Positions 1-64,000 of a DNA stretch of 64,000 nucleotides are shown here, piece after piece. Below the pieces are notes generated by a model. It did no database searches and was not told where the DNA came from. It saw only the letters and a list, made by a program, of their open reading frames with translations. A program made the position numbers and the translations under genes. This stretch comes from Leucoraja erinacea (lineage: Eukaryota), in assembly GCF_028641065.1 (NCBI RefSeq), contig NC_073377.1, positions 144,770,001-144,834,000 on the forward strand, read 5' to 3'. How positions within the stretch are numbered: the first letter of the stretch is position 1; the number at the start of each line of letters is the position of its first letter.

Positions 1-460
1 GACCTACCTGATCTCCTTGTTGCCAACACTTTAATTCCCCTTCCCATTCCCACACTGACATTTCTGTCCTGGGCTTCTTCCATTGTCAGAGTGAGGCCAA
101 ATGCAAATTAAAGGAACAGTACCTCAAATTTAGCTTAAACAGTTTACAACCCAACCGTACGAATATTGATTTCTCTAACTTGAAGTAACCCGGGCATTCC
201 CTGTCTCTCCATCCCGCCCCCACCCAAGTTGCACCAGCTTCCTGTTTTCACTCAGCAAAGCTAACAATGGCCTGGTCCCTTTACCATCATTACTTTTTTG
301 CATATCTTTCATTCATTGTTCTATATCTCTCTACATCATCGTCTATATCTCTTGTTTCCCGTCACTTTCAGTCTGAAGAAGGGTCTCGACCTGAAACTTC
401 ACCCATTCCTTCTCTCCGGGGATGCTGCCTGTCCTGCTGAGTTACTCCAACTTTTTGTTG
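1..460 (+). mobile_element. Penelope-like element 3' fragment (GIY-YIG C-terminus plus pseudo-LTR)
   Basis: 1-188 translates, with a frameshift, to VA.HFNSPSHSHTDISVLG...KLKEQYL.F.L.SLQP...NIDFSN*, typical of PLE GIY-YIG C-termini. It is followed by the pLTR motif CTGAAGAAGGGTCTCGACCTGAAAC at ~373-397. Confidence 0.8.
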
Positions 461-1874
461 AACAGAATAAAGAAGATATGTGTAACATTTAGTACAACAT
501 TTTGCACACCTAGATACAAATTGCTTTAGAAAACTGTATTAACATCCCAAATTCTATATTGATCCAAAATGTGCCATTCTTTAAATATCTTTAAAAACAT
601 GAAATGTTTAAATATATTTTGCCTGAAGTGCTTTTCTCTTCACTTGCTGTCTGAATACACATAGTTTTCTGTAATGCTATTTTCCAACAATTGTAATCCA
701 TTTGGAAACAGACGAGCAGGTTCAATAAAGAGAGCAGGGCAAAGGAAGAATCGTTTCCCTTGCAAACAAAAATGGCAAGGGAATCTGAAAGACCCCAATA
801 TTTGAGGCATAAATTTAGCAGAACCAAATAAACCTATAATCACTGCAGATCAACCAAATGGAAATCAAAGGCGAATATTTCTCATTGTACTCATGATGAA
901 AACCACTGCAGATTTATCACATCTGTGGTTGAAGGAGTGATAGAGCAAGAAAATCAAAAGGGAAATACATGCCCAGGTAACAAATAGGTTAAATGCAGTA
1001 AATTAAACAAAGTGCACGGGTTTTTGTAGTCTCTTGAGGATAGATTTGAGAAGTGTTTCTCTGTCAATTAGATGATACCAATTGGGAATTACAAACATCG
1101 GACAAAACATGAATAATTTCCTTGGGGATTTTTGTATTTTTCTGAGATTAGACCAGGGTATATCATTGAAGTAACATTAGCAGAATATCATTTTAACCTG
1201 GAGATGTAAACTATTAAGGAATTTCTTACCTACATTGCCCATATTAGCAACTTACTAGTTTTATTGTTAATTATAGGTATACAAAGCAGTTGAAAACCTA
1301 TGTCGTGCACGAAGTCTCTTGGGGTTCAGCAGTTGCTAAGCATTAAACAGAGGAAATGCAGAACCTGTTATTGCAACATGCAAGGAATTTCCGGCTGAAC
1401 TTGTCTTGACATGACATGGGCAAGAGGAAAATAGGAACCTTTTCCTCTAAAAACATATGATTGGACATATACACAATTCTCAGTAGGATTTAGTTATTTA
1501 AACTAGAATCTTATTTTATTCATACTTTCTTATATTTACATGAACATAAATATGAAGTAACCAATAATCCATATGAAAAGGAACATTAAAATATACATCT
1601 ATACTTCACCTATAGATATAACATTGATAATCCACTTAAAAGTCCTGCATTTCGCAACACTGCTTGTACAAGTGAATGAATGCAGATCAACGACGTATGT
1701 TACGATTAGGTTCTTCATATTTTCCAGTTTTTTTTAATTGATATTTCAGGATGTGGACATCTTTGCCATGGCCAGCATTTATTCTTAACTGCCTCTGAGA
1801 AGGTTTAAGAATGTAAAGAGCAGAGGAAATAAGAAGCACTGTGACTGTGGGGTGAAGGAGACAGGGGAAACGAA

Positions 1875-2440
1875 TGAGAGGCACATGGAGAGTCGGGGTC
1901 GGGTCGTGGCTATCCCTCGAGATCGAGGATGATTGTCCACGTTCTGTTGTTTTTATGGATTCTCAGGTGGTTTATGAGCCCAATCCTGGCTTTGAAAGTT
2001 CTTCAGCATTCAGGACAGGTAATTCCAGACGCCAAATCGGGCTTTGGTTGTTGCTCCCTCTCTTTCCGTTTTCTTGTCTTTTCTTCTAATTCTGCGCATC
2101 TCTTGGCTTCAAAGGTCGCTGTTCCTTCATGGATGATGGTTCGCCAGAGTTTCCTGTTCTTGGCATTGGTTTCCCACATGTCGATGTTGATTTCACATTT
2201 CTTCATGCTGGCTTTTAAGGCGTCTTTGAATCTCTTCTTTTGCCCGTCTCTTTTATGTTTGCCTTCTTTAAGCTGGGAGTAGAAGGTTTGCTTTGGTAGA
2301 TGCTCATCTTCCATCCAAATAACATGACCGACCCATCTTAGTTGGTTCTTGATGACAAAGGCTTCAATGCTAGATGTTTTTGCTTCATTGCCAGCTGATA
2401 TTTAAGCTGCTTAGAAGACAAATTTTTCAAGTGTTTTCAG
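1875..2440 (-). mobile_element. RTE/BovB-like LINE 3' fragment
   Basis: Minus frame reads QLRWVGHV.WMEDEHLPKQTFYSQLKEGKHKRDGQKKRFKDALK...W...AKNRKLWR, followed by a decayed CPEC..H..H zinc knuckle. These are RTE-clade ORF C-terminal motifs. Confidence 0.85.
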
Positions 2441-2869
2441 ATGGTGTCGGTATGTTGTCCAGGTTTCTGATACATAGAGGAGCTTTGGAATCACCACTGG
2501 ATTGTAAGAGAGACGTGGATGGGGATAGGGAAGAAGACATGCCAGGCAACAGAGACAAGACAAAGGAGAAAGGCATAGAGAAAGAGGCAAATAATTTCAC
2601 CATTGTGTTTCCATCATAACTGACAGTATGCATTGCAGATTTCAATCACCCATTAGATAGAAAAAAATCCTCATGTCAACATGAATTATCCTCCCCTTTC
2701 TTGTATACCTATAACCTCTTCTCTTCCACCCCTCCACTCCTATCACAAGCATCTTGCTATTACAGACACCGTATCATTTTACATACTTCTCTCAGAAGTA
2801 TCTCACCCTTCTCTTCTTTAAGCAACCTCCTTGAAAAGCTTGACAATCATCCCCCAATAGCCAATCTTG

Positions 2870-4510
2870 TAGATAGGCACAAAAAGCAGGAGTAAACAGC
2901 GGGTCAGACAGCATTTCTGGAGAAAAGGAATAGGTGAAGTTTCAGGTCGAGACCCTTCTTCACACTGAGAGTTACGGGAAAGGGAAATGGGAGATATAGA
3001 CGATGATAGAGAGAAATATAGAACAAATGAATGAAAGATGTGCAAAGATTAACGGCCATCAAGGAAAGGTGAAGCCCACAATGGTCCATTGTTGGCTGTG
3101 GGCTAGGGGTAGGTGATAATGAGATACAGACAGTGAAACTCAACAGGACGACAGTGAAGCTAGTACAACATGTAAAGTGGGGGAGGGATGGAGAAGGAGT
3201 GGATGCAAGAGCTACTTGAAGTTAATGAAATCAATATTCATACCGCTGGGTTATAAGCTGCTCAAGCAAATTATGAGGTGCTGTTCCTGCAATTTGTGTT
3301 TGGCGTCACTCTGACAATGGAGGACGTCCTGGACACAAAGGTCAGTGTGGAAATGGGAAGGAGATTTAAAGTGTGTGGCGACAGGGAGATCATGTAGGCC
3401 AAGGCAGACTGAGCAAAGGTGTTCAGCGAAACAATTGCCCAGTCTGCATTTGGTCTCGCCGATGTAAAGGAGTCCACACATGAAACAGCGGCTACAATAG
3501 ATGAGGTTGGAGAGGGTGCAAGTGAACCTCTGCCTCACCTGAAAGATGGTCGGGGTCCCTGGACAAATTTGAGGGAAGAGATGTAGGGACCGGTGTTGCA
3601 TCTCCTGCAGTTGCAGGGAAAGGTGCCTGGGGAGGAGGTGGTTTGGGTGGGAAGCGATAAGCTAATCAGGGAGTTGTGGAGGGACCAGTCTCTGCGGAAG
3701 GCGGAAAGGAGTGGAGATGCAACTAGTTTTGGGATCCCATTGGAAGGGGCAAAAATGTAGGAGGATTATGTGCTGTATGCATGGCTGATGGGTGGGGGTG
3801 GAAGGTGAGGACAAGGGATGCACTGTCCCTGTTATGACTGGGGTGAGGGGTAGCAAGAGCAGAGCTGCTGGGTACAGAAGAGACATGTATGAGGGCATCA
3901 TCTATAAAAAAAAAAGGGGGGGAACCCTGTTCCCTAAAGAATGAGGGCATCTTGGATGTCTTGGTATGGAACACCTCACCTTGGGCGCAGATGTAACGTA
4001 GACGGAGGAATTGTGAGCAGGGGATAAAGTTTTTGCAGGAGGCAGGATGGGAAGAAGTATAGTGTAGATAGTTGTGGAAGTCAGTAGGTTTATAATAGAC
4101 GTCAGTCGATAGCTTATCTCCTGTGACGGAGAAGGTGAGATCAAGAAAGGGGAGGGAGATTGTCCAAGTGAATTTGGGTACTGGATGGAAATTGGTAGTT
4201 AATGAAGTTAATGAAGTCATGAGTTCTGCATGGGTGCAGGAGATAGCCCCGATGCAGTCGTCAATGTAGCGGAGGTATAGAGTTCAAGACAGGGCCAGTG
4301 TACGCCTGGAACAGGGATTGTTTGACATAACCTACAAAGAGGCAGGCGTAGCTGGGGCATATGCGAGTGCCCATAGCTATGCCTTTGATTTGGAGGAAGT
4401 GAGGGGATTCGAAGGATAAGTTGATGAGAGTGGGGACCAGCTCCACTATGTGGAGGAGAGTGTTGGTAGAGGGAAATTGGCTAGTCCTGCGGTCGAGGAA
4501 GAAACCTAGG
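2870..4510 (-). mobile_element. Penelope-like retroelement, 5'-truncated and degenerate (RT + GIY-YIG + pLTR)
   Basis: RT motifs QIKGIAMGT..PSYACLF (4261-4446) and TDVYYKPTD.HNYLHY.SSHP (3723-4220). GIY-YIG motif FTC..SNLIYC..C..CGLLYIGET (3251-3601). pLTR at ~2870-2970. Frameshifted. Confidence 0.93.
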
Positions 4511-4704
4511 GTTATAGGACCTTACTGGTGGGGGATGGAGCTGTAGAGTGACTGAACATCCAAGGAAGTTCACAAGACGTTCTAATCTTGTATATATTTT
4601 TAAAATAATCCACAATACCCGCACATCTTTCCTGCACTGAGGCAATCAAAATTGAACATGATACTCCAACTGATGCCGAACCACAATTGTATATAACCTG
4701 TTGA

Positions 4705-4965
4705 AACATAGAAAATAGGTGTAGGAGTAGGATATTCGGCCATTCGAGCCAGCACCGCCATTCAATATGATCATGGCTGATCATCCAGAATCAGTACCCT
4801 GTTCTGCTTTTTCACCATATCCCTTGATTACATTAGCGCTAAGAGCTAAATCTCTTTCTTGAATATATCCAATGAATTGGCCTCCAGTCCACACTGCCTT
4901 CTGTGGCAGAGAATTTCACAGATTCACAACTCTCTAGCTGAAAAAGGCTTTCCTCATCTCAGTCT
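4705..4965 (-). mobile_element. CR1 LINE 3' end
   Basis: Shares the 3' end (ATTGAATGGCGGTGCTGGCTCGAA...TTTCTATG tail) with the longer CR1 copies at 6949-7540 and 33486-34050. Confidence 0.8.
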
Positions 4966-5814
4966 GAAAGGGAATTTAAGCACACCTATCTGATCTTGAA
5001 AAATAGATCCAAATGAGCCATTCCTTCTGGCTGAAGGGTCTACATCTAAAGATTCCATTATCAAGATCAGGATAGATGAAGGGAAAAGTTTCAATTCAGC
5101 TGGTGATTTCATTCAAGGCCAAAATCGAAACACTGTTGGCGACTAGGGAAATAGGAAACCAAGGGATAGTTGAGAAGTGTTGACACTGAGCTTCACTCAT
5201 GAACTTATCAAATTGCATGCTAATGAGGCTGACTCTGGTTCCTAATTTCTGTGTGCCTATCTCACATGATCTAAAATGACATTCCATATGCTTTATAGTG
5301 CATTGATATCTTCCTGCTAAACTAAGCCATTGTAATGATTGAACAGTTTGAAGTTCTATAATTATTTTGAATGGATATTCCACTTCCTAGTTTTGATTAA
5401 TTTAGTTGTCTGAGCTCAAATGCAATCCATTTGTATTAACCAAACAAATTGCCCGAATTCAATTTGGAATGAATAGAAGTGTGCAATATAAACCAGTCTA
5501 TCTTTTAGAAAAAAAAGTTAATGCTGAGAAGCTGTAAGAAAAATTACTGTGTTGTTGACATCATCCATTGACTTAATAGAAAGAGCATATCAGGCTCTAC
5601 AACGTGACATTTATTAAAACAATGGAAGTAGTCAGAGGACTAGGTCATACCTTATGAAGGAATATCTAATAAAACAAAGCGAAGTTTCATAGTCCATGAG
5701 TAATACTTATTTTCACCCAAATGTCATCTTATTGAAGATTAATAACTGGACCTGTAGCAGATTGCAAGTGAGAAGGCAGGTTTGTCATCTAAAGAGCATT
5801 CAAAATGTCTTTGA

Positions 5815-6125
5815 GCACAGGTGTTGCAGCAGTAGAGTTGATGCCTTACAGTGCTTGCAGCGCCAGAGACGCGGGTTCGATCCCGACTACGGGTGCTGTC
5901 TGTACGGAGTTTCTACGTTCGCCCCGTGACCTGCGTGGGTTTTCTCCAAGATCTTCGGTTTCCAACCACACTCCAAAGATGTACGGGTTTGTAGATTAAT
6001 TGACTTGGTGTATGTGTAAATTGTCCCTAGTTTGTATGTAGGATAGTATCAATGTGCGGGGATCACTGGACGGCACAGGCTTGGTGTGCCGAGGGTTCTG
6101 TTACCGCGCTGAATCTCTAAAGTTA
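5815..6125 (+). mobile_element. tRNA-derived V-SINE/HE1-like SINE
   Basis: Pol III A/B-box-like head (B box GGTTCGATCCC), central GGAGTTT.TACGTTC.CCCCGTG...GTGGGTTTTCTCC domain and CTCTAAA-type tail. About 10 copies occur in the window. Confidence 0.85.
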
Positions 6126-6687
6126 ATTAAACAAAACAAAAATAAACAGTGAACGTACAAATTTAAGAATGCTTGCTTTTGTTTTTACACACTGCCCTAC
6201 CAGGAAATTTTAAATGTAATTTGCTGAGCTAATCACAATGTGGTTTGTTTTCAAAGTTCAATGTAAGTCGCCTGTAAAGTGCATTTAATATGCTAAATAA
6301 TTTATTGGTTTTATGCTTAAATTTAAATATCGATCTACCTGATGTTGCTACTGGAAAAGTCCCCATTTATTATCACTTATTATTCCATTTATTTAAAATT
6401 ACGTCAATGCTGTTTGCAGGTCAGTTACTGTTCTAAACTCTTTTACACTGGAACAATATAGTAATGTATCCATCCCACCTTTCACTTAACAGAGGCAAAA
6501 TAGGTAGCAGATGACTAAACCACTCTCAGGGGACTTGCCATGTTTACACATTTTAATGAGGCAGCCTAATTGTTTTTTTGCATGTGTTCCAGCTATAATG
6601 CAAATCAACCAGGTTTGCTAAGGCCTGGGATAACTGCAGGGATTGGTGCTTATTTCACAATGTGCTTGTGCAGGACAGATCAGGGTG

Positions 6688-6948
6688 AGTTCCCCCCGCC
6701 ACGGGTACCATGTAATCCCGTGCTACCTGCTCCACGGTCGGATAGTCGGCGACTAAACCGTCTCCCTCACCTGGTTTGCCAGGTGAGGAGGGGGCTGTGG
6801 ATCCCCAGCAGGACCAAAAACAAGACCTGTCAAAGGGCTGAGGAGCTCCTAGCGAGCCAACGGCCATCCACACTTCAGTAGGTTGCGATCGCTGTCGTAC
6901 ATAGCGTTGTAAGGCACCGTGCCCATTGATGTTTTCAACGATGATGAT
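6688..6948 (+). mobile_element. Structured GC-rich short retroposon with (GAT)n tail, possibly RTE-related
   Basis: GC-rich island with internal hairpins (CACGGG/CCCGTG; CCTCACCTGG/CCAGGTGAGG) ending in GATGATGAT. The family assignment is inference. Confidence 0.4.
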
Positions 6949-7540
6949 AGAAACATAGAAACATAGAAAATAGGTGCAGGAGGAGGCCATTCGGCCCTTC
7001 CAGCCAGCACCACCATTCATTGTGATCATAGCTGATCGTCCTCTATCAATAAACCGTGCCTGCCTTCTCCCCATATCCCTTGACTCCACTAGCCCCTAGA
7101 GCTCCATCTAACTCTCTCTTAAATCCATCCAGTGACTTGGCCTCCACTGCCCTCTGTGGCAGGGAATTCCATAAATTCACAACTCTCTGGGTGAAAACGT
7201 TTTTTCTCACCTCAGTCTTAAATGACCTCCCTTTATTCTAAGACTGTGGCCCCTGGTTCTGTACGCGCCCAACATTGGGAACATTTTTCCTGCATCTAGC
7301 TTGTCCAGTCCTTTTATAATTTTATATGTTTCTATAAGATATCCCCTCATCCTTCTAAACTCCAGTGAATACAAACCCGCTCTTTTCAATCTTTCCTCAT
7401 ATGACAGTCCCGCCATCCCAGGGATTAATTTTGTGAACCTATGCTGCACTGCCTCAATCACAAGGATGTCCTTCCTCAAATTAGGAGACCAAAACTGTAC
7501 ACAATACTCCAGATGTGGTCTCACCAGAGCCCTATACAAT
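6949..7540 (-). mobile_element. CR1 LINE 3' fragment
   Basis: Reads LYRALVRPHLEYCVQFWSP...SYEERL...LYSLEFRRMRG.LIETYKI (CR1 ORF2 end) with a (TTTCTATG)n tail. Flanked by GATGATGAT at 6940-6948 and 7543-7551, a possible TSD. Confidence 0.93.
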
Positions 7541-8330
7541 GTGATGATGATTGTGCTGGAGAATGTGGACATTCCTGTCCCAGTATTCCTGGTGTGAAGG
7601 TGTTAATCTGCCTATTAATCATGACTACTTTGGCCGCCACCAAACTGCTTAATCCCTCTGAGCCCACTCCTCCAAGTGAGAAATCTCAGCAATTCCTTTT
7701 CAAGAGATTAAACCATGTGGCTGACGGAAAAATACATGATTTCGCTGTCTTTCCCCGCAGTGCTTTATTGCCCCATCTATTCATATTGATCAGTACGGGA
7801 CATATGTGCACATATGTGCACAATTGTCTTGTTATTGTGCAACTGTACCCTGCCTCCACCATTTGTTATCATGTTATGCAGATTTGAACCTCTCTGACGT
7901 GGCCGGTGGGCAAAAAAGCCATTTGTCTGCCACATGGCTTTTAGCTCCAATACATGTCCTAACCTCATGAGGGCAAGATGCATGTAAAAACATCTTAAAT
8001 TACCACTTGTAATTTGACAGAACACTCAAGTGACATGGTATTTCTGGCTTGCTTTGAAGGTGGCCGATAGTACTCGCTGGAGATGGTATCAAAATGTGTT
8101 TAGTTTAGTGTAATTTAGAGATACAGTGCGATCGAGGGAGCTCAGCTCTTTCCACCAACTAAACAGAGAAACATTTGCAGAGTTGCAGGAAGACTGGTTT
8201 GAAACAGATCTTGATGATTGGGAAAGGAGCAGGTAAGAAGGAACTGAAGATGCTGGTTTAAACCAAAGATAGACATGAAAAGCTGGAGTAACTCAGCAGG
8301 ACAGGCAGCATTTCTGGAGAGAAGGAATGG

Positions 8331-8365
8331 GTGACGTTTCGGGTCTCGACCCTTCTTCAGACACT
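8331..8365 (-). ncRNA. Minimal type I hammerhead ribozyme motif in a Penelope pLTR copy (~8235-8365)
   Basis: Minus strand reads gtCTGAAGAa-GGGT-cgag-ACCC-GAAACGTC-ac. It has CUGANGA and GAAA boxes, stem II, a loop-less palindromic helix III (ACGT) and a GUC site. Confidence 0.65.
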
Positions 8366-9732
8366 AACTTTCTGGTCAGGTTGCCTTTTACCAAATTATT
8401 TTTATATCCTGCCTGTAGGTGTCATCCCAATTCTCCAATCAAATACATTACCAATTTTATATGTCAAGCACATCATCCACTTGATTATCATGCCAAAGTA
8501 AACAACACTGAATATTTTGTATAAAGTGTGTACAATAAACTATCAATATAAAATATGTCCTTTGCCCATCCCCTCAATGTTTGACATCAGCATGCTTTTG
8601 TCTGTGCTTGCCCAACTATGCAGTGTTTGCGAAGGTCTCCAGCTTGGTTAATGCAAAGGACAAACAATACAATCGCTCAAGGACAGTTTCAAAATCAGAC
8701 TACGCCCATCTACAACAGGATGTAGGAAGACTCTGTCATTTATCATGCTATAATCATCTTGAACTTAGTTTTCACCATCTGCCGTAACCCCAAGGTACCT
8801 CTAGGTCCTCCAGGCCTGGTCAATGCAAGCTACTTTAATTTAGTATTAGCCACTCAAAATACAGCTCTTTCAGGTTAAATTTCAACCAACGGGAGAAGTG
8901 GTCAATTCACTTTGCTGAAATCAAGATCATTCACAAACGGATGATTTTGGTGCAATGTGAATTTGTAGACTATGGGAAGATGAGCGGGGAATGGGTCCAC
9001 CTGAGTTGCAGTTGCATAGGCTCTATGGGCTTGATACTTTGAATGGCCTGTCATGCTGTAACAATTCTGCACATCTCCGCACCTAGTAAAATATGTGCAG
9101 GTTAATTGTGCATATTAGTTTCCCAACTCATATTCTGACACTATCCAATTAATGTTAAATTAAACTAACTGCTTGGATTACTAAGATTTGCAACATATCA
9201 AAATCTGTATGCCTAGTATAATCCTCCACACATGTTTGTGTGCATGATTCATTCATCAGATATATCCTTAACCCCTGATTGTCCAGCTATGTATTTATAC
9301 ATGCTGCACCTGTGCCTCTCTCCTGAGCCTTGGAAAATATATTGCCCATCTTACTCAAAAACAAAGGAGATAAAAAATATTAATACACATTATTAAAGTG
9401 CATGCTATTTTACTTAGTATGGAAACAATATCCTAGTTTCTATAGTATCTCCACATAGCAGTAAGAATAAGGGGAAGGCCATTTCGGACTGAAAACTTTC
9501 GCACCCAGTGAGTTATGAATTTGTGGAATCCTCTGCCACAGAAGGCAGTGAAGACCAATTCTGGGACACATGGCTCCACAAGTGTTTGTAATTGCCTCCT
9601 TGATGCAGGTATAAGAGAGCTCTCAGCACCAAGTCTTTCCTGCACTCTTTCCATCACCTTTGGAAACTTTTATTACTGTTTATCAACATGAGGACCAGAG
9701 TTGTGCCAATGAAAGTCAAATAAGCCATTATG

Positions 9733-10925
9733 CAGAGCTGCCAACTCTCACACGTTGAGCGTGAGAATCATGCATTTTGCCCGATTCTCATGCTCTCACG
9801 CGGATCACAAATTTCTCACGTGAGAAATTCTGTGATCAACAAAAATTTCAAAACTAATATCAACTGTTTGGGTGCACTTCTGTTGACAAGACAGCAGCAT
9901 TCTTATTCTCTGTTATTCTAACTTGACCGAACTGTCACACATCACCAAAGCATGGCCCCATGCAAATTTACATTGAAAGACAAGGACCGGGCAGTGAATG
10001 AGTGTCACCCAGCGCAGCAAGTAAGGCCATGTCCTGCTCCCTGCGCCTGTCGGAATTTAAGGATTTGCTGCGAGCGGCAGGAGAGAGGTACATGGGCCGC
10101 GGAACCGGGGGGGCTGGAAAACGACAATTTTTGGCTAGACATGTTTCAATGTCTCAAGCTTTGGACGAGGCGCTGCTGTGCTCTAAGCAACCTGGTCATG
10201 GGTGTTGGAGAGCCGGGGCTGAGGGAGGGAGGAAGGGAGGGATAGAAGCAGAACCAGCAGTAGCAGATGCAGACAGGGAGCCGGGGCTGGCGAGTGTTTG
10301 CCATGCTGGCGAGTTGCTCGCTGCAGCTCCGGCCATGGGGCAGCCTCAGTGCAAGTGTCCTGGGCTGTCGGAGGTGTTGGAAACGTTGCGCCGCTGCCGT
10401 GAGAATCTCTGCGCCCAATTCGCCCAGGTGACTGGGATGGACCAGGCTACAACTCGGTGCATCCTGGAGGGCAACCAATGGCTGCTGGAAGTAAGTACCA
10501 AGCACTGGGTAGAAGCAGTGGAAGATAGTGGCCTTCAAATGTGGGCGGTTGGAGAAAACATCCTGATTTATTGCTAGATTTATGCTTAATGTAACTGCAG
10601 GAAAAATGTTCCCGATGTTGGGGGAGTTCAGAACCAGGGGTCACAGTTTAAGAATAAGGGATAGGCCATTTAGGACTGAGATGTGAACAAACTATTTCAC
10701 CCAGATAGTTGTGAATCTGCGGAATTATCTGCCATAGTGAGCAGTGGAGGCCAATTCACTGGATGTTTTCAAGATAGAGTTTTCTTAGTGCTAACGAAAT
10801 CAAGGAATATGAGGAACAAACAGGAACGAGGCACTGATTTTAGATGAACAGACATGATAATATTGAATGGCAGTGCTGGCTCGAAGGCCGAATGGCCTAT
10901 TCCTACACCTATTTTCTATGCTTGA
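9733..10925 (+). mobile_element. Composite non-autonomous element (hAT-like CAGAG(C/T)TGCCA end + TDP2-like exon + CR1 piece), copy 1
   Basis: The terminus, internal segments and CR1 junction are shared with the inverted copy at 34236-34797. The right end is not defined. Confidence 0.7.
10389..10490 (+). pseudogene. TDP2: TDP2 exon-1-like fragment (UBA-like domain start) with splice donor
   Basis: RRCRENLCAQFAQVTGMDQATTRCILEGNQWLLE resembles recalled vertebrate TDP2 (RRLLCVEFASVASCDAAVAQCFLAENDWEME). It is followed directly by GTAAGT (10491-10496). No exon 2 (RALNS.F) was seen. Confidence 0.65.
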
Positions 10926-10989
10926 GTATATGGCAAAAAAATCGTCCACCTGATTTTGAAGCATTCATGCATGGTGGAGGTATCATGTA

Positions 10990-11215
10990 GTCCTAGAGTG
11001 ATACAGTGTGAAAACAGGCCCTTCGGCTCAACTTGCCCACACCCGCCAACATGTCCCAGCTACACTACCTGCTTTTGGTCCATATCCCTCTAAACCTGTC
11101 CTATCCATGTATCAGTCCAACTATTTCTTAAATGTTGGGATAGTCCCTGCCTCAACTACCTCCCCTGGCAGCTTGTTCCATACACCCACCACCCTTTGTG
11201 TGGAAAAAGTTGCTC
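10990..11215 (-). mobile_element. CR1 LINE 3' end (second subfamily)
   Basis: Near-identical to 24780-25095, which translates LPRVGESRIRGH.LKVKG.RF...FFTQR.V..WN.LP. Confidence 0.75.
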
Positions 11216-11289
11216 TTTAAAAGTTACGTCTTAAACATATTTCAAACAAAAAACATTGAAATCATTCTTCTACAATGCACTAAAACATG

Positions 11290-14200
11290 ATTTTATATCG
11301 GTCACGTGAGTGACTACGTGAAGAGCCCGGCAGCCCGCATGCGCGTAAATACGTCGTTGCATGGCGCGGGAATCGGAGCAGTTCAAAACTGCGCAGGCAG
11401 GTAGGACAATTTTGTTTCAGGAATGGGCAGCTACTCCAAAAATAGGTGCAGCAGGCCTGGAGAAGCTGACGGTCGCAGCCTGTGCAGCTGCCGTCGTAAG
11501 CGGCCGGATTTGGTAAAGTTGCCGGTGAGGCTCCGGATGTGAGCAGGCGATCGGACTTGGTGAGGCCACCAGTGATGCTCCGGATGGGAGCAGGCAGCCG
11601 GACTTGGTGAAGCCAACAGTGAGGCTGTGGATGGGAGCAGGCGGCCAGTCTTAGTAAAAGTGTCGGGCGCGGCCCAGACAGCTGCCGGCCCAGACAGCTG
11701 CCGCCTTGAGGCTCCGAACGAGAGAAGGCGGCCTGAATTAGGAAAGCTAACGGGCGTGACCCGCGCAGCTGCCGCCAGTAAGGCTCCGGATGGTAGCAGG
11801 CGGCTGACCGCCGAGAAGTTGATGGGCGCAAACCGTCCAGACACCTCCGTGGAGGCTCCAGAGGGAGCAGACAGCGGTACGCTGAGAAGCTGAACGGTGC
11901 GACCCATACAGCATCCTCGTTGAAGCTCCAGAAAGGAGCAGTCGGAAGTCACTAGCTGGCCCCGCATTAACAGCCTGTTGATCCAGGCTTACTGTAGTGG
12001 CAGGCGTGACCTGTCCAGTGAGCCCCGCTGAGGCTCCGAAGGAGCAGCTGCCCAAAGGAGCAGCCTGTTGATCCAAAAACTGGTAGTGCAATCTGTCAAA
12101 AAAGGCAGAAGGCTGTCGAATTAAGCTCAGATTACTAAGATACCAAAGGAACATAAGGGGCCGAAGGAGCGGCCAGGCTAACCAGGCTGGGAGTAAAACT
12201 GGTAGCGTGCCCTGCACAGTAAGCTCCAGCAAGGCTCCAAAGAGACTGTACGCCGAAGGAGTAGTCTGTTCTATTAGGCTCAGAAATGCTGGCAGGCGTG
12301 TCTTGCACAGCAATGTCACTTTTGAGCTCCGGAAGGGAGCTATTTGGCAAGCATGGGACTCAAGATGTGGTCAGACTTCGTCTGCAATGGAACTTCGCTG
12401 AAGCACCAACAAGGAGGGCGTCCAGGAGTCAGAGACGTTGGCAGGTAAGGAACTTTGTTTCAAGAACGGGCTGCTGCTCCGAAAATAGGTGCAGTGGGCC
12501 CGGGGAAGCTGGCACAGCCTGTGCAGCTATTGCCGTGGAGTTTCCGAAAAGGAGCAGGCAGCTGGAATCAATAGGCTGGCGGCTCGGCCGGTGCAGCTAC
12601 CACCGTGGAGGCTCCGTAATTGAGCAGGCGGCCGCATTCAATAAGCTGACGGCTCGGCCGGTGTAGCTACCGCCGTTAGGCTCCGAGTGCGAGCAGGTGG
12701 CCGGATTCAGTAGGCTGACGACACGGCTGGTGCAGCTACTGCAACTGAGGCTCACCTCTGTTTTGGGGCTCCAAGGGAGCAGGTGACTGGTTGAGGAGAG
12801 CTGATGGGTGCGGCCGTACAGACACCTCCATCGAGGCTCAAAAAGAGAGCCAGCCAGATGCCTATAGGAAGCAACACCTGGCTCAGGGTTGTGATATATT
12901 CCTCCCCGCTAGACTCAGTTGAGGCTCAAAAAGGGAGCCGGCCAGATGCCTATAGGAAGCAACACCTGGCTCACAGTTGCATTATATTCCTCCCCTCTAG
13001 ACTCCGTTGAAGCTCCAGAAGGGAGCAAGTCCGGACTCGGAGTCATTAGCAGGCGCGACCTGTCCAGTCAGTATATAATAGAATTGTGCTCCTGGCTCAG
13101 AGACACTTACAGGCTGCTCTAGTCAGATGCCTGTGAAAGCAACACCTGGCTCAGGTTTGTATTATATCTCCCGCTCAGAAGAGGGGAAGCAATACCTGGC
13201 TCAGGTTTGCATTATATTATCTCCCGTTCAGAAGAGGGGAAGCAACACCTGGTTCAGGGTTGCGTTATTTTAGCTCCCGCTCATTAGAGTGGAGTACTGG
13301 AGATTATTACATAACATAACTCAGATTATGGGGATATCGACAAGGAATTCGAATCCCCTTAACTTATGGGGGATATGCTGCAGTTTAATCATATGAAGGA
13401 GTTCCGTCTCTGGCTAAGAGCATCAGTGATTTAACTTCTTATCAGCTAAGGAGGGGTATGTGTTGGATACGGCTGGGAAAAGTGCCAGTCCAGATTAACT
13501 GCCTGACTTTGGATGTTCCAAATGTCAATCTCACCATTTGGGATATCTCAGTGGTGATATGTGGGCAGAGAATTAAAATGTCAGCGCATCCAAAAGACTG
13601 GTCACTGATGTCATTTTGGCCTTTGCAAGGGCAGTAGATGGGTTCAGTTTTCGGTTGTGCGGAAGATGCATTAGCACTTCTATGTAATACGCAGTTGGAG
13701 CTAAATTGCCTTTGCAAAATGCTATAACGCCTGAGGTAATTCCTAAAAAAATTGCTCATTTATGCAGGGCCAGTAACATGCAGCCTGCAAAGTATCTCTT
13801 CGGAGAGGACATTTAGCAAGTTTAAGAATTGGCAGGAAGAACTTTAGGCAGCTGCGGGGGTGGGAGAACCATCCTATAAGGGTAGGGCTTCAGTATTCTG
13901 GCGGATATACCACCTCTATATATAACTAACGGCAGGAATTGTTACTCTGAGGCTGGTTGGAACACCAGGCCTACTCAATTCAGACCTAGCCAGAGGCCTT
14001 TTTTAGGCCCAGGGCCATCGCGCTCACCTTGGTGAAGAGAATGTGTTGCTCACACTGGCGACTGTGATAGGTCGTTCCAGGCAGGAGACTGCAGCAGCAA
14101 CTCCTGGTTCACGGTTGCATTATGATATTTTCCAATCTGAGGGTGATTCTGCCTGTGAGGAGTTGACAGGGAACTCGTATTCCCACACCAAATGGATGCT

Positions 14201-16217
14201 ACGCTTCAATTCTAGTCGCATAAGGATCTGGTGTATGTTCTGATTCTGTCAGACACTGGAGGTTTGTAGGTTAATGCCATCAGTTGAGGCAAAATCAAAG
14301 TCGAAAGGCTTTAACCCCAGAATGTTTTCGAGAATTCTCAGTGGAGAAAAAATGTAGCATGCCAAATCAGGTTAGGATTTGGCTAGTCTTGATCATGTGT
14401 TTGGTTAACCAGTTTAAGATGGATAATGGTCATTCAGCAATTTAGCTGATTCAGAGGATTTAGGGCCTCAATCGATCTTGAAGATGCATACTTGTCCATA
14501 TCTATACACGAGAGGCACAGATATATCTGGTGTGTGTGATGCCAAAGCCAGTGTTGGAAGTTTTAGGCTCTACCTATGGGTTCTGGCCTAAATTGTAGAA
14601 TTTACAAAGATTCTAAAGTTAATTCAGCCCTACTCAGATCAAAAGGGCATTGTGTCATGGAGTTTATAGACGATATGCTTTCGTAGCTGATAAGACTCAG
14701 GAGTTTTATCAGTAGATGCCTCTTACGCTATTAAAGATGAGGCGACATGAATGTTAATAGTACCAATTTGGCCTACTCGTTCAGAGCGTCCATTATAAAA
14801 GGCGGCTGAATGCAACTCCTACTTACTTTAAGTCACAAGTGGTGGCTAGTTCAGCCTATTTCTCCTGCAGCTAGCTCTGTACGGTGGTTTGTGTAGAGAC
14901 ACATGTGAGCTACTTTTTAAACAGAAGTAGCAGAGGTTTGTGGTTCTTTCAGTTTGGGCTTAGAGAAGCGATTGTGTTATCGCACAATTGACACTGCTCG
15001 TGCTGCTTTGTCATTCTCTCTAGTACTTTAAGTCGGACAATAAATGATTGGTTATTAACCCACTGTTAACTAACGTTATGCAAGGTGTATTTTATATGAA
15101 TACTTTTATATGAATATTTGCTCCAAGAATACTTGGCCAATAGACTTACTCACTTACTCTAAAGCCTAAACTCATAATAGTGTGGAATGTGTATCAGTAA
15201 AAATGAGTATGCAGATATTCATCTACTGTATTCCTAAAGTGGAGCAGTATCTTTTAAGTTAATTATGCTGTTAGCAACTGATTTCAGCACAAAGAAAACA
15301 GACTTTACTCTATCTCCGACTGCATCTCTGGGTCATATATGACATGGGGGTCGGTTGTTATGGGAATGATCTCATGAAGCTAAACGGGCACGGCTGGGTA
15401 CAATTTAACAGCATACCTACCAGATCGGAGATTGGGGGTGTTTATTATGTATACAGGGACACTGAGCTTACTAGTACCTATGAGATGAAGGATAGTTTTC
15501 TTCATTGCTATTCAAAAGTTTCACAAGAAATTGCTGGTGTAGACTATCTCAACATGAATAGTGTGTAAGCAGTGAATAGCGGGAGTGAATTCAAATAATT
15601 TCAAGTCTCACTCTACCAGGGGGGGCTGGTTCAGTAGCAGCCAATAGAATGGATATTCCCCTTTGATCATTTTCTTGCAACAGCAGGAGGCTATCATAGT
15701 GCACTTTCAGAAGTTATAAATTGCGTTAAACATGTCTGGATAGTTGCAGATATAATTCTGAACAGTGTTGCATGAGTTATTGTCCTAACTCAAAGCCAAT
15801 TGAGACAATTAGGGGCAATGGACATATATGTAAGTTACCATCACGTTGTTAATAGCCCATGTTTTTTCTACCATTTATGGTTTATGTGTTTACGTGTTTC
15901 ACACACAGATTGATTTACTGCATGAAACCACAGAGCTTTGAAGGCTTCAAGTAGTCACTCACGTGACTTTGTTATAAAATAGAAAGATTGAAGGAGAACT
16001 TACTGTTTGAAGTTTCATCTTTATTTTATGAGAAGTTGAGGTGAGGGACTGCGTTCCCTCCACTCCCAACCGTTTCACATAAAGATCTTTCGGTAAGTCA
16101 AGGGTTATTAATCTTTCTATAGTTTAAGTTTGTGCAAGTGGTCTGCGGTTTCATACAGTTGCTCTGAAGATTGACGCACATGCGGCTGGTGGGCTCTTCA
16201 CGTAGTCCCTCCCCAAC
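11290..16217 (+). mobile_element. DIRS1-like tyrosine-recombinase retrotransposon, degenerate
   Basis: Gag-like DALALLCNTQLELN and KYLFGEDI (~13440-13815). RT motifs ASIDLEDAYLSI (14465-) and FIDD (14663-14674). YR motifs TARAALS, SAQRKQTL and FKSHSTRG (HSTR 15609-15620). The left ITR (11290-11349) is complementary to the right ITR (16171-16211) and to the ICR (15945-16053). Confidence 0.92.
11390..13290 (+). repeat. Degenerate GC-rich tandem repeats in the DIRS 5' region
   Basis: Recurrent GAGGCTCCG...GAGCAGGCGGCC units. A ~100-bp duplication at 11393-11490 and 12440-12535. About five GGAAGCAACACCTGGCTCAG units in 12867-13260. Confidence 0.85.
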
Positions 16218-16707
16218 CCAATTCCTTTGACAGGTTAAATAGAAATGTCCCCAATCTCGTTGTTTTATTAATTGAACACGTAGATGAACATCCTCCAGGA
16301 GTGTAATCAGATGGAAACTGATTCAGATGCGATGTTTAAGAGCTTGTTCAAAGAAGGGGCATATTTTAAAGGAGTGACAAAGATACTTGCAGGGGAATGT
16401 GTGAGGAGGTTATTATTTATCTTTAGTTTTAGCTTGAACCAGGACATCTGAAGATTCAAATTTTAATATAGTAATTGTGCTGATACTGACTCCAAGTGAC
16501 CACGTAATGACTATCATCAATTACAGAGGTTTTATTTTTTGGATGCCATTTAAACTTCACTTGGATTTCAATCACTTCAAAGTAAAAGTAATTGGGAATG
16601 GGGAGCATTGGTGCAAAAATTTGCCCTTTGTACATATGAACTATAATATAATGATATATGCATGTTGGTAGGTGCAATCAAAACAAAGATCTTTTTACCA
16701 TTGTGTT

Positions 16708-16834
16708 CAAGAAAGAACTGCAGATGGTGGAAATTCGAAGGTACACAAAAATGCTGGAGAAACTCAGCGGGTGCAGCAGCATCTATGGAGCGAAGGAAAT
16801 AGGCAACGTTTCGGGCCGAAACCCTTCTTCAGAC
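16708..16834 (-). mobile_element. Penelope pLTR short copy with hammerhead motif
   Basis: Minus strand reads gtCTGAAGAa-GGGT-ttcg-GCCC-GAAACGTT-gc. Nearly identical to the insert at 44189-44279. Confidence 0.75.
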
Positions 16835-17516
16835 TTCTTCAGACATCTTTTTAACATTGTTGTGTTATGAATACCACAGAAAATATTACGTACTCTCAAG
16901 ATCGCAGTAAATAGAATATTATTGCATAAATATATATTGTTGTGGGTCTTTGTATTTTGGAAACGTCCCAGCTGAGGGGAAGACAGCGAAATACTGAAAA
17001 TATTGCGGGTGAAAATAACTTCAGGACAGTTTGTTAGGAAGATGAAGGAAATGGTAACAGATTACTTATACAGCTGAATGAGTATAATTTTAAGGATGAG
17101 AAATTTTATTCAATCAATTGATAACTTTCTTGACAAAGTAACTAGCATGTTAGATAAAAAGGAAGCCAACGGATGTAGCAAATTTTGTTATACCAAATTT
17201 GGTCCGTGAAGTGCCCCATAAAAGATTACTGCATTAGATAAGCACCTGTGAACTTAAACGTATTAGGTTAATTCCAGGGGGAGTTAATGGATATGGGGCT
17301 TTATGTGTAGGCCAGATATATTGTCAATGCAGAGGGGCTAGGAGCAATGACAAGTGTGCATCGAGAGCCAATTCCTGGAATAGTACTAGGTCTGCAGTCC
17401 AAGCTGGGACAATGGGAGTGTTCAGCACTGGGAACCTAAGCAGGTAAGCAGCCATGATCAGGGTAGAATAGGGGGCCAGGTGTTAGGCTTGGTCTCTCGC
17501 AAGGACCCCCAGATCT

Positions 17517-17993
17517 CGTTGTACTTCCCCTTTTCCCAATTTGACACCATTCAGATAATAATCTGCCTTCCTGTTTTTGCCACCAAAATGGATAACCTCA
17601 TATTTATCCACAATAAACTGCATCAACCATGCATCTCCCTACTCACCCAACCTGTACGTCACCCCGCATCCTCATAGCATCCTCCTCTCAGTTCACATTG
17701 CCACCCAGCTTTGTGTCATCTGCAAATTTGCTAATATTACTTTAAATCCCTTCATCTAAATCATGAATGTATATTGTAAATAGCTGCGGTCCCAGCACCG
17801 AGCCTTGTGGTACCCCACTAGTCACTGCCTGCCATTCTGAAGGGGACCCGTTAATCCTTACTCTTTGCTTCCAGTCTGCCAACCAATTTTCTATCCCTGT
17901 CAGTATCCTACCCCCAATACCATGTGCTCTAATTTTGCCCACTAATCTCCTATGTGTGACATTATCAAAGGCTTTCTGAAAGTCCAGGTACAA
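17517..17993 (-). mobile_element. CR1 LINE reverse transcriptase fragment
   Basis: Reads YLDFQKAFD...[32 protein letters not shown], followed by FADD. Confidence 0.93.
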
Positions 17994-17999
17994 TACAGT

Positions 18000-18450
18000 C
18001 GCAGTTGCTAAACACTTTAACCACCCCTCCAATTTCCACACTGGCCTTTCCGTCCTGGGCCTCTTTCACTGTCATAGAGTGAGGCCCAGCGCAAATTGGA
18101 GGAACAACACCTCACATTTCACTTGGGCAGCTTACACCCCAGCAGTATGAACATTGACTTATCTAACTTCAAGTTACCCTTGCTTTCCCTCTCTCTACAT
18201 CCCTCCCTTTCTCTGTTCTCCGACCAGTCTGACTGTCCCCAGGTAAATGTTATAACTGTTTGCTTCATTGTCACCTTCTCCTAGCTAACAATGATCTATT
18301 CTACATTTTCCTTGATTCCCTATCTCTTTTGATGTCTCATTTTCCTTACCCTTCCTTATCTCCGTGTCTCCCACTCCCCCGACTCTTAAGCTGAGGAAGG
18401 GTCTCGGACCAAAACATCTCCCATTCCTTCTATCCAGAGAAACTGCCTGT
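18000..18450 (+). mobile_element. Penelope 3' fragment
   Basis: Reads LEEQHLTFHLGSLHPSSMNIDLSNFK, then a degenerate pLTR (CTGAGGAAGGGTCTCGGACC). Confidence 0.8.
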
Positions 18451-20154
18451 CCCATGGTGATCTGGTAATTATTTTTAACAATATGTAGCAGCACACAGCT
18501 TGATAAATGGATTGAGGTTCCACTGTGCTTCGGATCAAATTGTCAAACATAGAATGAGTGCACCCAACGAAAACCAGCCAGGCAATACTAAGATGCAACT
18601 ATAAAATTGCTTGAAAAGCCCGCTTTAAATATACAGTTTCAATTGCACCAATATCTTCATGTAAATGTTTTTATTGTATTAACTTATAAAAAATATATCT
18701 GATCAGAAATAAAAACTTCCAATCTATCAATAATTCAAAAAATAATACACAATCAGCTCAATTAATGTTAGTGATATTAAAAGACAAGTAATGAAATGGA
18801 TTTGCATTTCAGGCTCCTGCCTGTCACTATATCAAAAGGATTGATCCATTCAATAAACTGGTTAATATTTGCAAGAAAAGAGCAAACACAGAACATTACA
18901 AATGTATATTAATATGTATGTGCTAATACAGCAATGTTTGTACTTTCTCATCTACAAACTTTTTAAAGCAATAAAATATATTATTTATTTGAATATTAAG
19001 TGATCTATCTGGTATTCCATCTTTCCTCAACCATGACATTTTATTAAGGATCATTGAATTTAGTGGAACTCTGATTAAGCCTTGCTAAGTAAGGGCAATG
19101 GTTCGGTTCTTGCCACTTTTGGTTTTGTCCCCTTCTGAGGTTAAAATTAACCTAAGCCTTTTAATCAAATTTTTTTCATGTCCCAGTTTAGTCGCATTGA
19201 GCCTTTCTGGGGGGCAACATGGGTTGTAATTCGGGGTACACAGGTCATTGTTTATCGGGTGATGCACTGAAGTGAGGATACACTGCTCCAACAAGCAATG
19301 GGTATTTCTATAGTCAGAGAAGGTTGCCGTAACCCCACCTCAGGACAACCTCCTCCTTGTTAGTTTCCTGTGTTTGAAAATACAACAAATTAATGCTGCA
19401 AAATAAAACGTTGACCCTTCCTAGCAAAATGTGACATTGAGCTGTCCTTTAGATACACTGGAGCTCCTGTTCCTGTTCACTAAATTCATTAACATCCGTA
19501 AAAGCTATTTGTACAGGTTGGTGGAGATGACAGATTCAAATGCAGGCAAATGGGACCAGCTCAGAAAGACATTTTGGTCAGCATTGACATGTTGAGCGTT
19601 ACAGCCCATTTCAGTGTTGCATAGCTCTATGATTCTCATTTAATTGTTACTGTAATTCAGCATTTTAATAAAGTAGTTTTTCTTCCTCACCGTTTGTCAT
19701 TATCATGATCTCTCCTCAAGGATACAGACAGTACTCCCAACTTAAGGAAGTTTAGAAGTAGCTGGATTTCTCCTTTCATAAATAGCAACTGCCTTGTGAA
19801 AGTAGAAATCAGGTCATAATCATAGAGCATGGTTTTCAGTTACCTCAGTTAACAATTTTTTTTGGGTTGGTTCCTGCTGGTAATCATCCTGCTAACAGAG
19901 ATAAATAAATAAACTTTGCTACCGATATTCCCTTTACCTAAGGACGATAAGGGAATGGAATATGTTACCACCCAACACACGCGCTGCTGCTGATGTTAAG
20001 TCATTAGAAAAGGAGTTGAGCAACTAGATCTCCTCAACTTGGTCAAAAAGGCCCACTTCAAAAATGTAATCGCTGCTCTACTTACTCCGACCTGCACGAG
20101 ATAACCACTGATGAGGTGCTTGCGCAGTAATCAACCAGAACCAGGCCCAGAGAT

Positions 20155-20515
20155 CAAGCTCTAACTTCACATAACCCTTGCTTTCTCTCTCACTCCGTCC
20201 CTCCCCCACCCTAGTTCTCGGACTAGTTTTGCTGATTAATTTTACTGTTTGTATGCCTCGTTGTCATCTTCCCCTCAGCCAACAATGAACCATTCTACAT
20301 CTCCTTGATCATCGTCTGTTTTGATCTGTCGTTTTCACACCTTGCCCTTCCATATCGAGTTTCCCTCTCCCCTGACTCTCAGTCTGAAGAAGGGTCTTGA
20401 CCCGAAATGTCACCGATTCCTTCTCTCCAGATTTGCTGCCTGGCCTGCTGAGTTACTCCAGCATTTTGTGTCTATCTTCAGTATAAACCAGCATCTGCAG
20501 TTCCTTCTTACACTA
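20155..20515 (+). mobile_element. Penelope 3' UTR/pLTR fragment
   Basis: CTGAAGAAGGGTCTTGACCCGAAATGTC at ~20384-20411, plus the shared GCTGCCTG.CCTGCTGAGTTACTCCAGC tail. Confidence 0.75.
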
Positions 20516-22962
20516 AAAATTTGTTAGCTCGGGATACTGATCTGTGATTGTAGACTGAACTCTCCTCAAGAAACAGTCGTGTATGAGGGCTGCTTGTAAT
20601 TATATTACATTTAACTTGGATGTCAGAAAGTATTGTTTCATTTGGGAGTTAACAGTTGCAGGATGTAAGAAACCATTTATTTAAATGCTCTATGTGTCAT
20701 CATGACACTTACAAAGGTAAAATGGCAACAAAGCCTCCTGCGATCTTTCGTGAATATATCAGAATGCGGCATATAGCATTCAACACAGGAAGACCAGAAA
20801 TCTGAAATATACTCTGGGATTGCTTGGCTTTATGTCAAAATCATCTCCTCTTCCACTGTTTCTTGAATTAAGTTATTTAAAGAAAATTCAGCATGACACA
20901 GCCAAATAAGTTTGCAGGAGATGACAATCTCCGCTAAGTTTTATAATAAAGTTTAATTTGCATATACTTCAAGCCGATGAAAAGATAATTTTGCAAGATG
21001 TGCAGATGATCAATGGTTTTATATCCCCAAAGCTGAATTTGATTACCAAAGTATTTTATTGATTAAACTAAGTTTTCAAATGTTTAAATGTAATATCAAA
21101 TTCAGTGAGTCTTTGCAAGTGGATCAGACGACCGGCAGATTTTTTGACCCGTGATCTATTAAGACTTTACATTGCAAAACTGCACTATTTCAGGATATAC
21201 CTGTGAAATCAGTTGAATGAGAAAATTATACTTTTGCATCATCAGTTAATAATGATTAACGTTGGAATATTTTGGCATCCAATGAATTTTATATGACATT
21301 CCCCAGTTTGGTATTTCATATCTTAATTCACTACTAACACAAAGTGGCTGCAAGGTTGTTTTTAATATAAACCCGATGCCAAAAAAGGTTGTCACTCGTG
21401 TTGAAACATGAACACATGAAAAGTAGTATCAGCAGTAGACATTCAATTCCTTCTGATTGCACCATCCATCATTCACCAAAATCACAACTGATCTTGGACC
21501 TCAATACCATTTTCTCGTCTTATCCCTATATCTGTTTTGAATGTTATCAATGATCTTCCACAACCATTCCAAGGCACAGAATTCCAAAGAATTCCCAGCC
21601 TGTGTGAAAAAACCTGTCTCTACATTTTGATACTAAATTGACTACCCTTTATTTTGGGACAGTGACCCCCTCCTAATTCTAGAGTTCTTAACTAGGTGAA
21701 ACATTCTCTGCACATCTGGAATTTTAAGGCTCCTGAGAATGCTGCATGTTTCAATTAGCTCACTTTTCATTCTTCTAAACTATACAAAATAAAGGGCAAA
21801 CCAACTCTATCTCTCCTCATGTGACAGAAGGACATCCCAGAAACCAATCTAGTGAATCTTTGATTCTGCAGCAAATATATCCTTTTTCAGTTATGAAGAC
21901 CAAAATTGCACACAATATTTCAGGTATGATCTCACAAAAGCACTTTACTTACATACAGACCACAACAGGAAAGCATCTTTTCTGCATGATGCTGCCTGAA
22001 CAGCTGAGTTACTTCAGCACATTACGTCTTTTTGTGTTAACCAGCAACTGTTTCAGGAGAGAGTTAGATTTAGCTCTTAGGACTGAATCAAGGGATATGG
22101 GAAAAAGCCAGAACGGGGTACTGATTTTGGATGATCAGCCATGATCATATTGAATGGCGGTGCTGGCTTGAAGGGCAGAATGGCCGACTCGTGCGCCTAT
22201 TTTATATGTTCTATGTTTTCTAAGTGGATGAAGTAGATGATTTAAAACTGATGTATTACTCCTGCACCTATTTTCTATCTTTCTATGTAACCATCTTTTA
22301 ACAATGGGAACAAGCCCTGAACATACACAGTATTCGTTTACTTGCAGGTATGTTGAAGATTAAATGAGAGGAAAGTTCATTGCACTTCATGTCTTGAAGA
22401 ATGTTGGTTGAAGTCTTGTTGAAGTTTTGTTGTGCCCAGATGAGTGCAGAGTTCAGGGAAATTGTCATTGTTAATTTAGTAATTAGTGTGGGCATCCTGG
22501 AAGGCACATGGCAAGATAAGCTAGCTTGCCAGAGGGGTATAACACAGTCTGACAAGGAGAGTCCAGATCATTGGAATCTCTGTTTCTCCCTCCAATCCTC
22601 TGAACAACAGTACACCAACGTTGAAGTATTCTATGGCGGTGATGACAATGATTAGCAATTTTCAGCCAGCAGAGCACCAACCACATATTTGTGAATTGCT
22701 ACTCTACAGTATCTGTTGAATTTGAAAGTCACTGCAGCCCTGACCTCCATTGCATCTTGTTCAATTCTGGCGGCAGCAAAGAATATATGCCACAAATCCG
22801 AATCTGCAGTTTGCTGCTTCAAATGTGACGTCAAGAATGCTCTGTGTTCAAAGAAAGGAGATTCATCTTTTTTTCAAAACAGAAATAGACTAACACCAAC
22901 AGGTATCAGGAGCACATGCATTTGCCAGGATCAGAGCTTCAGGAAAGAATGGATTACTCTCT

Positions 22963-23281
22963 TTAGTTTAGTTTAGTTTAGACAAACAGCAGGGAAACAG
23001 GCCATTCGGCCCACCGAGACAGCACCGACCTGTGATCCCCACACATTAACACTATCCTACACCCACTAGGGACAATTTTTACATTTACCAAGCCAATTAA
23101 CCTACAGACCTGTACATCTTTGGAGTGAGGGAGGAAACCGAAGATCTCAGGGAAAACCCACGCAGGTCACGGCGAAAACGCACAAATTCCATACAGACAG
23201 CACTGGTAGTCGGGATTGGACCCGGATCTCCAGCGCTGGCTGTAAGGCAGCAACTCTACCGCTGCACCACCATGACTGCCC
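22963..23281 (-). mobile_element. V-SINE/HE1-like SINE
   Basis: Reverse complement of the family at 5815 and 46626, with a (CTAAA)n tail. Confidence 0.85.
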
Positions 23282-23969
23282 TGCTCAAGGGAAGTTCCAG
23301 ATTGGTAATAAATGCTCCCCTAAGCTCCCAGATTGCAAAAAATGAACACGGAAAAAATGAATCACAGAATCGTGATAGGGCTTGAGACAGCTGGTGACCT
23401 CTAATTTCTAGGCAGTATTCATTTAGCTACTTTAAAGACAAGGAACTCAAAGCCACACAATAGGTCTTCCCTTTCCCAAGTCCTCTGTTCTTCACTATGT
23501 TTTAGCCATCCCGATTATAGCAAAGTTAGAATCACCTACTCATGAGAATTATAGCTCGTCACTGCTCTCAAAAGGAATCAGGTTTGAGTAATCATTTGCA
23601 ACTTCCCAGCAAAGCCCTGCATTTGCTCCTAGTTGTCAGTAACTCCATTACCGATTATCTGAACGCCTCTGATTACATGTCCTCATCCAAGAAAGATGAA
23701 AACCCACATCATATTTGACGAATCACCCATGTGCATTCACTTTGTTTTCTGCATGGTCTTGTTTGCTCCATTTTGATACAGATGACTGCCGAGTGCAGCT
23801 CAGGTGATGGACGGTTTACTGTCTGGGGAACTTCCAAAATGCAGGATCCATAGGTTATATCCAAAATGCATTGAGGATGATTTGTCCTAAACTTAATTAT
23901 GGCTTATCCCCATTACATACTCCAATCTTCTGTGTCCAGCATCTACGCCAGGAGGAGATCGAAAACTTA

Positions 23970-24206
23970 AGGGCCTCATCCACTTAGGCGACTGCCTAGG
24001 GACTAGTTTTAATGGAATTCACCTACGACACCTGGCGAGAACCTACGACCGCACCTACGACAAACTACAACAACACCTATGTTAACCTACAACAACCTAC
24101 AACAGCAAAAATTGTCGCCACTGTCGCCGAAAAATGTCAACATGTTGAAAAGTTTGCGGCAGTCGCATGTAGTCGCCCAAAAAATTGCCTAAGTGGGACA
24201 GGTCCA
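23970..24206. mobile_element. PIF/Harbinger-type MITE
   Basis: Imperfect TIRs GGGCCTCATCCACTTAGGC / GCCTAAGTGGGACAGGTCC, with TAA/TTA flanks. Confidence 0.7.
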
Positions 24207-24299
24207 TTAGTAGATGGCGCCAAGACACCAACCTCTCCCTCAATGTCACTAAAACATAGGAGCTAGTCGTCAATTTCAGGAATCAGGATGGAATACATG

Positions 24300-24715
24300 T
24301 CCAGTCTGTATCAACAGCACTGAAGTGGAGATGGTCAAGAGTTTCAAGTTCCGGGTTGTAGACATCACAAACAATCTGTTCTGATCCCACCACATTGACA
24401 CTATTGCCGAGAAAGCATAACATCTCCACTTCTTCAGAATGCTAAGGACATTCAAAATGCATCCAGTTACTTTTACGAATGTCTACAGATGCTGTATAGG
24501 AAGCATCTGGATTGGTCACAACTGCCCTGCCAAGAGGTGCAAGAAATTGCAGAACATGTGAACCCAGCCCTGTCCATCATTCAAACCTCTGATTCTCCCT
24601 CCCACTGCCCCCTCTCCTCTCCGATCAACTCCATGTAAGCAGCTAACATAATATAGGACCACTCACCCTCTCATCATATCCTCATCTCCCCCCTCCCATC
24701 TGGCCAAAGATATAA
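24300..24715 (+). mobile_element. Rex1/Babar-like LINE 3' fragment, degenerate
   Basis: Reads VEMVKSFKF.G...ITNNL...LHFFRMLR.F...FYRC and ends in an LPSG-like motif. Confidence 0.6.
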
Positions 24716-24779
24716 TAATAATAATAATAATAATAAATTTTATTTATGGGCGCCTTTGAAGAGTCTCAAGGACACAGTT

Positions 24780-25095
24780 TAGAGTCATAGAGTGATACAA
24801 TGTTGAAACAGGCCCTTTGGCCCAACTTGCCCACACTGCCAACAATGTCCCAGCTAGACTAGTCCCACCTGCCTGTGCCCAGTCAATATCCCTCCAAACC
24901 TGTCCTATCCATGTACCTGCCCAACTGTTTCTTAAACAATGGGATAGTCTCTGCCTCAACTACCTCCTCTGGCAGCTTGTTCCATACACCCACCGCCCTT
25001 TGTGTGAAAAAGTTACCCCTTGGATTCCTGCTAAATCTTTCCCCCTTCACCTTTAACCCATGTCCTCTGATCCTCGATTCCCCTACTCTGGGTAA
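24780..25095 (-). mobile_element. CR1 LINE 3' end
   Basis: ORF 24883-25107 reads RGHGLKVKGERF...FFTQRAVGVWNKLPEEVVEA. Confidence 0.85.
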
Positions 25096-25351
25096 GTTTG
25101 AAAGCATTTACAACCAGATTCAAGATCAGCTTCTTCCCGCTATTTTCAGACTCTTCAATGGACCCCTCATAAAGGATGTATTCCAAATCTTTCTCATAAC
25201 CCTTGGACTTGTTCTTTTATCTGTACTAGCTATCACACTATATTTTGTGTGGTATGATTGTAATAATGCATGGATGATTTACCTGGATAGCACACAACGT
25301 TTTACAGTGTATACACATCCCAATAATAAACCAATACTAAATTTGATTATA

Positions 25352-27144
25352 CAGGTGCACAACCTTTTATCCGAAAGCCTTGGTTCCAGACACTTTTCGT
25401 AAATTCGGAATTTTTTGCCTTTCGGAATGGAAGATTTTTAGCGTAGATTTTAATGGCTGGCTCAGTGGTAGAGTGCTCGGCTGATATCAAGGTTGCGAGT
25501 TTGCGCCTCGATCCCGGCAGTTACTCGATCGCGAGTTTGAGTCTTCAATGTAGTTTTTTCTTGCAGAATAGGAGAGAATATGGAGGGTTAGGCTGGGATC
25601 ATTCTCTGGGAGATGATCTTAGTGCGGGAGACAAGTGTAGGAGAGGTGTACTGACTGTGTGGGCAGAACTTTGGAAGTGATTGCCCACCATTCTCAAAAG
25701 CCGATGTGTCTCCCTGTCCCTGGGATAGCAGGGGGCGATCAAACAGCACAATACCCCCTCCCCCTCCAACTCCAGAAGAATCCGCTCCCCGATGGGCTGC
25801 TGCGGTGACAAGTGGCAGTTCGCTCACAGCCCGAGCTGCGCCACCCCAAGAACAAGATGTACCTTGCACACCATCAGCTTCTGCCCCTACGGAGAGCGTG
25901 TTCCTCTGGAGTTGGAGCAGGGCTGGGCTGGAGTTGCTGATCTGGGATCTCCGTGCCTGCAGTGGGCCTGGGGGTCGGTGTCCTGATGAGGGGGCGCAGC
26001 TCGGGCTGTGGGCGAACTGCCACTTGTCGCCGTAGCGGCCCATTGGGGAGCAGCTTCTGGTGGTCCTGACCTCTCAGCTCCTGTCCAGTGGGGTGGCCGG
26101 AGACGTCAGGACCAACAGTAACCCGCTCCCCGATGCGCCGCTACAGCGACAAGTGGCAGTTCACCCACAGCCCGAGCTGCGCCCCCTCATCCGCAACCTG
26201 GGTTCCTCTGGAGTTGGAACGGGGCTGGGCTAGAGTTGCTGCTGGCTGTGAGTCTCTGGGATCTCCGTGCTTGCAGTCGGTGTCCCGTTGGTCCTGATGT
26301 CTCCGGCCACCCCCCTGGACAGGAGCTGAGACTGGGAACTGTACCGCCCTTGCCCCCTCCCTCTGCAACTGCAAACAACCCCACTCTCCTGCTCACCTGC
26401 AAGGGCGGTACAGTTCCCAGTCTCAGCTCCTGTGCAGGGGGGTGACCGGAGACGTCACAGCCCGAGCTGTGCCCCCTCATCCGCAACCCCAAGAACAAGA
26501 CGTACCTTGCACACCATCAGCTTCTGTCCCTACGGGGAGCGTGTTCCTCTGGAGTTGGAACGGGGTTGGGCTGCTACTGGCTGTGGGTCTCTGGGATCTC
26601 CGTGCTCGCAGTGGGCCTGGGGGTCGGTGTCCCGTTGGTCCTGACGTCTCCGGTGACTGGCACTGACCTGCTGGCATCGCCGACGTGAAGACAGTGCAAA
26701 GCCCCCACGCCGGTGCATTGGGCAGGGAGCTGGAGAGGGGAGGGAAGGGGTCACACACATGGCCGGGAAGCAGAGCGGTGTAGGTGGGGTGAAACTGAAG
26801 GGAGCGACAATCTGCTGCTGCCTGCCCGCTGAGTTAAAAATTTCCCACGCAAGACTCACGATACACTGTGTATCGTGAGTCTACTGTGGGAACTTTTTAA
26901 CTCAGCGGGCAGGCAGCAGCAGATTGTCAATTATTAACTCTCCCGCGCAATATACCCTCAACTTCTCTTTTATGAATGGGGATTTAGTTCCCCTTTCTTC
27001 GAGGACCGACCGGAGATTCCGCTGTCACCTCTGCGGGCCGCCCTCGGTGAACGTCTTCAAGGACCTTTCTTCAAGGACCGAAAAAATGTCCGCATTTCGG
27101 AGCTTTTCGTTATTTGGAATTTTGGATAAAAGATTGTGCACCTG
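25352..27144. mobile_element. Non-autonomous Tc1/mariner-pogo (Tigger-like) DNA transposon
   Basis: TIRs CAGGTGCACAACCTTTTATCC / GGATAAAAGATTGTGCACCTG are flanked by TA on both sides (25350-51, 27145-46). The interior is GC-rich and repetitive with no transposase. Confidence 0.85.
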
Positions 27145-27221
27145 TACTTGGATAGAGAATTTCACCTGATGCAAACATGGAAGATTAACCCACTGCAAAA
27201 GTATAATTATAAATTGGATGG

Positions 27222-27788
27222 GTAAATTATGGCTTAATAACAGCAACAAAACTTATACTTACATTCTTGAAAAATGTACCAACTCCAACGCTCAAAATGT
27301 GGATTTCAAATATGTCTGAAATGTTACATCTCGAAGATATGAGATTCGTCCTATTAGGCAATTCAGACCAATTCTTAAAGATTTGGTCTCCCTTTATCGA
27401 CTTATTACAAGCATATGTTGCAACACAACCTTAGAAATTAACTGTTTCAGAACCGGGTGAGGGGTGTGTAAAGATATGAAGCAGGTATATCCCTTTTAAT
27501 TTTTTCTTTCTTTTCCTCTTCTCTATCCTTTTTTTGCTTGTTTCATCTCTCCCTTTTGTTTTCTCTCTCGGGCTTTATAGCTTTATGGGCTCTTTCTCAC
27601 TATTTCTTCATGAACTATCAATATCACTATCTTAATTGATATTCTCTCTCTCTCTCTTTTTCTTGCTTTTGTTACTTTTTTTATATTACTCAATTTAAAA
27701 CAAGAAGTTGTACATGAAATGTATTATGCTATTCATGTTTTATATTATTGTACATTGCTTCTAATAAAATATTTGTTTTTTAAATAAA
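27222..27788 (+). mobile_element. L1-like LINE 3' end
   Basis: Reads NYGLITATKLILTFLK.VPTPTLKMWISNMSEMLHLE...FLKIWSPFID (L1-clade ORF2 C-terminus), then a pyrimidine-rich 3' UTR, AATAAA and an A-rich tail. TSD AAATTGGATGG at 27211-21 and 27789-99. Confidence 0.75.
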
Positions 27789-28769
27789 AAATTGGATGGA
27801 TGGCTAGCTTGTGGAAAAGATACTGATGATAACAATCTGGCCAAAAATGTGTGAGATTTGTTTGGTACATTTCTACATAGATTATAGAAACTATCTATTT
27901 TATATGTTCATACTTTAAATTTATCATTAAATATTTTGATGTTATCCTATGATCTTTATTTTATTTGATGTTGAGAACTAAATAATGAAGAATCTGCATA
28001 TATTTCACCAATTTATTCGTTCTTTTCAGTCCAGGAACCATCATTTAATTATTTGTGTCTTGAGTCTTATGGGGAGATGTTGTACAATGTATCTGTTTTA
28101 TTTTCATTTGTCAGGGATTTTTAAGGAGTTTTACATAAAATTAACTGCATCATGTGTATTTTTACATTAGCGATCATGTAATCGAAAGGACCAATTAAAT
28201 ATTCAGCAGTATTGTAGTTAACAGCTTAATAGCATAGTGAGGTGCCACAATGTCTGGCTTTATACATATTCAGTTTGAGACTACATCTTCCTAACCACAG
28301 TTTTATTAACAGATCCCCTGGTGGAAATAAAGTGCATTGTTATTGCTAAAACTGCAGATCATTATAAACACAGATAACTCATGCAGACTCTTGTAATCGG
28401 GAGTGAAAAAAAATGAAAGGATACAGGTGGATTATGAATTTTTAATGGATTAAAACATGAGTGCTTAGAAGAGAACTCATACTGTTTTGGCTCCGCACCA
28501 TAATTGGATGATATACATGTACAAACCTTGTGCAAACAGGTGTGCACTTCGGAGACAGCAGTCACTCTATTTTCCATTAGCACACATTAAGCGTAAGTAA
28601 TTTCAGCAATGCACCAGGTACAAATTAAGCGTTAATTGTTATCATTTCTTTGGTCTCCTAGAAGGAATGTATACACAAAATATAACCGCTGCCAGGGAAC
28701 ATGGCACAGCTTGGGTAAAAAGCAGCCATTGCAGTGAATCCATGGAAGGGACACCTTGTCTCATGATGC

Positions 28770-29090
28770 TTGGATAGAGCGGATGTGGAGAGGAAGTTTC
28801 CACTAGTGCGAGAATCAAGGACTAGAGATCATAACCTCAGAATTAAAGGACATTCTTTTAGGAAGGAGACGAGGAGGAATTTCTTTAGTCAGAGGTTGGT
28901 CAATCTGTGGAATTCTTTGCCACAGAAGGCTGCGGAGACTGTCAGTGGATATTTTTAAGGCAGAGATAGATAGATTCTTGATTAGTGCGGGTGTCAGAGG
29001 TTATGGGAAGAAGAATGGGGTTAGGAGGGAGAGAGCGATCAGCCATGATGGGCCGAATGGCCTAATTCTACTCTTGTTCCTTATGACCTT
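28770..29090 (+). mobile_element. CR1 LINE 3' end
   Basis: Reads FPLVRESRTRDHNLRIKG..FRKETRRNFFSQRLVNLWNSLP. Confidence 0.85.
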
Positions 29091-29397
29091 ATGCAAATGT
29101 GGAAATCTTCACCGAAGAGAAGGGCAGGTCTGCAGGAATGCTGTGCAAGTAAGGAGAACAGTGACCAGAAGTGAGGCTTCTGTATTGGAGGAGGTGGCTA
29201 AACCGATCAATGCCAGAAGTGATGCCGACGGCCTTGGTTCCAATGTTACAAAAATGTAAATGATCTCACATTTCAAGGGTACAATGGCACTTTATTGCCA
29301 CTCGTAACTAGGTACAATGAAATTCATTTTTATGCATACAGTTCACCAAAAATCGTACTACACTGAGACAACATCATGCTTGAATACAAGAGTGTGA

Positions 29398-29723
29398 AGG
29401 GCCTGTCCAGTTACGTAACTTTTTTGGCGACCGCTGGCACCCGTCATAGGTCGTTACAGTTCGCCGAAAATCTTCAACATGTTGAAAATCCAGAGCCGAC
29501 CAGAACAAGGTTCAACTCTTTGGGCGGTTGCTCACGACCATACAGGCTTCACCCCGCGACATGTCTCGCCAAGGTGTTGCCTGTATGGTCGTGAGTAGTC
29601 TCCTAGTCACCAAAAGAGCATCTTTCTGGTCGTCTCTGAATTTTCAACATGCTGAAAACTTTCGGCGACCTATGACGGGTGCCGGCAGTCGCTGAAAAAA
29701 GTTGCATAAGTGGGACAGGCCCT
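29398..29723. mobile_element. PIF/Harbinger-type MITE
   Basis: TIRs AGGGCCTGTCC.. / ..GGGACAGGCCCT with long subterminal inverted similarity. Confidence 0.75.
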
Positions 29724-30163
29724 TCAGAGTAACAGATTACACTGAGACAGTGCACAGAAGTCACCACGTTTCTGGCACTGTCTATATGTAGTCTTAATGT
29801 GATTTTCTATTGTTGCGATATAACATGTTTGTTCAGTGCCTTATTAGAAACAGTACAAGTTCTAAAGATAAAGCTTCTGTTCATGATTGGTGGAAATTGA
29901 CAAATCGCAACTCATAATATGTGTAACTACACATTACTCCAACATTTACACACTGCACATACACAGCTCTGTTCAATCATGCCATAATTATACGCAGTTG
30001 TTGTATCAATCACAACATAGGAAAGATACTATATCTGAAGAAGGGACTCGACTTAAAACATCATCCATTCCTTCTCTCCAGAGATGCTGCCTGTACCGCT
30101 GAGTTACTCCAGCTTTTTGTATCTATCTTTGGTTTAAACCAGCATCCGCAGTTCGTTCTTACA

Positions 30164-31225
30164 GTGAAGAAAGCAAATGGCATGTTGGTCATTATAACAA
30201 GAGGAATCGAATATAGGGGCAAAGAGGTCCTTCTGCAGTTGTACAGAGCCCTAGTGAGACCACACCTGTCCCACTTACGCGACCATGGCTCGCAAATTAC
30301 GCGACCTCGTGGTTGCTTGAGGCGTACGGGGCACCGTATGACCGCACGGGGTCGGTCCCACTTAGAAGCGGGGAGTTGTGTGGCGCTGGTCCTGAGATTG
30401 CGCGGGGCTCTGAAATTCTGGCAGTGGCCAAAATCTTTGCGCGCCAACATCCTGTTGGCACGCAGGCGCATTGCGGTCGTACGCAGCGTCTTGACGTCAT
30501 ACGCAGCGTCTTAACGGCGTACACAGCGTCTTAACGGCGTACGCCTAGCGCGTGGCGTTGTGCGATGTCATCGCACGGCGAGGCGTTGTGTGATGACGTC
30601 ACTGCCCGACGACATGCGACGCCCAAATTCAGTCAGCCCGCCTCCTGCGCAGCTGATTGGTAACTATGACGCAAATGACGTCACGCGCCTACTTAGCGCG
30701 AATTTCGCGTGAACACTGCTTCCGTTTGGTCGCGCCAAACGCATGCAAATGGGACAGGCCTGTCCCACTATACGAGATAATTCAAGAGCTCTCCTGAGTT
30801 AAATAAAAAATCAAACTCATAGTAAGTATGTAGAATGTATGTAGTGGCTACGTCTGAGCTCGTGGATGTCTCATAGTGGCTGGTAATGCTAACAGCAGGT
30901 TCTCTGGAAACGGGGTAACTCGTGAAGTTTTTTCAGCACTGTGAAAAATGTCCACGAGAGCCCCGAGTACCAACGAATGGATATTAGCATAATTCTCCGA
31001 GTTCGAATCAGGGGAAACTCGGGAGAACTCTTGAATTACCTCGTACAGTGGGTCAGGCCCTTTAGATTTAGCTCTTAGGGCTAATGGAATCAAGGGATTT
31101 GGGGAAAAAGCAGGAATGCGGTACTGATTTTGGATGATCAGCCATTATCATATTGAATGGCGATGCTGGCTCAAAGGACCAAATGTCCTACTCCTGCACC
31201 TATTATCTATGTTTCTATGTTTCAT
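30164..31225 (+). mobile_element. CR1 3' fragment interrupted by two fused Harbinger-type MITEs (30265-30760, 30757-31061)
   Basis: KKANGML..ITRGIEYRGKEVLLQLYRALVRPHL runs into CCTGTCCCACT. The MITE junction is GGGACAGGCCTGTCCC. The CR1 3' end resumes at ~31063. Confidence 0.8.
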
Positions 31226-33227
31226 GTTTTAACATGTGTAAATGCAAGACCAGCATTTATTACTCATCCTATTGCTCGTTACAAACACATTACACTGTGC
31301 AGTTTACTGCCATTTCAAAGGACATATTTTAAAGGGTTAATCCCTTGAGTGTGGGCCTGGAGTCCTATATAGATCCCCTTGGATAAGGATGGCAGATTTT
31401 CTCCACTGAAGAATATGTGAACCAGATGTTATTCTGTACTAATCAGTTAGCTATTTGTGGGCTTGTCATTACTAAACAACAGAGCAGATTTCAACCTTAC
31501 AAATAATTCATTTGATTTTCATTCTCTTGCACTCAATAGGATATAAATGAGATATAATCTTCAATGGGTGGTGGTGATGAGTCCTGCCATTCAATAACCA
31601 AGCAGTGAGGAACAAAGGCTACTGCATAGAGCATCCAGTTAAAGTTTTAATCGTATGCTCACAGGCTACAATTACCATTTTCTTTTTTAAAAAATCATAA
31701 TATTTTGATTGCTAAATGTAATGCTGTTCCAGATTTAGAATTACAATATTGTATCATGGTATATTGTGCCCTTTTATACTAAAAGGAAAGTGGAATATTT
31801 ATTTACAGATCACTGATAAAAAAAAAGTGAAAGTATGTCATACACCAGCTCATGTATTAATTAACCATCTTTTTCTTGAGAAAACAGTTGTTCTGATGAA
31901 TTATGTAATTATTTATTAGGTTGTCCTCAGAATATCTGTAGAGAGCCTGTATTTTTTTTTTTATCTTGAAGGTCCGTCAAGGTGAGTGATGGCACTGCTG
32001 CAGAACATGGAACAAATTATCTTTGCATCCAGTAGCCCAAGATCAAGCACCATATGTGCAGAATAAATCCTGTAAAAGGCATGGGACATCCTAATTACCT
32101 AGGTTAAATTGTAAACGCAGTTCTACAGCCAAATAGTCGTGTTCTCACTCACTGTAGTTTGGTCCCAAACCAGAAAACCTGAAGGACATTGGCATTTTCA
32201 GATGTAGAGACAGCCACACTGTTGAAAAATCATTATTTCTAATACCAGCTGAAATTAAATGTGTCATATTGAGGTGTTAACTTCTATTAAATTGAGAATC
32301 TTTGGAATACAAAGTGCAAGCTGCTGGGTTTAGAAATTAATGAGCTCCTGAATAATGGCATTAAAAACAACACTGAGCAATGGCTTTGCCTTGTTTTAGA
32401 TAGGCCTATAAAAGGCAGTGTTTAATGCAGGCACACTGACCCAAAACTTCACCCATTTCTTCTCTCCAGAGATGCTGCCTGTCCCTCTGAGTTTCTTCAG
32501 CATTTTGTGTCTATCTTCGGTTTAAACCAGCATCTGCAGTTCCTTCTTAAACACTTATTCCTCACAGCGGCCAGCGTGTGACCATGCAGTGGCAACATTG
32601 GGATTTCACATTTTAAAGGGTCCCAAAGACTCACACGTATCACCATTTCCATCCAGTGATACTGGATAGAAAATGTCACGCAGACTGGCACAAATTTGAT
32701 GCCTGGCACAAATCCTTCAAACCCACTGATGATCAGAGATACAAAATTCACAGTTAGGCCAACTACGCCATGTATCTATCTCATGAATGTACTTCTGTCT
32801 TCCAATGCAAGGCTGCAAGGGATCAGTGCTTGTCAATTCAGGTTGGGTGCTAGTGGTGGGCTCATCTTTTTTTCTGCTGAACATCGGGGCAACAGGGCTC
32901 TGCACCATGAGAAATATGGAACACAGAACAGTGTAGCTCAGGAACGGGCCCTTTGGCCACAGTGATTGTGCCGAATAAGATGCCAAGTTCAACTAATCTC
33001 CTCTGCCTCCATATGATCCATTTCCCTTCACGTGTCTATTTAAAAGCCTCTTAAATGCCACTATCGTATATGCTTCCACCAGCACCTCTGGCAGCACATT
33101 CCTGGCACCCACCACTCTGTTAAAAAAAAAGTTCCCTGTGTATCTCTTTAAAATTTGTCCCTCTCACCTTCAAGCTCGCAAAAAGATTCTGACTGTCTAC
33201 CCTTTCTATGCCGCTCATAATGATATA

Positions 33228-33330
33228 CCGGGCTCTAAATTAATGGTTGCCCAGTTGCCAATGACCACCTAAAGTCCCGCCGGGCAACCTAAAAGCCGTG
33301 TAATTTTGCCCGGCTTGACAAGCAGCCGGG
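33228..33330. mobile_element. hAT-like terminal fragment related to the 62074-63448 element
   Basis: CCGGGCTCTAAATTAATGGTTGCCC...GCCGGGCAACCTAA matches the reverse complement of 63380-63448. Confidence 0.65.
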
Positions 33331-33485
33331 ACACCTGCTGTTCAACTCTGAGCGAGCCCCCCTCATTATCTCTCTCTCTCTCTGTCACTCTCCGTCTCCA
33401 CCCAACATCCATGTCCAGGCTGCCGGGTCTCCGCTCTCATGCTCCTCATCCGCCGGCACAGCCGGCCGCCTTGCACATGCGCACT

Positions 33486-34050
33486 GCCACACCTGGAGGG
33501 TTGTGTGCAGATTTGGTCTCCTAATTTGAGGAAGGACATTCCTCAAATTGAGGGAGTGCCGCGTAGGTTCACCAGGTTAATTGCTGGGATGGCGGGACTG
33601 ACATATGATGAAAGAATGGATCAACTGTGCTTGTAACTGGAATTTAGAAGGATGAGAGAGGATCTTATAGTAGAAACTTATAAGATTCTTAAGGGATTGG
33701 ACATGCTAGCTGCAGGAAAAATGTTCCCCATGTTGGGGGAGTTCGGAACCAGGGGTCACAGTTTAAGAATAAGGGGTAGGCCATTTAGGACTGAGATGAG
33801 GAAAACATTTTCACCCAGAGCGTTGTGAATCTGTGGAATTCTCTGCCACAGAAGGCAGTGGAGGCTAATTCACTGGATGTATTCAATAGAGAGTTAGATA
33901 TAACTCTTAGGGCTAACAGAGTCAAGGGATATGGGGAGAAGGCAGGGACGGGGTCCTCATTGGGGATGATCAGCCATGATCACATTGAATGGCGGTGCTG
34001 TCTCGAAGGGCTGAATGGCCTATTCCTGCACCTATGTTCCATGTTTCTAC
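33486..34050 (+). mobile_element. CR1 LINE 3' fragment
   Basis: Reads PHLEGCVQIWSPNLRKDI..IEGV.RRFTRLI.GMAGLTYDER and continues to the CR1 3' tail. Confidence 0.9.
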
Positions 34051-34235
34051 CCTCATCAATTGTCTATGTCACTCCCTCAAAAATCTCAATAAGACATACG
34101 TAGGTACAAAACAATGTCATTAATTATCCCATTCACTTCCCAATTTGAGTAAATCCTATCCTGAAGAATTCTCTCCAATAACTTCTCTACATCTGACATC
34201 AGGCTCATTGGTCTATCTCTGATTATCATTGGTTA

Positions 34236-34797
34236 TCCACTGCCTTCTGTGGCAGAGAATTCCACAGATTCACAACTTTCTGGGTGAAGAAAGTTTGTCC
34301 TCATCTCTGTCCTAAATGGCCTACCCCTTATTCTTAAACATTGTGACCCCCTGGTTCTGAACTTCGCCAACATCAGGAAATGTTTTTCCTGCAGTTACAG
34401 TAGGTGGAAATCTAGCAGGCAAGCAGGATGCTTTCTCCAGCCGCCTCCATTGGACTGCCACTATCTTCCACTGCTTCTACCCAGTGCTTGGTACCTACGT
34501 CCAGCAGCCACTGGTTGTCCTCCAGGATGCACCGAGCCACTGCCTGGTCCATGCCAGTCACCAGGGCGAATTCTGTGGCTCCTGTCCGCATCTGCCCCTG
34601 CCGCTCCATTCCTCCGCTCCCTCCGCCCTGGCTCTCCAACACCCACGGCCCATGCAGTTGATATTAGTTTTGAAATTCTCGTTGATCACAGAATTTCTCA
34701 CGACAGAGGGTGAGAAATTCTGTGATCAGCGTGAGAGAGTGAGAATTTGGCGAAATGTGTGATTCTCACGCTCAATGCCTGAGAGTTGGTAACTCTG
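34236..34797 (-). mobile_element. Composite hAT-like/TDP2-exon/CR1 element, copy 2 (internally deleted)
   Basis: Starts CAGAGTTACCAACTCTCA on the minus strand, with the same order of parts and the same intron-to-CR1 junction as 9733-10925. Confidence 0.75.
34499..34575 (-). pseudogene. TDP2: TDP2 exon-1-like fragment, copy 2
   Basis: Reads EFALVTGMDQAVARCILEDNQWLLD, followed by donor GTAGGT (34498-34493). Confidence 0.65.
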
Positions 34798-35445
34798 ACA
34801 TGACAGCATTCAGATAACAATCTGCCTTCCTGTTTTTGCCACCAAAGTGGATAACCTCACATTTATGTCCTGTACCATTGACAGCTCACCAGTGAGACAC
34901 ACACCAAAGGAGAGAGAGGTTCAGACACAGGAGGATGATGAGCCAGTGGCTGATGTGACAGTGTCACTGCCTCTAACCCTGTCAAGCACGAGCTCGGATA
35001 CAGGCAGTTTCAGCTCACTTTATTGTCACGTGTACCGAGGTGCAGTGAAAAACTTTTTGTTGCGTGCTATCTAGTCAGCAGAAATACAATAATACATGAT
35101 TACAATCGATCCATTTTACAGTGTATATAGACATGATAAGAGAATTACGTTTAGTGCAAGGTAAAGCCAGCAAAGTCCGGACAAGAATAGTTCGAGGGAC
35201 ATCAAAGAGGTAAACAGTAGTTCAGCCCTGCTCTCTGGTTGTGGTAGGTTGATAACAGCATCATGATGGTGACAAAGGTACAATTCTCAAGTAGCCTGCT
35301 GTCAGACAGAGTATAAAAAAACCTAATGAGCTGGCAGTCCAGAACATATCCTGCACATAAATATTCCCCCAAACGATTCAGAAAAGGAGCACCAGAGGAT
35401 TTCAATCAGGAGAAGGCCATTGGGGATGCTGAGTGAAGTGCTATA

Positions 35446-35905
35446 AGGGCCTGTCCCACTTGCATGCGATTGCATGCATTTGGCGAGACCAAACGGAAGC
35501 GGAGTTCATGCTAAGTATGCGCTAAGTCCGTGCGTGACGTCATTTGCATCATACTTACCAATCAGCTGGGCAGGAGGCGGGCCGACTGAATTTGGGTATC
35601 ACACAGCGTCGGGCGGTGACGTCATCACGCAATGCAACGCCACGCGCTAGGCGTACGCCGTCAAGACGCTGCGTACGCCCGCAATGAACCTGCGTGCGTA
35701 TGCGAGCCAACAGGCCATTGGCGCGCAACATTTTCAGACATTGCAGGAATTAGACCAGTGCCCGCGAAATGTTGGGACCAGCACCGCACAACTCCATACG
35801 CCTCCGCGCTCCTAAGTGGGACCGGCCCCGCGAGGCCCGTACGCTTCAAACGACCACGAGGTTGCCTAATTTGTGCGCCAAGGTCGTGTAAGTGGGGCAG
35901 GCCCT
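35446..35905. mobile_element. PIF/Harbinger-type MITE (inverted sister of 30265-30760)
   Basis: Reads TAAGGGCCTGTCCCACTT...AAGTGGGGCAGGCCCT. The CpG-rich interior is reverse-complementary to 30265-30760. Confidence 0.8.
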
Positions 35906-37957
35906 GGTCTATTTTGAGCAGACTAACTAAATAAGACGAACAGGAGAAACAGGCAATCCCTGCAATGTAAGGGTTAAACGGGCTATGTGAGCTAAAATTG
36001 AGTTGTCAGATAAATTAGCAGCACAGCGTTTTGAACCCTGCTTAGTAAAACAAGTAGATGTTTTCGAAAAATGCTTAGGCTAATTCAAAGGGACCAGGAG
36101 ATCATGAGGACACCTGAAAGGTCACCGAGATAAGCTTTACTTTCCCAGAGATAGCGAGACTAGCTCGGTGTCTGATAGGACACATAACTCACGGCATTAT
36201 GGTAACAAGGATGATAGCTGTTTGACATATAATCACCTGTTGATCTTAGAGATAAAAATTATTAATAAACACATGCTTCTACCATGAGAGCATGAGCTTC
36301 ACCAAGACAAAAAAAAGAGAGAGTTTGGCCGTGGTGTGTGCCAGTGCCAGCCAGAGCAGCCAGGGGACTCGTATAGGCAGAGGGGCATCAGACCTGTTAT
36401 TTTGTATTGTTTCCTTATTGATAGTTGATGGTCTTTCTGTGTTTTACTTGTATTTTGCTTTACTAAATAGTTATTTGTGTTCTTTACCATGTGCTTCCTC
36501 CATTCATTGATCCGAATCCTTGAATCCTGCATATATTTCGTTCCATGGAAACTTCAGGGAATCATTGTTTCTATGTTGATGTGATATTCAGTGCAATGGT
36601 TGAAAACTGCACAAAAGCCAGATGCCAGGGAAGGAAGCATTAGATCTTGTCCCAGAATATCCATTGATTAGATGCGTATCCTGAAATGCCTGTCATTTAA
36701 GGATTCATGCCAGCTCCCAAAAAAACATTTCATCCTCCATGAAAACGTTGCTCTCAAGTCATTCGTACCTTGAACACCAAGGGAGTGAAAGCTTTTGAGC
36801 TTCAAGGTTTAAAGGAGAAGCCAATGCAGTACCTGAACGCAGCCCATGCCGTTTGAACATTGAGGATGCCAACAATATTGGTAAATCCATTTATTTACTC
36901 TGCATCATCGTTAGACCTGAATTGAGAACACTGCTTCCTCTGAGGCACCAAGCTTCAGTCTGCCACTTGCTAGATTTGTGAGCCACGATCTGGGCATTGT
37001 GGCATAGACCAGTCACCGGCCTCGATTGATCCCTAGGCCAGAAAGTTTAGTTTCACAGTAACCTTAAGCTTGATTGCTAGATTGGTCCAAGTATGATTGC
37101 AAGTCTGGAGCTGAGGCTGCTGAAGGTCGCACAACACTGTGCCAAATGTCTCAGTAAATATGAAAACAAGAGTTCTGGAGGAACTCTACATGTTAGGCAA
37201 AAAGTCTGAATAATAGAACAGAGTTATGTTGCAAGCTAACAACTTGCTCTGCTATTCATACTTCTTGAATCAGTTTTAAATTAAATTTTGCTTATTATTT
37301 CCCCAGCATCAACTTTATCAGACTAAGAAATAAATGAAATGTCTTCAATTAAATTGAACATTGCCTGTTTCGGCTAAATCGTTATTTAGCAATATGGCCT
37401 CTCCATTTAAATAATCATGAGAATTTATTTTGAAGTAGTATTAAGGTACTTTAAGGCAAGACATGTGATCGCACAGGACCTTCTTCATTCCCAATAAAAC
37501 CAGACTTAAGTAAATGCAGCATCTGTCAGTCTGCTGTGCACCATTCTGAAAGGCTTACTCCTTCCTCATCATAGTCAGGCAGCTGCACGGATGCATTGAG
37601 GGCATAGAGGCTGCAGGTGAAAGGGAGAAAAAACCTAGCGCAGTACTGGATACATCGCGGAGCGGGCGATGCCTTACCTGGGATCGCCGTCTGAAGCTCC
37701 GGAGTGTTGGGCCTGCTGCTTCAACATCATGGAGCTGTGGTTTGCGGCACTGACCAACATCGTGGAGTCCTGGGATCCCTTTGCCGAGGGCCGCCAGCGT
37801 GAATCTCCGCCCAGCTCGACCTGTGGACTTCGGGAGCCGCGATCTCCGGTATGAAGTGGCCGATTCGGAGGTCCAAGCCACTGAGAATGTTCTCCCGTTC
37901 CGACGTCGGAGTTCCATCATCCCAGCGAGAGGGCCTGAGCATCGGGCCGCCTGTCTG

Positions 37958-38510
37958 TCAGGAGTGGTGAATCTGTGAAATTCTTTGCCACAGAAGGCTG
38001 TGGAGGCCAAGGAGGTGGATATTTTTAATGCAGAGATGGAATCATTCTTGATTATTACGGGTATCAGGGGTTATGGGGAGAAGGCAGGAGAATGGGGTCA
38101 GGAGAGAGAGATAGATCAGCCATGATTTAATTGGCAGAGTAGACTTGATGGGCCGAATGGCCTAATTCTTCTCCTATAACATGACCTGATGATCTTGGAT
38201 GGCTCAGCATTGATTAAAGGCTACCCATATTCTCGAGTGGCATTTCAGATCGTTGAACTGTTGTTAGAAATGGCAACTATTAGAGATAGGTTTTAAACAA
38301 TTCCAGAGGCAAATGGAATAAAGAACAAAATGGCCATTCCCAGCTCTGCATTGTTTCCTCAAGGTTCGTCAAGGGTGTCAAGGGTTACGGGGAGAAGGCA
38401 GGAGAATGGGGTTAGGAGGGAGAGATAGATCAACCATGATTGAATGACAGAGTAGACTTGATGGGCTGAATGGACTAATTCTGTTCCTATCACCTATGTC
38501 CTTATGAGTA
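37958..38510 (+). mobile_element. Two CR1 3' end fragments (37958-38180, 38370-38510)
   Basis: Both show the GGTTATGGGGAGAAGGCAGGAGAATGGGG...GATGGGC.GAATGG.CTAATTCT 3' end. Confidence 0.75.
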
Positions 38511-38930
38511 ACCAGGAAACACAGCAAGGCCACCATAACAGCCTTTCAGAATATGCCTTCAGTTATCTCCTCCAGGTGCACGAAGCCTCATTCATTGAAG
38601 CAATAGATTTCGTATCCCCGTGAAAAAAATCAAGTTAAACTGAAGTTGATCTTAGTATCGTTTGGAAATTATCATTTCATATCCCTTGTAAGAATCATCT
38701 CTACCCAGGAGTCCTTGAGATATGACATGAACAATGTCAGCCTCTCTGCTCCTCTGGGAGATGTAGCTGGGAATGTTGAGCAGGGACCTTCCCTTGGTGG
38801 ATGCTTTCTTCATCTTTTTCTTTTGTTTTTTGTTTTTAATCAACTTGATTGTAATATTGATAAATGTATTGTGATTTTACGTCCTGTAAGGTGTCCTTGG
38901 GTGTCCAGAAAGGCACCAGCAAATAAAATG

Positions 38931-38963
<33 letters not shown>

Positions 38964-39090
38964 TCTGAATCCGTTTTCTATTTCTGTACTTCAGACACTG
39001 ATGAAAATCGGATTCCAAGTCTTCCACTGCTCTTTCTCCAGCACCAGATGCTGTCTTTGGTCAGAAGTGATTACATTTTTAGAAGTTCAA

Positions 39091-39882
39091 CTAGACTAAG
39101 TGGGACCCGTTGGGTCCCATGTTCACAGGAGTCCCTCAATGCAATATTCCACCTCTCAACCAATTCCAATATTGGTGGCCAGTGCAGGGGTGGGAGGGGG
39201 CGCACTTTCTGGAGCGCTAGTATGTGTATTGTGGGCTGAAGGGACTGGTTTCCAGAGGGCTAGTATGGGCATTGTGGGCCAAATGGATTCTTGGGGTGAC
39301 AGCTCAGTCACTCAAGCCTGATGTGCTGGCAGCTCATTCACGGCTGGTGGGCTGGCAGTTGACTCACGGCTATTCCTTGAAATTCCATTTCAAGCAGGAT
39401 GCAAGGCCACCAAATTCAAATGCAGTTTCCTACCATTTCAAGCAGGGTGCAAGGCCACCAAATTCAAGTGGTTTCTTACCACTTCAAGCAGGTAAGAAAC
39501 CACTTCAAGTATTTCAACCACGTTTTCATTTTCAAACCACATTAAGGGCAATCACAGTGAGTAGACATGTGTTCAGTCTATTCACAGCTCAGAGAGATGT
39601 GACCCTCTCACTTCTTCCATCTTGCAGAGACTGAGCGAGGCACAACATTTCCGGGTTTTATAGTCCCTCCCCTTCCCACCAATAGGGGCAGCAGAGAGAA
39701 TGTCAACATTTTTTAAACATTAATAATTATTTTATTTTTCATCGATGGGAAAAGTCCTGCGCAGCAGAGGGTGTCTCTGAGTAAGATGGCAAAAAATCAC
39801 AGCTGTAAGTGGCAGCGATTTTTCAAAAATCATGAAACAGAAAAACAGGAAGTGGTCAAGATCTTACTTTTAGTAATATAGA
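39091..39882 (-). mobile_element. Non-autonomous Helitron
   Basis: The minus strand starts TCTATATTACTAAAAG and ends ...CTAG|T, with a GC-rich hairpin (TGGGACCC-gtt-GGGTCCCA, 39101-39119) just upstream of the 3' end. No TIR or TSD. Confidence 0.8.
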
Positions 39883-40056
39883 GAGCACATTTCACAATGA
39901 TTATGTCCCTTGTATTATATCCTCGAAATGTGCTTACTGTTGCAGAGGGAGTATGATCAGCCATGATCACAATGAATGGCGGCGCTGGCTCTAAAGGCTG
40001 AATGGCCTGCATCTATTTTCTATGTTTCTATGTTTCTGGTGTCAAAAGCCAAGAAA

Positions 40057-40365
40057 GCGGTCACGGTGGCACAGCGGTAGAGTTGCTGCCTTACAGCGAG
40101 TGCACCGCCGGAAGCCCGGGTTCGATCCAGACTACGGGTGCTGTTTGTACGGAGTTCGTACGTTCTCCCCGTGACCCGCGTGGGTTTTTTCCGAGATCTT
40201 CGGTTTCCTCCCACACTCCAAAGACGTACAGGTTTGTAGGTTAGCTGGCTTGGTAAATGTAAAAATTGTCCCTCGTTGGTGTAGGATAGTGTCAATATGC
40301 TGGGCTCGCTTGGTGGCGCGGAGCCGGTGGGCCGAAGGGCCTGTTCCCGCTCAGTATCTCTAAAA
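40057..40365 (+). mobile_element. V-SINE/HE1-like SINE
   Basis: Full-length copy with A box (TGGCACAGCGG), B box (GGTTCGATCC) and CTCTAAA end. Confidence 0.85.
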
Positions 40366-42119
40366 CTTTTTAAAAAACTAAAAGGTGGTGCTTGCCCCCT
40401 TTCCCCATCTCACTCCAGGAACCATGCTGTCAGTGTTGACTGCTAAATACTCAAGAGTGATAGAGTGATACAGTGTGGAATCAGGCCCTTCAGCCCAACT
40501 TGCCCACACCAGCCAACATGTCCCAGCTACACTAGTCCTGGTAACACAATATTGATCATGAGCATCATCTTCCAATGATCCACAACCACCAGAACATTGA
40601 GGGATGTAAATCCTCCTGCTGCTGAAGAAGTCCAAGTTATTATTGTGAAGGCATGAGTATAGTCAATGGCTGCCTGGAATCATTGTGAGGCAACACGTCA
40701 ACAAATCCCAATGCCTGGGAGGTGTCACTTTTCCACATTGGCATCAAAGTAGATGAAATCATTCCTCTTGAAATTCTCGGTGAAACTTCTGATTAAGCAA
40801 TCAGCATCAAATAGAGAAAGCAGAAATTTGCAGCAGCCATTTGAATGTCACACAGTGAAGAGGTTCAGATTAATCAAAATCTTTTTTCTCCATCTCCTGA
40901 CAGTATTTCACACAACTCGTATACACAAAATACAGAGATGCTGCCTGTCCCGCAGAGTTTCTCCAGCATTTTGGTCTGTTTTCGGGGTAAACCAGCATCT
41001 GCAGTTCCTTCCTACTCATTTCACACAGCTCTGCAGTTACAGGCTTGAAATACCCGAAGCAGCCAAGGCACAGCTTAGAGATGTCCAGGTAGGATGGGAC
41101 TTGAAGACTTCCTGGAAGCAGGCAGTTCACTGGCAAGCATGATTTTACTTGTTGTGCCATGGTTCCCCATCCATCCGAAGTGACCAGTTTTGGACATAAC
41201 AATACTTGCAGTAATGGAGCACTTGTTGGTGGACTAGTGAAGGATCTGAAGAATCCCTGCAGGCTACACAATGGAGAAAGCACTCTTTAGTACATTCCTC
41301 ATACTCTGTGGGCTTTGGACGCCGGACTGTGGGCTGTGGACTTTTGGCTTGAGCTATCTGCTATTATGGCCAGTCAGGTCTCCTAATGTCAGCAGATATC
41401 CATTTAAATAGCCAGGAGAGTTGCATTTTCATACAATGGTTGTATGGAGGCTGTACCACAACAGCCATCAATTGTCACTCAAAGCTGCAAACCACAACAG
41501 GACCGCTGGAAGTGGGTGTTCGTGAATGCAGATAGCAGCATTACTATCTGTGCAACTAATACCAAACAAAGGTCAGATGCAGTAGTGAGAATCATGCACA
41601 TAAACAACTTATCCAATTTCACCCGAATACAATACTTAACACGAACCACTCCAAATAAAACAGATTTTTGCAAGGAGAGGAAACTGAAGAAAACCCGGAG
41701 AAAAACCACGCAGGTCACGGGGAGAACGAACAAACTCCGTACAGACAGCACCCGCAGTCAGGAATGAACCAGGGACCCCGGGGTCTGGCGCTGTAAGGCA
41801 GCAACTCTACCGCTGCACCACCATACCGACTTTTGGAAACAAAAATAAAATTACATGCTCTACAATAAAATAACACTTATTCAATGTTCTCTGCACCTGT
41901 GAGGATCAATTTTAATCAACAGAAAATGTATGGGCCGTATACCTGTGATTTCCCACAACGCATCAGGTCATTGCAGTTCCCTGCAAGTACAGAACTGGCT
42001 TTTCATTTTCTCTATTATGTTGAAATGGCAAATGGTAATATTTTATTGTATCATTAGTTGTGGGTTTGCTGTTGAAAATACATTCCATTCCAGAAATGTA
42101 TTTTTACTTTTTCTGTAGG

Positions 42120-42360
42120 GGTTTGAAATGAGTGTTTTTGGACTATTGGTTCAAGGATGCAGGCGCCACAGGCAAGACAGAGGTCTGAGTAGAAGAGGAG
42201 GGCTGTTGCTTTACTGATTAAGGAGAACATCACGGCAGTGGTCTGAGATGACATTACTAATGGTTCATCCAGAGAAGATATATGGGGGGAACAGAGAACT
42301 AAAAAGGGGAGATAATGTTATTGAGAGTGTACTATAGACCCCTAGTTAACAGAAATTAGA
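42120..42360 (+). mobile_element. CR1 endonuclease-region fragment, degenerate
   Basis: Motifs RRGG..VALLIKENITAV and GVYYRP resemble the CR1 APE domain. Confidence 0.55.
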
Positions 42361-43523
42361 GTACACTAGGGACTCAGGCTTTTGTTTTTTCACTGTATTG
42401 TGTTTTCATTTTTTCATATTGAACTTCTTGTAGAGTTGCTGCCTTACAGCACCAGAGACCCGGAATCGATTCTGACTACGGGTGCTGTCAGTACAGATTT
42501 TGTACATTCTTCATAGGACTGCGTGGGTTTTCTCCGGGTGCTCTGGTTTCCTCCCACGCTCCAAAGATGTACAGGTTTGTAGGTTAATTGGCTTCTGAAA
42601 ATTGACCCTAGTGTAGGATAGAACTACTGTACAGTGTTCAAGGTCAAATGGCTTTTCCACGCTGTATCTCCAAAGTCTAAAGTTGAGTTTCACGCTTCAC
42701 AAGCAGCATGCTGAATCACAAGGTCAAATGGCTTTCTGTAGTCCACATGGGGAGTTAAAGCTGAGTCTCACGTTGCGAGTTGACACAAGAGGTACCCAGA
42801 GTTAAAACTCGTGGTAATAACGTACGATTAACGTACGGAACTCGTGGACGCAACTTAGAGACTTGTGGCACTAACGGCAGGTACCCGTGAAACTTGTCAA
42901 CTCTTGAAAAAAATCAAACATGTTTAAAGTTTTCCACGAGTCAAATTTACTCTTGTGGTTAAGAATTGAAACATTTTAACTCGTTGTAAGAACGTAGTGG
43001 CCCGTGCGTTTACCTTAGTGGATCGTGAGTCTACCGTGGGAACTCTTTAACTCAGCGGGTAGGCAGCGGCAGATTGTCGCTCCCTTCAGTTTCCCAGCGA
43101 CAATCTCCTGCCATAACGCGAGAGAGATCATGCACTGTTGTAGGTCTCCTTTGCACGTCGGTGTTTCTGTCTTTCTCCACTCATTGTTGGCCCTATCTGT
43201 CACCACCCCCACCTACACCCCTCTGCTTCCCGGCCATGTGTGTGACACCTTCCCTCCCCTCTCCAGCTCCCCGCCCATTGCACCGGCACGGGGGAAAGCC
43301 CAGGTAGAAGTTGAACTCAAGATTTATATCCCCTGAAAGTTAGGTTTCTTAACACAGGATAGATGTCCTGCCAGAACGGAGTTGCTGAATAAAATCGTCT
43401 CCCATTTTCCTCCGTTTCTTGCATGACCTTGGCTTGCCAGCTTTATTTCACACTCCGTGATCTGTGTAATGTATATATGTAAAATAATAAACTGACCAAG
43501 AAGGTCCAGTGTTCTCCCCTGTT

Positions 43524-43808
43524 AGGTTAGTTTCGAGATACAGAGCGGAAGATACAGAGTCCGCGCCGACCAGCGATCCCGCACACTAACACCATCCTAC
43601 ACCCACTATGGACATTTTTACATTCACCAAGCAAATTAACCTAGAAACCTGTACGTCTTTGGAGTGTGGGGGGATCTCGGAGGTCACCCACGCAGGTCAC
43701 GGGCGAACTTACAAACTCAGTACAGACAGCACCCATAGTCGGGATCGAACCCGGGTCTCCGACGCTGCATTCGCTGTCAGGCAACAACTCTACTGCTGCG
43801 CCGCCGTG
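43524..43808 (-). mobile_element. V-SINE/HE1-like SINE nested in the Harbinger element
   Basis: Reverse complement of the family sequence. Confidence 0.8.
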
Positions 43809-43825
43809 AATGAAGGCCTGTTTTA

Positions 43826-44455
43826 AGTATCAAATAGATGAGCAAGAGGGTGATCAAGGCGGAGAAAGTGTAGAGGACAATGCCCATGTAGTCCAACTCG
43901 TAGGAGTGCAGGTCCACCATGACGACGCCGTGGCCGCAGTGGGCTATGGAGGGAGGTGCAGGTGACATCGGTGACCAGGGGAGGGATGTAGGTGCAGAGA
44001 AAGTGGTTGCCACTTAGCCGCAGCTCCCGAAGGTGTTTGATGGCTCTCTCCGGGAAACTGGAGACCTGGATGATCTTCAGGTTGTTGTAACTGAGATCCA
44101 GATACTGCAGGGAGGACACGTCCCGCAGGAAGTCCTTGGTCAGCTTGGAGAACTGGTTGTGGGTTGAAGCCGCAGAGTCTGGGTGCAGGTACACAAAAAT
44201 GCTGGAGAAACTCAGCGGGTGCAGCAGCATCTATGGAGCGAAGGAGATAGGTAACGTTTCGGGCCGAAACCCTTCTTCTGAGTCTGGGTGCAGTTGGACA
44301 GCATGCGAGGGACCGTGGGCAACAGGTTGCTACCGAGGTCCAGCAGCTCCAACCCCAGTTGAAGCTCCACAGCTTGTTACCACTCAGTACAAGCTCCTTG
44401 AGTAGCGGGGGCAGGTGGTCAAACACGTCTTGCGGCATGAACGCGAGCTTCTTCC
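43826..44455 (-). pseudogene. TLR7: TLR7-like fragment (C-terminal LRRs, LRR-CT, transmembrane start), disrupted
   Basis: Joined frames give LAFMPQDVFDHLPPLLKELVLSGNKLWSFNW / LELLDLGSNLLPTVPRMLSNCTQT / NQFSKLTKDFLRDVSSLQYLDLSYNNLKIIQVSSFPE..GNHFLCT / IPPLVTDVTC / GHGVVMVDLHSYELDYMGIVLYTFS. This is colinear with recalled TLR7 (VPERLSNCS, LTKYFLQD, SFPE, NRFLCT, IPYLATDVTC, CELD). It has frameshifts, deletions and an insertion, and no TIR signalling domain. Confidence 0.88.
44189..44279 (-). mobile_element. Short Penelope pLTR insertion within the TLR7 fragment
   Basis: Flanked by the 14-bp TSD GAGTCTGGGTGCAG (44175-44188, 44280-44293). Near-identical to 16741-16830. Confidence 0.85.
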
Positions 44456-46039
44456 CCTAATAATCTGCTGCTATCTGTTTTCGAGAGCAAAAACTTGCAA
44501 AGGGCAGGCACGGTTCCTCGCCAGCGAAGATGGACACAGAATGCAGGAGTAACTCAGCGGGACAGGCAGCATCTCTGGCGAGAAGGAATGGGGGACGTTT
44601 CGGGTCGAGACCCATTACTTCTCTCCAGAGATACGGCAACAACACAGCACAAAACCAGTCACAAAACCACCGACCTAGATGCGGCCGCGCTGAATTCTAT
44701 CTTTAAAACAAAGCCACAGGATGGAGAGGTCTTCTTTAACACTGTTGCTTATTAAAACAAACCTTCAATCAGGATTGGCTCAAGAGTAACTCGGGAGACG
44801 AACTTGGAACATCGCAGAAATGACAACTAAACGTCAAACTTGTCATACCCGTGGGAACTCGGTTAAACTCTTGATCATACACTTGCACTCGTACACAACC
44901 ACAAGTCTTTCACTAGGGGTACCTCTTGTGTCAACTCGCAACGTGAGACTCAGCTATTACATCTTCACATATATCACAACATCTAACTTCCTCCTTTGCT
45001 TCTCAATCTACACATGTTTCTGCTCACTTCATTATTACACAGATAGTCGTGAAGTTTAGTCCATTGACCAATGATATTGTTTTACCCAGTCTAGAGGCCA
45101 AACTAAAAGATTTGGATCAGCCCAATGCTATTTATATCCCTGTATTTCATATGGCCAAATGGCCTATTTCATTTAAATGGTTCCTCACTAACATTGAATA
45201 ACTTCTTCATAATTGCTATCAGTGCCTTACAAAACTCTTCCTGATCTTTCCCAAGATTGAGTTCATATAGCCCATTCAAATCCCCATCTAATTTAAAACT
45301 AAAGCATTCATTTTATTTTCTATAATGCTTTTTCTAACCAACCCAAAAAATCATACAAGGAACACCTTATCACAGAAAATGTATCTCTCTAAAAATGTAG
45401 GAGAAATAAAGATATGCAATTGCTACCAAATTACTCCTTAAATGCAAGATACACAAAGAGCCTGATCGAAAAATGTCACATCAAGATTGCTTCTACATAT
45501 ACAAAGAAACAATGTAACAGAATGCAAACTAATAACACCATGATCATTGTACCAAGCAGACACTTGAAGAAAATAGGCTATATATTCCTCTAAAAAATAA
45601 CTCAAATTACAAATACAAATGCTTTGAGGGGAAAGAAGATCTATTGAAACCGAAGGGATAAAACATAAATAATCATCGACAGCCAAGAATAAAATGACAT
45701 GATGGAAAAGTTAATTCAACTTGGACAGCGTGGACAAAATTCTCAAACAGTTATTACACTAAAGTAAAGAACAGAGTAAAGACCAAACAGCACAAACCTT
45801 TGTCTAAAAAAACCAAACACCTGCCACACAAATCAAATTGTCAAAGAGGAATCAGAACCTCATGCATACAAAATTAATAAAAAAAAGTTCTGAAACAAGA
45901 AATTGTTGAGGCTTTGGAAGGCAGGGTAGACGATACAGTCATCCAATATAATTTAACAGATGACATGCGTCACAATTTGGCGGGATGTCATTTCACTGCA
46001 GCAATGACAGTCACAGGGTCATAGAACAAAGCAATAAAC

Positions 46040-46530
46040 CATTTGTTTCAACTTGTCCACGTTGACCAATGCGCCCAATTTAAGCTAGTACCATTTGCCT
46101 ATGTTTGACCCGTAACCCTCTAAATCATGTTATCCCTGTCCCTGTCCAAATGTCTTTTAAATATTGTTATTGTACCTGCCTCAACTACTTCCTCTGACAG
46201 CTCGTTCCATATAACCACCACCCTCTGTGCGGAAAAAGTCACCCCTCAATTTCTTATTAATCTGTCCCCTCTCACTTTAAACTTATGTTCTGTGGTTCTT
46301 GATTCCCCTCACCTCTCTTTCTGTCGTGATTCCCTTACCCTTGAAACAAACTCTGTGCATTCATCCTACCTATTCCACCAATGATCGTTGATACCCCTAT
46401 AAGATCATCCCTCAGCATCCTTTGCTCCAAAGAACAAAGTATTAATATGGCCAAACTATAGCTCAGGCCCTCAAGTCCTGGCAACACCCTTACAGATGTT
46501 GGCTGCACTCTTTCCAGCTTCATGGCATCT
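46040..46530 (-). mobile_element. CR1 LINE 3' fragment, old
   Basis: Reads KDAMKLERVQ....LPGLEGLSY...L.SLEQRMLRDDLI. Confidence 0.75.
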
Positions 46531-46625
46531 TTCAATGTTAAATTTGTCACTCATATTTGGTAATCTAGTCTAAGAAAACAGACACTATCAACGAAAAAAA
46601 GCCATTTCCAACACATCAGTCGTTT

Positions 46626-46945
46626 CAGGGCGGCACAGTGGTGCAGTGGTAGAGTTGCTGCCTTACAGTGCTTGCAGCACCGGAGACCCGGGTTCAATCC
46701 CGACTACGGGTGCTGTCTGTACGGAGTTTGTACTTTCTCCCTGTGACCGCGTGGGTTTTCTCCGAGATCTTCGGTTTCCACCCACACTCCAAAGACAAGC
46801 AGGTTTGTAGGTTAATTAGCTAGATACAAGTGTAAATTGTCCCTGGTGTGTGTAGGATAGTGTTCATGTGCGGGAATTGCAGGTCGGTGTGGACTCAATG
46901 GGCCAAAGTGCCTGTTTCTGCACTGTATCTCTAAACTAAACTGAA
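46626..46945 (+). mobile_element. V-SINE/HE1-like SINE
   Basis: Full length, from GGGCGGCACAGTGGTGCAGTGGTAGAG and GGTTCAATCCC to a (CTAAA)n tail. Confidence 0.88.
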
Positions 46946-47489
46946 CTTCCATCAATTGAGCACCTATGCATGCTTTTGCTACTTTTTCTGCTCAGTCCTC
47001 TACACATTCTGACCTGTGTCACCCCAATCAGTCGTGATCTCATTAGGTCATGTTGGTTCTTCTCCCTGAAATAAGTTTAAAGATTGTTGTTTTAAATACC
47101 AATTAAACTGTGAAGAATTGGGATATCACCAAAGTAATCTCACAGCTCATACTAGGGTTTTGGTATTGCCTGTACAAACATTTTCAAATGCAGGAGCATG
47201 TGGCCTAGAATTTCTGACACAGTGTCAAAACAACAAAGAAACAGAACACTTATCCAAGCTATACAGATGGAAGTATCTGTCATTTTGGATAAAGTGGTGG
47301 TTCCTCGAAGGTATCAGATGTTGTTTGATTGTCAGCTTTGTAGTGGAATTAAATGAAATAGGAAGGTACTTTCTAGATGACTTATGGGAATGAAAGAAAA
47401 CCAGACGTGCTACTCCATGTCTGATTACGTCTGATATTGTTAGATAACCATCTGAACAAATAAGCAACAAGCAGAGTAAAGATATTCTG

Positions 47490-48170
47490 CAGGAAGGAAC
47501 TGCAGATGCTGGTTTAAACCGAAGATAGACACAAAAAAGCTGGAGTAACTCAACGGGACAGGCAGCATCTCTAGAGACATGGCATGGGTGACGTTTCGGG
47601 TCAAGACCCTTCTTCAGTCTGAAGGTCATGGGAAAGGGAAACAAGAGATATAGATGATGATGTAGGGAGATATAGAACAATAAATGAAAGATATGCAAAA
47701 AAAGTAATGATGATAAAGGAAACAGGCCATTGTTAGCTGTTTGTTGGGTGAAAACGAGAGGCTGGTGCGACTTGGGTGGGGGAGGAATAGAGAGGGAATG
47801 CCGGGAAGTGGGAAAACCGGGAAGGGGAAGGGGATGGAGAGAGAAAGCAAGGGCTACCTGAAGTTAGAGAAGTCAATGTTCATACAGCTGGGGTGTAAAC
47901 TACCCAAGCCAAATATGAGGTGCTGTTCCTCCAATTTCCGCTGGGCCTCCCTCTGACAATGGAGGAGGCCCAGGACAGAAGGTCAGGTTGGGAATGAGAG
48001 GGGGAGTTGAAGTGCTGAGCCACTGGGAGATCAGAGATAAGTCGGATTAAGCGGAGGTGTAGAGGGAAACGATTGCCGAGCCTGCGCTTGGTCTCGCCAC
48101 TGGGCTAGAAGCTGCCCAAGCAAAATATGAGATGCTGTTCCTCCCATTTTGTGTTTAGCCTCACTCCGAC
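47490..48170 (-). mobile_element. Penelope 3' fragment with intact hammerhead core (~47588-47620)
   Basis: GIY-YIG C-terminal remnants on the minus strand, then CTGAAGAa-GGGT-cttg-ACCC-GAAACGTC. Confidence 0.8.
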
Positions 48171-48639
48171 AACTGATTCTGCAACTGTTCGTCATCATTT
48201 TTTTTTCAGCTTTTCTTTACATGGGAGCACAACCCGACACACTACTCACAGCCAGGTATTCAAATCCATTTAAATATAATTAGCGATTACTCTTCCTCTT
48301 CTCCAAAAGGTTCCCTTGGGTCTAGTCTGACTTACATCCTGTCCAGTTTCCTGGGTTCTGAAGTGGCTACTAATTCATGTTCCAGTTACAGACCACTAAT
48401 GGCTCCAGTAAAAATCCTTGCATACAAGTGCAGCACACATCAACTACAAGTTAAGTGCACAAAATAAAAAGTGTTGGATCAAATGCAGTGATGCTGAAAC
48501 AAATCCTTCACCATCTGATCTGTTTTGGACGAGCTTATTCATACTACACCATAAGGCAATCAAGATTCATGATGATCTTACCTATGCTGCATAACCACTA
48601 TCATGAGCACATACCATTTATCTCCAGCTATGCAGTGCA

Positions 48640-49190
48640 CAAAAGCACAAGAGGAAGAGAAACCTACAATTCTAAGTAAGAGCGGAGAGGAGAGCTCTTC
48701 AGTGCATCATCCACAGAGCGCAGAAGATCACTGGGACACCGCTACCAGCCTTGGAGGGCATCTACCACACATGATGCCTCAGGAAGGCCGTCAGCATCCA
48801 TAAAGACTCCTCACGCCTTTGTAATGGACGGTTCGAACTACTTCCCTCTGGTAGACGTTACAAGGCCTTCTACGCCTGAACCTCAAGACTCAGGAACAGT
48901 TTCATTCACAGAGCTATAGCGGCTCTGAACCAGCCCTGCTGAGTGCCCCCCATCCCACCTGGAATGTCTCCCTCGGATGGTCACATCGCACAGACACATC
49001 TGCACTTTAGTCTGTTTGAACTATTTTGACTATTTTACTGTTCTTTTTACAATCCATGTTCTCGGGATATCTAAATCTAAATTGTATTAGTTATTTATGT
49101 TATGACATCGGATGGAAGCTGCATACCAAATCTCGTTGTGCTTATGTGCAATGACAATAAAATATATTATTATTATTATTATTATTATTA
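48640..49190 (+). mobile_element. Rex1/Babar LINE 3' end
   Basis: Reads YHT.CLRKA...KD...FELLPSGRRYKAF...SRLRNSF..RAI..LN, then a 3' UTR, AATAAA and a (TAT)n tail. Confidence 0.8.
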
Positions 49191-49727
49191 TTGAGACATC
49201 AGTAACTCAATTCCCTATTGGACAACAGTCATATAAGCCTACCTTCTCCCAGTTGCTGAGTTCCCATTTCACTAAATTCAATGATAAAAAAAAACCAACA
49301 CACAAAATTGCGAAATGTAGAAAATAGGAGTAGGCCGTTCGGCCCTTCAATATGATCATGGCTGATCATCCAAAATCAGTACCCCACTCCTGTTTTCTTC
49401 CCATATCCCTTGATTCCATAGCCCTAAGAACTATATCGAACTCTCTCTTGAAAACATCCAGTGAAATAATGTTACAGTCAAAGCAATTCATGGAAATATC
49501 AACTGAACACCCTTGCCTAGTCCCTTAGTGCAATGTTTCTGTCTGCTTTCGCCAATCCTTATGGTCCTTCCCATTGGTGAAGGCTGCAGTTGGCCTTGTA
49601 AGGCAAATTCAACCAACCTGGCCCAGCTTTAGTCTGCACCACCTCAGCAAGGGTGGCTGCATATGGCACTGACTGGTTCACAGGCAATACAAACATATTG
49701 GAGGACTGTCAGTATTGGGAGATGAAT

Positions 49728-51557
49728 GGCTCATGCACGAGTTTCTGTTACATTGATTGCAAAGACATCACATCTCCCTCTTTACTTTTAAGATGTTACA
49801 GGCACTTGTATTTACCTTATATACATAGTACATTTATTACATAACGTAGCAAGAAATCACATCTCCCTCTACTTTATATCGCCCTCTTCATTTTACAGAT
49901 CATTACAGATCTCCCCCTTTTCACTTTGTTTATCATCTTCCTACAGATCATACATCTCCCCCTTTTCACTTTGTTTATCAACTCCCCTGATGTCCACTTT
50001 ACTCTTACACTCTAGCAAAGGGCCTCTCTCAATTGCCTTTTACTGCGACTGGGAGACTGGCTCCCACCTCTCGTCTAGCTAGGCATCTGGGGACTTATTC
50101 TGGAATCTAGGAGATGGGTCCTCTGACTAGGTTTCTCCTACTTAAAGACCCTTCTGGGAGACTACTGCTGGATTCTGGAAGACAGGCTCCTCTGTCCAGG
50201 TTACTCCCATCTGGGCGTCTGATGGTCCATCCACGGCTATCCAGGGTTTTTTTTTTTTTTTTTTTTACACACTGCTACACGGGGTTCCCCTTTTATTCCA
50301 TCATACTAAGACTCATACTTAGTTTGGTTGATCACCTCGATGAGGGAGAAGAGAAGAGATAATGAACTGCGGTAATCACCTGCAGCTGTTGAAAACACAA
50401 TTAACAGACACAAACTTAGTTGAGATAATGAACTGCATGTCAAGACAAAACATTGATTGCCCCTTAATTAGTATACCCAAATCACCTGTGAAGACAGAAC
50501 ACTAATAACTAATAGAACCCCGTTCTATAGTATTCTTACATTTGTTCTTACATTCCCTCTTTCCCATGGAAAGAATGTTCCTTTCATCACAACAGTACCA
50601 AATGCAGTCTTTTAACTTACAGTACAGTGGCAGTGTTTATCAGTAGAAAATAGCTAAATAATCTCCTCTTCTTATGGAAGGAATGATCTTTTATCACAAC
50701 ATTACCAAGTGCAGTGTATTGCTGTCGAAAAGAGCCAAATAATTACATGGTTCTGTATTATTTTTACATCCAAAAGAACCGAGGCAGTGCATATCTGTGG
50801 AAAAGAGCAACAGTACCAAGGCAGTATATATCAGGTAAACAAAACCCAATTGGAAGAGACCCATTTCTTACAGCATGTCACACAGCATTTCACTTTAATC
50901 TTACTTTTACAGCACATTTACATAATGTTTTACATTTGTGTCTGTCTGTGTCTTCTTCTTCTGAGATCCCGCTTCTCTGCCCACCGTTGGCTCTCGGGCT
51001 CACCTGGTCGCTGCCATGCCGGTCGCTGCTTCTCCCGTTGGGACTGCACCTCTCGTCGGGGCTGCACCTCTCTCCCCTGCGTCGGGACTGCACCTGGGGC
51101 TGCACCTCTCTCCACCGCTGGCCACTCCAGACCTCCGATACTGGTTGCCTGCTGACCTTCCTCTTTACCTCGTTCCCCTGCGTCAGGGCTTTCACGACCG
51201 GGCTGACCCTCCTTCCGGCCGGGCTCACTCTGTTTCGTCGGTCTTGTTCGATGACAGTAGTGGCTCCACTGTCCTGTTTGAACCTTCCTCTACTACTTCT
51301 CTTCCATGGAGGCTTGAGGCTTGCTCTCCTCTACTCCTTTCCCTTTTTTCTTTGTTTTCTTCTGACACCATGTAAGGTATTCTCGTCCGTTGTAACTAGC
51401 ACAAAAGACAGGTCCACACCGGGTTTGTGTTCCAGAGCAAGAGCCCGTTTAGTCTGTAATCACTGCCTTTTATCTTGAAGGTCACTTGACCTCAGTCACG
51501 AGGCTCATGCACGAGTTTCTGTTTACATGTGATTTCAAAGATATCACAGACATCACA
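49728..51557 (-). mobile_element. Non-autonomous LTR retroelement (Gypsy-like/TRIM-like)
   Basis: 5' LTR at 51557-51371 (TGTGATG...TTACA). PBS TGGTGTCAGAAG at 51370-51359. PPT AAAGAGGGAGA at 49783-49773. A truncated 3' LTR at 49772-49728 matches the start of the 5' LTR. No recognisable pol. Confidence 0.8.
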
Positions 51558-52319
51558 ACTGCCCCCCCCCCCCCCCCCCTCACCCCTCGTCCCCAGGGCA
51601 CAATGGCTGAGGTTTGCTGGATGATCCAGACAGGGGCAATGGTGGAAACCATGCTGCAACCTGGGGGACTCCCCTAGATCGGGTGCTGTTCCAGAAGACC
51701 AGACTGAACTTTGAAAATAACCTGGCGACTCTTGCATGCGCTCTCAGCGAACTATTTCTATGCACGTTGTACTAATCCGGGATTGTGTTTAGGTATGGCA
51801 ATACTTTTCTGTGTGTATGCACAAAAAATAATCTCAATTATATAGATGTGACAATAAAGAACCATAGACCATTGATGGGGCTCAGGTGTGTAACAATGAA
51901 CAGAAGTTTTTGTTTCCATTGTAATATTCAAATTTCAATTGACAAGTTATAGCCAGATTTACAAGTATTTTAGCAGTATTGCCCACCATGTCCACTGCTG
52001 AAGAAAAAACTCCAAGCTCTCGAAGTCCAGTGCAATGTTGGCACCAGAATGTTTAATGCAAAACTTTAATTGTCCTTCCCAGTCCCACAATGACCTTTGA
52101 CTCCATTATCAGAGTGAGGCTAAACTCAGATTGGAGGAACAGCATCTCATATTTCACTTTGGTACGAATTTTGATTTCTCTAACTTCAAGTGATCCGGGA
52201 ATTCCTTCTCCCTCTATCCCTGCGCCACCCAAGTCGTATCAGCTTCTCGTTTTCACCAAACAAACAGCCAACAATGGCCTGATTCCTTTATCATCGTTAC
52301 ATTTTTGCATATTTTTCAT

Positions 52320-52563
52320 TTAGTTTTGAGATACAGCGCAGAAATAGGCCCTTCGGCCCACCGAATCCGCACCGACCAACACATTAACACTATCCTCCAC
52401 ACACTATGGACAATTTACACATACACCAAGCCAATTTATCTACAAATCTGTATGTCTTTGGTGTGGGAGGAAACCGCAGATCTCGGTGGAAACCCACGCA
52501 AGTCACGGGGAGAACGTGCAAACTCCTACAGACAGTACACATAGTCGGGATCGAACTCGGGTC
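52320..52563 (-). mobile_element. V-SINE/HE1-like SINE, partial
   Basis: Reverse complement of the family body and tail. Confidence 0.75.
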
Positions 52564-54348
52564 AAGGTAAAATAGAAATGTGCAAATCTTAAATCATGAC
52601 AATAAGAAGGAAATGGCAGCATGATTTCTAAAAGACAAATAAATAGTAGTTTTCTCTGACTGGACCAGCCACTGCATTTTTTGTCATAATCAACTGGGCT
52701 AGAGTGCGCGGACAGATGGGTACAATGACAGGGTGAATGTGAAGAGCGTAAAATTGGATTAGCGTAGGATTAGCGCACATAGGTGATTCAATGGCAGCAC
52801 AGAAGAGGTGCAAGATCCGATTCTTAACAGGCCTTATGTCCTTATTTTCAACATTCACCAATGGTACAAACCTTGACAATTTAATTAACAGCGAGTGGAA
52901 TAGCAAGAATTTATGGGGAAATTGGTGAAATAGATCGACCCATTTTACGTAAAGAAATGCAAACTGAAAGAGGAATAAAGTAGTGTGTGGGAAGTAACTG
53001 CAGATGCCGGTTGAAACCGAAGATATGCTGTCTGAGCCACTGAGTTACTCCAGCATTTCATGTCTATTTGTCTAAGAATAAAGAAATACAACATTGTCAT
53101 GTTGTAAAGGTTTAAAGAGTGCAGAAGCAGCAGCCAGCAATTCATATACACACACACACACACGTAAATGTAGCTTCAAAACAAAATCACATGCTTTATA
53201 AATAGAGATACCTGGAGCCTAAAAAGATTACATTGCCATTCATACATCACTAATTGGTGCTCCAGCTGCGGCCTCTGTTCAATGTTGGGCATAATTGCTT
53301 CAGGAAAAATGTGAAAGCCTGAGTTCTACGAAATGAAGCCATTGTGAACACAGTCAGGTTATTGATGGTGACCTGCAAGTATCATACCTGTTGGACTCAG
53401 AGGGAGTAGAATTCTTCTTCGATCCCCATCCTCAACTTCCCCCCCACGCCCCTCCCGCCAAAAGGCACTGTAAACGTACAATAGTAGCCTGTACCATGAT
53501 GACGTCCAAAATTCGAGCAAAACATTGGTCTCAGGCTCCTGCTGTTATTTGGCAAGACAAAATAAAGTTCTCTCTGTGAAGAAGCAACAATGGTCTCTCT
53601 TGTGGGGTTGCAAAATTGAGAGACATTGCCAAATTATTTCAGAACCAGCCAGAAATTAGCCAGATGGACAAAGTCACAGCCATGGTAACCTTCGCTGCTA
53701 GTACAAATGCAACACTTTCTTCTGGGATTACTGCTGTGGCTGGATTACAATGACCTGGAACATAATGTAGCTCAATCCTCTCACAGATTGTTCCTCTTTG
53801 ACACATGGGCAAGCGAAATATGGCCTGGAAATAGAGTGCTGCTTAGTTCAAAATCTCATCCTATTCCCGACCGATTCCTGGAACAACAATGGAAAGCAAC
53901 AAAAGTGTAATGGAGAACTGGAATAATTTAACAAGAAATTAATTGTAAATGGTTGCTTATCGCTATAACTGGGGTGCCTTCTGCCTCTCACCTGTTTACT
54001 TCTGTGAAATTATGAATGTTGGTGGTCACTAGGCATGAAACTCCACTCTGGTAAAGGGATGGTCATGAACGGAGTTCTACCCACTCATTTAATTTTAAGG
54101 ACAGCACTGTGTAGCTGGTAGAGTTCCTGCCTCAGGGCCAGAGACCCGACTTCGATTCTGACTTCAGCTGTCATCTGTGCGCAGTTTGCACGTTCTCCCT
54201 GTGATGGTGTGGATTTCCTTTGGGTGGTCTGGTTACTTCCCATATCCAAAGGACGTGTGGATTTGTAGGTTAATTGGCCTCTCAAATTTCCCCTGGTGTG
54301 TGGGAAGTGGATGATAAAATGTAATTACAGAACTAGTGTAAACGGGCA

Positions 54349-54689
54349 TGACACAAAATGCTGGAATAACTGAGCGGACAGGCAGCATCTCTGGCTAGAA
54401 AGAATAGGTGGTCTTTCCGGTTGAGACCCTTCTTCAGACTGAGTGTCAGGGGAGAGAGAGAGAGACAGAGGGATACTGAAGGCTCAGGTGTGAAAACGTG
54501 ACACGCAGAGAAGGAAAGCCTTCCTTATCTCTGTGTCTCCCTCTCTCTTGACTTAGTCTGAAGAAGGGTCTCGACCCCAAAACGTTACCCATTCTTTCTA
54601 TACAGAGAAGCTGCTTGTCCCGCTGAGTTACTCCAGCATTTTGTGTCTATCTTCGGTGTGAACCAGCATCTGCAGTTCCTTCCTACACA
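54349..54689. mobile_element. Inverted Penelope pLTR pair inserted into a V-SINE (~54100-54760)
   Basis: Oppositely oriented pLTRs (54349-54480 minus, 54515-54689 plus), bounded by the 15-bp TSD TAGTGTAAACGGGCA (54334-48, 54690-704). Confidence 0.85.
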
Positions 54690-55407
54690 TAGTGTAAACG
54701 GGCAATCGATGATCTCCCGTTCACAGAAGGGCCTGTTCCATGATGTATTAATTCTCTACAATCAATTCATCAACTCCAACTTCATCATAACAGAAAATGG
54801 TTCAGTTGTATCTTTGTTGCCTTGAACTGCCGTGTTCATTTAACTTCAAATAATTAATCTCTGACTATGATACTCCAACTTATATTTGACACTCTTGCAG
54901 TCCTTTTTACTCGAAGCAGTGAAAGAAACACACTATCAAAAAGGCTTGGTGATGCATCCAAAAATTTGACTTTAGGGTATCAACTCTTATTAACCTATCA
55001 TGGAAAAATATACTGAAAGTTATCCTTTACCCATCCTTCCTGTGGAAGCAGAAGAGTTGACCATAAGTGTATTAATAAAAAAAATATTTGAAGACAGATG
55101 TTTTTTGTTTTGGAATTATGACTGATTATATGTCCGATTGTATGTCCAAGTTACAATCAGACACTGATTGTGTTTTTACACTGTATATACATATACACTG
55201 TTATGAGCTCAGAGAATGGAAAAGACATGGAAAGGGATGATTGGAGAAACTGGGATTTTTAAATAATTTCTGGCAAATCAAGAGAAACTGAATTAAAACT
55301 TAGCAAAGATAAAGGTTTATGAGAAACTGATTTATTTTTAAACCAGTCAATTCTTCTAGTCAAAAACATTCTTGTACTTTTTCAAAACTACTAAAATAAA
55401 ACTGCAA

Positions 55408-55815
55408 TAGAAACATAGAAAATAGGTGCAGGAGTTGGTCATTCGGCCCTTCGAGCCTGCACCGCCATTCAATATGATCATGGTTGATCATCCAACTCAG
55501 TATCCTGTACCTGCTTTCTCTCCATACCCCCTGATCTCTTTAGCCACAAGGGCCACGTCTAGCTCCCTCTTAAATATAGTCAATGAACTGGCCTCAACTA
55601 CCTTCTGTGGCAGAGAATTCCACACATTCACCACTCTCTGTGTAAAAAATGTTTTTCTCATCTCGGTCGAAAAGACTTCCCCCTTATCCTTAAACTGTGA
55701 CCCCTTGTTCTGGACTTCTCCAAACATCGGGAACAATCTTCCTGCATCTAGCCTGTCCAACCCCTTAATAATTTTGTACGTTTCTATAAGATCTATAAGT
55801 TCTATAAGATCTCCC
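55408..55815 (-). mobile_element. CR1 LINE 3' end
   Basis: Reads DRLDAGRLFPM...FFTQRVVNVWNSLPQKVVEA with a TTTCTATG tail. Confidence 0.85.
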
Positions 55816-56099
55816 CCAATTCAAGATGAATTGTAAGTTAAGAAAACTGTTTTCAACAAATACTTTGGATACCAGAAGTAGGTGAAACTGAATTAAAATA
55901 TATATTTCAGTCAAAACTATAGTCAGGTCTGTGCAAGTGGAAAGTTATTTTACTTGCTGGAGTAGCAAATTCAGAATCAATCAATGTCTTCAACAAAGAA
56001 CGGAACAGGAACCTGGAGAGATAACAACTTGAAGGACTTTGGGACAAGAACATGGGAAAGGAACTGACAAGATTTCTATTCCATCAAGCAAACCAACCT

Positions 56100-56560
56100 T
56101 TCTTCCATAAACTGTGTCTATACTACACGCTGCCTTGGCAAAGCCACCACATAATCAAGGCCACTCCCTCTTCTCCCCTCTCCCATCCATCAAGAGGTAC
56201 AGAAATGTTAAAATCCATACCTCAAGATTCATGGACAGTTTCTTCCCAGCTACTATCAGGCAATTGAACCATTTTTTATAAAGTGCTCTATAAATAAAAT
56301 TATTATTTATTATTTATTATTATTATCCTATCGCCAACTAGAGCGTGGTCCCATCTACCTCAATGGAGACCCTTGGACTACGTTCAATGGGACTTTACTG
56401 GATATTATCTTGCACTAAACTTTATTCCCTTTATCCTGTATCTGCACACTATGGACGGCTTGAGTGTAATCAGGTACAGACTTTACGCTGACTGGATAGC
56501 ACACTATCAAAAAGCTTTTCACTGTGCCTCAGTATACGTAACAATAAACTAAACTAAAAC
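56100..56560 (+). mobile_element. Rex1/Babar-like 3' fragment
   Basis: YTTRCLGKA...LPS..RY...SFFP-like remnants followed by a 3' UTR and an (AAACT)n tail. Confidence 0.6.
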
Positions 56561-57244
56561 TAATTTTTCCTGGTACCTGTGCAATTTTAATGCACACAGC
56601 TCTTAGCATTAAGATGCTTTCAAATTGAACAAAGCACTATGCACAAATTATGTTTTTACATATGGAGAGATATTCTGTGTTCAATGTGCAAATGAATACC
56701 AAACATCACCATTCTGATTATATTCAGTAGTTTCTTGTTATCTCAAACTATGTTCAAAATAGAGAGAAAAAAAACTTTATTTGATGTTAACATTTAATAA
56801 GCGAGTTCGGTATTCCGATAAATGCAAGGAATCATGGCATTTGTCAAAGGTCATTCGAGGAAAAAAAAACAAACTCAGCACTGTATGAACTGTGTATAAA
56901 TTGTTAACTATTCTACCAATGAATTAATCTAGAATTCTGTCAACTCAATGGCTTCCTTCCTTGTTCTGCTGTTCACACACTACTTACACAGTCCCAGTTC
57001 TAGTCCAGTTCATTAATTTGCAATTAGGATTTATTCAAAAAGTTACATAATTTATTGTTTTCACTTAATTCTTAATGTGTTTGCTACTGGAATGGGAAAC
57101 ATATTATTTGTGTTTGAACCATTTTCTTATCTTTATTCATAATTTATGTGTAAAAATATATTTAACGCGAGGCAGGCAGCGACTGTATCAGTGTGATTTA
57201 GGCTGGTGCTTTACCTACAGACAGTGTGAATGTGCCGTTAAGGA

Positions 57245-57870
57245 AGGGGTCGGCAACCTACGACCCACGGGCCGGATCCAGCCCATATCCTGAAATCATC
57301 CGGCCCGCAGGCGTATTGTTTAGTGACCAGAATGTTGTTCTGATCCAGCCCAAAGGCAGCCCTCCTGAAATCATCCGGCCACAGGCTGCTGTGCCGTGAC
57401 AGTCTGTCACAGACGGATTCCACTGCCTGTTTGTCAATAATTGCATCAATCTCCGGAACCAGTGGCCGTGGATCTACCGGCGTGTGTTCTTTCTGAACTG
57501 AACTCACTGTGGAATGAATATAGTGACCAGTTGTTCCTGTTCCCTCTTGAACCCATCAGTGGGACCTTGCCCAGAGTTGTGTCAGTGCTCGGGAAAGGCA
57601 GCTCCCAGGGACGGTTTGACTGGGATGGTTTTACATTGTGAAGTTCACTGTGCATTGATCAGAGTGAACACCCGCTGCTGTGGACACGAATCACTGTGCA
57701 GTCTGTCACAGACGGATTCCACCGCCTGTTCGTCAATAATTGCATCAATCTCCGGAACCAGTGGCCGTGGATCTACCGGCATGTGTTCTTTCTGAACTGA
57801 ACTCACTGTGGAATGAATATATTAACAGTCACTCTGCTCAAGTTGTTCCTGCCTTCCCTCTTGAACCTTC
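57245..57870. mobile_element. hAT (Charlie-like) end followed by a ~300-bp-period duplication
   Basis: Terminus AGGGGTCGGCAACC...GGGCCGGATCC.GCCC. Direct repeats at 57400-57521 and 57699-57820. Confidence 0.55.
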
Positions 57871-59198
57871 CTCATCCCCATCAGACGCTGAGTTCCCAGA
57901 GCCCTGATTAAACACTGGCAACCGATTACTCTGTGAAACAGGCCCCATCAGAGACTGCGGACAGGATTAACGCAAGAAAGGACCATTCTGCCTATTATAG
58001 CGGGTAGCTGTTCGTGAGGAATGTGAGAGAGAAAGTGGAGGAGTGTGGGGTGAGATTTAATTTCCAGCTGCATATAAATGATGGATCCACAAGGGTTGAC
58101 ACTGCAATGGCAGTAGCGAGAGCAAGAATGAAACTCTGTTTCAACATTGTTTATTTTCTGCTGTGTTAAAAAAAATAAAACACAAAGCGACCTGAATGAT
58201 CATCGCACTTACTGCCGATATCCTACATACTGCCATTGATAAAGTTACATCACTGTACCTGAAGGATATATCACACAAAACTGTAAAAGTTAATTTGCCA
58301 AAGTTCTTACCAGGCACACCAATCACTCCAATGAGTGCATAACTGTTAATACCAGTGTCTCAAATTAACTGCTATGTTCAGTTAAAGTAATATTATGTCT
58401 ACTGAACATAGCAATTAGTTTGAGACATTGGTACAACAGTTATAAGTTCCGAAGCATAAAGCAATAAAACACCGAAGCAAAAAGAAATAAAACCAACAAA
58501 ATCAACATAGTTTTGTACAAATGAACCATAAGTACACCTAGTTAGTAGTTTTGAAAGCAGTATTTTCTTACATCAAAGAAGCAAAACTGGAAAATACGGA
58601 TGAAATGCAGGTCTGTATACACGCAGCAGCTCAGCTGGCGAGAATGTTTATCGCGAATGACCTATGACCTGGGCATGCGCAGTAGAAATACCAAACTCAC
58701 TTATTATTTGGTGAATAATTGGGTGATTTTGCAATTAATTAATGTATTTTTCAAAAAAAATAACCTTGTTATGTTTTTACAACTATTAACGTGCCCCACT
58801 GCCATTAATGTAACAAACCTCATGATTCCTTATCAATTACCTAACTCAAAAGTAAAACAAGAGCAAAACCAGGTGATGGAATTCCAACGTGAATATGTAA
58901 ATCATCTCAAGCCTCGACTGTGAGCACAGAAACAGATTTAGTGTTCAGGGCAAAGTCCTTTCAGTAAAATGAAGAAAAGTTTAAAAAAACACAACTGCCT
59001 GAATTTCTTTCACACACCCCAATGATTTAACTTATTCTGAAACCAGTTTTCAAAAGCACACCAACATACCAACCAATTCCAGTACCAAGAACAAAGCCAG
59101 GTCTGCCAAGTTAGGAAACACCACTGGGTCAATTAACTACAAAGACCATGTCCCAGGGATTCAATGCCCATATCAGACCACCAAAGACGGCTTAGATG

Positions 59199-60118
59199 GG
59201 GTGGTCACGGTGGCGCACGGCAGAGTTGTTGCCTTACAGAGAATGCAGCGCTAGAGACCCGAGCTCGATCCTGACTACGGAAATTTGTACGTTCTCCCCG
59301 TGATCTGCGTGGGTTTTCTCCGAGATCTTCGGTTTCCTCCAACACTCCAAAGACGTACAGGCTTGTAGGTTAATTGGCTTGATAAATGTAAAAATTGTCC
59401 CTAGTGTGTGTAGCATAGTGTTAATATGTGGGGATCGCATGTCGGCGCGAACCCGGAGGGCCGGTTTCCTCGCTGTATCTCTAAACTAAACTAAACTCCA
59501 CAAACGTACAAGTTTGTAGGTAAATTGGCTTGGTATGACTGTAAATTGTCCTTTGTGTTTTTTAGGATAGTGTTAATGTGCGGGGATGGCTGGCTGGTGT
59601 GGAATCGGTGGGCTGAAGGGCCTGTTTCCGCACTGTATCTCTGAAACAGAAACTAAAAAAAACCCAAATACAGCATTCCCTTGCATTTTGAATACAATCA
59701 CCTTCCTCCATTGATTGAGTGAAAGATACAACATGGAAACAGGCCCTTCAGCCCAACGTGCATCCATTATCCATTCACCCTAAAGATAGACACAAAAAGC
59801 TGGAGTAATTCAGCGGGACAGGCAGCATGTCTGGAAAGAAGGAATGGGTGATGTTTCAGGTTTGGACCCTTTTTCAGACCATTCACACTAGTTCTGTTAT
59901 TCCCACTTTTTCATCCACTTCCTGCACACTAGGGACAATTTTCAGAGACCATTTAATGTACAGACTTGGACCTGGGAGGAAAACGTTGCAACTTGAGAAA
60001 ACCCACATGGTCACAGGGAGGACGTCAATTCCACATTGACAGCACCCGAAGTCAGGATCGAACGCAGGTCTCTGGCACTGAGTGATGCAACAGCTCTGCC
60101 AGCTGCACCGATGTGCCG
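59199..60118. mobile_element. Cluster of V-SINE copies (59199-59655 plus, 59884-60118 minus) and a pLTR fragment (59780-59880)
   Basis: Same family motifs as the other copies in the window. Confidence 0.75.
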
Positions 60119-60157
60119 TTATTGTAACTCTTATAATAATGCCTATATAATACCTAT

Positions 60158-60460
60158 GTTTAAGAAAGAACTGCAGATGCTGGAAAATCAAAGGTAGATC
60201 TGTCAGACTTTCTGTCCTGGGCCTCCTCCATGGCCAGAGTGAGGCCCACCATAAATTGGAGGAGCAGCACCTCATATTCCGCTTGGGCAGTTTACACCCC
60301 AGCGGTATGAACATTGACTTCTCCAATTTCAGGTAGTCCCTGAAGGGGGCGCTGTCCTGTATGGTATGGCTGCCCAGCCTGCAGCTGTCCGTTTTTTCTC
60401 TCTTTTTTTTATTTTTAGTTAGTTGAGTTTTTTGTTCTGGAGTTCTAGCCTTTTTTATGT

Positions 60461-60515
<55 letters not shown>

Positions 60516-61388
60516 AACTGCTTTTCTAGGGTCCCTACCTGGTTGGAGAGGCAGCTTTTCTCTGGGCTGCACCGCCGACCCGTCCTCGCGGTCTACCAGC
60601 GGGCCTGGAGCGGCGTTTCCCGAGGGGACGTCCAGAGCTTCGGCGATGGTGGCACAGCGCTGGAGCGCTATCACGGAGCAGGCGATGCTTTGCCCAGGTC
60701 GCCGCGCTGGAACTCCAGTGAGCTGAGACCGCCGATAAAACATCGCAGAGCTGCGGGTCTGAGGAGCGGTGGCGCTGACCTTAAACATCAGGAGCCTGGG
60801 ATCTCTCAGCGAGATCACCAGTTGTGGAGCTCCATCCGGCACGGCCTTGATGGCTTCGGAAGCCGCGGCCTCCAGTACGGAAGCGGCCGTTCCAGGTGTC
60901 CCAAGCCGCTGTGAGGATTCTCCCGACGCCGGCGCACCATCACCCGGCGAGAACAGCCTGGAACATCGGGCCTTCGTGGAGGCAACTGTGGAGGCCTCAA
61001 TAGGCCCGACTATGGGTGGACATGGGATGGGGACTGGACATTGTGCCTTCCCTCATATTGGGAACCATTGTGGGGGGATGTTTTTATGTTTAAATTTCTT
61101 TATTACTGTTATGTCTGTATCCTTTCTTTATGTGCTGCATTGGCAAGAAACATTTCACTACACCTAGGTGTATGTGACCAATTAAATAACTTTTGAACTT
61201 TTCTCTTCCGCATCTCAGCTCTCCCTCAGCCGCTTCCTTTCTTCTCCCCCCCCCCCCCCCCCCCCCCCCCCACACACACAACCCCTCACATCAGTCTGAA
61301 GAAGGGTTTCGACCCAAAACGTTGCCTATTTCCTTCGCTCCATAGATGCTGCCTCACCCGCTGAGTTTTTCTCCAGCATTTTTGTCTG
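60158..61388 (+). mobile_element. Penelope fragment with 5' inversion and a nested GC-rich element (~60341-61200)
   Basis: TSD TATAATACCTAT at 60146-57 and 61389-400. Inverted pLTR piece at 60158-60200, GIY-YIG end at 60205-60340 and hammerhead-like motif at ~61294-61325. The nested element contains G54 (60461-60514). Confidence 0.75.
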
Positions 61389-62073
61389 TATAATACCTAT
61401 TGTGCTTGTCCGGCTATAATGCACCAGCTTTAGAAAATAATGAAGTTGATAAATTAATTCAATAATAGTTCTTTGAACAGGGTTCATATTTAGCCAGAGC
61501 TCAAACATAAATAATTCCCACCAAATACATTCATTTCATTATTTCCGGGGCAGCCCAGTAAGTGTTTTAAATCCAAGTGGCTATGTCGAGCTTGAAAGCT
61601 GAGAGTGAAACAAATGTTCTTCAATAGTTTACAACATTAGAGGCATCCTGTAACTGCTGACAGATGGCATACACTCCGTGGAATCAAATTAACAGATTGT
61701 CTGCCCTTCCTCCAGTGGGGCATCTCACTTGGCAGCCAGCTGAAAATTTAATGCAACTCATCAAATAAGATGATAGCGAGTTACAATCACAGTACATCAA
61801 AGGAACTGAAGAAAAACCATGAGATCTTAAATATAAATCTATGTCTTTATACAAATGTGAATATCATGCCGTGAGGGTAATTTTTTAATGTCAAAGTACA
61901 TAATGTGATGATTGCTTAGTTCTTAAATTGTGTCATTCTTTAAAATCACATTAGCAGTTTCAATTTCCAGGGATGATAGTCATAAAATAATGCTTTATCA
62001 TATGGTTCCGTCCATTGGGGAAAAAAAATCTTATTTATTGTGGCACTAATTGTATATAGAAGCACACCAACAT

Positions 62074-63448
62074 CAGGGCACTCACTTAACTTTTTTTCCC
62101 TGTTGCCAGCCGGGCAACTTAGGCAGCTTTTCAGGTTGCCAAATGACAGTTTAGGTGGTCAATTTAAGATGGCTTTCATGACGTGTGCGATAATGTGCTC
62201 GAACGAAGTGTGTAGTTACCAGTCGTAATTATGCTCAATGAAGCATTCACATATTATTTCTGCTTCAAATAAAGTCACAAACTAAACATATTCACCAATA
62301 AAGACATGATATATACCACAATGACATGCAGCAAAATTATAATAATCTCAACTCTTTTTACACATTGCAATTAATGCAATTTCTATTATTTCTTTTCACT
62401 TCCCAACAAAAATGTGGTTGGATTATTCAGCGTATGATCAACCTGTGTCAATAAATCCTGGACCATGGTAACATATATGCTTAACCATGCACATTACCAT
62501 GCACACGAAAATGATCATGACATGGCCATAGCATGGGTCGTTATTGCTATTGGAACAGAAACACTCTCGCTTCCAACATAATTTATCCACAACAAAATAT
62601 ACAGGTTGCAAGGAAATTTCTATAGGCATTTTATGATAATAGCTGATAAAACCGACTATACCCATCTGACAGGTTACTAACATTACACTAACTGACAAGA
62701 GATTGCCAAAGGACATAACTGCAGCAAATGTTCTTTTGGTAATATGTTTAAAGGTGCCAAAACGCCACATTACCAGACATTCAGATTAAATGTATGTGTT
62801 GTGAACAGCAATGAAGATACCCAGTTTGTACGCACCAGTTTTAAAACAAATTATTGATAAACGCTATTTCCATCATTCCCACTACAGAATTAACTTTAAA
62901 ATTTCAACTGAAATATCTCCTGACCAAATGTGTGATGTAAATGACCGACTGTAGATGTAAAACCTGGATAAATCCAATGTATAGTTGTGAATGTTGCTCA
63001 TTAAATAACTACAGTACTGATACTCCATATTAAAAGCATTGATTGGCCGTTAAAATGAATTCTGTATTAACGTGTCAACGGTAGCAGTGACAGTTGAACA
63101 CTGTGGTTTTAATGTTTCACGTGTTCACAATTTAATTAATCCATCTTTATGGATTAAAACAAATGATAACATTGGGATTTAAAACACATTTGATTGCATT
63201 CCGTTATCAAGCATAGTCAATTTTCGCTCACCCCACACCTTTGCTCCGCACCACGTCGTTGCCGCCAACACGAAACATCACGTTCCTTTTCTCCAGAGAT
63301 GCTGCCTGACCCGCTGAGTTACTCCATTATTTGTGTCTATCTTCAGAATAAACTAGTATCTGCAGTGCCAAATGACTCGGCAATTAGGTTGCCCGGCGGC
63401 ACTTTGGGTGGTCATTGGCACCCGGGCAACCGCTAATTTCGAGCCCTG
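62074..63448. mobile_element. Non-autonomous hAT-like DNA transposon with 5-bp TSD
   Basis: CAGGGC...GCCCTG ends with subterminal GGGCAAC/GTTGCCC repeats. AACAT is duplicated at 62069-73 and 63449-53. An empty-site paralog lies at 59054-59187. Confidence 0.82.
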
Positions 63449-63699
63449 AACATACCAACCAATTCCAGTAACCAAGAACATAGCCAGGTGTGTCAAGTTA
63501 GGAAACCCCACTGGGTCAATGAACTACAAAAGCCATGGATTCAATGCCCATATCAGACCACCAAAGATATGCGAGAAATATCATGTTAGATATATGAATA
63601 TAAAGAATGAACATGCGCATCTTCCAAACTCGCTTTTATAGAATACATTTTTCCCAGAGCCTGTCAGTAGTGCTGTTTGTTACAAATATAAGCTGGTTG

Positions 63700-64000
63700 A
63701 AACATAGAAACTGTTTGCGGATAATACAAAAATAGGTGGGGGGGGGGCAGATGGTGTGGAGAATGCAGGGACTCTGCAGAAGAACTTGGACAGGTTGGGA
63801 GACTGGGCAGAGAAGTGGCAGATGGAATATAGTAGCAGTATAGTAGATGGAATATAGTAGAATAAAGTGTGGAGTCATGCATTATGTCAGTAAACATAGA
63901 AAATAGGTGCACGGGTAGGCCATTCGGCCCTTTGAGCCAGCACCGCCATTCAATATGTTCATGGCTGATCACCCAGAATCAGGAACCCCTTTCCTGCTTT
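63700..64000. mobile_element. CR1 fragments
   Basis: DDTKIGG...LQ..LDRLGDWAEKWQM on the plus strand, and a minus-strand CR1 3' tail from ~63892. Confidence 0.75.

Follow-up and report, generated by a model that had tools for sequence, protein, structure and literature searches.

A repeat with a hAT-like left end carries a fragment of the tdp2 first coding exon at many sites in skate DNA

Large-scale amplification of a host first exon has been described for bat Helitrons; one of these, HelibatN3, occurs in roughly a thousand copies that carry the promoter, 5′ UTR and first exon of NUBPL with a portion of its intron 1 (PMC4224331). Among animal TIR elements that captured genes, multicopy cases were found to be rare and of low copy number: a survey recorded 370 young Pack-TIRs in 100 genomes, four of them (1.4%) multicopy, and no Pack-TIR in elephant shark (PMC8277862). 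The multicopy examples include Pack-hAT-N8_XT, which carries the CAPSL 5′ UTR in frog in three copies, and Ssk-FB4 (PMC8277862). hAT elements have a YARNG end motif and 8-bp TSDs; the available text describes the non-autonomous Anolis hAT element hobo_AC as having a YARNG end, both TIRs, 8-bp TSDs, genomic DNA with old TE pieces including CR1, and subfamilies formed by internal deletion (PMC3014272). SVA_F1 and pt_SVA_D6 took up exon 1 of MAST2 and STK40, respectively, by splicing, and were copied through RNA to 84 and 94 copies (PMC6139936, accessible part). Neither 'skate' nor 'TDP2' occurs in the 12 supplement files of the Pack-TIR survey, and of two skate genome papers one mentions neither 'tdp2' nor 'hAT' (PMC9605692) and the other neither 'hAT' nor 'CR1' (10.1101/2025.06.08.657570). 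No TDP2-bearing repeat appeared among the literature matches listed; Repbase, Dfam and most subscription papers lay outside the scope of this search, and an unnamed repeat model may well exist in Repbase or Dfam.

The 64,000-nucleotide stretch of Leucoraja erinacea DNA analysed here (the window) contains two copies of a composite repeat in opposite orientation, copy A at 9733-10923 on the + strand and copy B at 34797-34236 on the - strand. In both, a transposon-like end and a piece resembling TDP2 exon 1 are followed by a GT donor, 105 bases of intron-like sequence and a shared junction with CR1. The name CR1, like the other repeat names used for the window, is tentative. Per segment, A and B were 82-90% identical, as shown by 119/134 matches in the end, 54/66 in the UTR-like leader, 64/74 in the UBA part, 88/105 in the intron-like piece and 137/152 in the CR1 part. 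A previous sequence-only reading of this DNA had described two diverged copies in opposite orientation with the same order of parts, sharing the end, the donor, an intron-like piece of about 100 bp and the CR1 junction; all of these were present at the positions it gave, and the intron-like piece measured 105 bases in both copies. No similarity between A and B was found beyond the copy limits, where the flanks are unrelated. With up to three mismatches allowed, the left-end motif matched at exactly two places in the window (9733, +, and 34797, -), compared to an expectation of 0.20.

Copy A opens with its left end (9733-9866, +), which comprises a 13-bp TIR-like terminus (9733-9745) and subterminal repeats folding as two hairpins. 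The long-form internal segment that follows (9867-10198, +) is mostly missing from B-type copies; it is a gap in B, was multi-copy in the sequencing runs, and is skipped by joints in four of them (X1, X4, X19 and X24). Either element interior or tdp2 upstream DNA is a candidate for this segment, which gave no Rfam or tRNA match and, in a six-frame reading by eye, nothing recognisable as an exon of a neighbouring gene. Next comes a G/A-rich leader (10199-10241, +), common to B (A 10199-10252 against B 34645-34591, 84%) and placed directly 5′ of the start of the protein likeness; it is likely to be the tdp2 5′ UTR. The homologue of the tdp2 first coding exon (10242-10490, +) encodes the N-terminal tail and the first two UBA-like helices, and ends at the donor GAA/GTAAGT (10490/10491). 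The donor and the 105 bases presumed to belong to tdp2 intron 1 (10491-10595, +) lead into a CR1-type LINE 3′ piece in sense orientation (10596-10923, +), which reaches the 3′ end of the LINE and is 75-82% identical to 33707-34046, 7294-6959 and 55746-55411.

Copy B is an internally deleted form without most of the segment corresponding to A 9867-10198 and without about A 10265-10416. Its left end (34655-34797, -; terminus 34797) lies within a CR1-type fragment, and is followed by a short linker, the leader and the deleted exon (34499-34654, -), where an ATG at 34609 runs in frame into the UBA helices over 37 codons (tblastn of skate TDP2, E 1e-9). The donor GAC/GTAGGT (34499/34498) and intron-like piece (34394-34498, -) precede the CR1 piece (34236-34393, -), which stops short at 34236, where a different CR1 fragment abuts. 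The CR1 junction falls on the same base in both copies (10596 in A, 34393 in B), and upstream of that base three other CR1 copies in the window carry different sequence. The CR1-type fragment that hosts B is 94% identical in its flank to 17607-17542, while A lies in another repeat, with a reading frame that may resemble the start of a Tc1-type transposase. In both copies the intron-like piece with the first CR1 bases (10491-10599 in A) has CAG as its last bases, so that a GT-AG intron of 109 bases is possible; no joint for such an intron was present among the joint rows listed.

tdp2 is a gene for the repair of protein-linked DNA breaks. The frame ending at the donor of A matched Pfam UBA_4 (E 7e-4, model positions 2-29 of 43), and the exon aligned to the skate TDP2 protein P0005 at 51/84 positions (E 1e-27). 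The best PDB match was the UBA of human TDP2 (E 4.3e-5), with residues 3-34 of 45 of 6q00_B covered by the cargo. The next match was p47, which was rejected as another UBA-like source on its E value (0.63, against 4e-5 for TDP2). A single-sequence search found no longer relatives among 7140 candidates; TDP2 emerged only with a profile of four copies, which retrieved two longer proteins among 8000 scored candidates, both of them skate TDP2 (E 3.2e-27 and 3.1e-19). These two, P0005 and P0006, are the only full-length relatives found for the cargo peptide (61-62% identity), and they identify TDP2 as its parent at the protein level, in agreement with the N-terminal UBA-like identity claimed in the earlier reading. 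The other rows of the profile, P0003 and P0004, are short proteins from public assemblies (71% and 75% identical) that represent further copies of the repeat. An ESM Atlas search gave best scores of 0.84 in UBA_4 clusters, which serve as leads only, and in viral contigs the profile had 117 pattern matches and no confirmed one.

In a joint alignment the copies keep to skate TDP2 from its very start until the second UBA helix is complete, and diverge exactly at the GT, where TDP2 continues with RALNSYF and all four copies with V[SG]T[KR]HW, so that in P0003 and P0004, as in A and B, the reading continues past this donor in one shared intron-like frame. Because the likeness stops exactly at the GT, it fits an exon boundary. 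The earlier proposal that the cargo stops at the end of exon 1 is upheld as far as this break at the donor goes, and we infer that the boundary is that of tdp2 exon 1 and that the 105 bases are probably the start of tdp2 intron 1. The UBA-like domain of the cargo is incomplete, as its last helix is missing. The catalytic domain is absent, as had also been claimed: tblastn of both skate TDP2s matched only A and B in the 64-kb window (best other E 0.13), with no later TDP2 exons and no exons of the C-terminal nuclease (PF03372). At one UBA position (10424-10426 in A, 34564-34566 in B), A and P0003 have Q like P0006, and B and P0004 have L like P0005, a split for which chance, two captures or gene conversion are alternatives. 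Both inner branches of a five-row protein tree were weak (70/68), and the tree supports no claim on dating or on a single origin. P0006 starts at an internal methionine, and P0005 and the repeat copies are about 35 residues longer N-terminally; the start of P0006 may be wrong, possibly through repeat masking of exon 1.

The repeat is dispersed far beyond the window. In the run index, 20 of 24 rows were holders, containing some of 9733-10590, from 9 studies and 7 coded organisms, and four runs, covering two of these seven organisms, were compared over 9570-10625 at 80% likeness. Two of them (X1 and X4) are DNA assemblies with different species labels, in which 8552 and 8559 contigs aligned, many on the flanking repeat and the start of CR1. 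In 60 contigs of X1 and 82 of X4 the sequence diverged before 9733, with loose ends of median length 211 and 255 nt that agreed with one another at only 0.37 and 0.34. The long, mutually unrelated sequence before 9733 in these contigs shows that 9733 is a true element end. The host repeat of A ran on uninterrupted past 9732 in 65 and 68 contigs and in 861 RNA reads, which shows A to be an insertion. The cargo itself was multi-copy: with contigs counted up to 128 per base, exon base 10339 was covered by the majority letter in at least 108 (X1) and at least 115 (X4) contigs, and base 10517 of the intron piece in 78 and 82. Among the joint rows listed, at least 15 contigs of X1 and at least 15 of X4 had a joint of the B type, between the left end and the leader near 10200. 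Because these joints recur in both assemblies, B represents a subfamily and is not a one-off. A different subfamily departs at 9770 in 27 contigs, and the contigs that start at 9733 may include cargo-free relatives.

Summed depth in X1 at exon bases 10383, 10433 and 10449 was 13,000-21,000, compared to 7-45 for the eight long X1 contigs listed, although summed contig depth is not a copy number. The family thus occupies many dozens of sites, and as a rough estimate may occupy hundreds to thousands. A simple segmental duplication of A and B was rejected, given the unrelated flanks and the presence of the family at many other sites. The view that a genomic, unspliced piece had moved as a unit and been amplified is strengthened by a family that extends far beyond two copies and starts at 9733 in the 60 and 82 contigs.

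Both copies start CAGAG, which fits the YARNG end motif of hAT elements, and the subterminal motifs of the left end fold into two hairpins (z -5.3 in A and -7.7 in B); clusters of these motifs were found in the window only at the two left ends. The second hairpin (9803-9837 and 34677-34734) is a near-perfect 19-base inverted duplication, possibly a template-switch scar of the capture. Scanning metagenome contigs for the end motif gave two loci. One of them (L002, which lacks the 19-base inverted duplication) holds a 433-base element at 2102-2534 whose start is 80% identical to A over 69 nt (E 4e-11) and which has a perfect 13-bp inverted end; no matching 8-bp TSD was found around it. Since this element with a like start has paired 13-bp TIRs, the skate end belongs to a TIR family. 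The second locus (L001, from 608) and L002 are short elements in unrelated-looking contigs, about 80% identical to the first 70-90 bases of the skate end, which suggests a widespread or horizontally moved TIR family. There were no matches to the end motif in viral contigs, and none to the exact intron-piece motif in metagenome contigs.

TIR-element sequence lies on the left side of the cargo only, in both copies. Downstream of A and B within the window we found no right TIR with a matching 8-mer: at up to three mismatches there were 15 (A) and 6 (B) candidate sites, of which one each was the left end of the other copy and none had fewer than four mismatches in eight TSD positions. Likewise, the second half of the host repeat was not found downstream of either copy (for A, by a 20-base motif test only). 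The right sides are disturbed, A by an inverted CR1 piece and then a 5-kb insertion, and B by the break at 34236 into another CR1 fragment, and it is plausible that the right ends of both were lost. The description 'hAT-like' in the sequence-only reading therefore holds for the left end, with its motif, subterminal repeats and likeness to the L002 TIR element, and fails for the right end, where neither a second TIR nor 8-bp TSDs were found. The repeat acts like a hAT-type Pack-TIR and is a candidate for either group. The left ends at 9733 and 34797 point towards each other across 25 kb and could in principle terminate a single large element; this idea was rejected, as their flanking 8-mers differ at 4 of 8 positions and their host repeats are different.

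Some other features of the window were recorded. The decayed 5-kb insertion right of A (11216-16219) has a motif near 11298 that recurs inverted near 15950 and 16190, a layout that we take to resemble DIRS-type retrotransposons. Beyond the inverted CR1 of B, at about 33230-33487, there is the apparent end of a different short TIR-type element, with a similar stretch near 62142; it does not pair with the left end of B. Leucine-rich-repeat fragments in shifting frames occur at 43823-44456 (-; Pfam LRR_8, E 1.9e-8), and by eye resemble a broken piece of a Toll-like receptor.

How was the cargo amplified? We think it probable that the tdp2 5′ end and a CR1 3′ fragment were picked up by a DNA transposon, non-autonomous and with one hAT-like end, which was then multiplied by transposase. 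Such an element would have taken up the tdp2 leader, first coding exon, donor, 105 intron bases and the CR1 3′ fragment; transposase acting in trans would have multiplied this composite into many sites in skate genomes, and internally deleted subfamilies of the B type would have arisen from it. A and B would then be old insertions in decay, their right ends removed or shifted as other sequence was later inserted or deleted, whereas intact copies would carry a right TIR. The tdp2 cargo would be a passenger, with half a UBA domain, no nuclease domain and no sign of selection. This account builds on the TDP2 origin and multi-copy state of the cargo, on the left terminus that is fixed at many unrelated sites, and on the shared junctions. 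A and B also have their first base in common and are set apart by internal deletions, a pattern seen in derivatives of DNA transposons (PMC3014272, accessible part). The main rival of this account is retroposition by CR1, given the sense orientation and fixed position of the CR1 3′ end. Here a TIR element would have lain upstream of the tdp2 5′ end, or of a copy of it, and an unspliced transcript running through exon 1 into the sense CR1 3′ end would have been copied by the CR1 reverse transcriptase, with the CR1 3′ end as the real right end. The junction is fixed in A and B and reached by family contigs, A extends to the natural 3′ end of the LINE at 10923 and has its 3′ tail in common with the LINE, two of two copies have no right TIR or TSD, and first exons did found the retroposon subfamilies SVA_F1 (MAST2) and pt_SVA_D6 (STK40), as described in the accessible part of PMC6139936. 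We nevertheless consider it unlikely, as both copies and the 60 and 82 contigs begin at the first TIR base, the variants differ by internal deletions, and the good donor is kept unspliced, unlike in SVA_F1. CR1-dependent retroposons are truncated at random at their 5′ ends and have right ends at the LINE terminus, and SINEs have a tRNA-, 5S- or 7SL-derived head. No SINE head was found in 9600-11000 (no Rfam match at E 1 and no ARAGORN gene), the host repeat of A does not resume after 10923 (again by the 20-base motif test only), and depth in X1 does not rise from 5′ to 3′ (23,000-85,000 in bins 9750-9857 and 36,000-60,000 in bins 10398-10469, a comparison that reaches only to 10625 and in which cargo-free relatives could fill the left bins).

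Two further explanations have less to commend them. Rolling-circle mobilisation from one end, Helitron- or Helentron-like, would give elements whose start is fixed and carries hairpins while their right ends vary, like the bat first-exon carriers, and would fit the two strong left-end hairpins and the failure to find a right TIR or TSD. Helitrons start with TC or T at the 5′ end, finish in a 3′ hairpin with CTRR and make no TSD. The skate end starts CAG and the base before it varies (G in A, T in B), and the related L002 element has paired 13-bp TIRs, so we regard this mode as very improbable, even though bat Helitrons favour 5′ gene ends and amplify these most (PMC4224331, accessible part). 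Hardly credible at all is the idea that A is the true first exon of tdp2 or of a paralogue, and B its local segmental duplicate. Copy A does have an open frame of 191 codons over 10002-10577 and a consensus donor, but tblastn of the skate TDP2s found the exon-1 part alone, searches with the 154-codon frame of A gave no relative over its first 72 codons, the flanks are unrelated and the cargo is multi-copy under two species labels. The idea is refuted, unless an exon 2 lies beyond the window and is linked to A by RNA.

If the captured exon is a passenger, do its copies show any use? Copy A has ATA at 10242 in the place of the start codon, whereas 48 and 47 contigs (with a loose end at 10230) show a start codon; in B most of the exon is gone, with the ATG at 34609 in frame. 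Between A and B, the 24 UBA codons showed five non-synonymous and three synonymous differences, and the 28 read-through codons eight and none, and identity was even across the segments. This pattern, from a small sample, is consistent with neutral decay; nothing points to a working product, and the copies look like decaying passengers. RNA was examined in one poly(A) run with the species label of the best DNA holder, of which about 5% was read and 2504 reads aligned, these not being assignable to A. Over the exon, depth was about 20 in each direction and showed no enrichment compared to the flanking repeat (50 to 1488 in RNA; 60,472 to 1,022,383 in DNA). By mate direction it was 29/25 at 10478, 27/15 at 10517 and 22/14 at 10546, so that 42 of 54 depth units passed the donor, which is mostly read-through; the fall of 10 in one direction could reflect spliced reads, perhaps from the mRNA of tdp2 itself. 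The rows listed contained neither a joint nor a loose end at 10490, a weak test in which the smallest RNA loose end listed had 47 reads. None of the 20 holders in the run index is recorded as RNA, which is evidence neither way.

The spread of a 'ready-made first exon', as the sequence-only reading had put it, is thus not borne out, given the ATA in A, the loss of most of the exon in B, the mostly non-synonymous changes and the RNA that mostly reads through the donor. On splicing from the donor, the single poly(A) run speaks for read-through, while as a weak test it is compatible with some spliced reads. Part of the family could still have been co-opted, with some copies working as promoters, or as first exons that are spliced onto genes nearby, or producing RNAs that affect tdp2. 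The start codon kept in the 48 and 47 contigs, the GT donor in all four copies examined, the drop in RNA depth from 25 to 15 across the donor in one mate direction, and precedents in bats (PMC4224331) and in Pack-TIR chimeras (PMC8277862), as far as the available parts of these reports go, would all fit. Given that exon RNA is about equal in both directions and no more abundant than the flanking repeat, that most of it passes 10490 with no joint or loose end there among the rows listed, and that the codon pattern between A and B is neutral, we judge co-option improbable. Also doubtful is the picture of a three-part chimera whose head comes from a DNA transposon, whose middle is a host first exon complete with start codon and donor, and whose tail is a LINE 3′ end. 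Skates would have hundreds to thousands of copies of it, made perhaps by CR1 via RNA and not by a transposase, and some copies would serve other genes as promoters or first exons or would yield RNAs acting on tdp2.

The repeat is real, old and of high copy number, and carries its gene fragment apparently on a vehicle of the cut-and-paste type. Gene capture at such a scale by an element of this type would be unusual in vertebrates, and the skate family would extend first-exon amplification to a cut-and-paste-type element in a cartilaginous fish. With exon and donor spread to at least many dozens, and probably hundreds or more, of sites, it provides a wealth of natural cases in which the use of captured first exons can be studied. 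There may also be a practical side, in that the true exon 1 of tdp2 may be hidden when skate repeats are masked de novo, and short reads there would be expected to multi-map.

Compared to TDP2 itself (P0005, P0006; PDB 6q00), the cargo is alike in the N-terminal tail and two UBA helices, and lacks the last UBA helix and the nuclease domain. SVA_F1 and pt_SVA_D6 share with the skate repeat a GC-rich host first exon amplified within a composite element, but only the skate repeat keeps the donor and the start of the intron. hobo_AC is alike in its YARNG end, in having taken in genomic DNA and CR1, and in its deletion subfamilies; it differs in having both TIRs and 8-bp TSDs, and a host coding exon is not mentioned in the accessible part of its description (PMC3014272). 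By vehicle, the nearest systems are the multicopy Pack-TIRs, which likewise have GC-rich 5′ gene sequence in a non-autonomous TIR element that moved repeatedly, although the skate family is old (82-90% between copies), occupies at least many dozens of sites and shows the left TIR end only. By cargo, the nearest is HelibatN3, which spread the same type of gene segment; the skate repeat differs from the bat Helitrons in having a TIR-type, hAT-like end in place of Helitron ends, a fish host, tdp2 as its cargo, an included CR1 3′ piece, and no spliced chimera seen.

Follow-up and report, generated by a model that had tools for sequence, protein, structure and literature searches.

A putative non-autonomous inverted-repeat transposon with a pseudogenic TLR7 fragment in a skate genome

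Gene-carrying elements in animals and dead TLR7 copies in skates

Gene-carrying transposons with terminal inverted repeats (TIRs) are already described in animals, and Pack-Harbingers in vertebrates. A survey of 100 animal genomes reported 370 Pack-TIRs, of which 21 were PIF-Harbinger: 3 in Xenopus laevis, 14 in alligator, and 4 in X. tropicalis (Tan et al. 2021, PMC8277862). Given 21 of 370, the rarity in vertebrates asserted in a preliminary description of the present locus was overstated. Multicopy animal Pack-TIRs numbered four (1.4%) in the same survey, with 3 of 23 in the western clawed frog. More than half of all Pack-TIRs (56.9%) lay within 15 kb of the parent gene, and the multicopy ones were always distal (PMC8277862). 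Elephant shark yielded 0 Pack-TIRs, and the word “skate” is absent from the main text of the survey.

Additional pseudogenised TLR7 copies have been reported in Rajiformes and in blue shark (bioRxiv 10.64898/2026.03.23.713620); the main text of that preprint contains no word beginning “transpos” and gives neither copy number nor position. An expansion of TcMar elements has been reported in skates, with Harbinger unmentioned in the portion of the text consulted (PMC12361510). Judged by titles and the start of abstracts, the papers found on the capture of TLR sequence by DNA transposons concern rolling-circle elements. The literature that we covered contains no mention of the proteins XP_055503482.1 or XP_032889224.1 and no description of the skate element; subscription papers and Repbase/Dfam lay mostly outside this scope, and absence from print is not thereby established.

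We analyzed a 64,000-nucleotide stretch of skate DNA (the window). Very probably, it holds a non-autonomous TIR element with a pseudogenic TLR7 gene fragment. The fuller account, in which a non-autonomous PHIS Pack-TIR with a dead TLR7 fragment moved after capture, is one for which we find the balance even. TIR-element sequence lies on both sides of an internal piece that is not transposon-derived, as in a Pack-TIR. The element resembles the animal PIF-Harbinger Pack-TIRs (e.g., Harbinger-N31_Gav and Harbinger-N3_XT; PMC8277862) in being non-autonomous and in having TIR-element sequence that flanks duplicated host DNA. In contrast to the Pack-TIRs of that survey, its cargo is immune-receptor coding sequence, it is distal to its parent, and its arms appear younger than the cargo; it is also longer (2.2 kb) than the PIF-Harbinger examples listed there (∼0.35–1.06 kb). 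Like the pseudocopies reported in Rajiformes (bioRxiv 10.64898/2026.03.23.713620), which accompany one intact gene, the fragment in the window is dead TLR7 sequence in a skate.

Termini, target site, and superfamily

The arms of the element form a perfect TIR, with 39 of 39 pairs complementary between 42759–42797 and 44917–44955 (chance expectation of such a pair in 64 kb, ∼3e-14). One base beyond each perfect arm stands TTA, giving a left (42755–42757) and a right (44957–44959) target-site duplication; the TIR and the TTA on both flanks are thus as first described. The outermost pair of the element is mismatched, since 42758 and 44956 are both A. The left terminus accordingly consists of an unpaired A and its arm (42758–42797, plus strand), and the right terminus of its arm and an unpaired A (44917–44956, minus strand). 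The limits originally proposed, 42758–44956, hold on the reading that the terminal pair is mismatched, which related elements in the window support. A target duplication of 4 bp (TTAA) or 5 bp is ruled out by the flanking bases.

The left subterminal region (42798–43016, plus strand) adjoins the arm, and 42765–42940 has a homologue in a 300-bp TIR element (30757–31059; alignment score 79; best of 100 shuffles, 35). The right interior and subterminal region (44614–44916, plus strand) has a motif in common with 43005–43062, and the similarity of the right arm to the MITEs of the window was no higher than that of shuffles. We also sought an empty site within the window, where the flanks of the element have no informative relatives. 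To the left of the element, an exact 17-bp direct repeat occupies 42639–42655 and 42719–42735, and one of its copies falls within a SINE-like repeat. Between the two copies, at 42681, lies a 14-mer that weakly resembles the TIR, with two mismatches.

Related short TIR elements are found in the window at 23971–24205, 29399–29722, 30262–31060, and 35447–35904, and two of these elements are joined end to end at 30756–30761. We tabulated nine ends, seven from the related elements and two from the TLR7-carrying element, with one fused end excluded. T-N-A stands one base beyond the terminus at 7/9 ends (P = 5e-7) and TWA at 5/9 (P = 7e-6). Among the four two-ended elements, two have TTA/TTA together with an A...A terminal mismatch, one has TGA/TCA, and one has no duplication; the element at 23971–24205 has the same TTA geometry as the TLR7-carrying element. 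At four ends of the related elements, C precedes T-N-A, which is the NuwaII-type target (PMC4482050).

PIF/Harbinger elements have TWA duplications, TIRs usually shorter than 60 bp that start with A or G, and two ORFs; autonomous members encode a DDE transposase and Myb/SANT ORFs (PMC4482050). The TLR7-carrying element has a 3-bp TWA duplication and 39-bp arms with A at the left terminus, and with the PIF/Harbinger and NuwaII groups of PHIS (Han et al. 2015, PMC4482050) it has in common TWA, a TIR below 60 bp, and A as first base. It differs from both groups in its mismatched terminal pair and in having no transposase or Myb/SANT ORF, and where NuwaII has C before T-N-A, it reads G-TTA...TTA-C. 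A Pfam search at E up to 10 matched 0 of 31 interior frames to transposase or Myb families. A non-autonomous copy would lack these ORFs anyway, yet their absence leaves PHIS membership unproved. The PIF/Harbinger membership claimed earlier therefore keeps its support from the termini and finds none in the coding capacity; we infer the “Harbinger” label from the target-site duplication and TIR only.

It is very improbable that the element belongs instead to another superfamily with an AT-rich target. Kolobok elements duplicate TTAA, which is what the left flank reads; the right flank is ATTA, not TTAA, and a Kolobok identity is rejected on this basis. The A/A terminal mismatch leaves the boundary of the element ambiguous, and Chapaev3 also makes TWA duplications (PMC3014272). 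However, Chapaev3 TIRs start with CAC (PMC3014272) and the present TIR with A, by which we rejected Chapaev3, and the T-N-A pattern recurs in the related window elements, which also speaks against another superfamily.

The TLR7 cargo and its second version

Inside the arms, the element is composite. A plus-strand segment at 43017–43294 is shared with the interior of a Tigger-like element (26702–26867 and 26868–26928), the matching stretches being 43017–43093 and 43207–43294 at 91–93% identity. The copy at 43017–43294 is 109 nt longer than its counterpart in the Tigger-like element (25352–27144), and it opens with a motif of the TLR7-carrying element’s own right arm (score reached in 0/300 shuffles; the three other arm orientations tested were not significant). 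Because of this length and this motif, the TLR7-carrying element may be the original home of the piece and the Tigger-like element the borrower. The sequence in common noted in the preliminary description is confirmed, and a transfer from the Tigger-like element is doubtful. The element at 25352–27144 is itself a 1.8-kb TIR element flanked by TA; its interior is composite and contains a palindrome, centered near 26867, whose arms match 43017–43093.

The next interval (43295–43521) has no Pfam match and no assignment. It is followed by a SINE-like repeat (43522–43809, minus strand) and, beyond the TLR7 sequence, by an older short repeat, putatively of pLTR type (44526–44613); these two and a short repeat at 44189–44279 have many relatives in the window. 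The SINE and pLTR inserts reported before are thus present as repeats, and SINE, pLTR, and Tigger are presumed labels. An Atlas look-up of one 41-aa interior frame fell below the recognition threshold, and an Rfam search over 42600–45100 returned 0 matches at E up to 0.1. Elsewhere in the window, a GC-rich stretch at 50893–51375 (minus strand) has long open frames, short internal repeats, and no Pfam match.

The broken TLR7 fragment lies on the minus strand at 43839–44456 and corresponds to residues ∼657–851 of Amblyraja radiata TLR7 (XP_032889224.1), an intact skate TLR7. Of its 618 bp, which include a 91-bp insert and one copy of the insert’s 14-bp duplication, 513 bp are TLR7-derived; the TLR7 origin and disruption of the segment stand as first described, and its size of ∼630 bp does not. 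The insert (44189–44279, within 44175–44293) is a young repeat, 96.8% identical to 16739–16833; with it, 14 bp of TLR7 sequence are perfectly duplicated. Further lesions are two deletions, one near 44350 that shifts the frame and one of 45 bp near 43990, and another frameshift near 43951. The fragment covers the last LRRs and, as read from its sequence, a putative LRR-CT region with the greater part of a transmembrane helix. Without the receptor’s TIR domain and with a broken frame, it falls short of an intact TLR7, in which the full ectodomain, the transmembrane helix, and the TIR domain form one open frame. TLR7 residues 1–650 and 856–1047 have no match anywhere in the window, which extends 43 kb to one side of the fragment and 19 kb to the other and contains no parent TLR7 gene.

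Several comparisons place the closest relative of the fragment in TLR7 rather than TLR8 or TLR9. For the longest in-frame block, A. radiata TLR7 was best among the 22 proteins listed (E = 2.6e-26, 66%), and chondrichthyan TLR7 supplied the best 8 of these 22 matches, which answers the question, left for checking, of whether the segment is TLR7/8-derived. A PDB search placed the best single stretch of the block in TLR7 chains, above TLR8 and TLR9, despite LRIG1 coming first by summed score. In a tree of nine sequences, which included no chondrichthyan TLR8, the fragment grouped with two skate sequences, XP_055503482.1 and A. radiata TLR7, at 100% bootstrap, a grouping that assigns the window to a skate. 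Full-length little-skate TLR7 was not among the 22 matches listed, and the cluster of A. radiata TLR7 has one member.

One of the 22 matches listed, XP_055503482.1, is a 249-aa Leucoraja erinacea RefSeq protein named “toll-like receptor 7”. Its residues 36–230 match TLR7 657–852, and both of its ends match the non-TLR sequence of the window: the ATG lies in the short repeat (44572), the linkers are those of the window, and the end falls in the head of the SINE-like repeat. On its sequence, this protein is a chimera of repeat sequence and a TLR7 fragment and no TLR7 gene. The linkers in common are a stretch at the 5′ junction (44457–44525, minus strand), in which the window copy has a stop at 44459 and 11 extra bases (44499–44509), and a 29-bp AT-rich stretch at the 3′ junction (43810–43838, minus strand). 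Across both non-TLR junctions, 183 of 226 aligned codons are identical between the window and XP_055503482.1, and a TGA directly follows the window codon homologous to the protein’s last codon. The two therefore have in common the TLR7 interval, the linkers, and the repeat-derived start and end. They differ in that XP_055503482.1 is an open frame free of the stop, deletions, and inner insert of the window copy.

The chimeric fragment thus exists in at least two versions, the second, known as a protein alone, being either an orthologue or a dispersed copy; no shorter chimeric TLR7 protein scored among 12 candidates. A private accident of one assembly is ruled out by the junctions that both versions have in common. 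The window fragment and XP_055503482.1 are sisters at 88% bootstrap (nine sequences), on a short stem, with 3 derived residues in common in 156 columns. Total divergence of the two versions is ∼6.7%, of which the window branch accounts for ∼4.1% since the split (amino-acid based). The earlier expectation that such copies inflate TLR counts was borne out once, by this RefSeq protein.

Both fragments look released from constraint, since each is changed at seven columns that are invariant in seven intact TLR7 proteins, and A. radiata TLR7 is changed at 1/97; two distant intact TLR7 proteins reach 6/102 such changes, over far longer branches. The fragment in the window is probably without coding function. 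No inverted partner of the TLR7 piece occurs in 41000–47000. In a transcript that folds back on itself, pairing would therefore involve the arms and leave the TLR7 sequence out, and the suggested antisense or small RNAs against TLR7 gain no support from this interval.

A second gene fragment occurs in the window. A TDP2 exon-1-like piece that includes the splice donor and the start of the intron is present twice, at 9733–10748 (plus strand) and 34797–34236 (minus strand). It encodes a UBA-like domain (PDB 6q00, E = 0.004), and a third version is found in protein P0030. The two copies are identical at 143 of 165 bases, with a terminus in common and different outer flanks; that terminus looks hAT-like. 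Neither a second terminus nor any further TDP2 exon motif came to light. These copies are possibly a second, multicopy repeat that carries a gene fragment.

Possible movement of the loaded element

We compared the age of the cargo with the state of the arms. The SINE-like repeat (43522–43809) is 8.8% from the leave-one-out consensus of 8 window copies and the short repeat at 44526–44613 is 5.7% from that of 14. Divergence from a consensus inflates age when few copies underlie it, as the 91-bp insert illustrates (14.6% from its consensus yet 96.8% identical to its neighbor). If the element were static, the probability of 0/39 broken pairs would be 0.038 at 4.1% divergence, 0.010 at 5.7%, and 0.0008 at 8.8%. 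Counting the terminal mismatch, these values become 0.16, 0.055, and 0.006; the branch rate of the little-skate version then gives 0.36. The four other TIR pairs examined in the window all have mismatches in their ends. Because the arms are unbroken while the cargo has aged by 4–9%, movement after cargo assembly is moderately favored (P = 0.001–0.16 if static). Movement is also supported by the fact that the window holds no other TLR7, multicopy Pack-TIRs being always distal to the parent (PMC8277862). The pseudogenised TLR7 copies reported in Rajiformes (bioRxiv 10.64898/2026.03.23.713620) likewise count in its favor. Against it, no second TIR-bearing locus was seen and XP_055503482.1 is known as a protein only; one of the 22 matches listed was a chimera, the interior frames matched no transposase, and four animal Pack-TIRs (1.4%) were multicopy (PMC8277862).

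Orthologous copies in two skate genera could likewise differ by ∼6.7%, as the two versions do. The element could then be a static single-copy Pack-TIR, with TLR7 copied in by gap filling in a skate ancestor, two orthologous loci, and arms that stayed intact by luck; we consider this possible but rather unlikely. Most animal Pack-TIRs are single-copy and arose without transposition (PMC8277862), and among the 22 matches listed there is one other version, with none more among the 12 shorter candidates. However, at the window-branch rate the 39/39 unbroken pairs have P = 0.04, which rises to 0.16 once the terminal mismatch is counted, and the parent gene is not within 43 kb on one side or 19 kb on the other. 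For orthology by synteny, a Pfam scan of 222 long window frames gave no usable host gene. The TDP2-like exon, tried as a synteny marker, was rejected, as it has no named homologue and one relative and is repeated within the window.

Young arms around old cargo would also be accounted for if an old pseudo-fragment of TLR7, accompanied by the SINE and the short repeat, had stood at a TIR-free locus and was later copied whole by a young element. Homology between the window and XP_055503482.1 can be demonstrated for 44572–43780 only, all inside the arms, as such a history would allow. It requires two capture events, however, and the few changes common to both fragments (3/156 columns) leave little time for a donor stage, which makes it decidedly improbable.

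Under our preferred account, an element with old retroelement pieces already in its interior would have acquired ∼590 bp of TLR7 coding sequence. The likeliest process would be template switching in the course of repair or replication, as suggested for Pack-TIRs (PMC8277862). The TLR7 piece has no intron and is compatible with a DNA or an RNA route. At least two lineages of the chimeric block arose, the window copy and the XP_055503482.1 line, as their common junctions show. A transposase acting in trans would then have moved the loaded element at least once, and this movement after capture is our proposed reason why the arms and target-site duplication look younger than the cargo. The window copy decayed and took a further insert. 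The practical effect of the element would be false TLR7 gene models. Of the capture and dispersal put forward in the preliminary description, the enclosure of a TLR7-derived piece by the element is upheld, and dispersal in part, through the second version and the arms that appear younger than the cargo. Multicopy dispersal of the loaded element, without function, is a tentative reading that we place a little short of even.

A bolder reading seems to us a long shot. PHIS would have spread a TLR7 LRR-CT and transmembrane module across skates as a multicopy family, the source of the skate pseudocopies, and an expressed XP_055503482.1 stub would dampen signaling. TLR7 interacts with the trafficking chaperone UNC93B1. 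The stub, which would be repeat-capped, membrane-anchored, and without a receptor TIR domain, might for example compete for this chaperone. The open 249-codon frame of XP_055503482.1 allows such a reading, and its seven changes at otherwise invariant columns argue against it.

The TDP2 exon found twice behind a common terminus hints that shuffling of gene fragments by repeats is common in the skate genome. If multicopy, the TLR7-carrying element would join a very small class (four multicopy animal Pack-TIRs, PMC8277862), to which it would add a coding, immune-gene example in cartilaginous fish. One public little-skate “TLR7” is a repeat-flanked fragment, and counts of the TLR repertoire are affected by it. 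The value of the finding is that it links a transposon with the TLR7 pseudocopies described from skates and with a mislabeled database protein: a loaded transposon may be the origin of those additional dead copies, for which it offers a testable mechanism.
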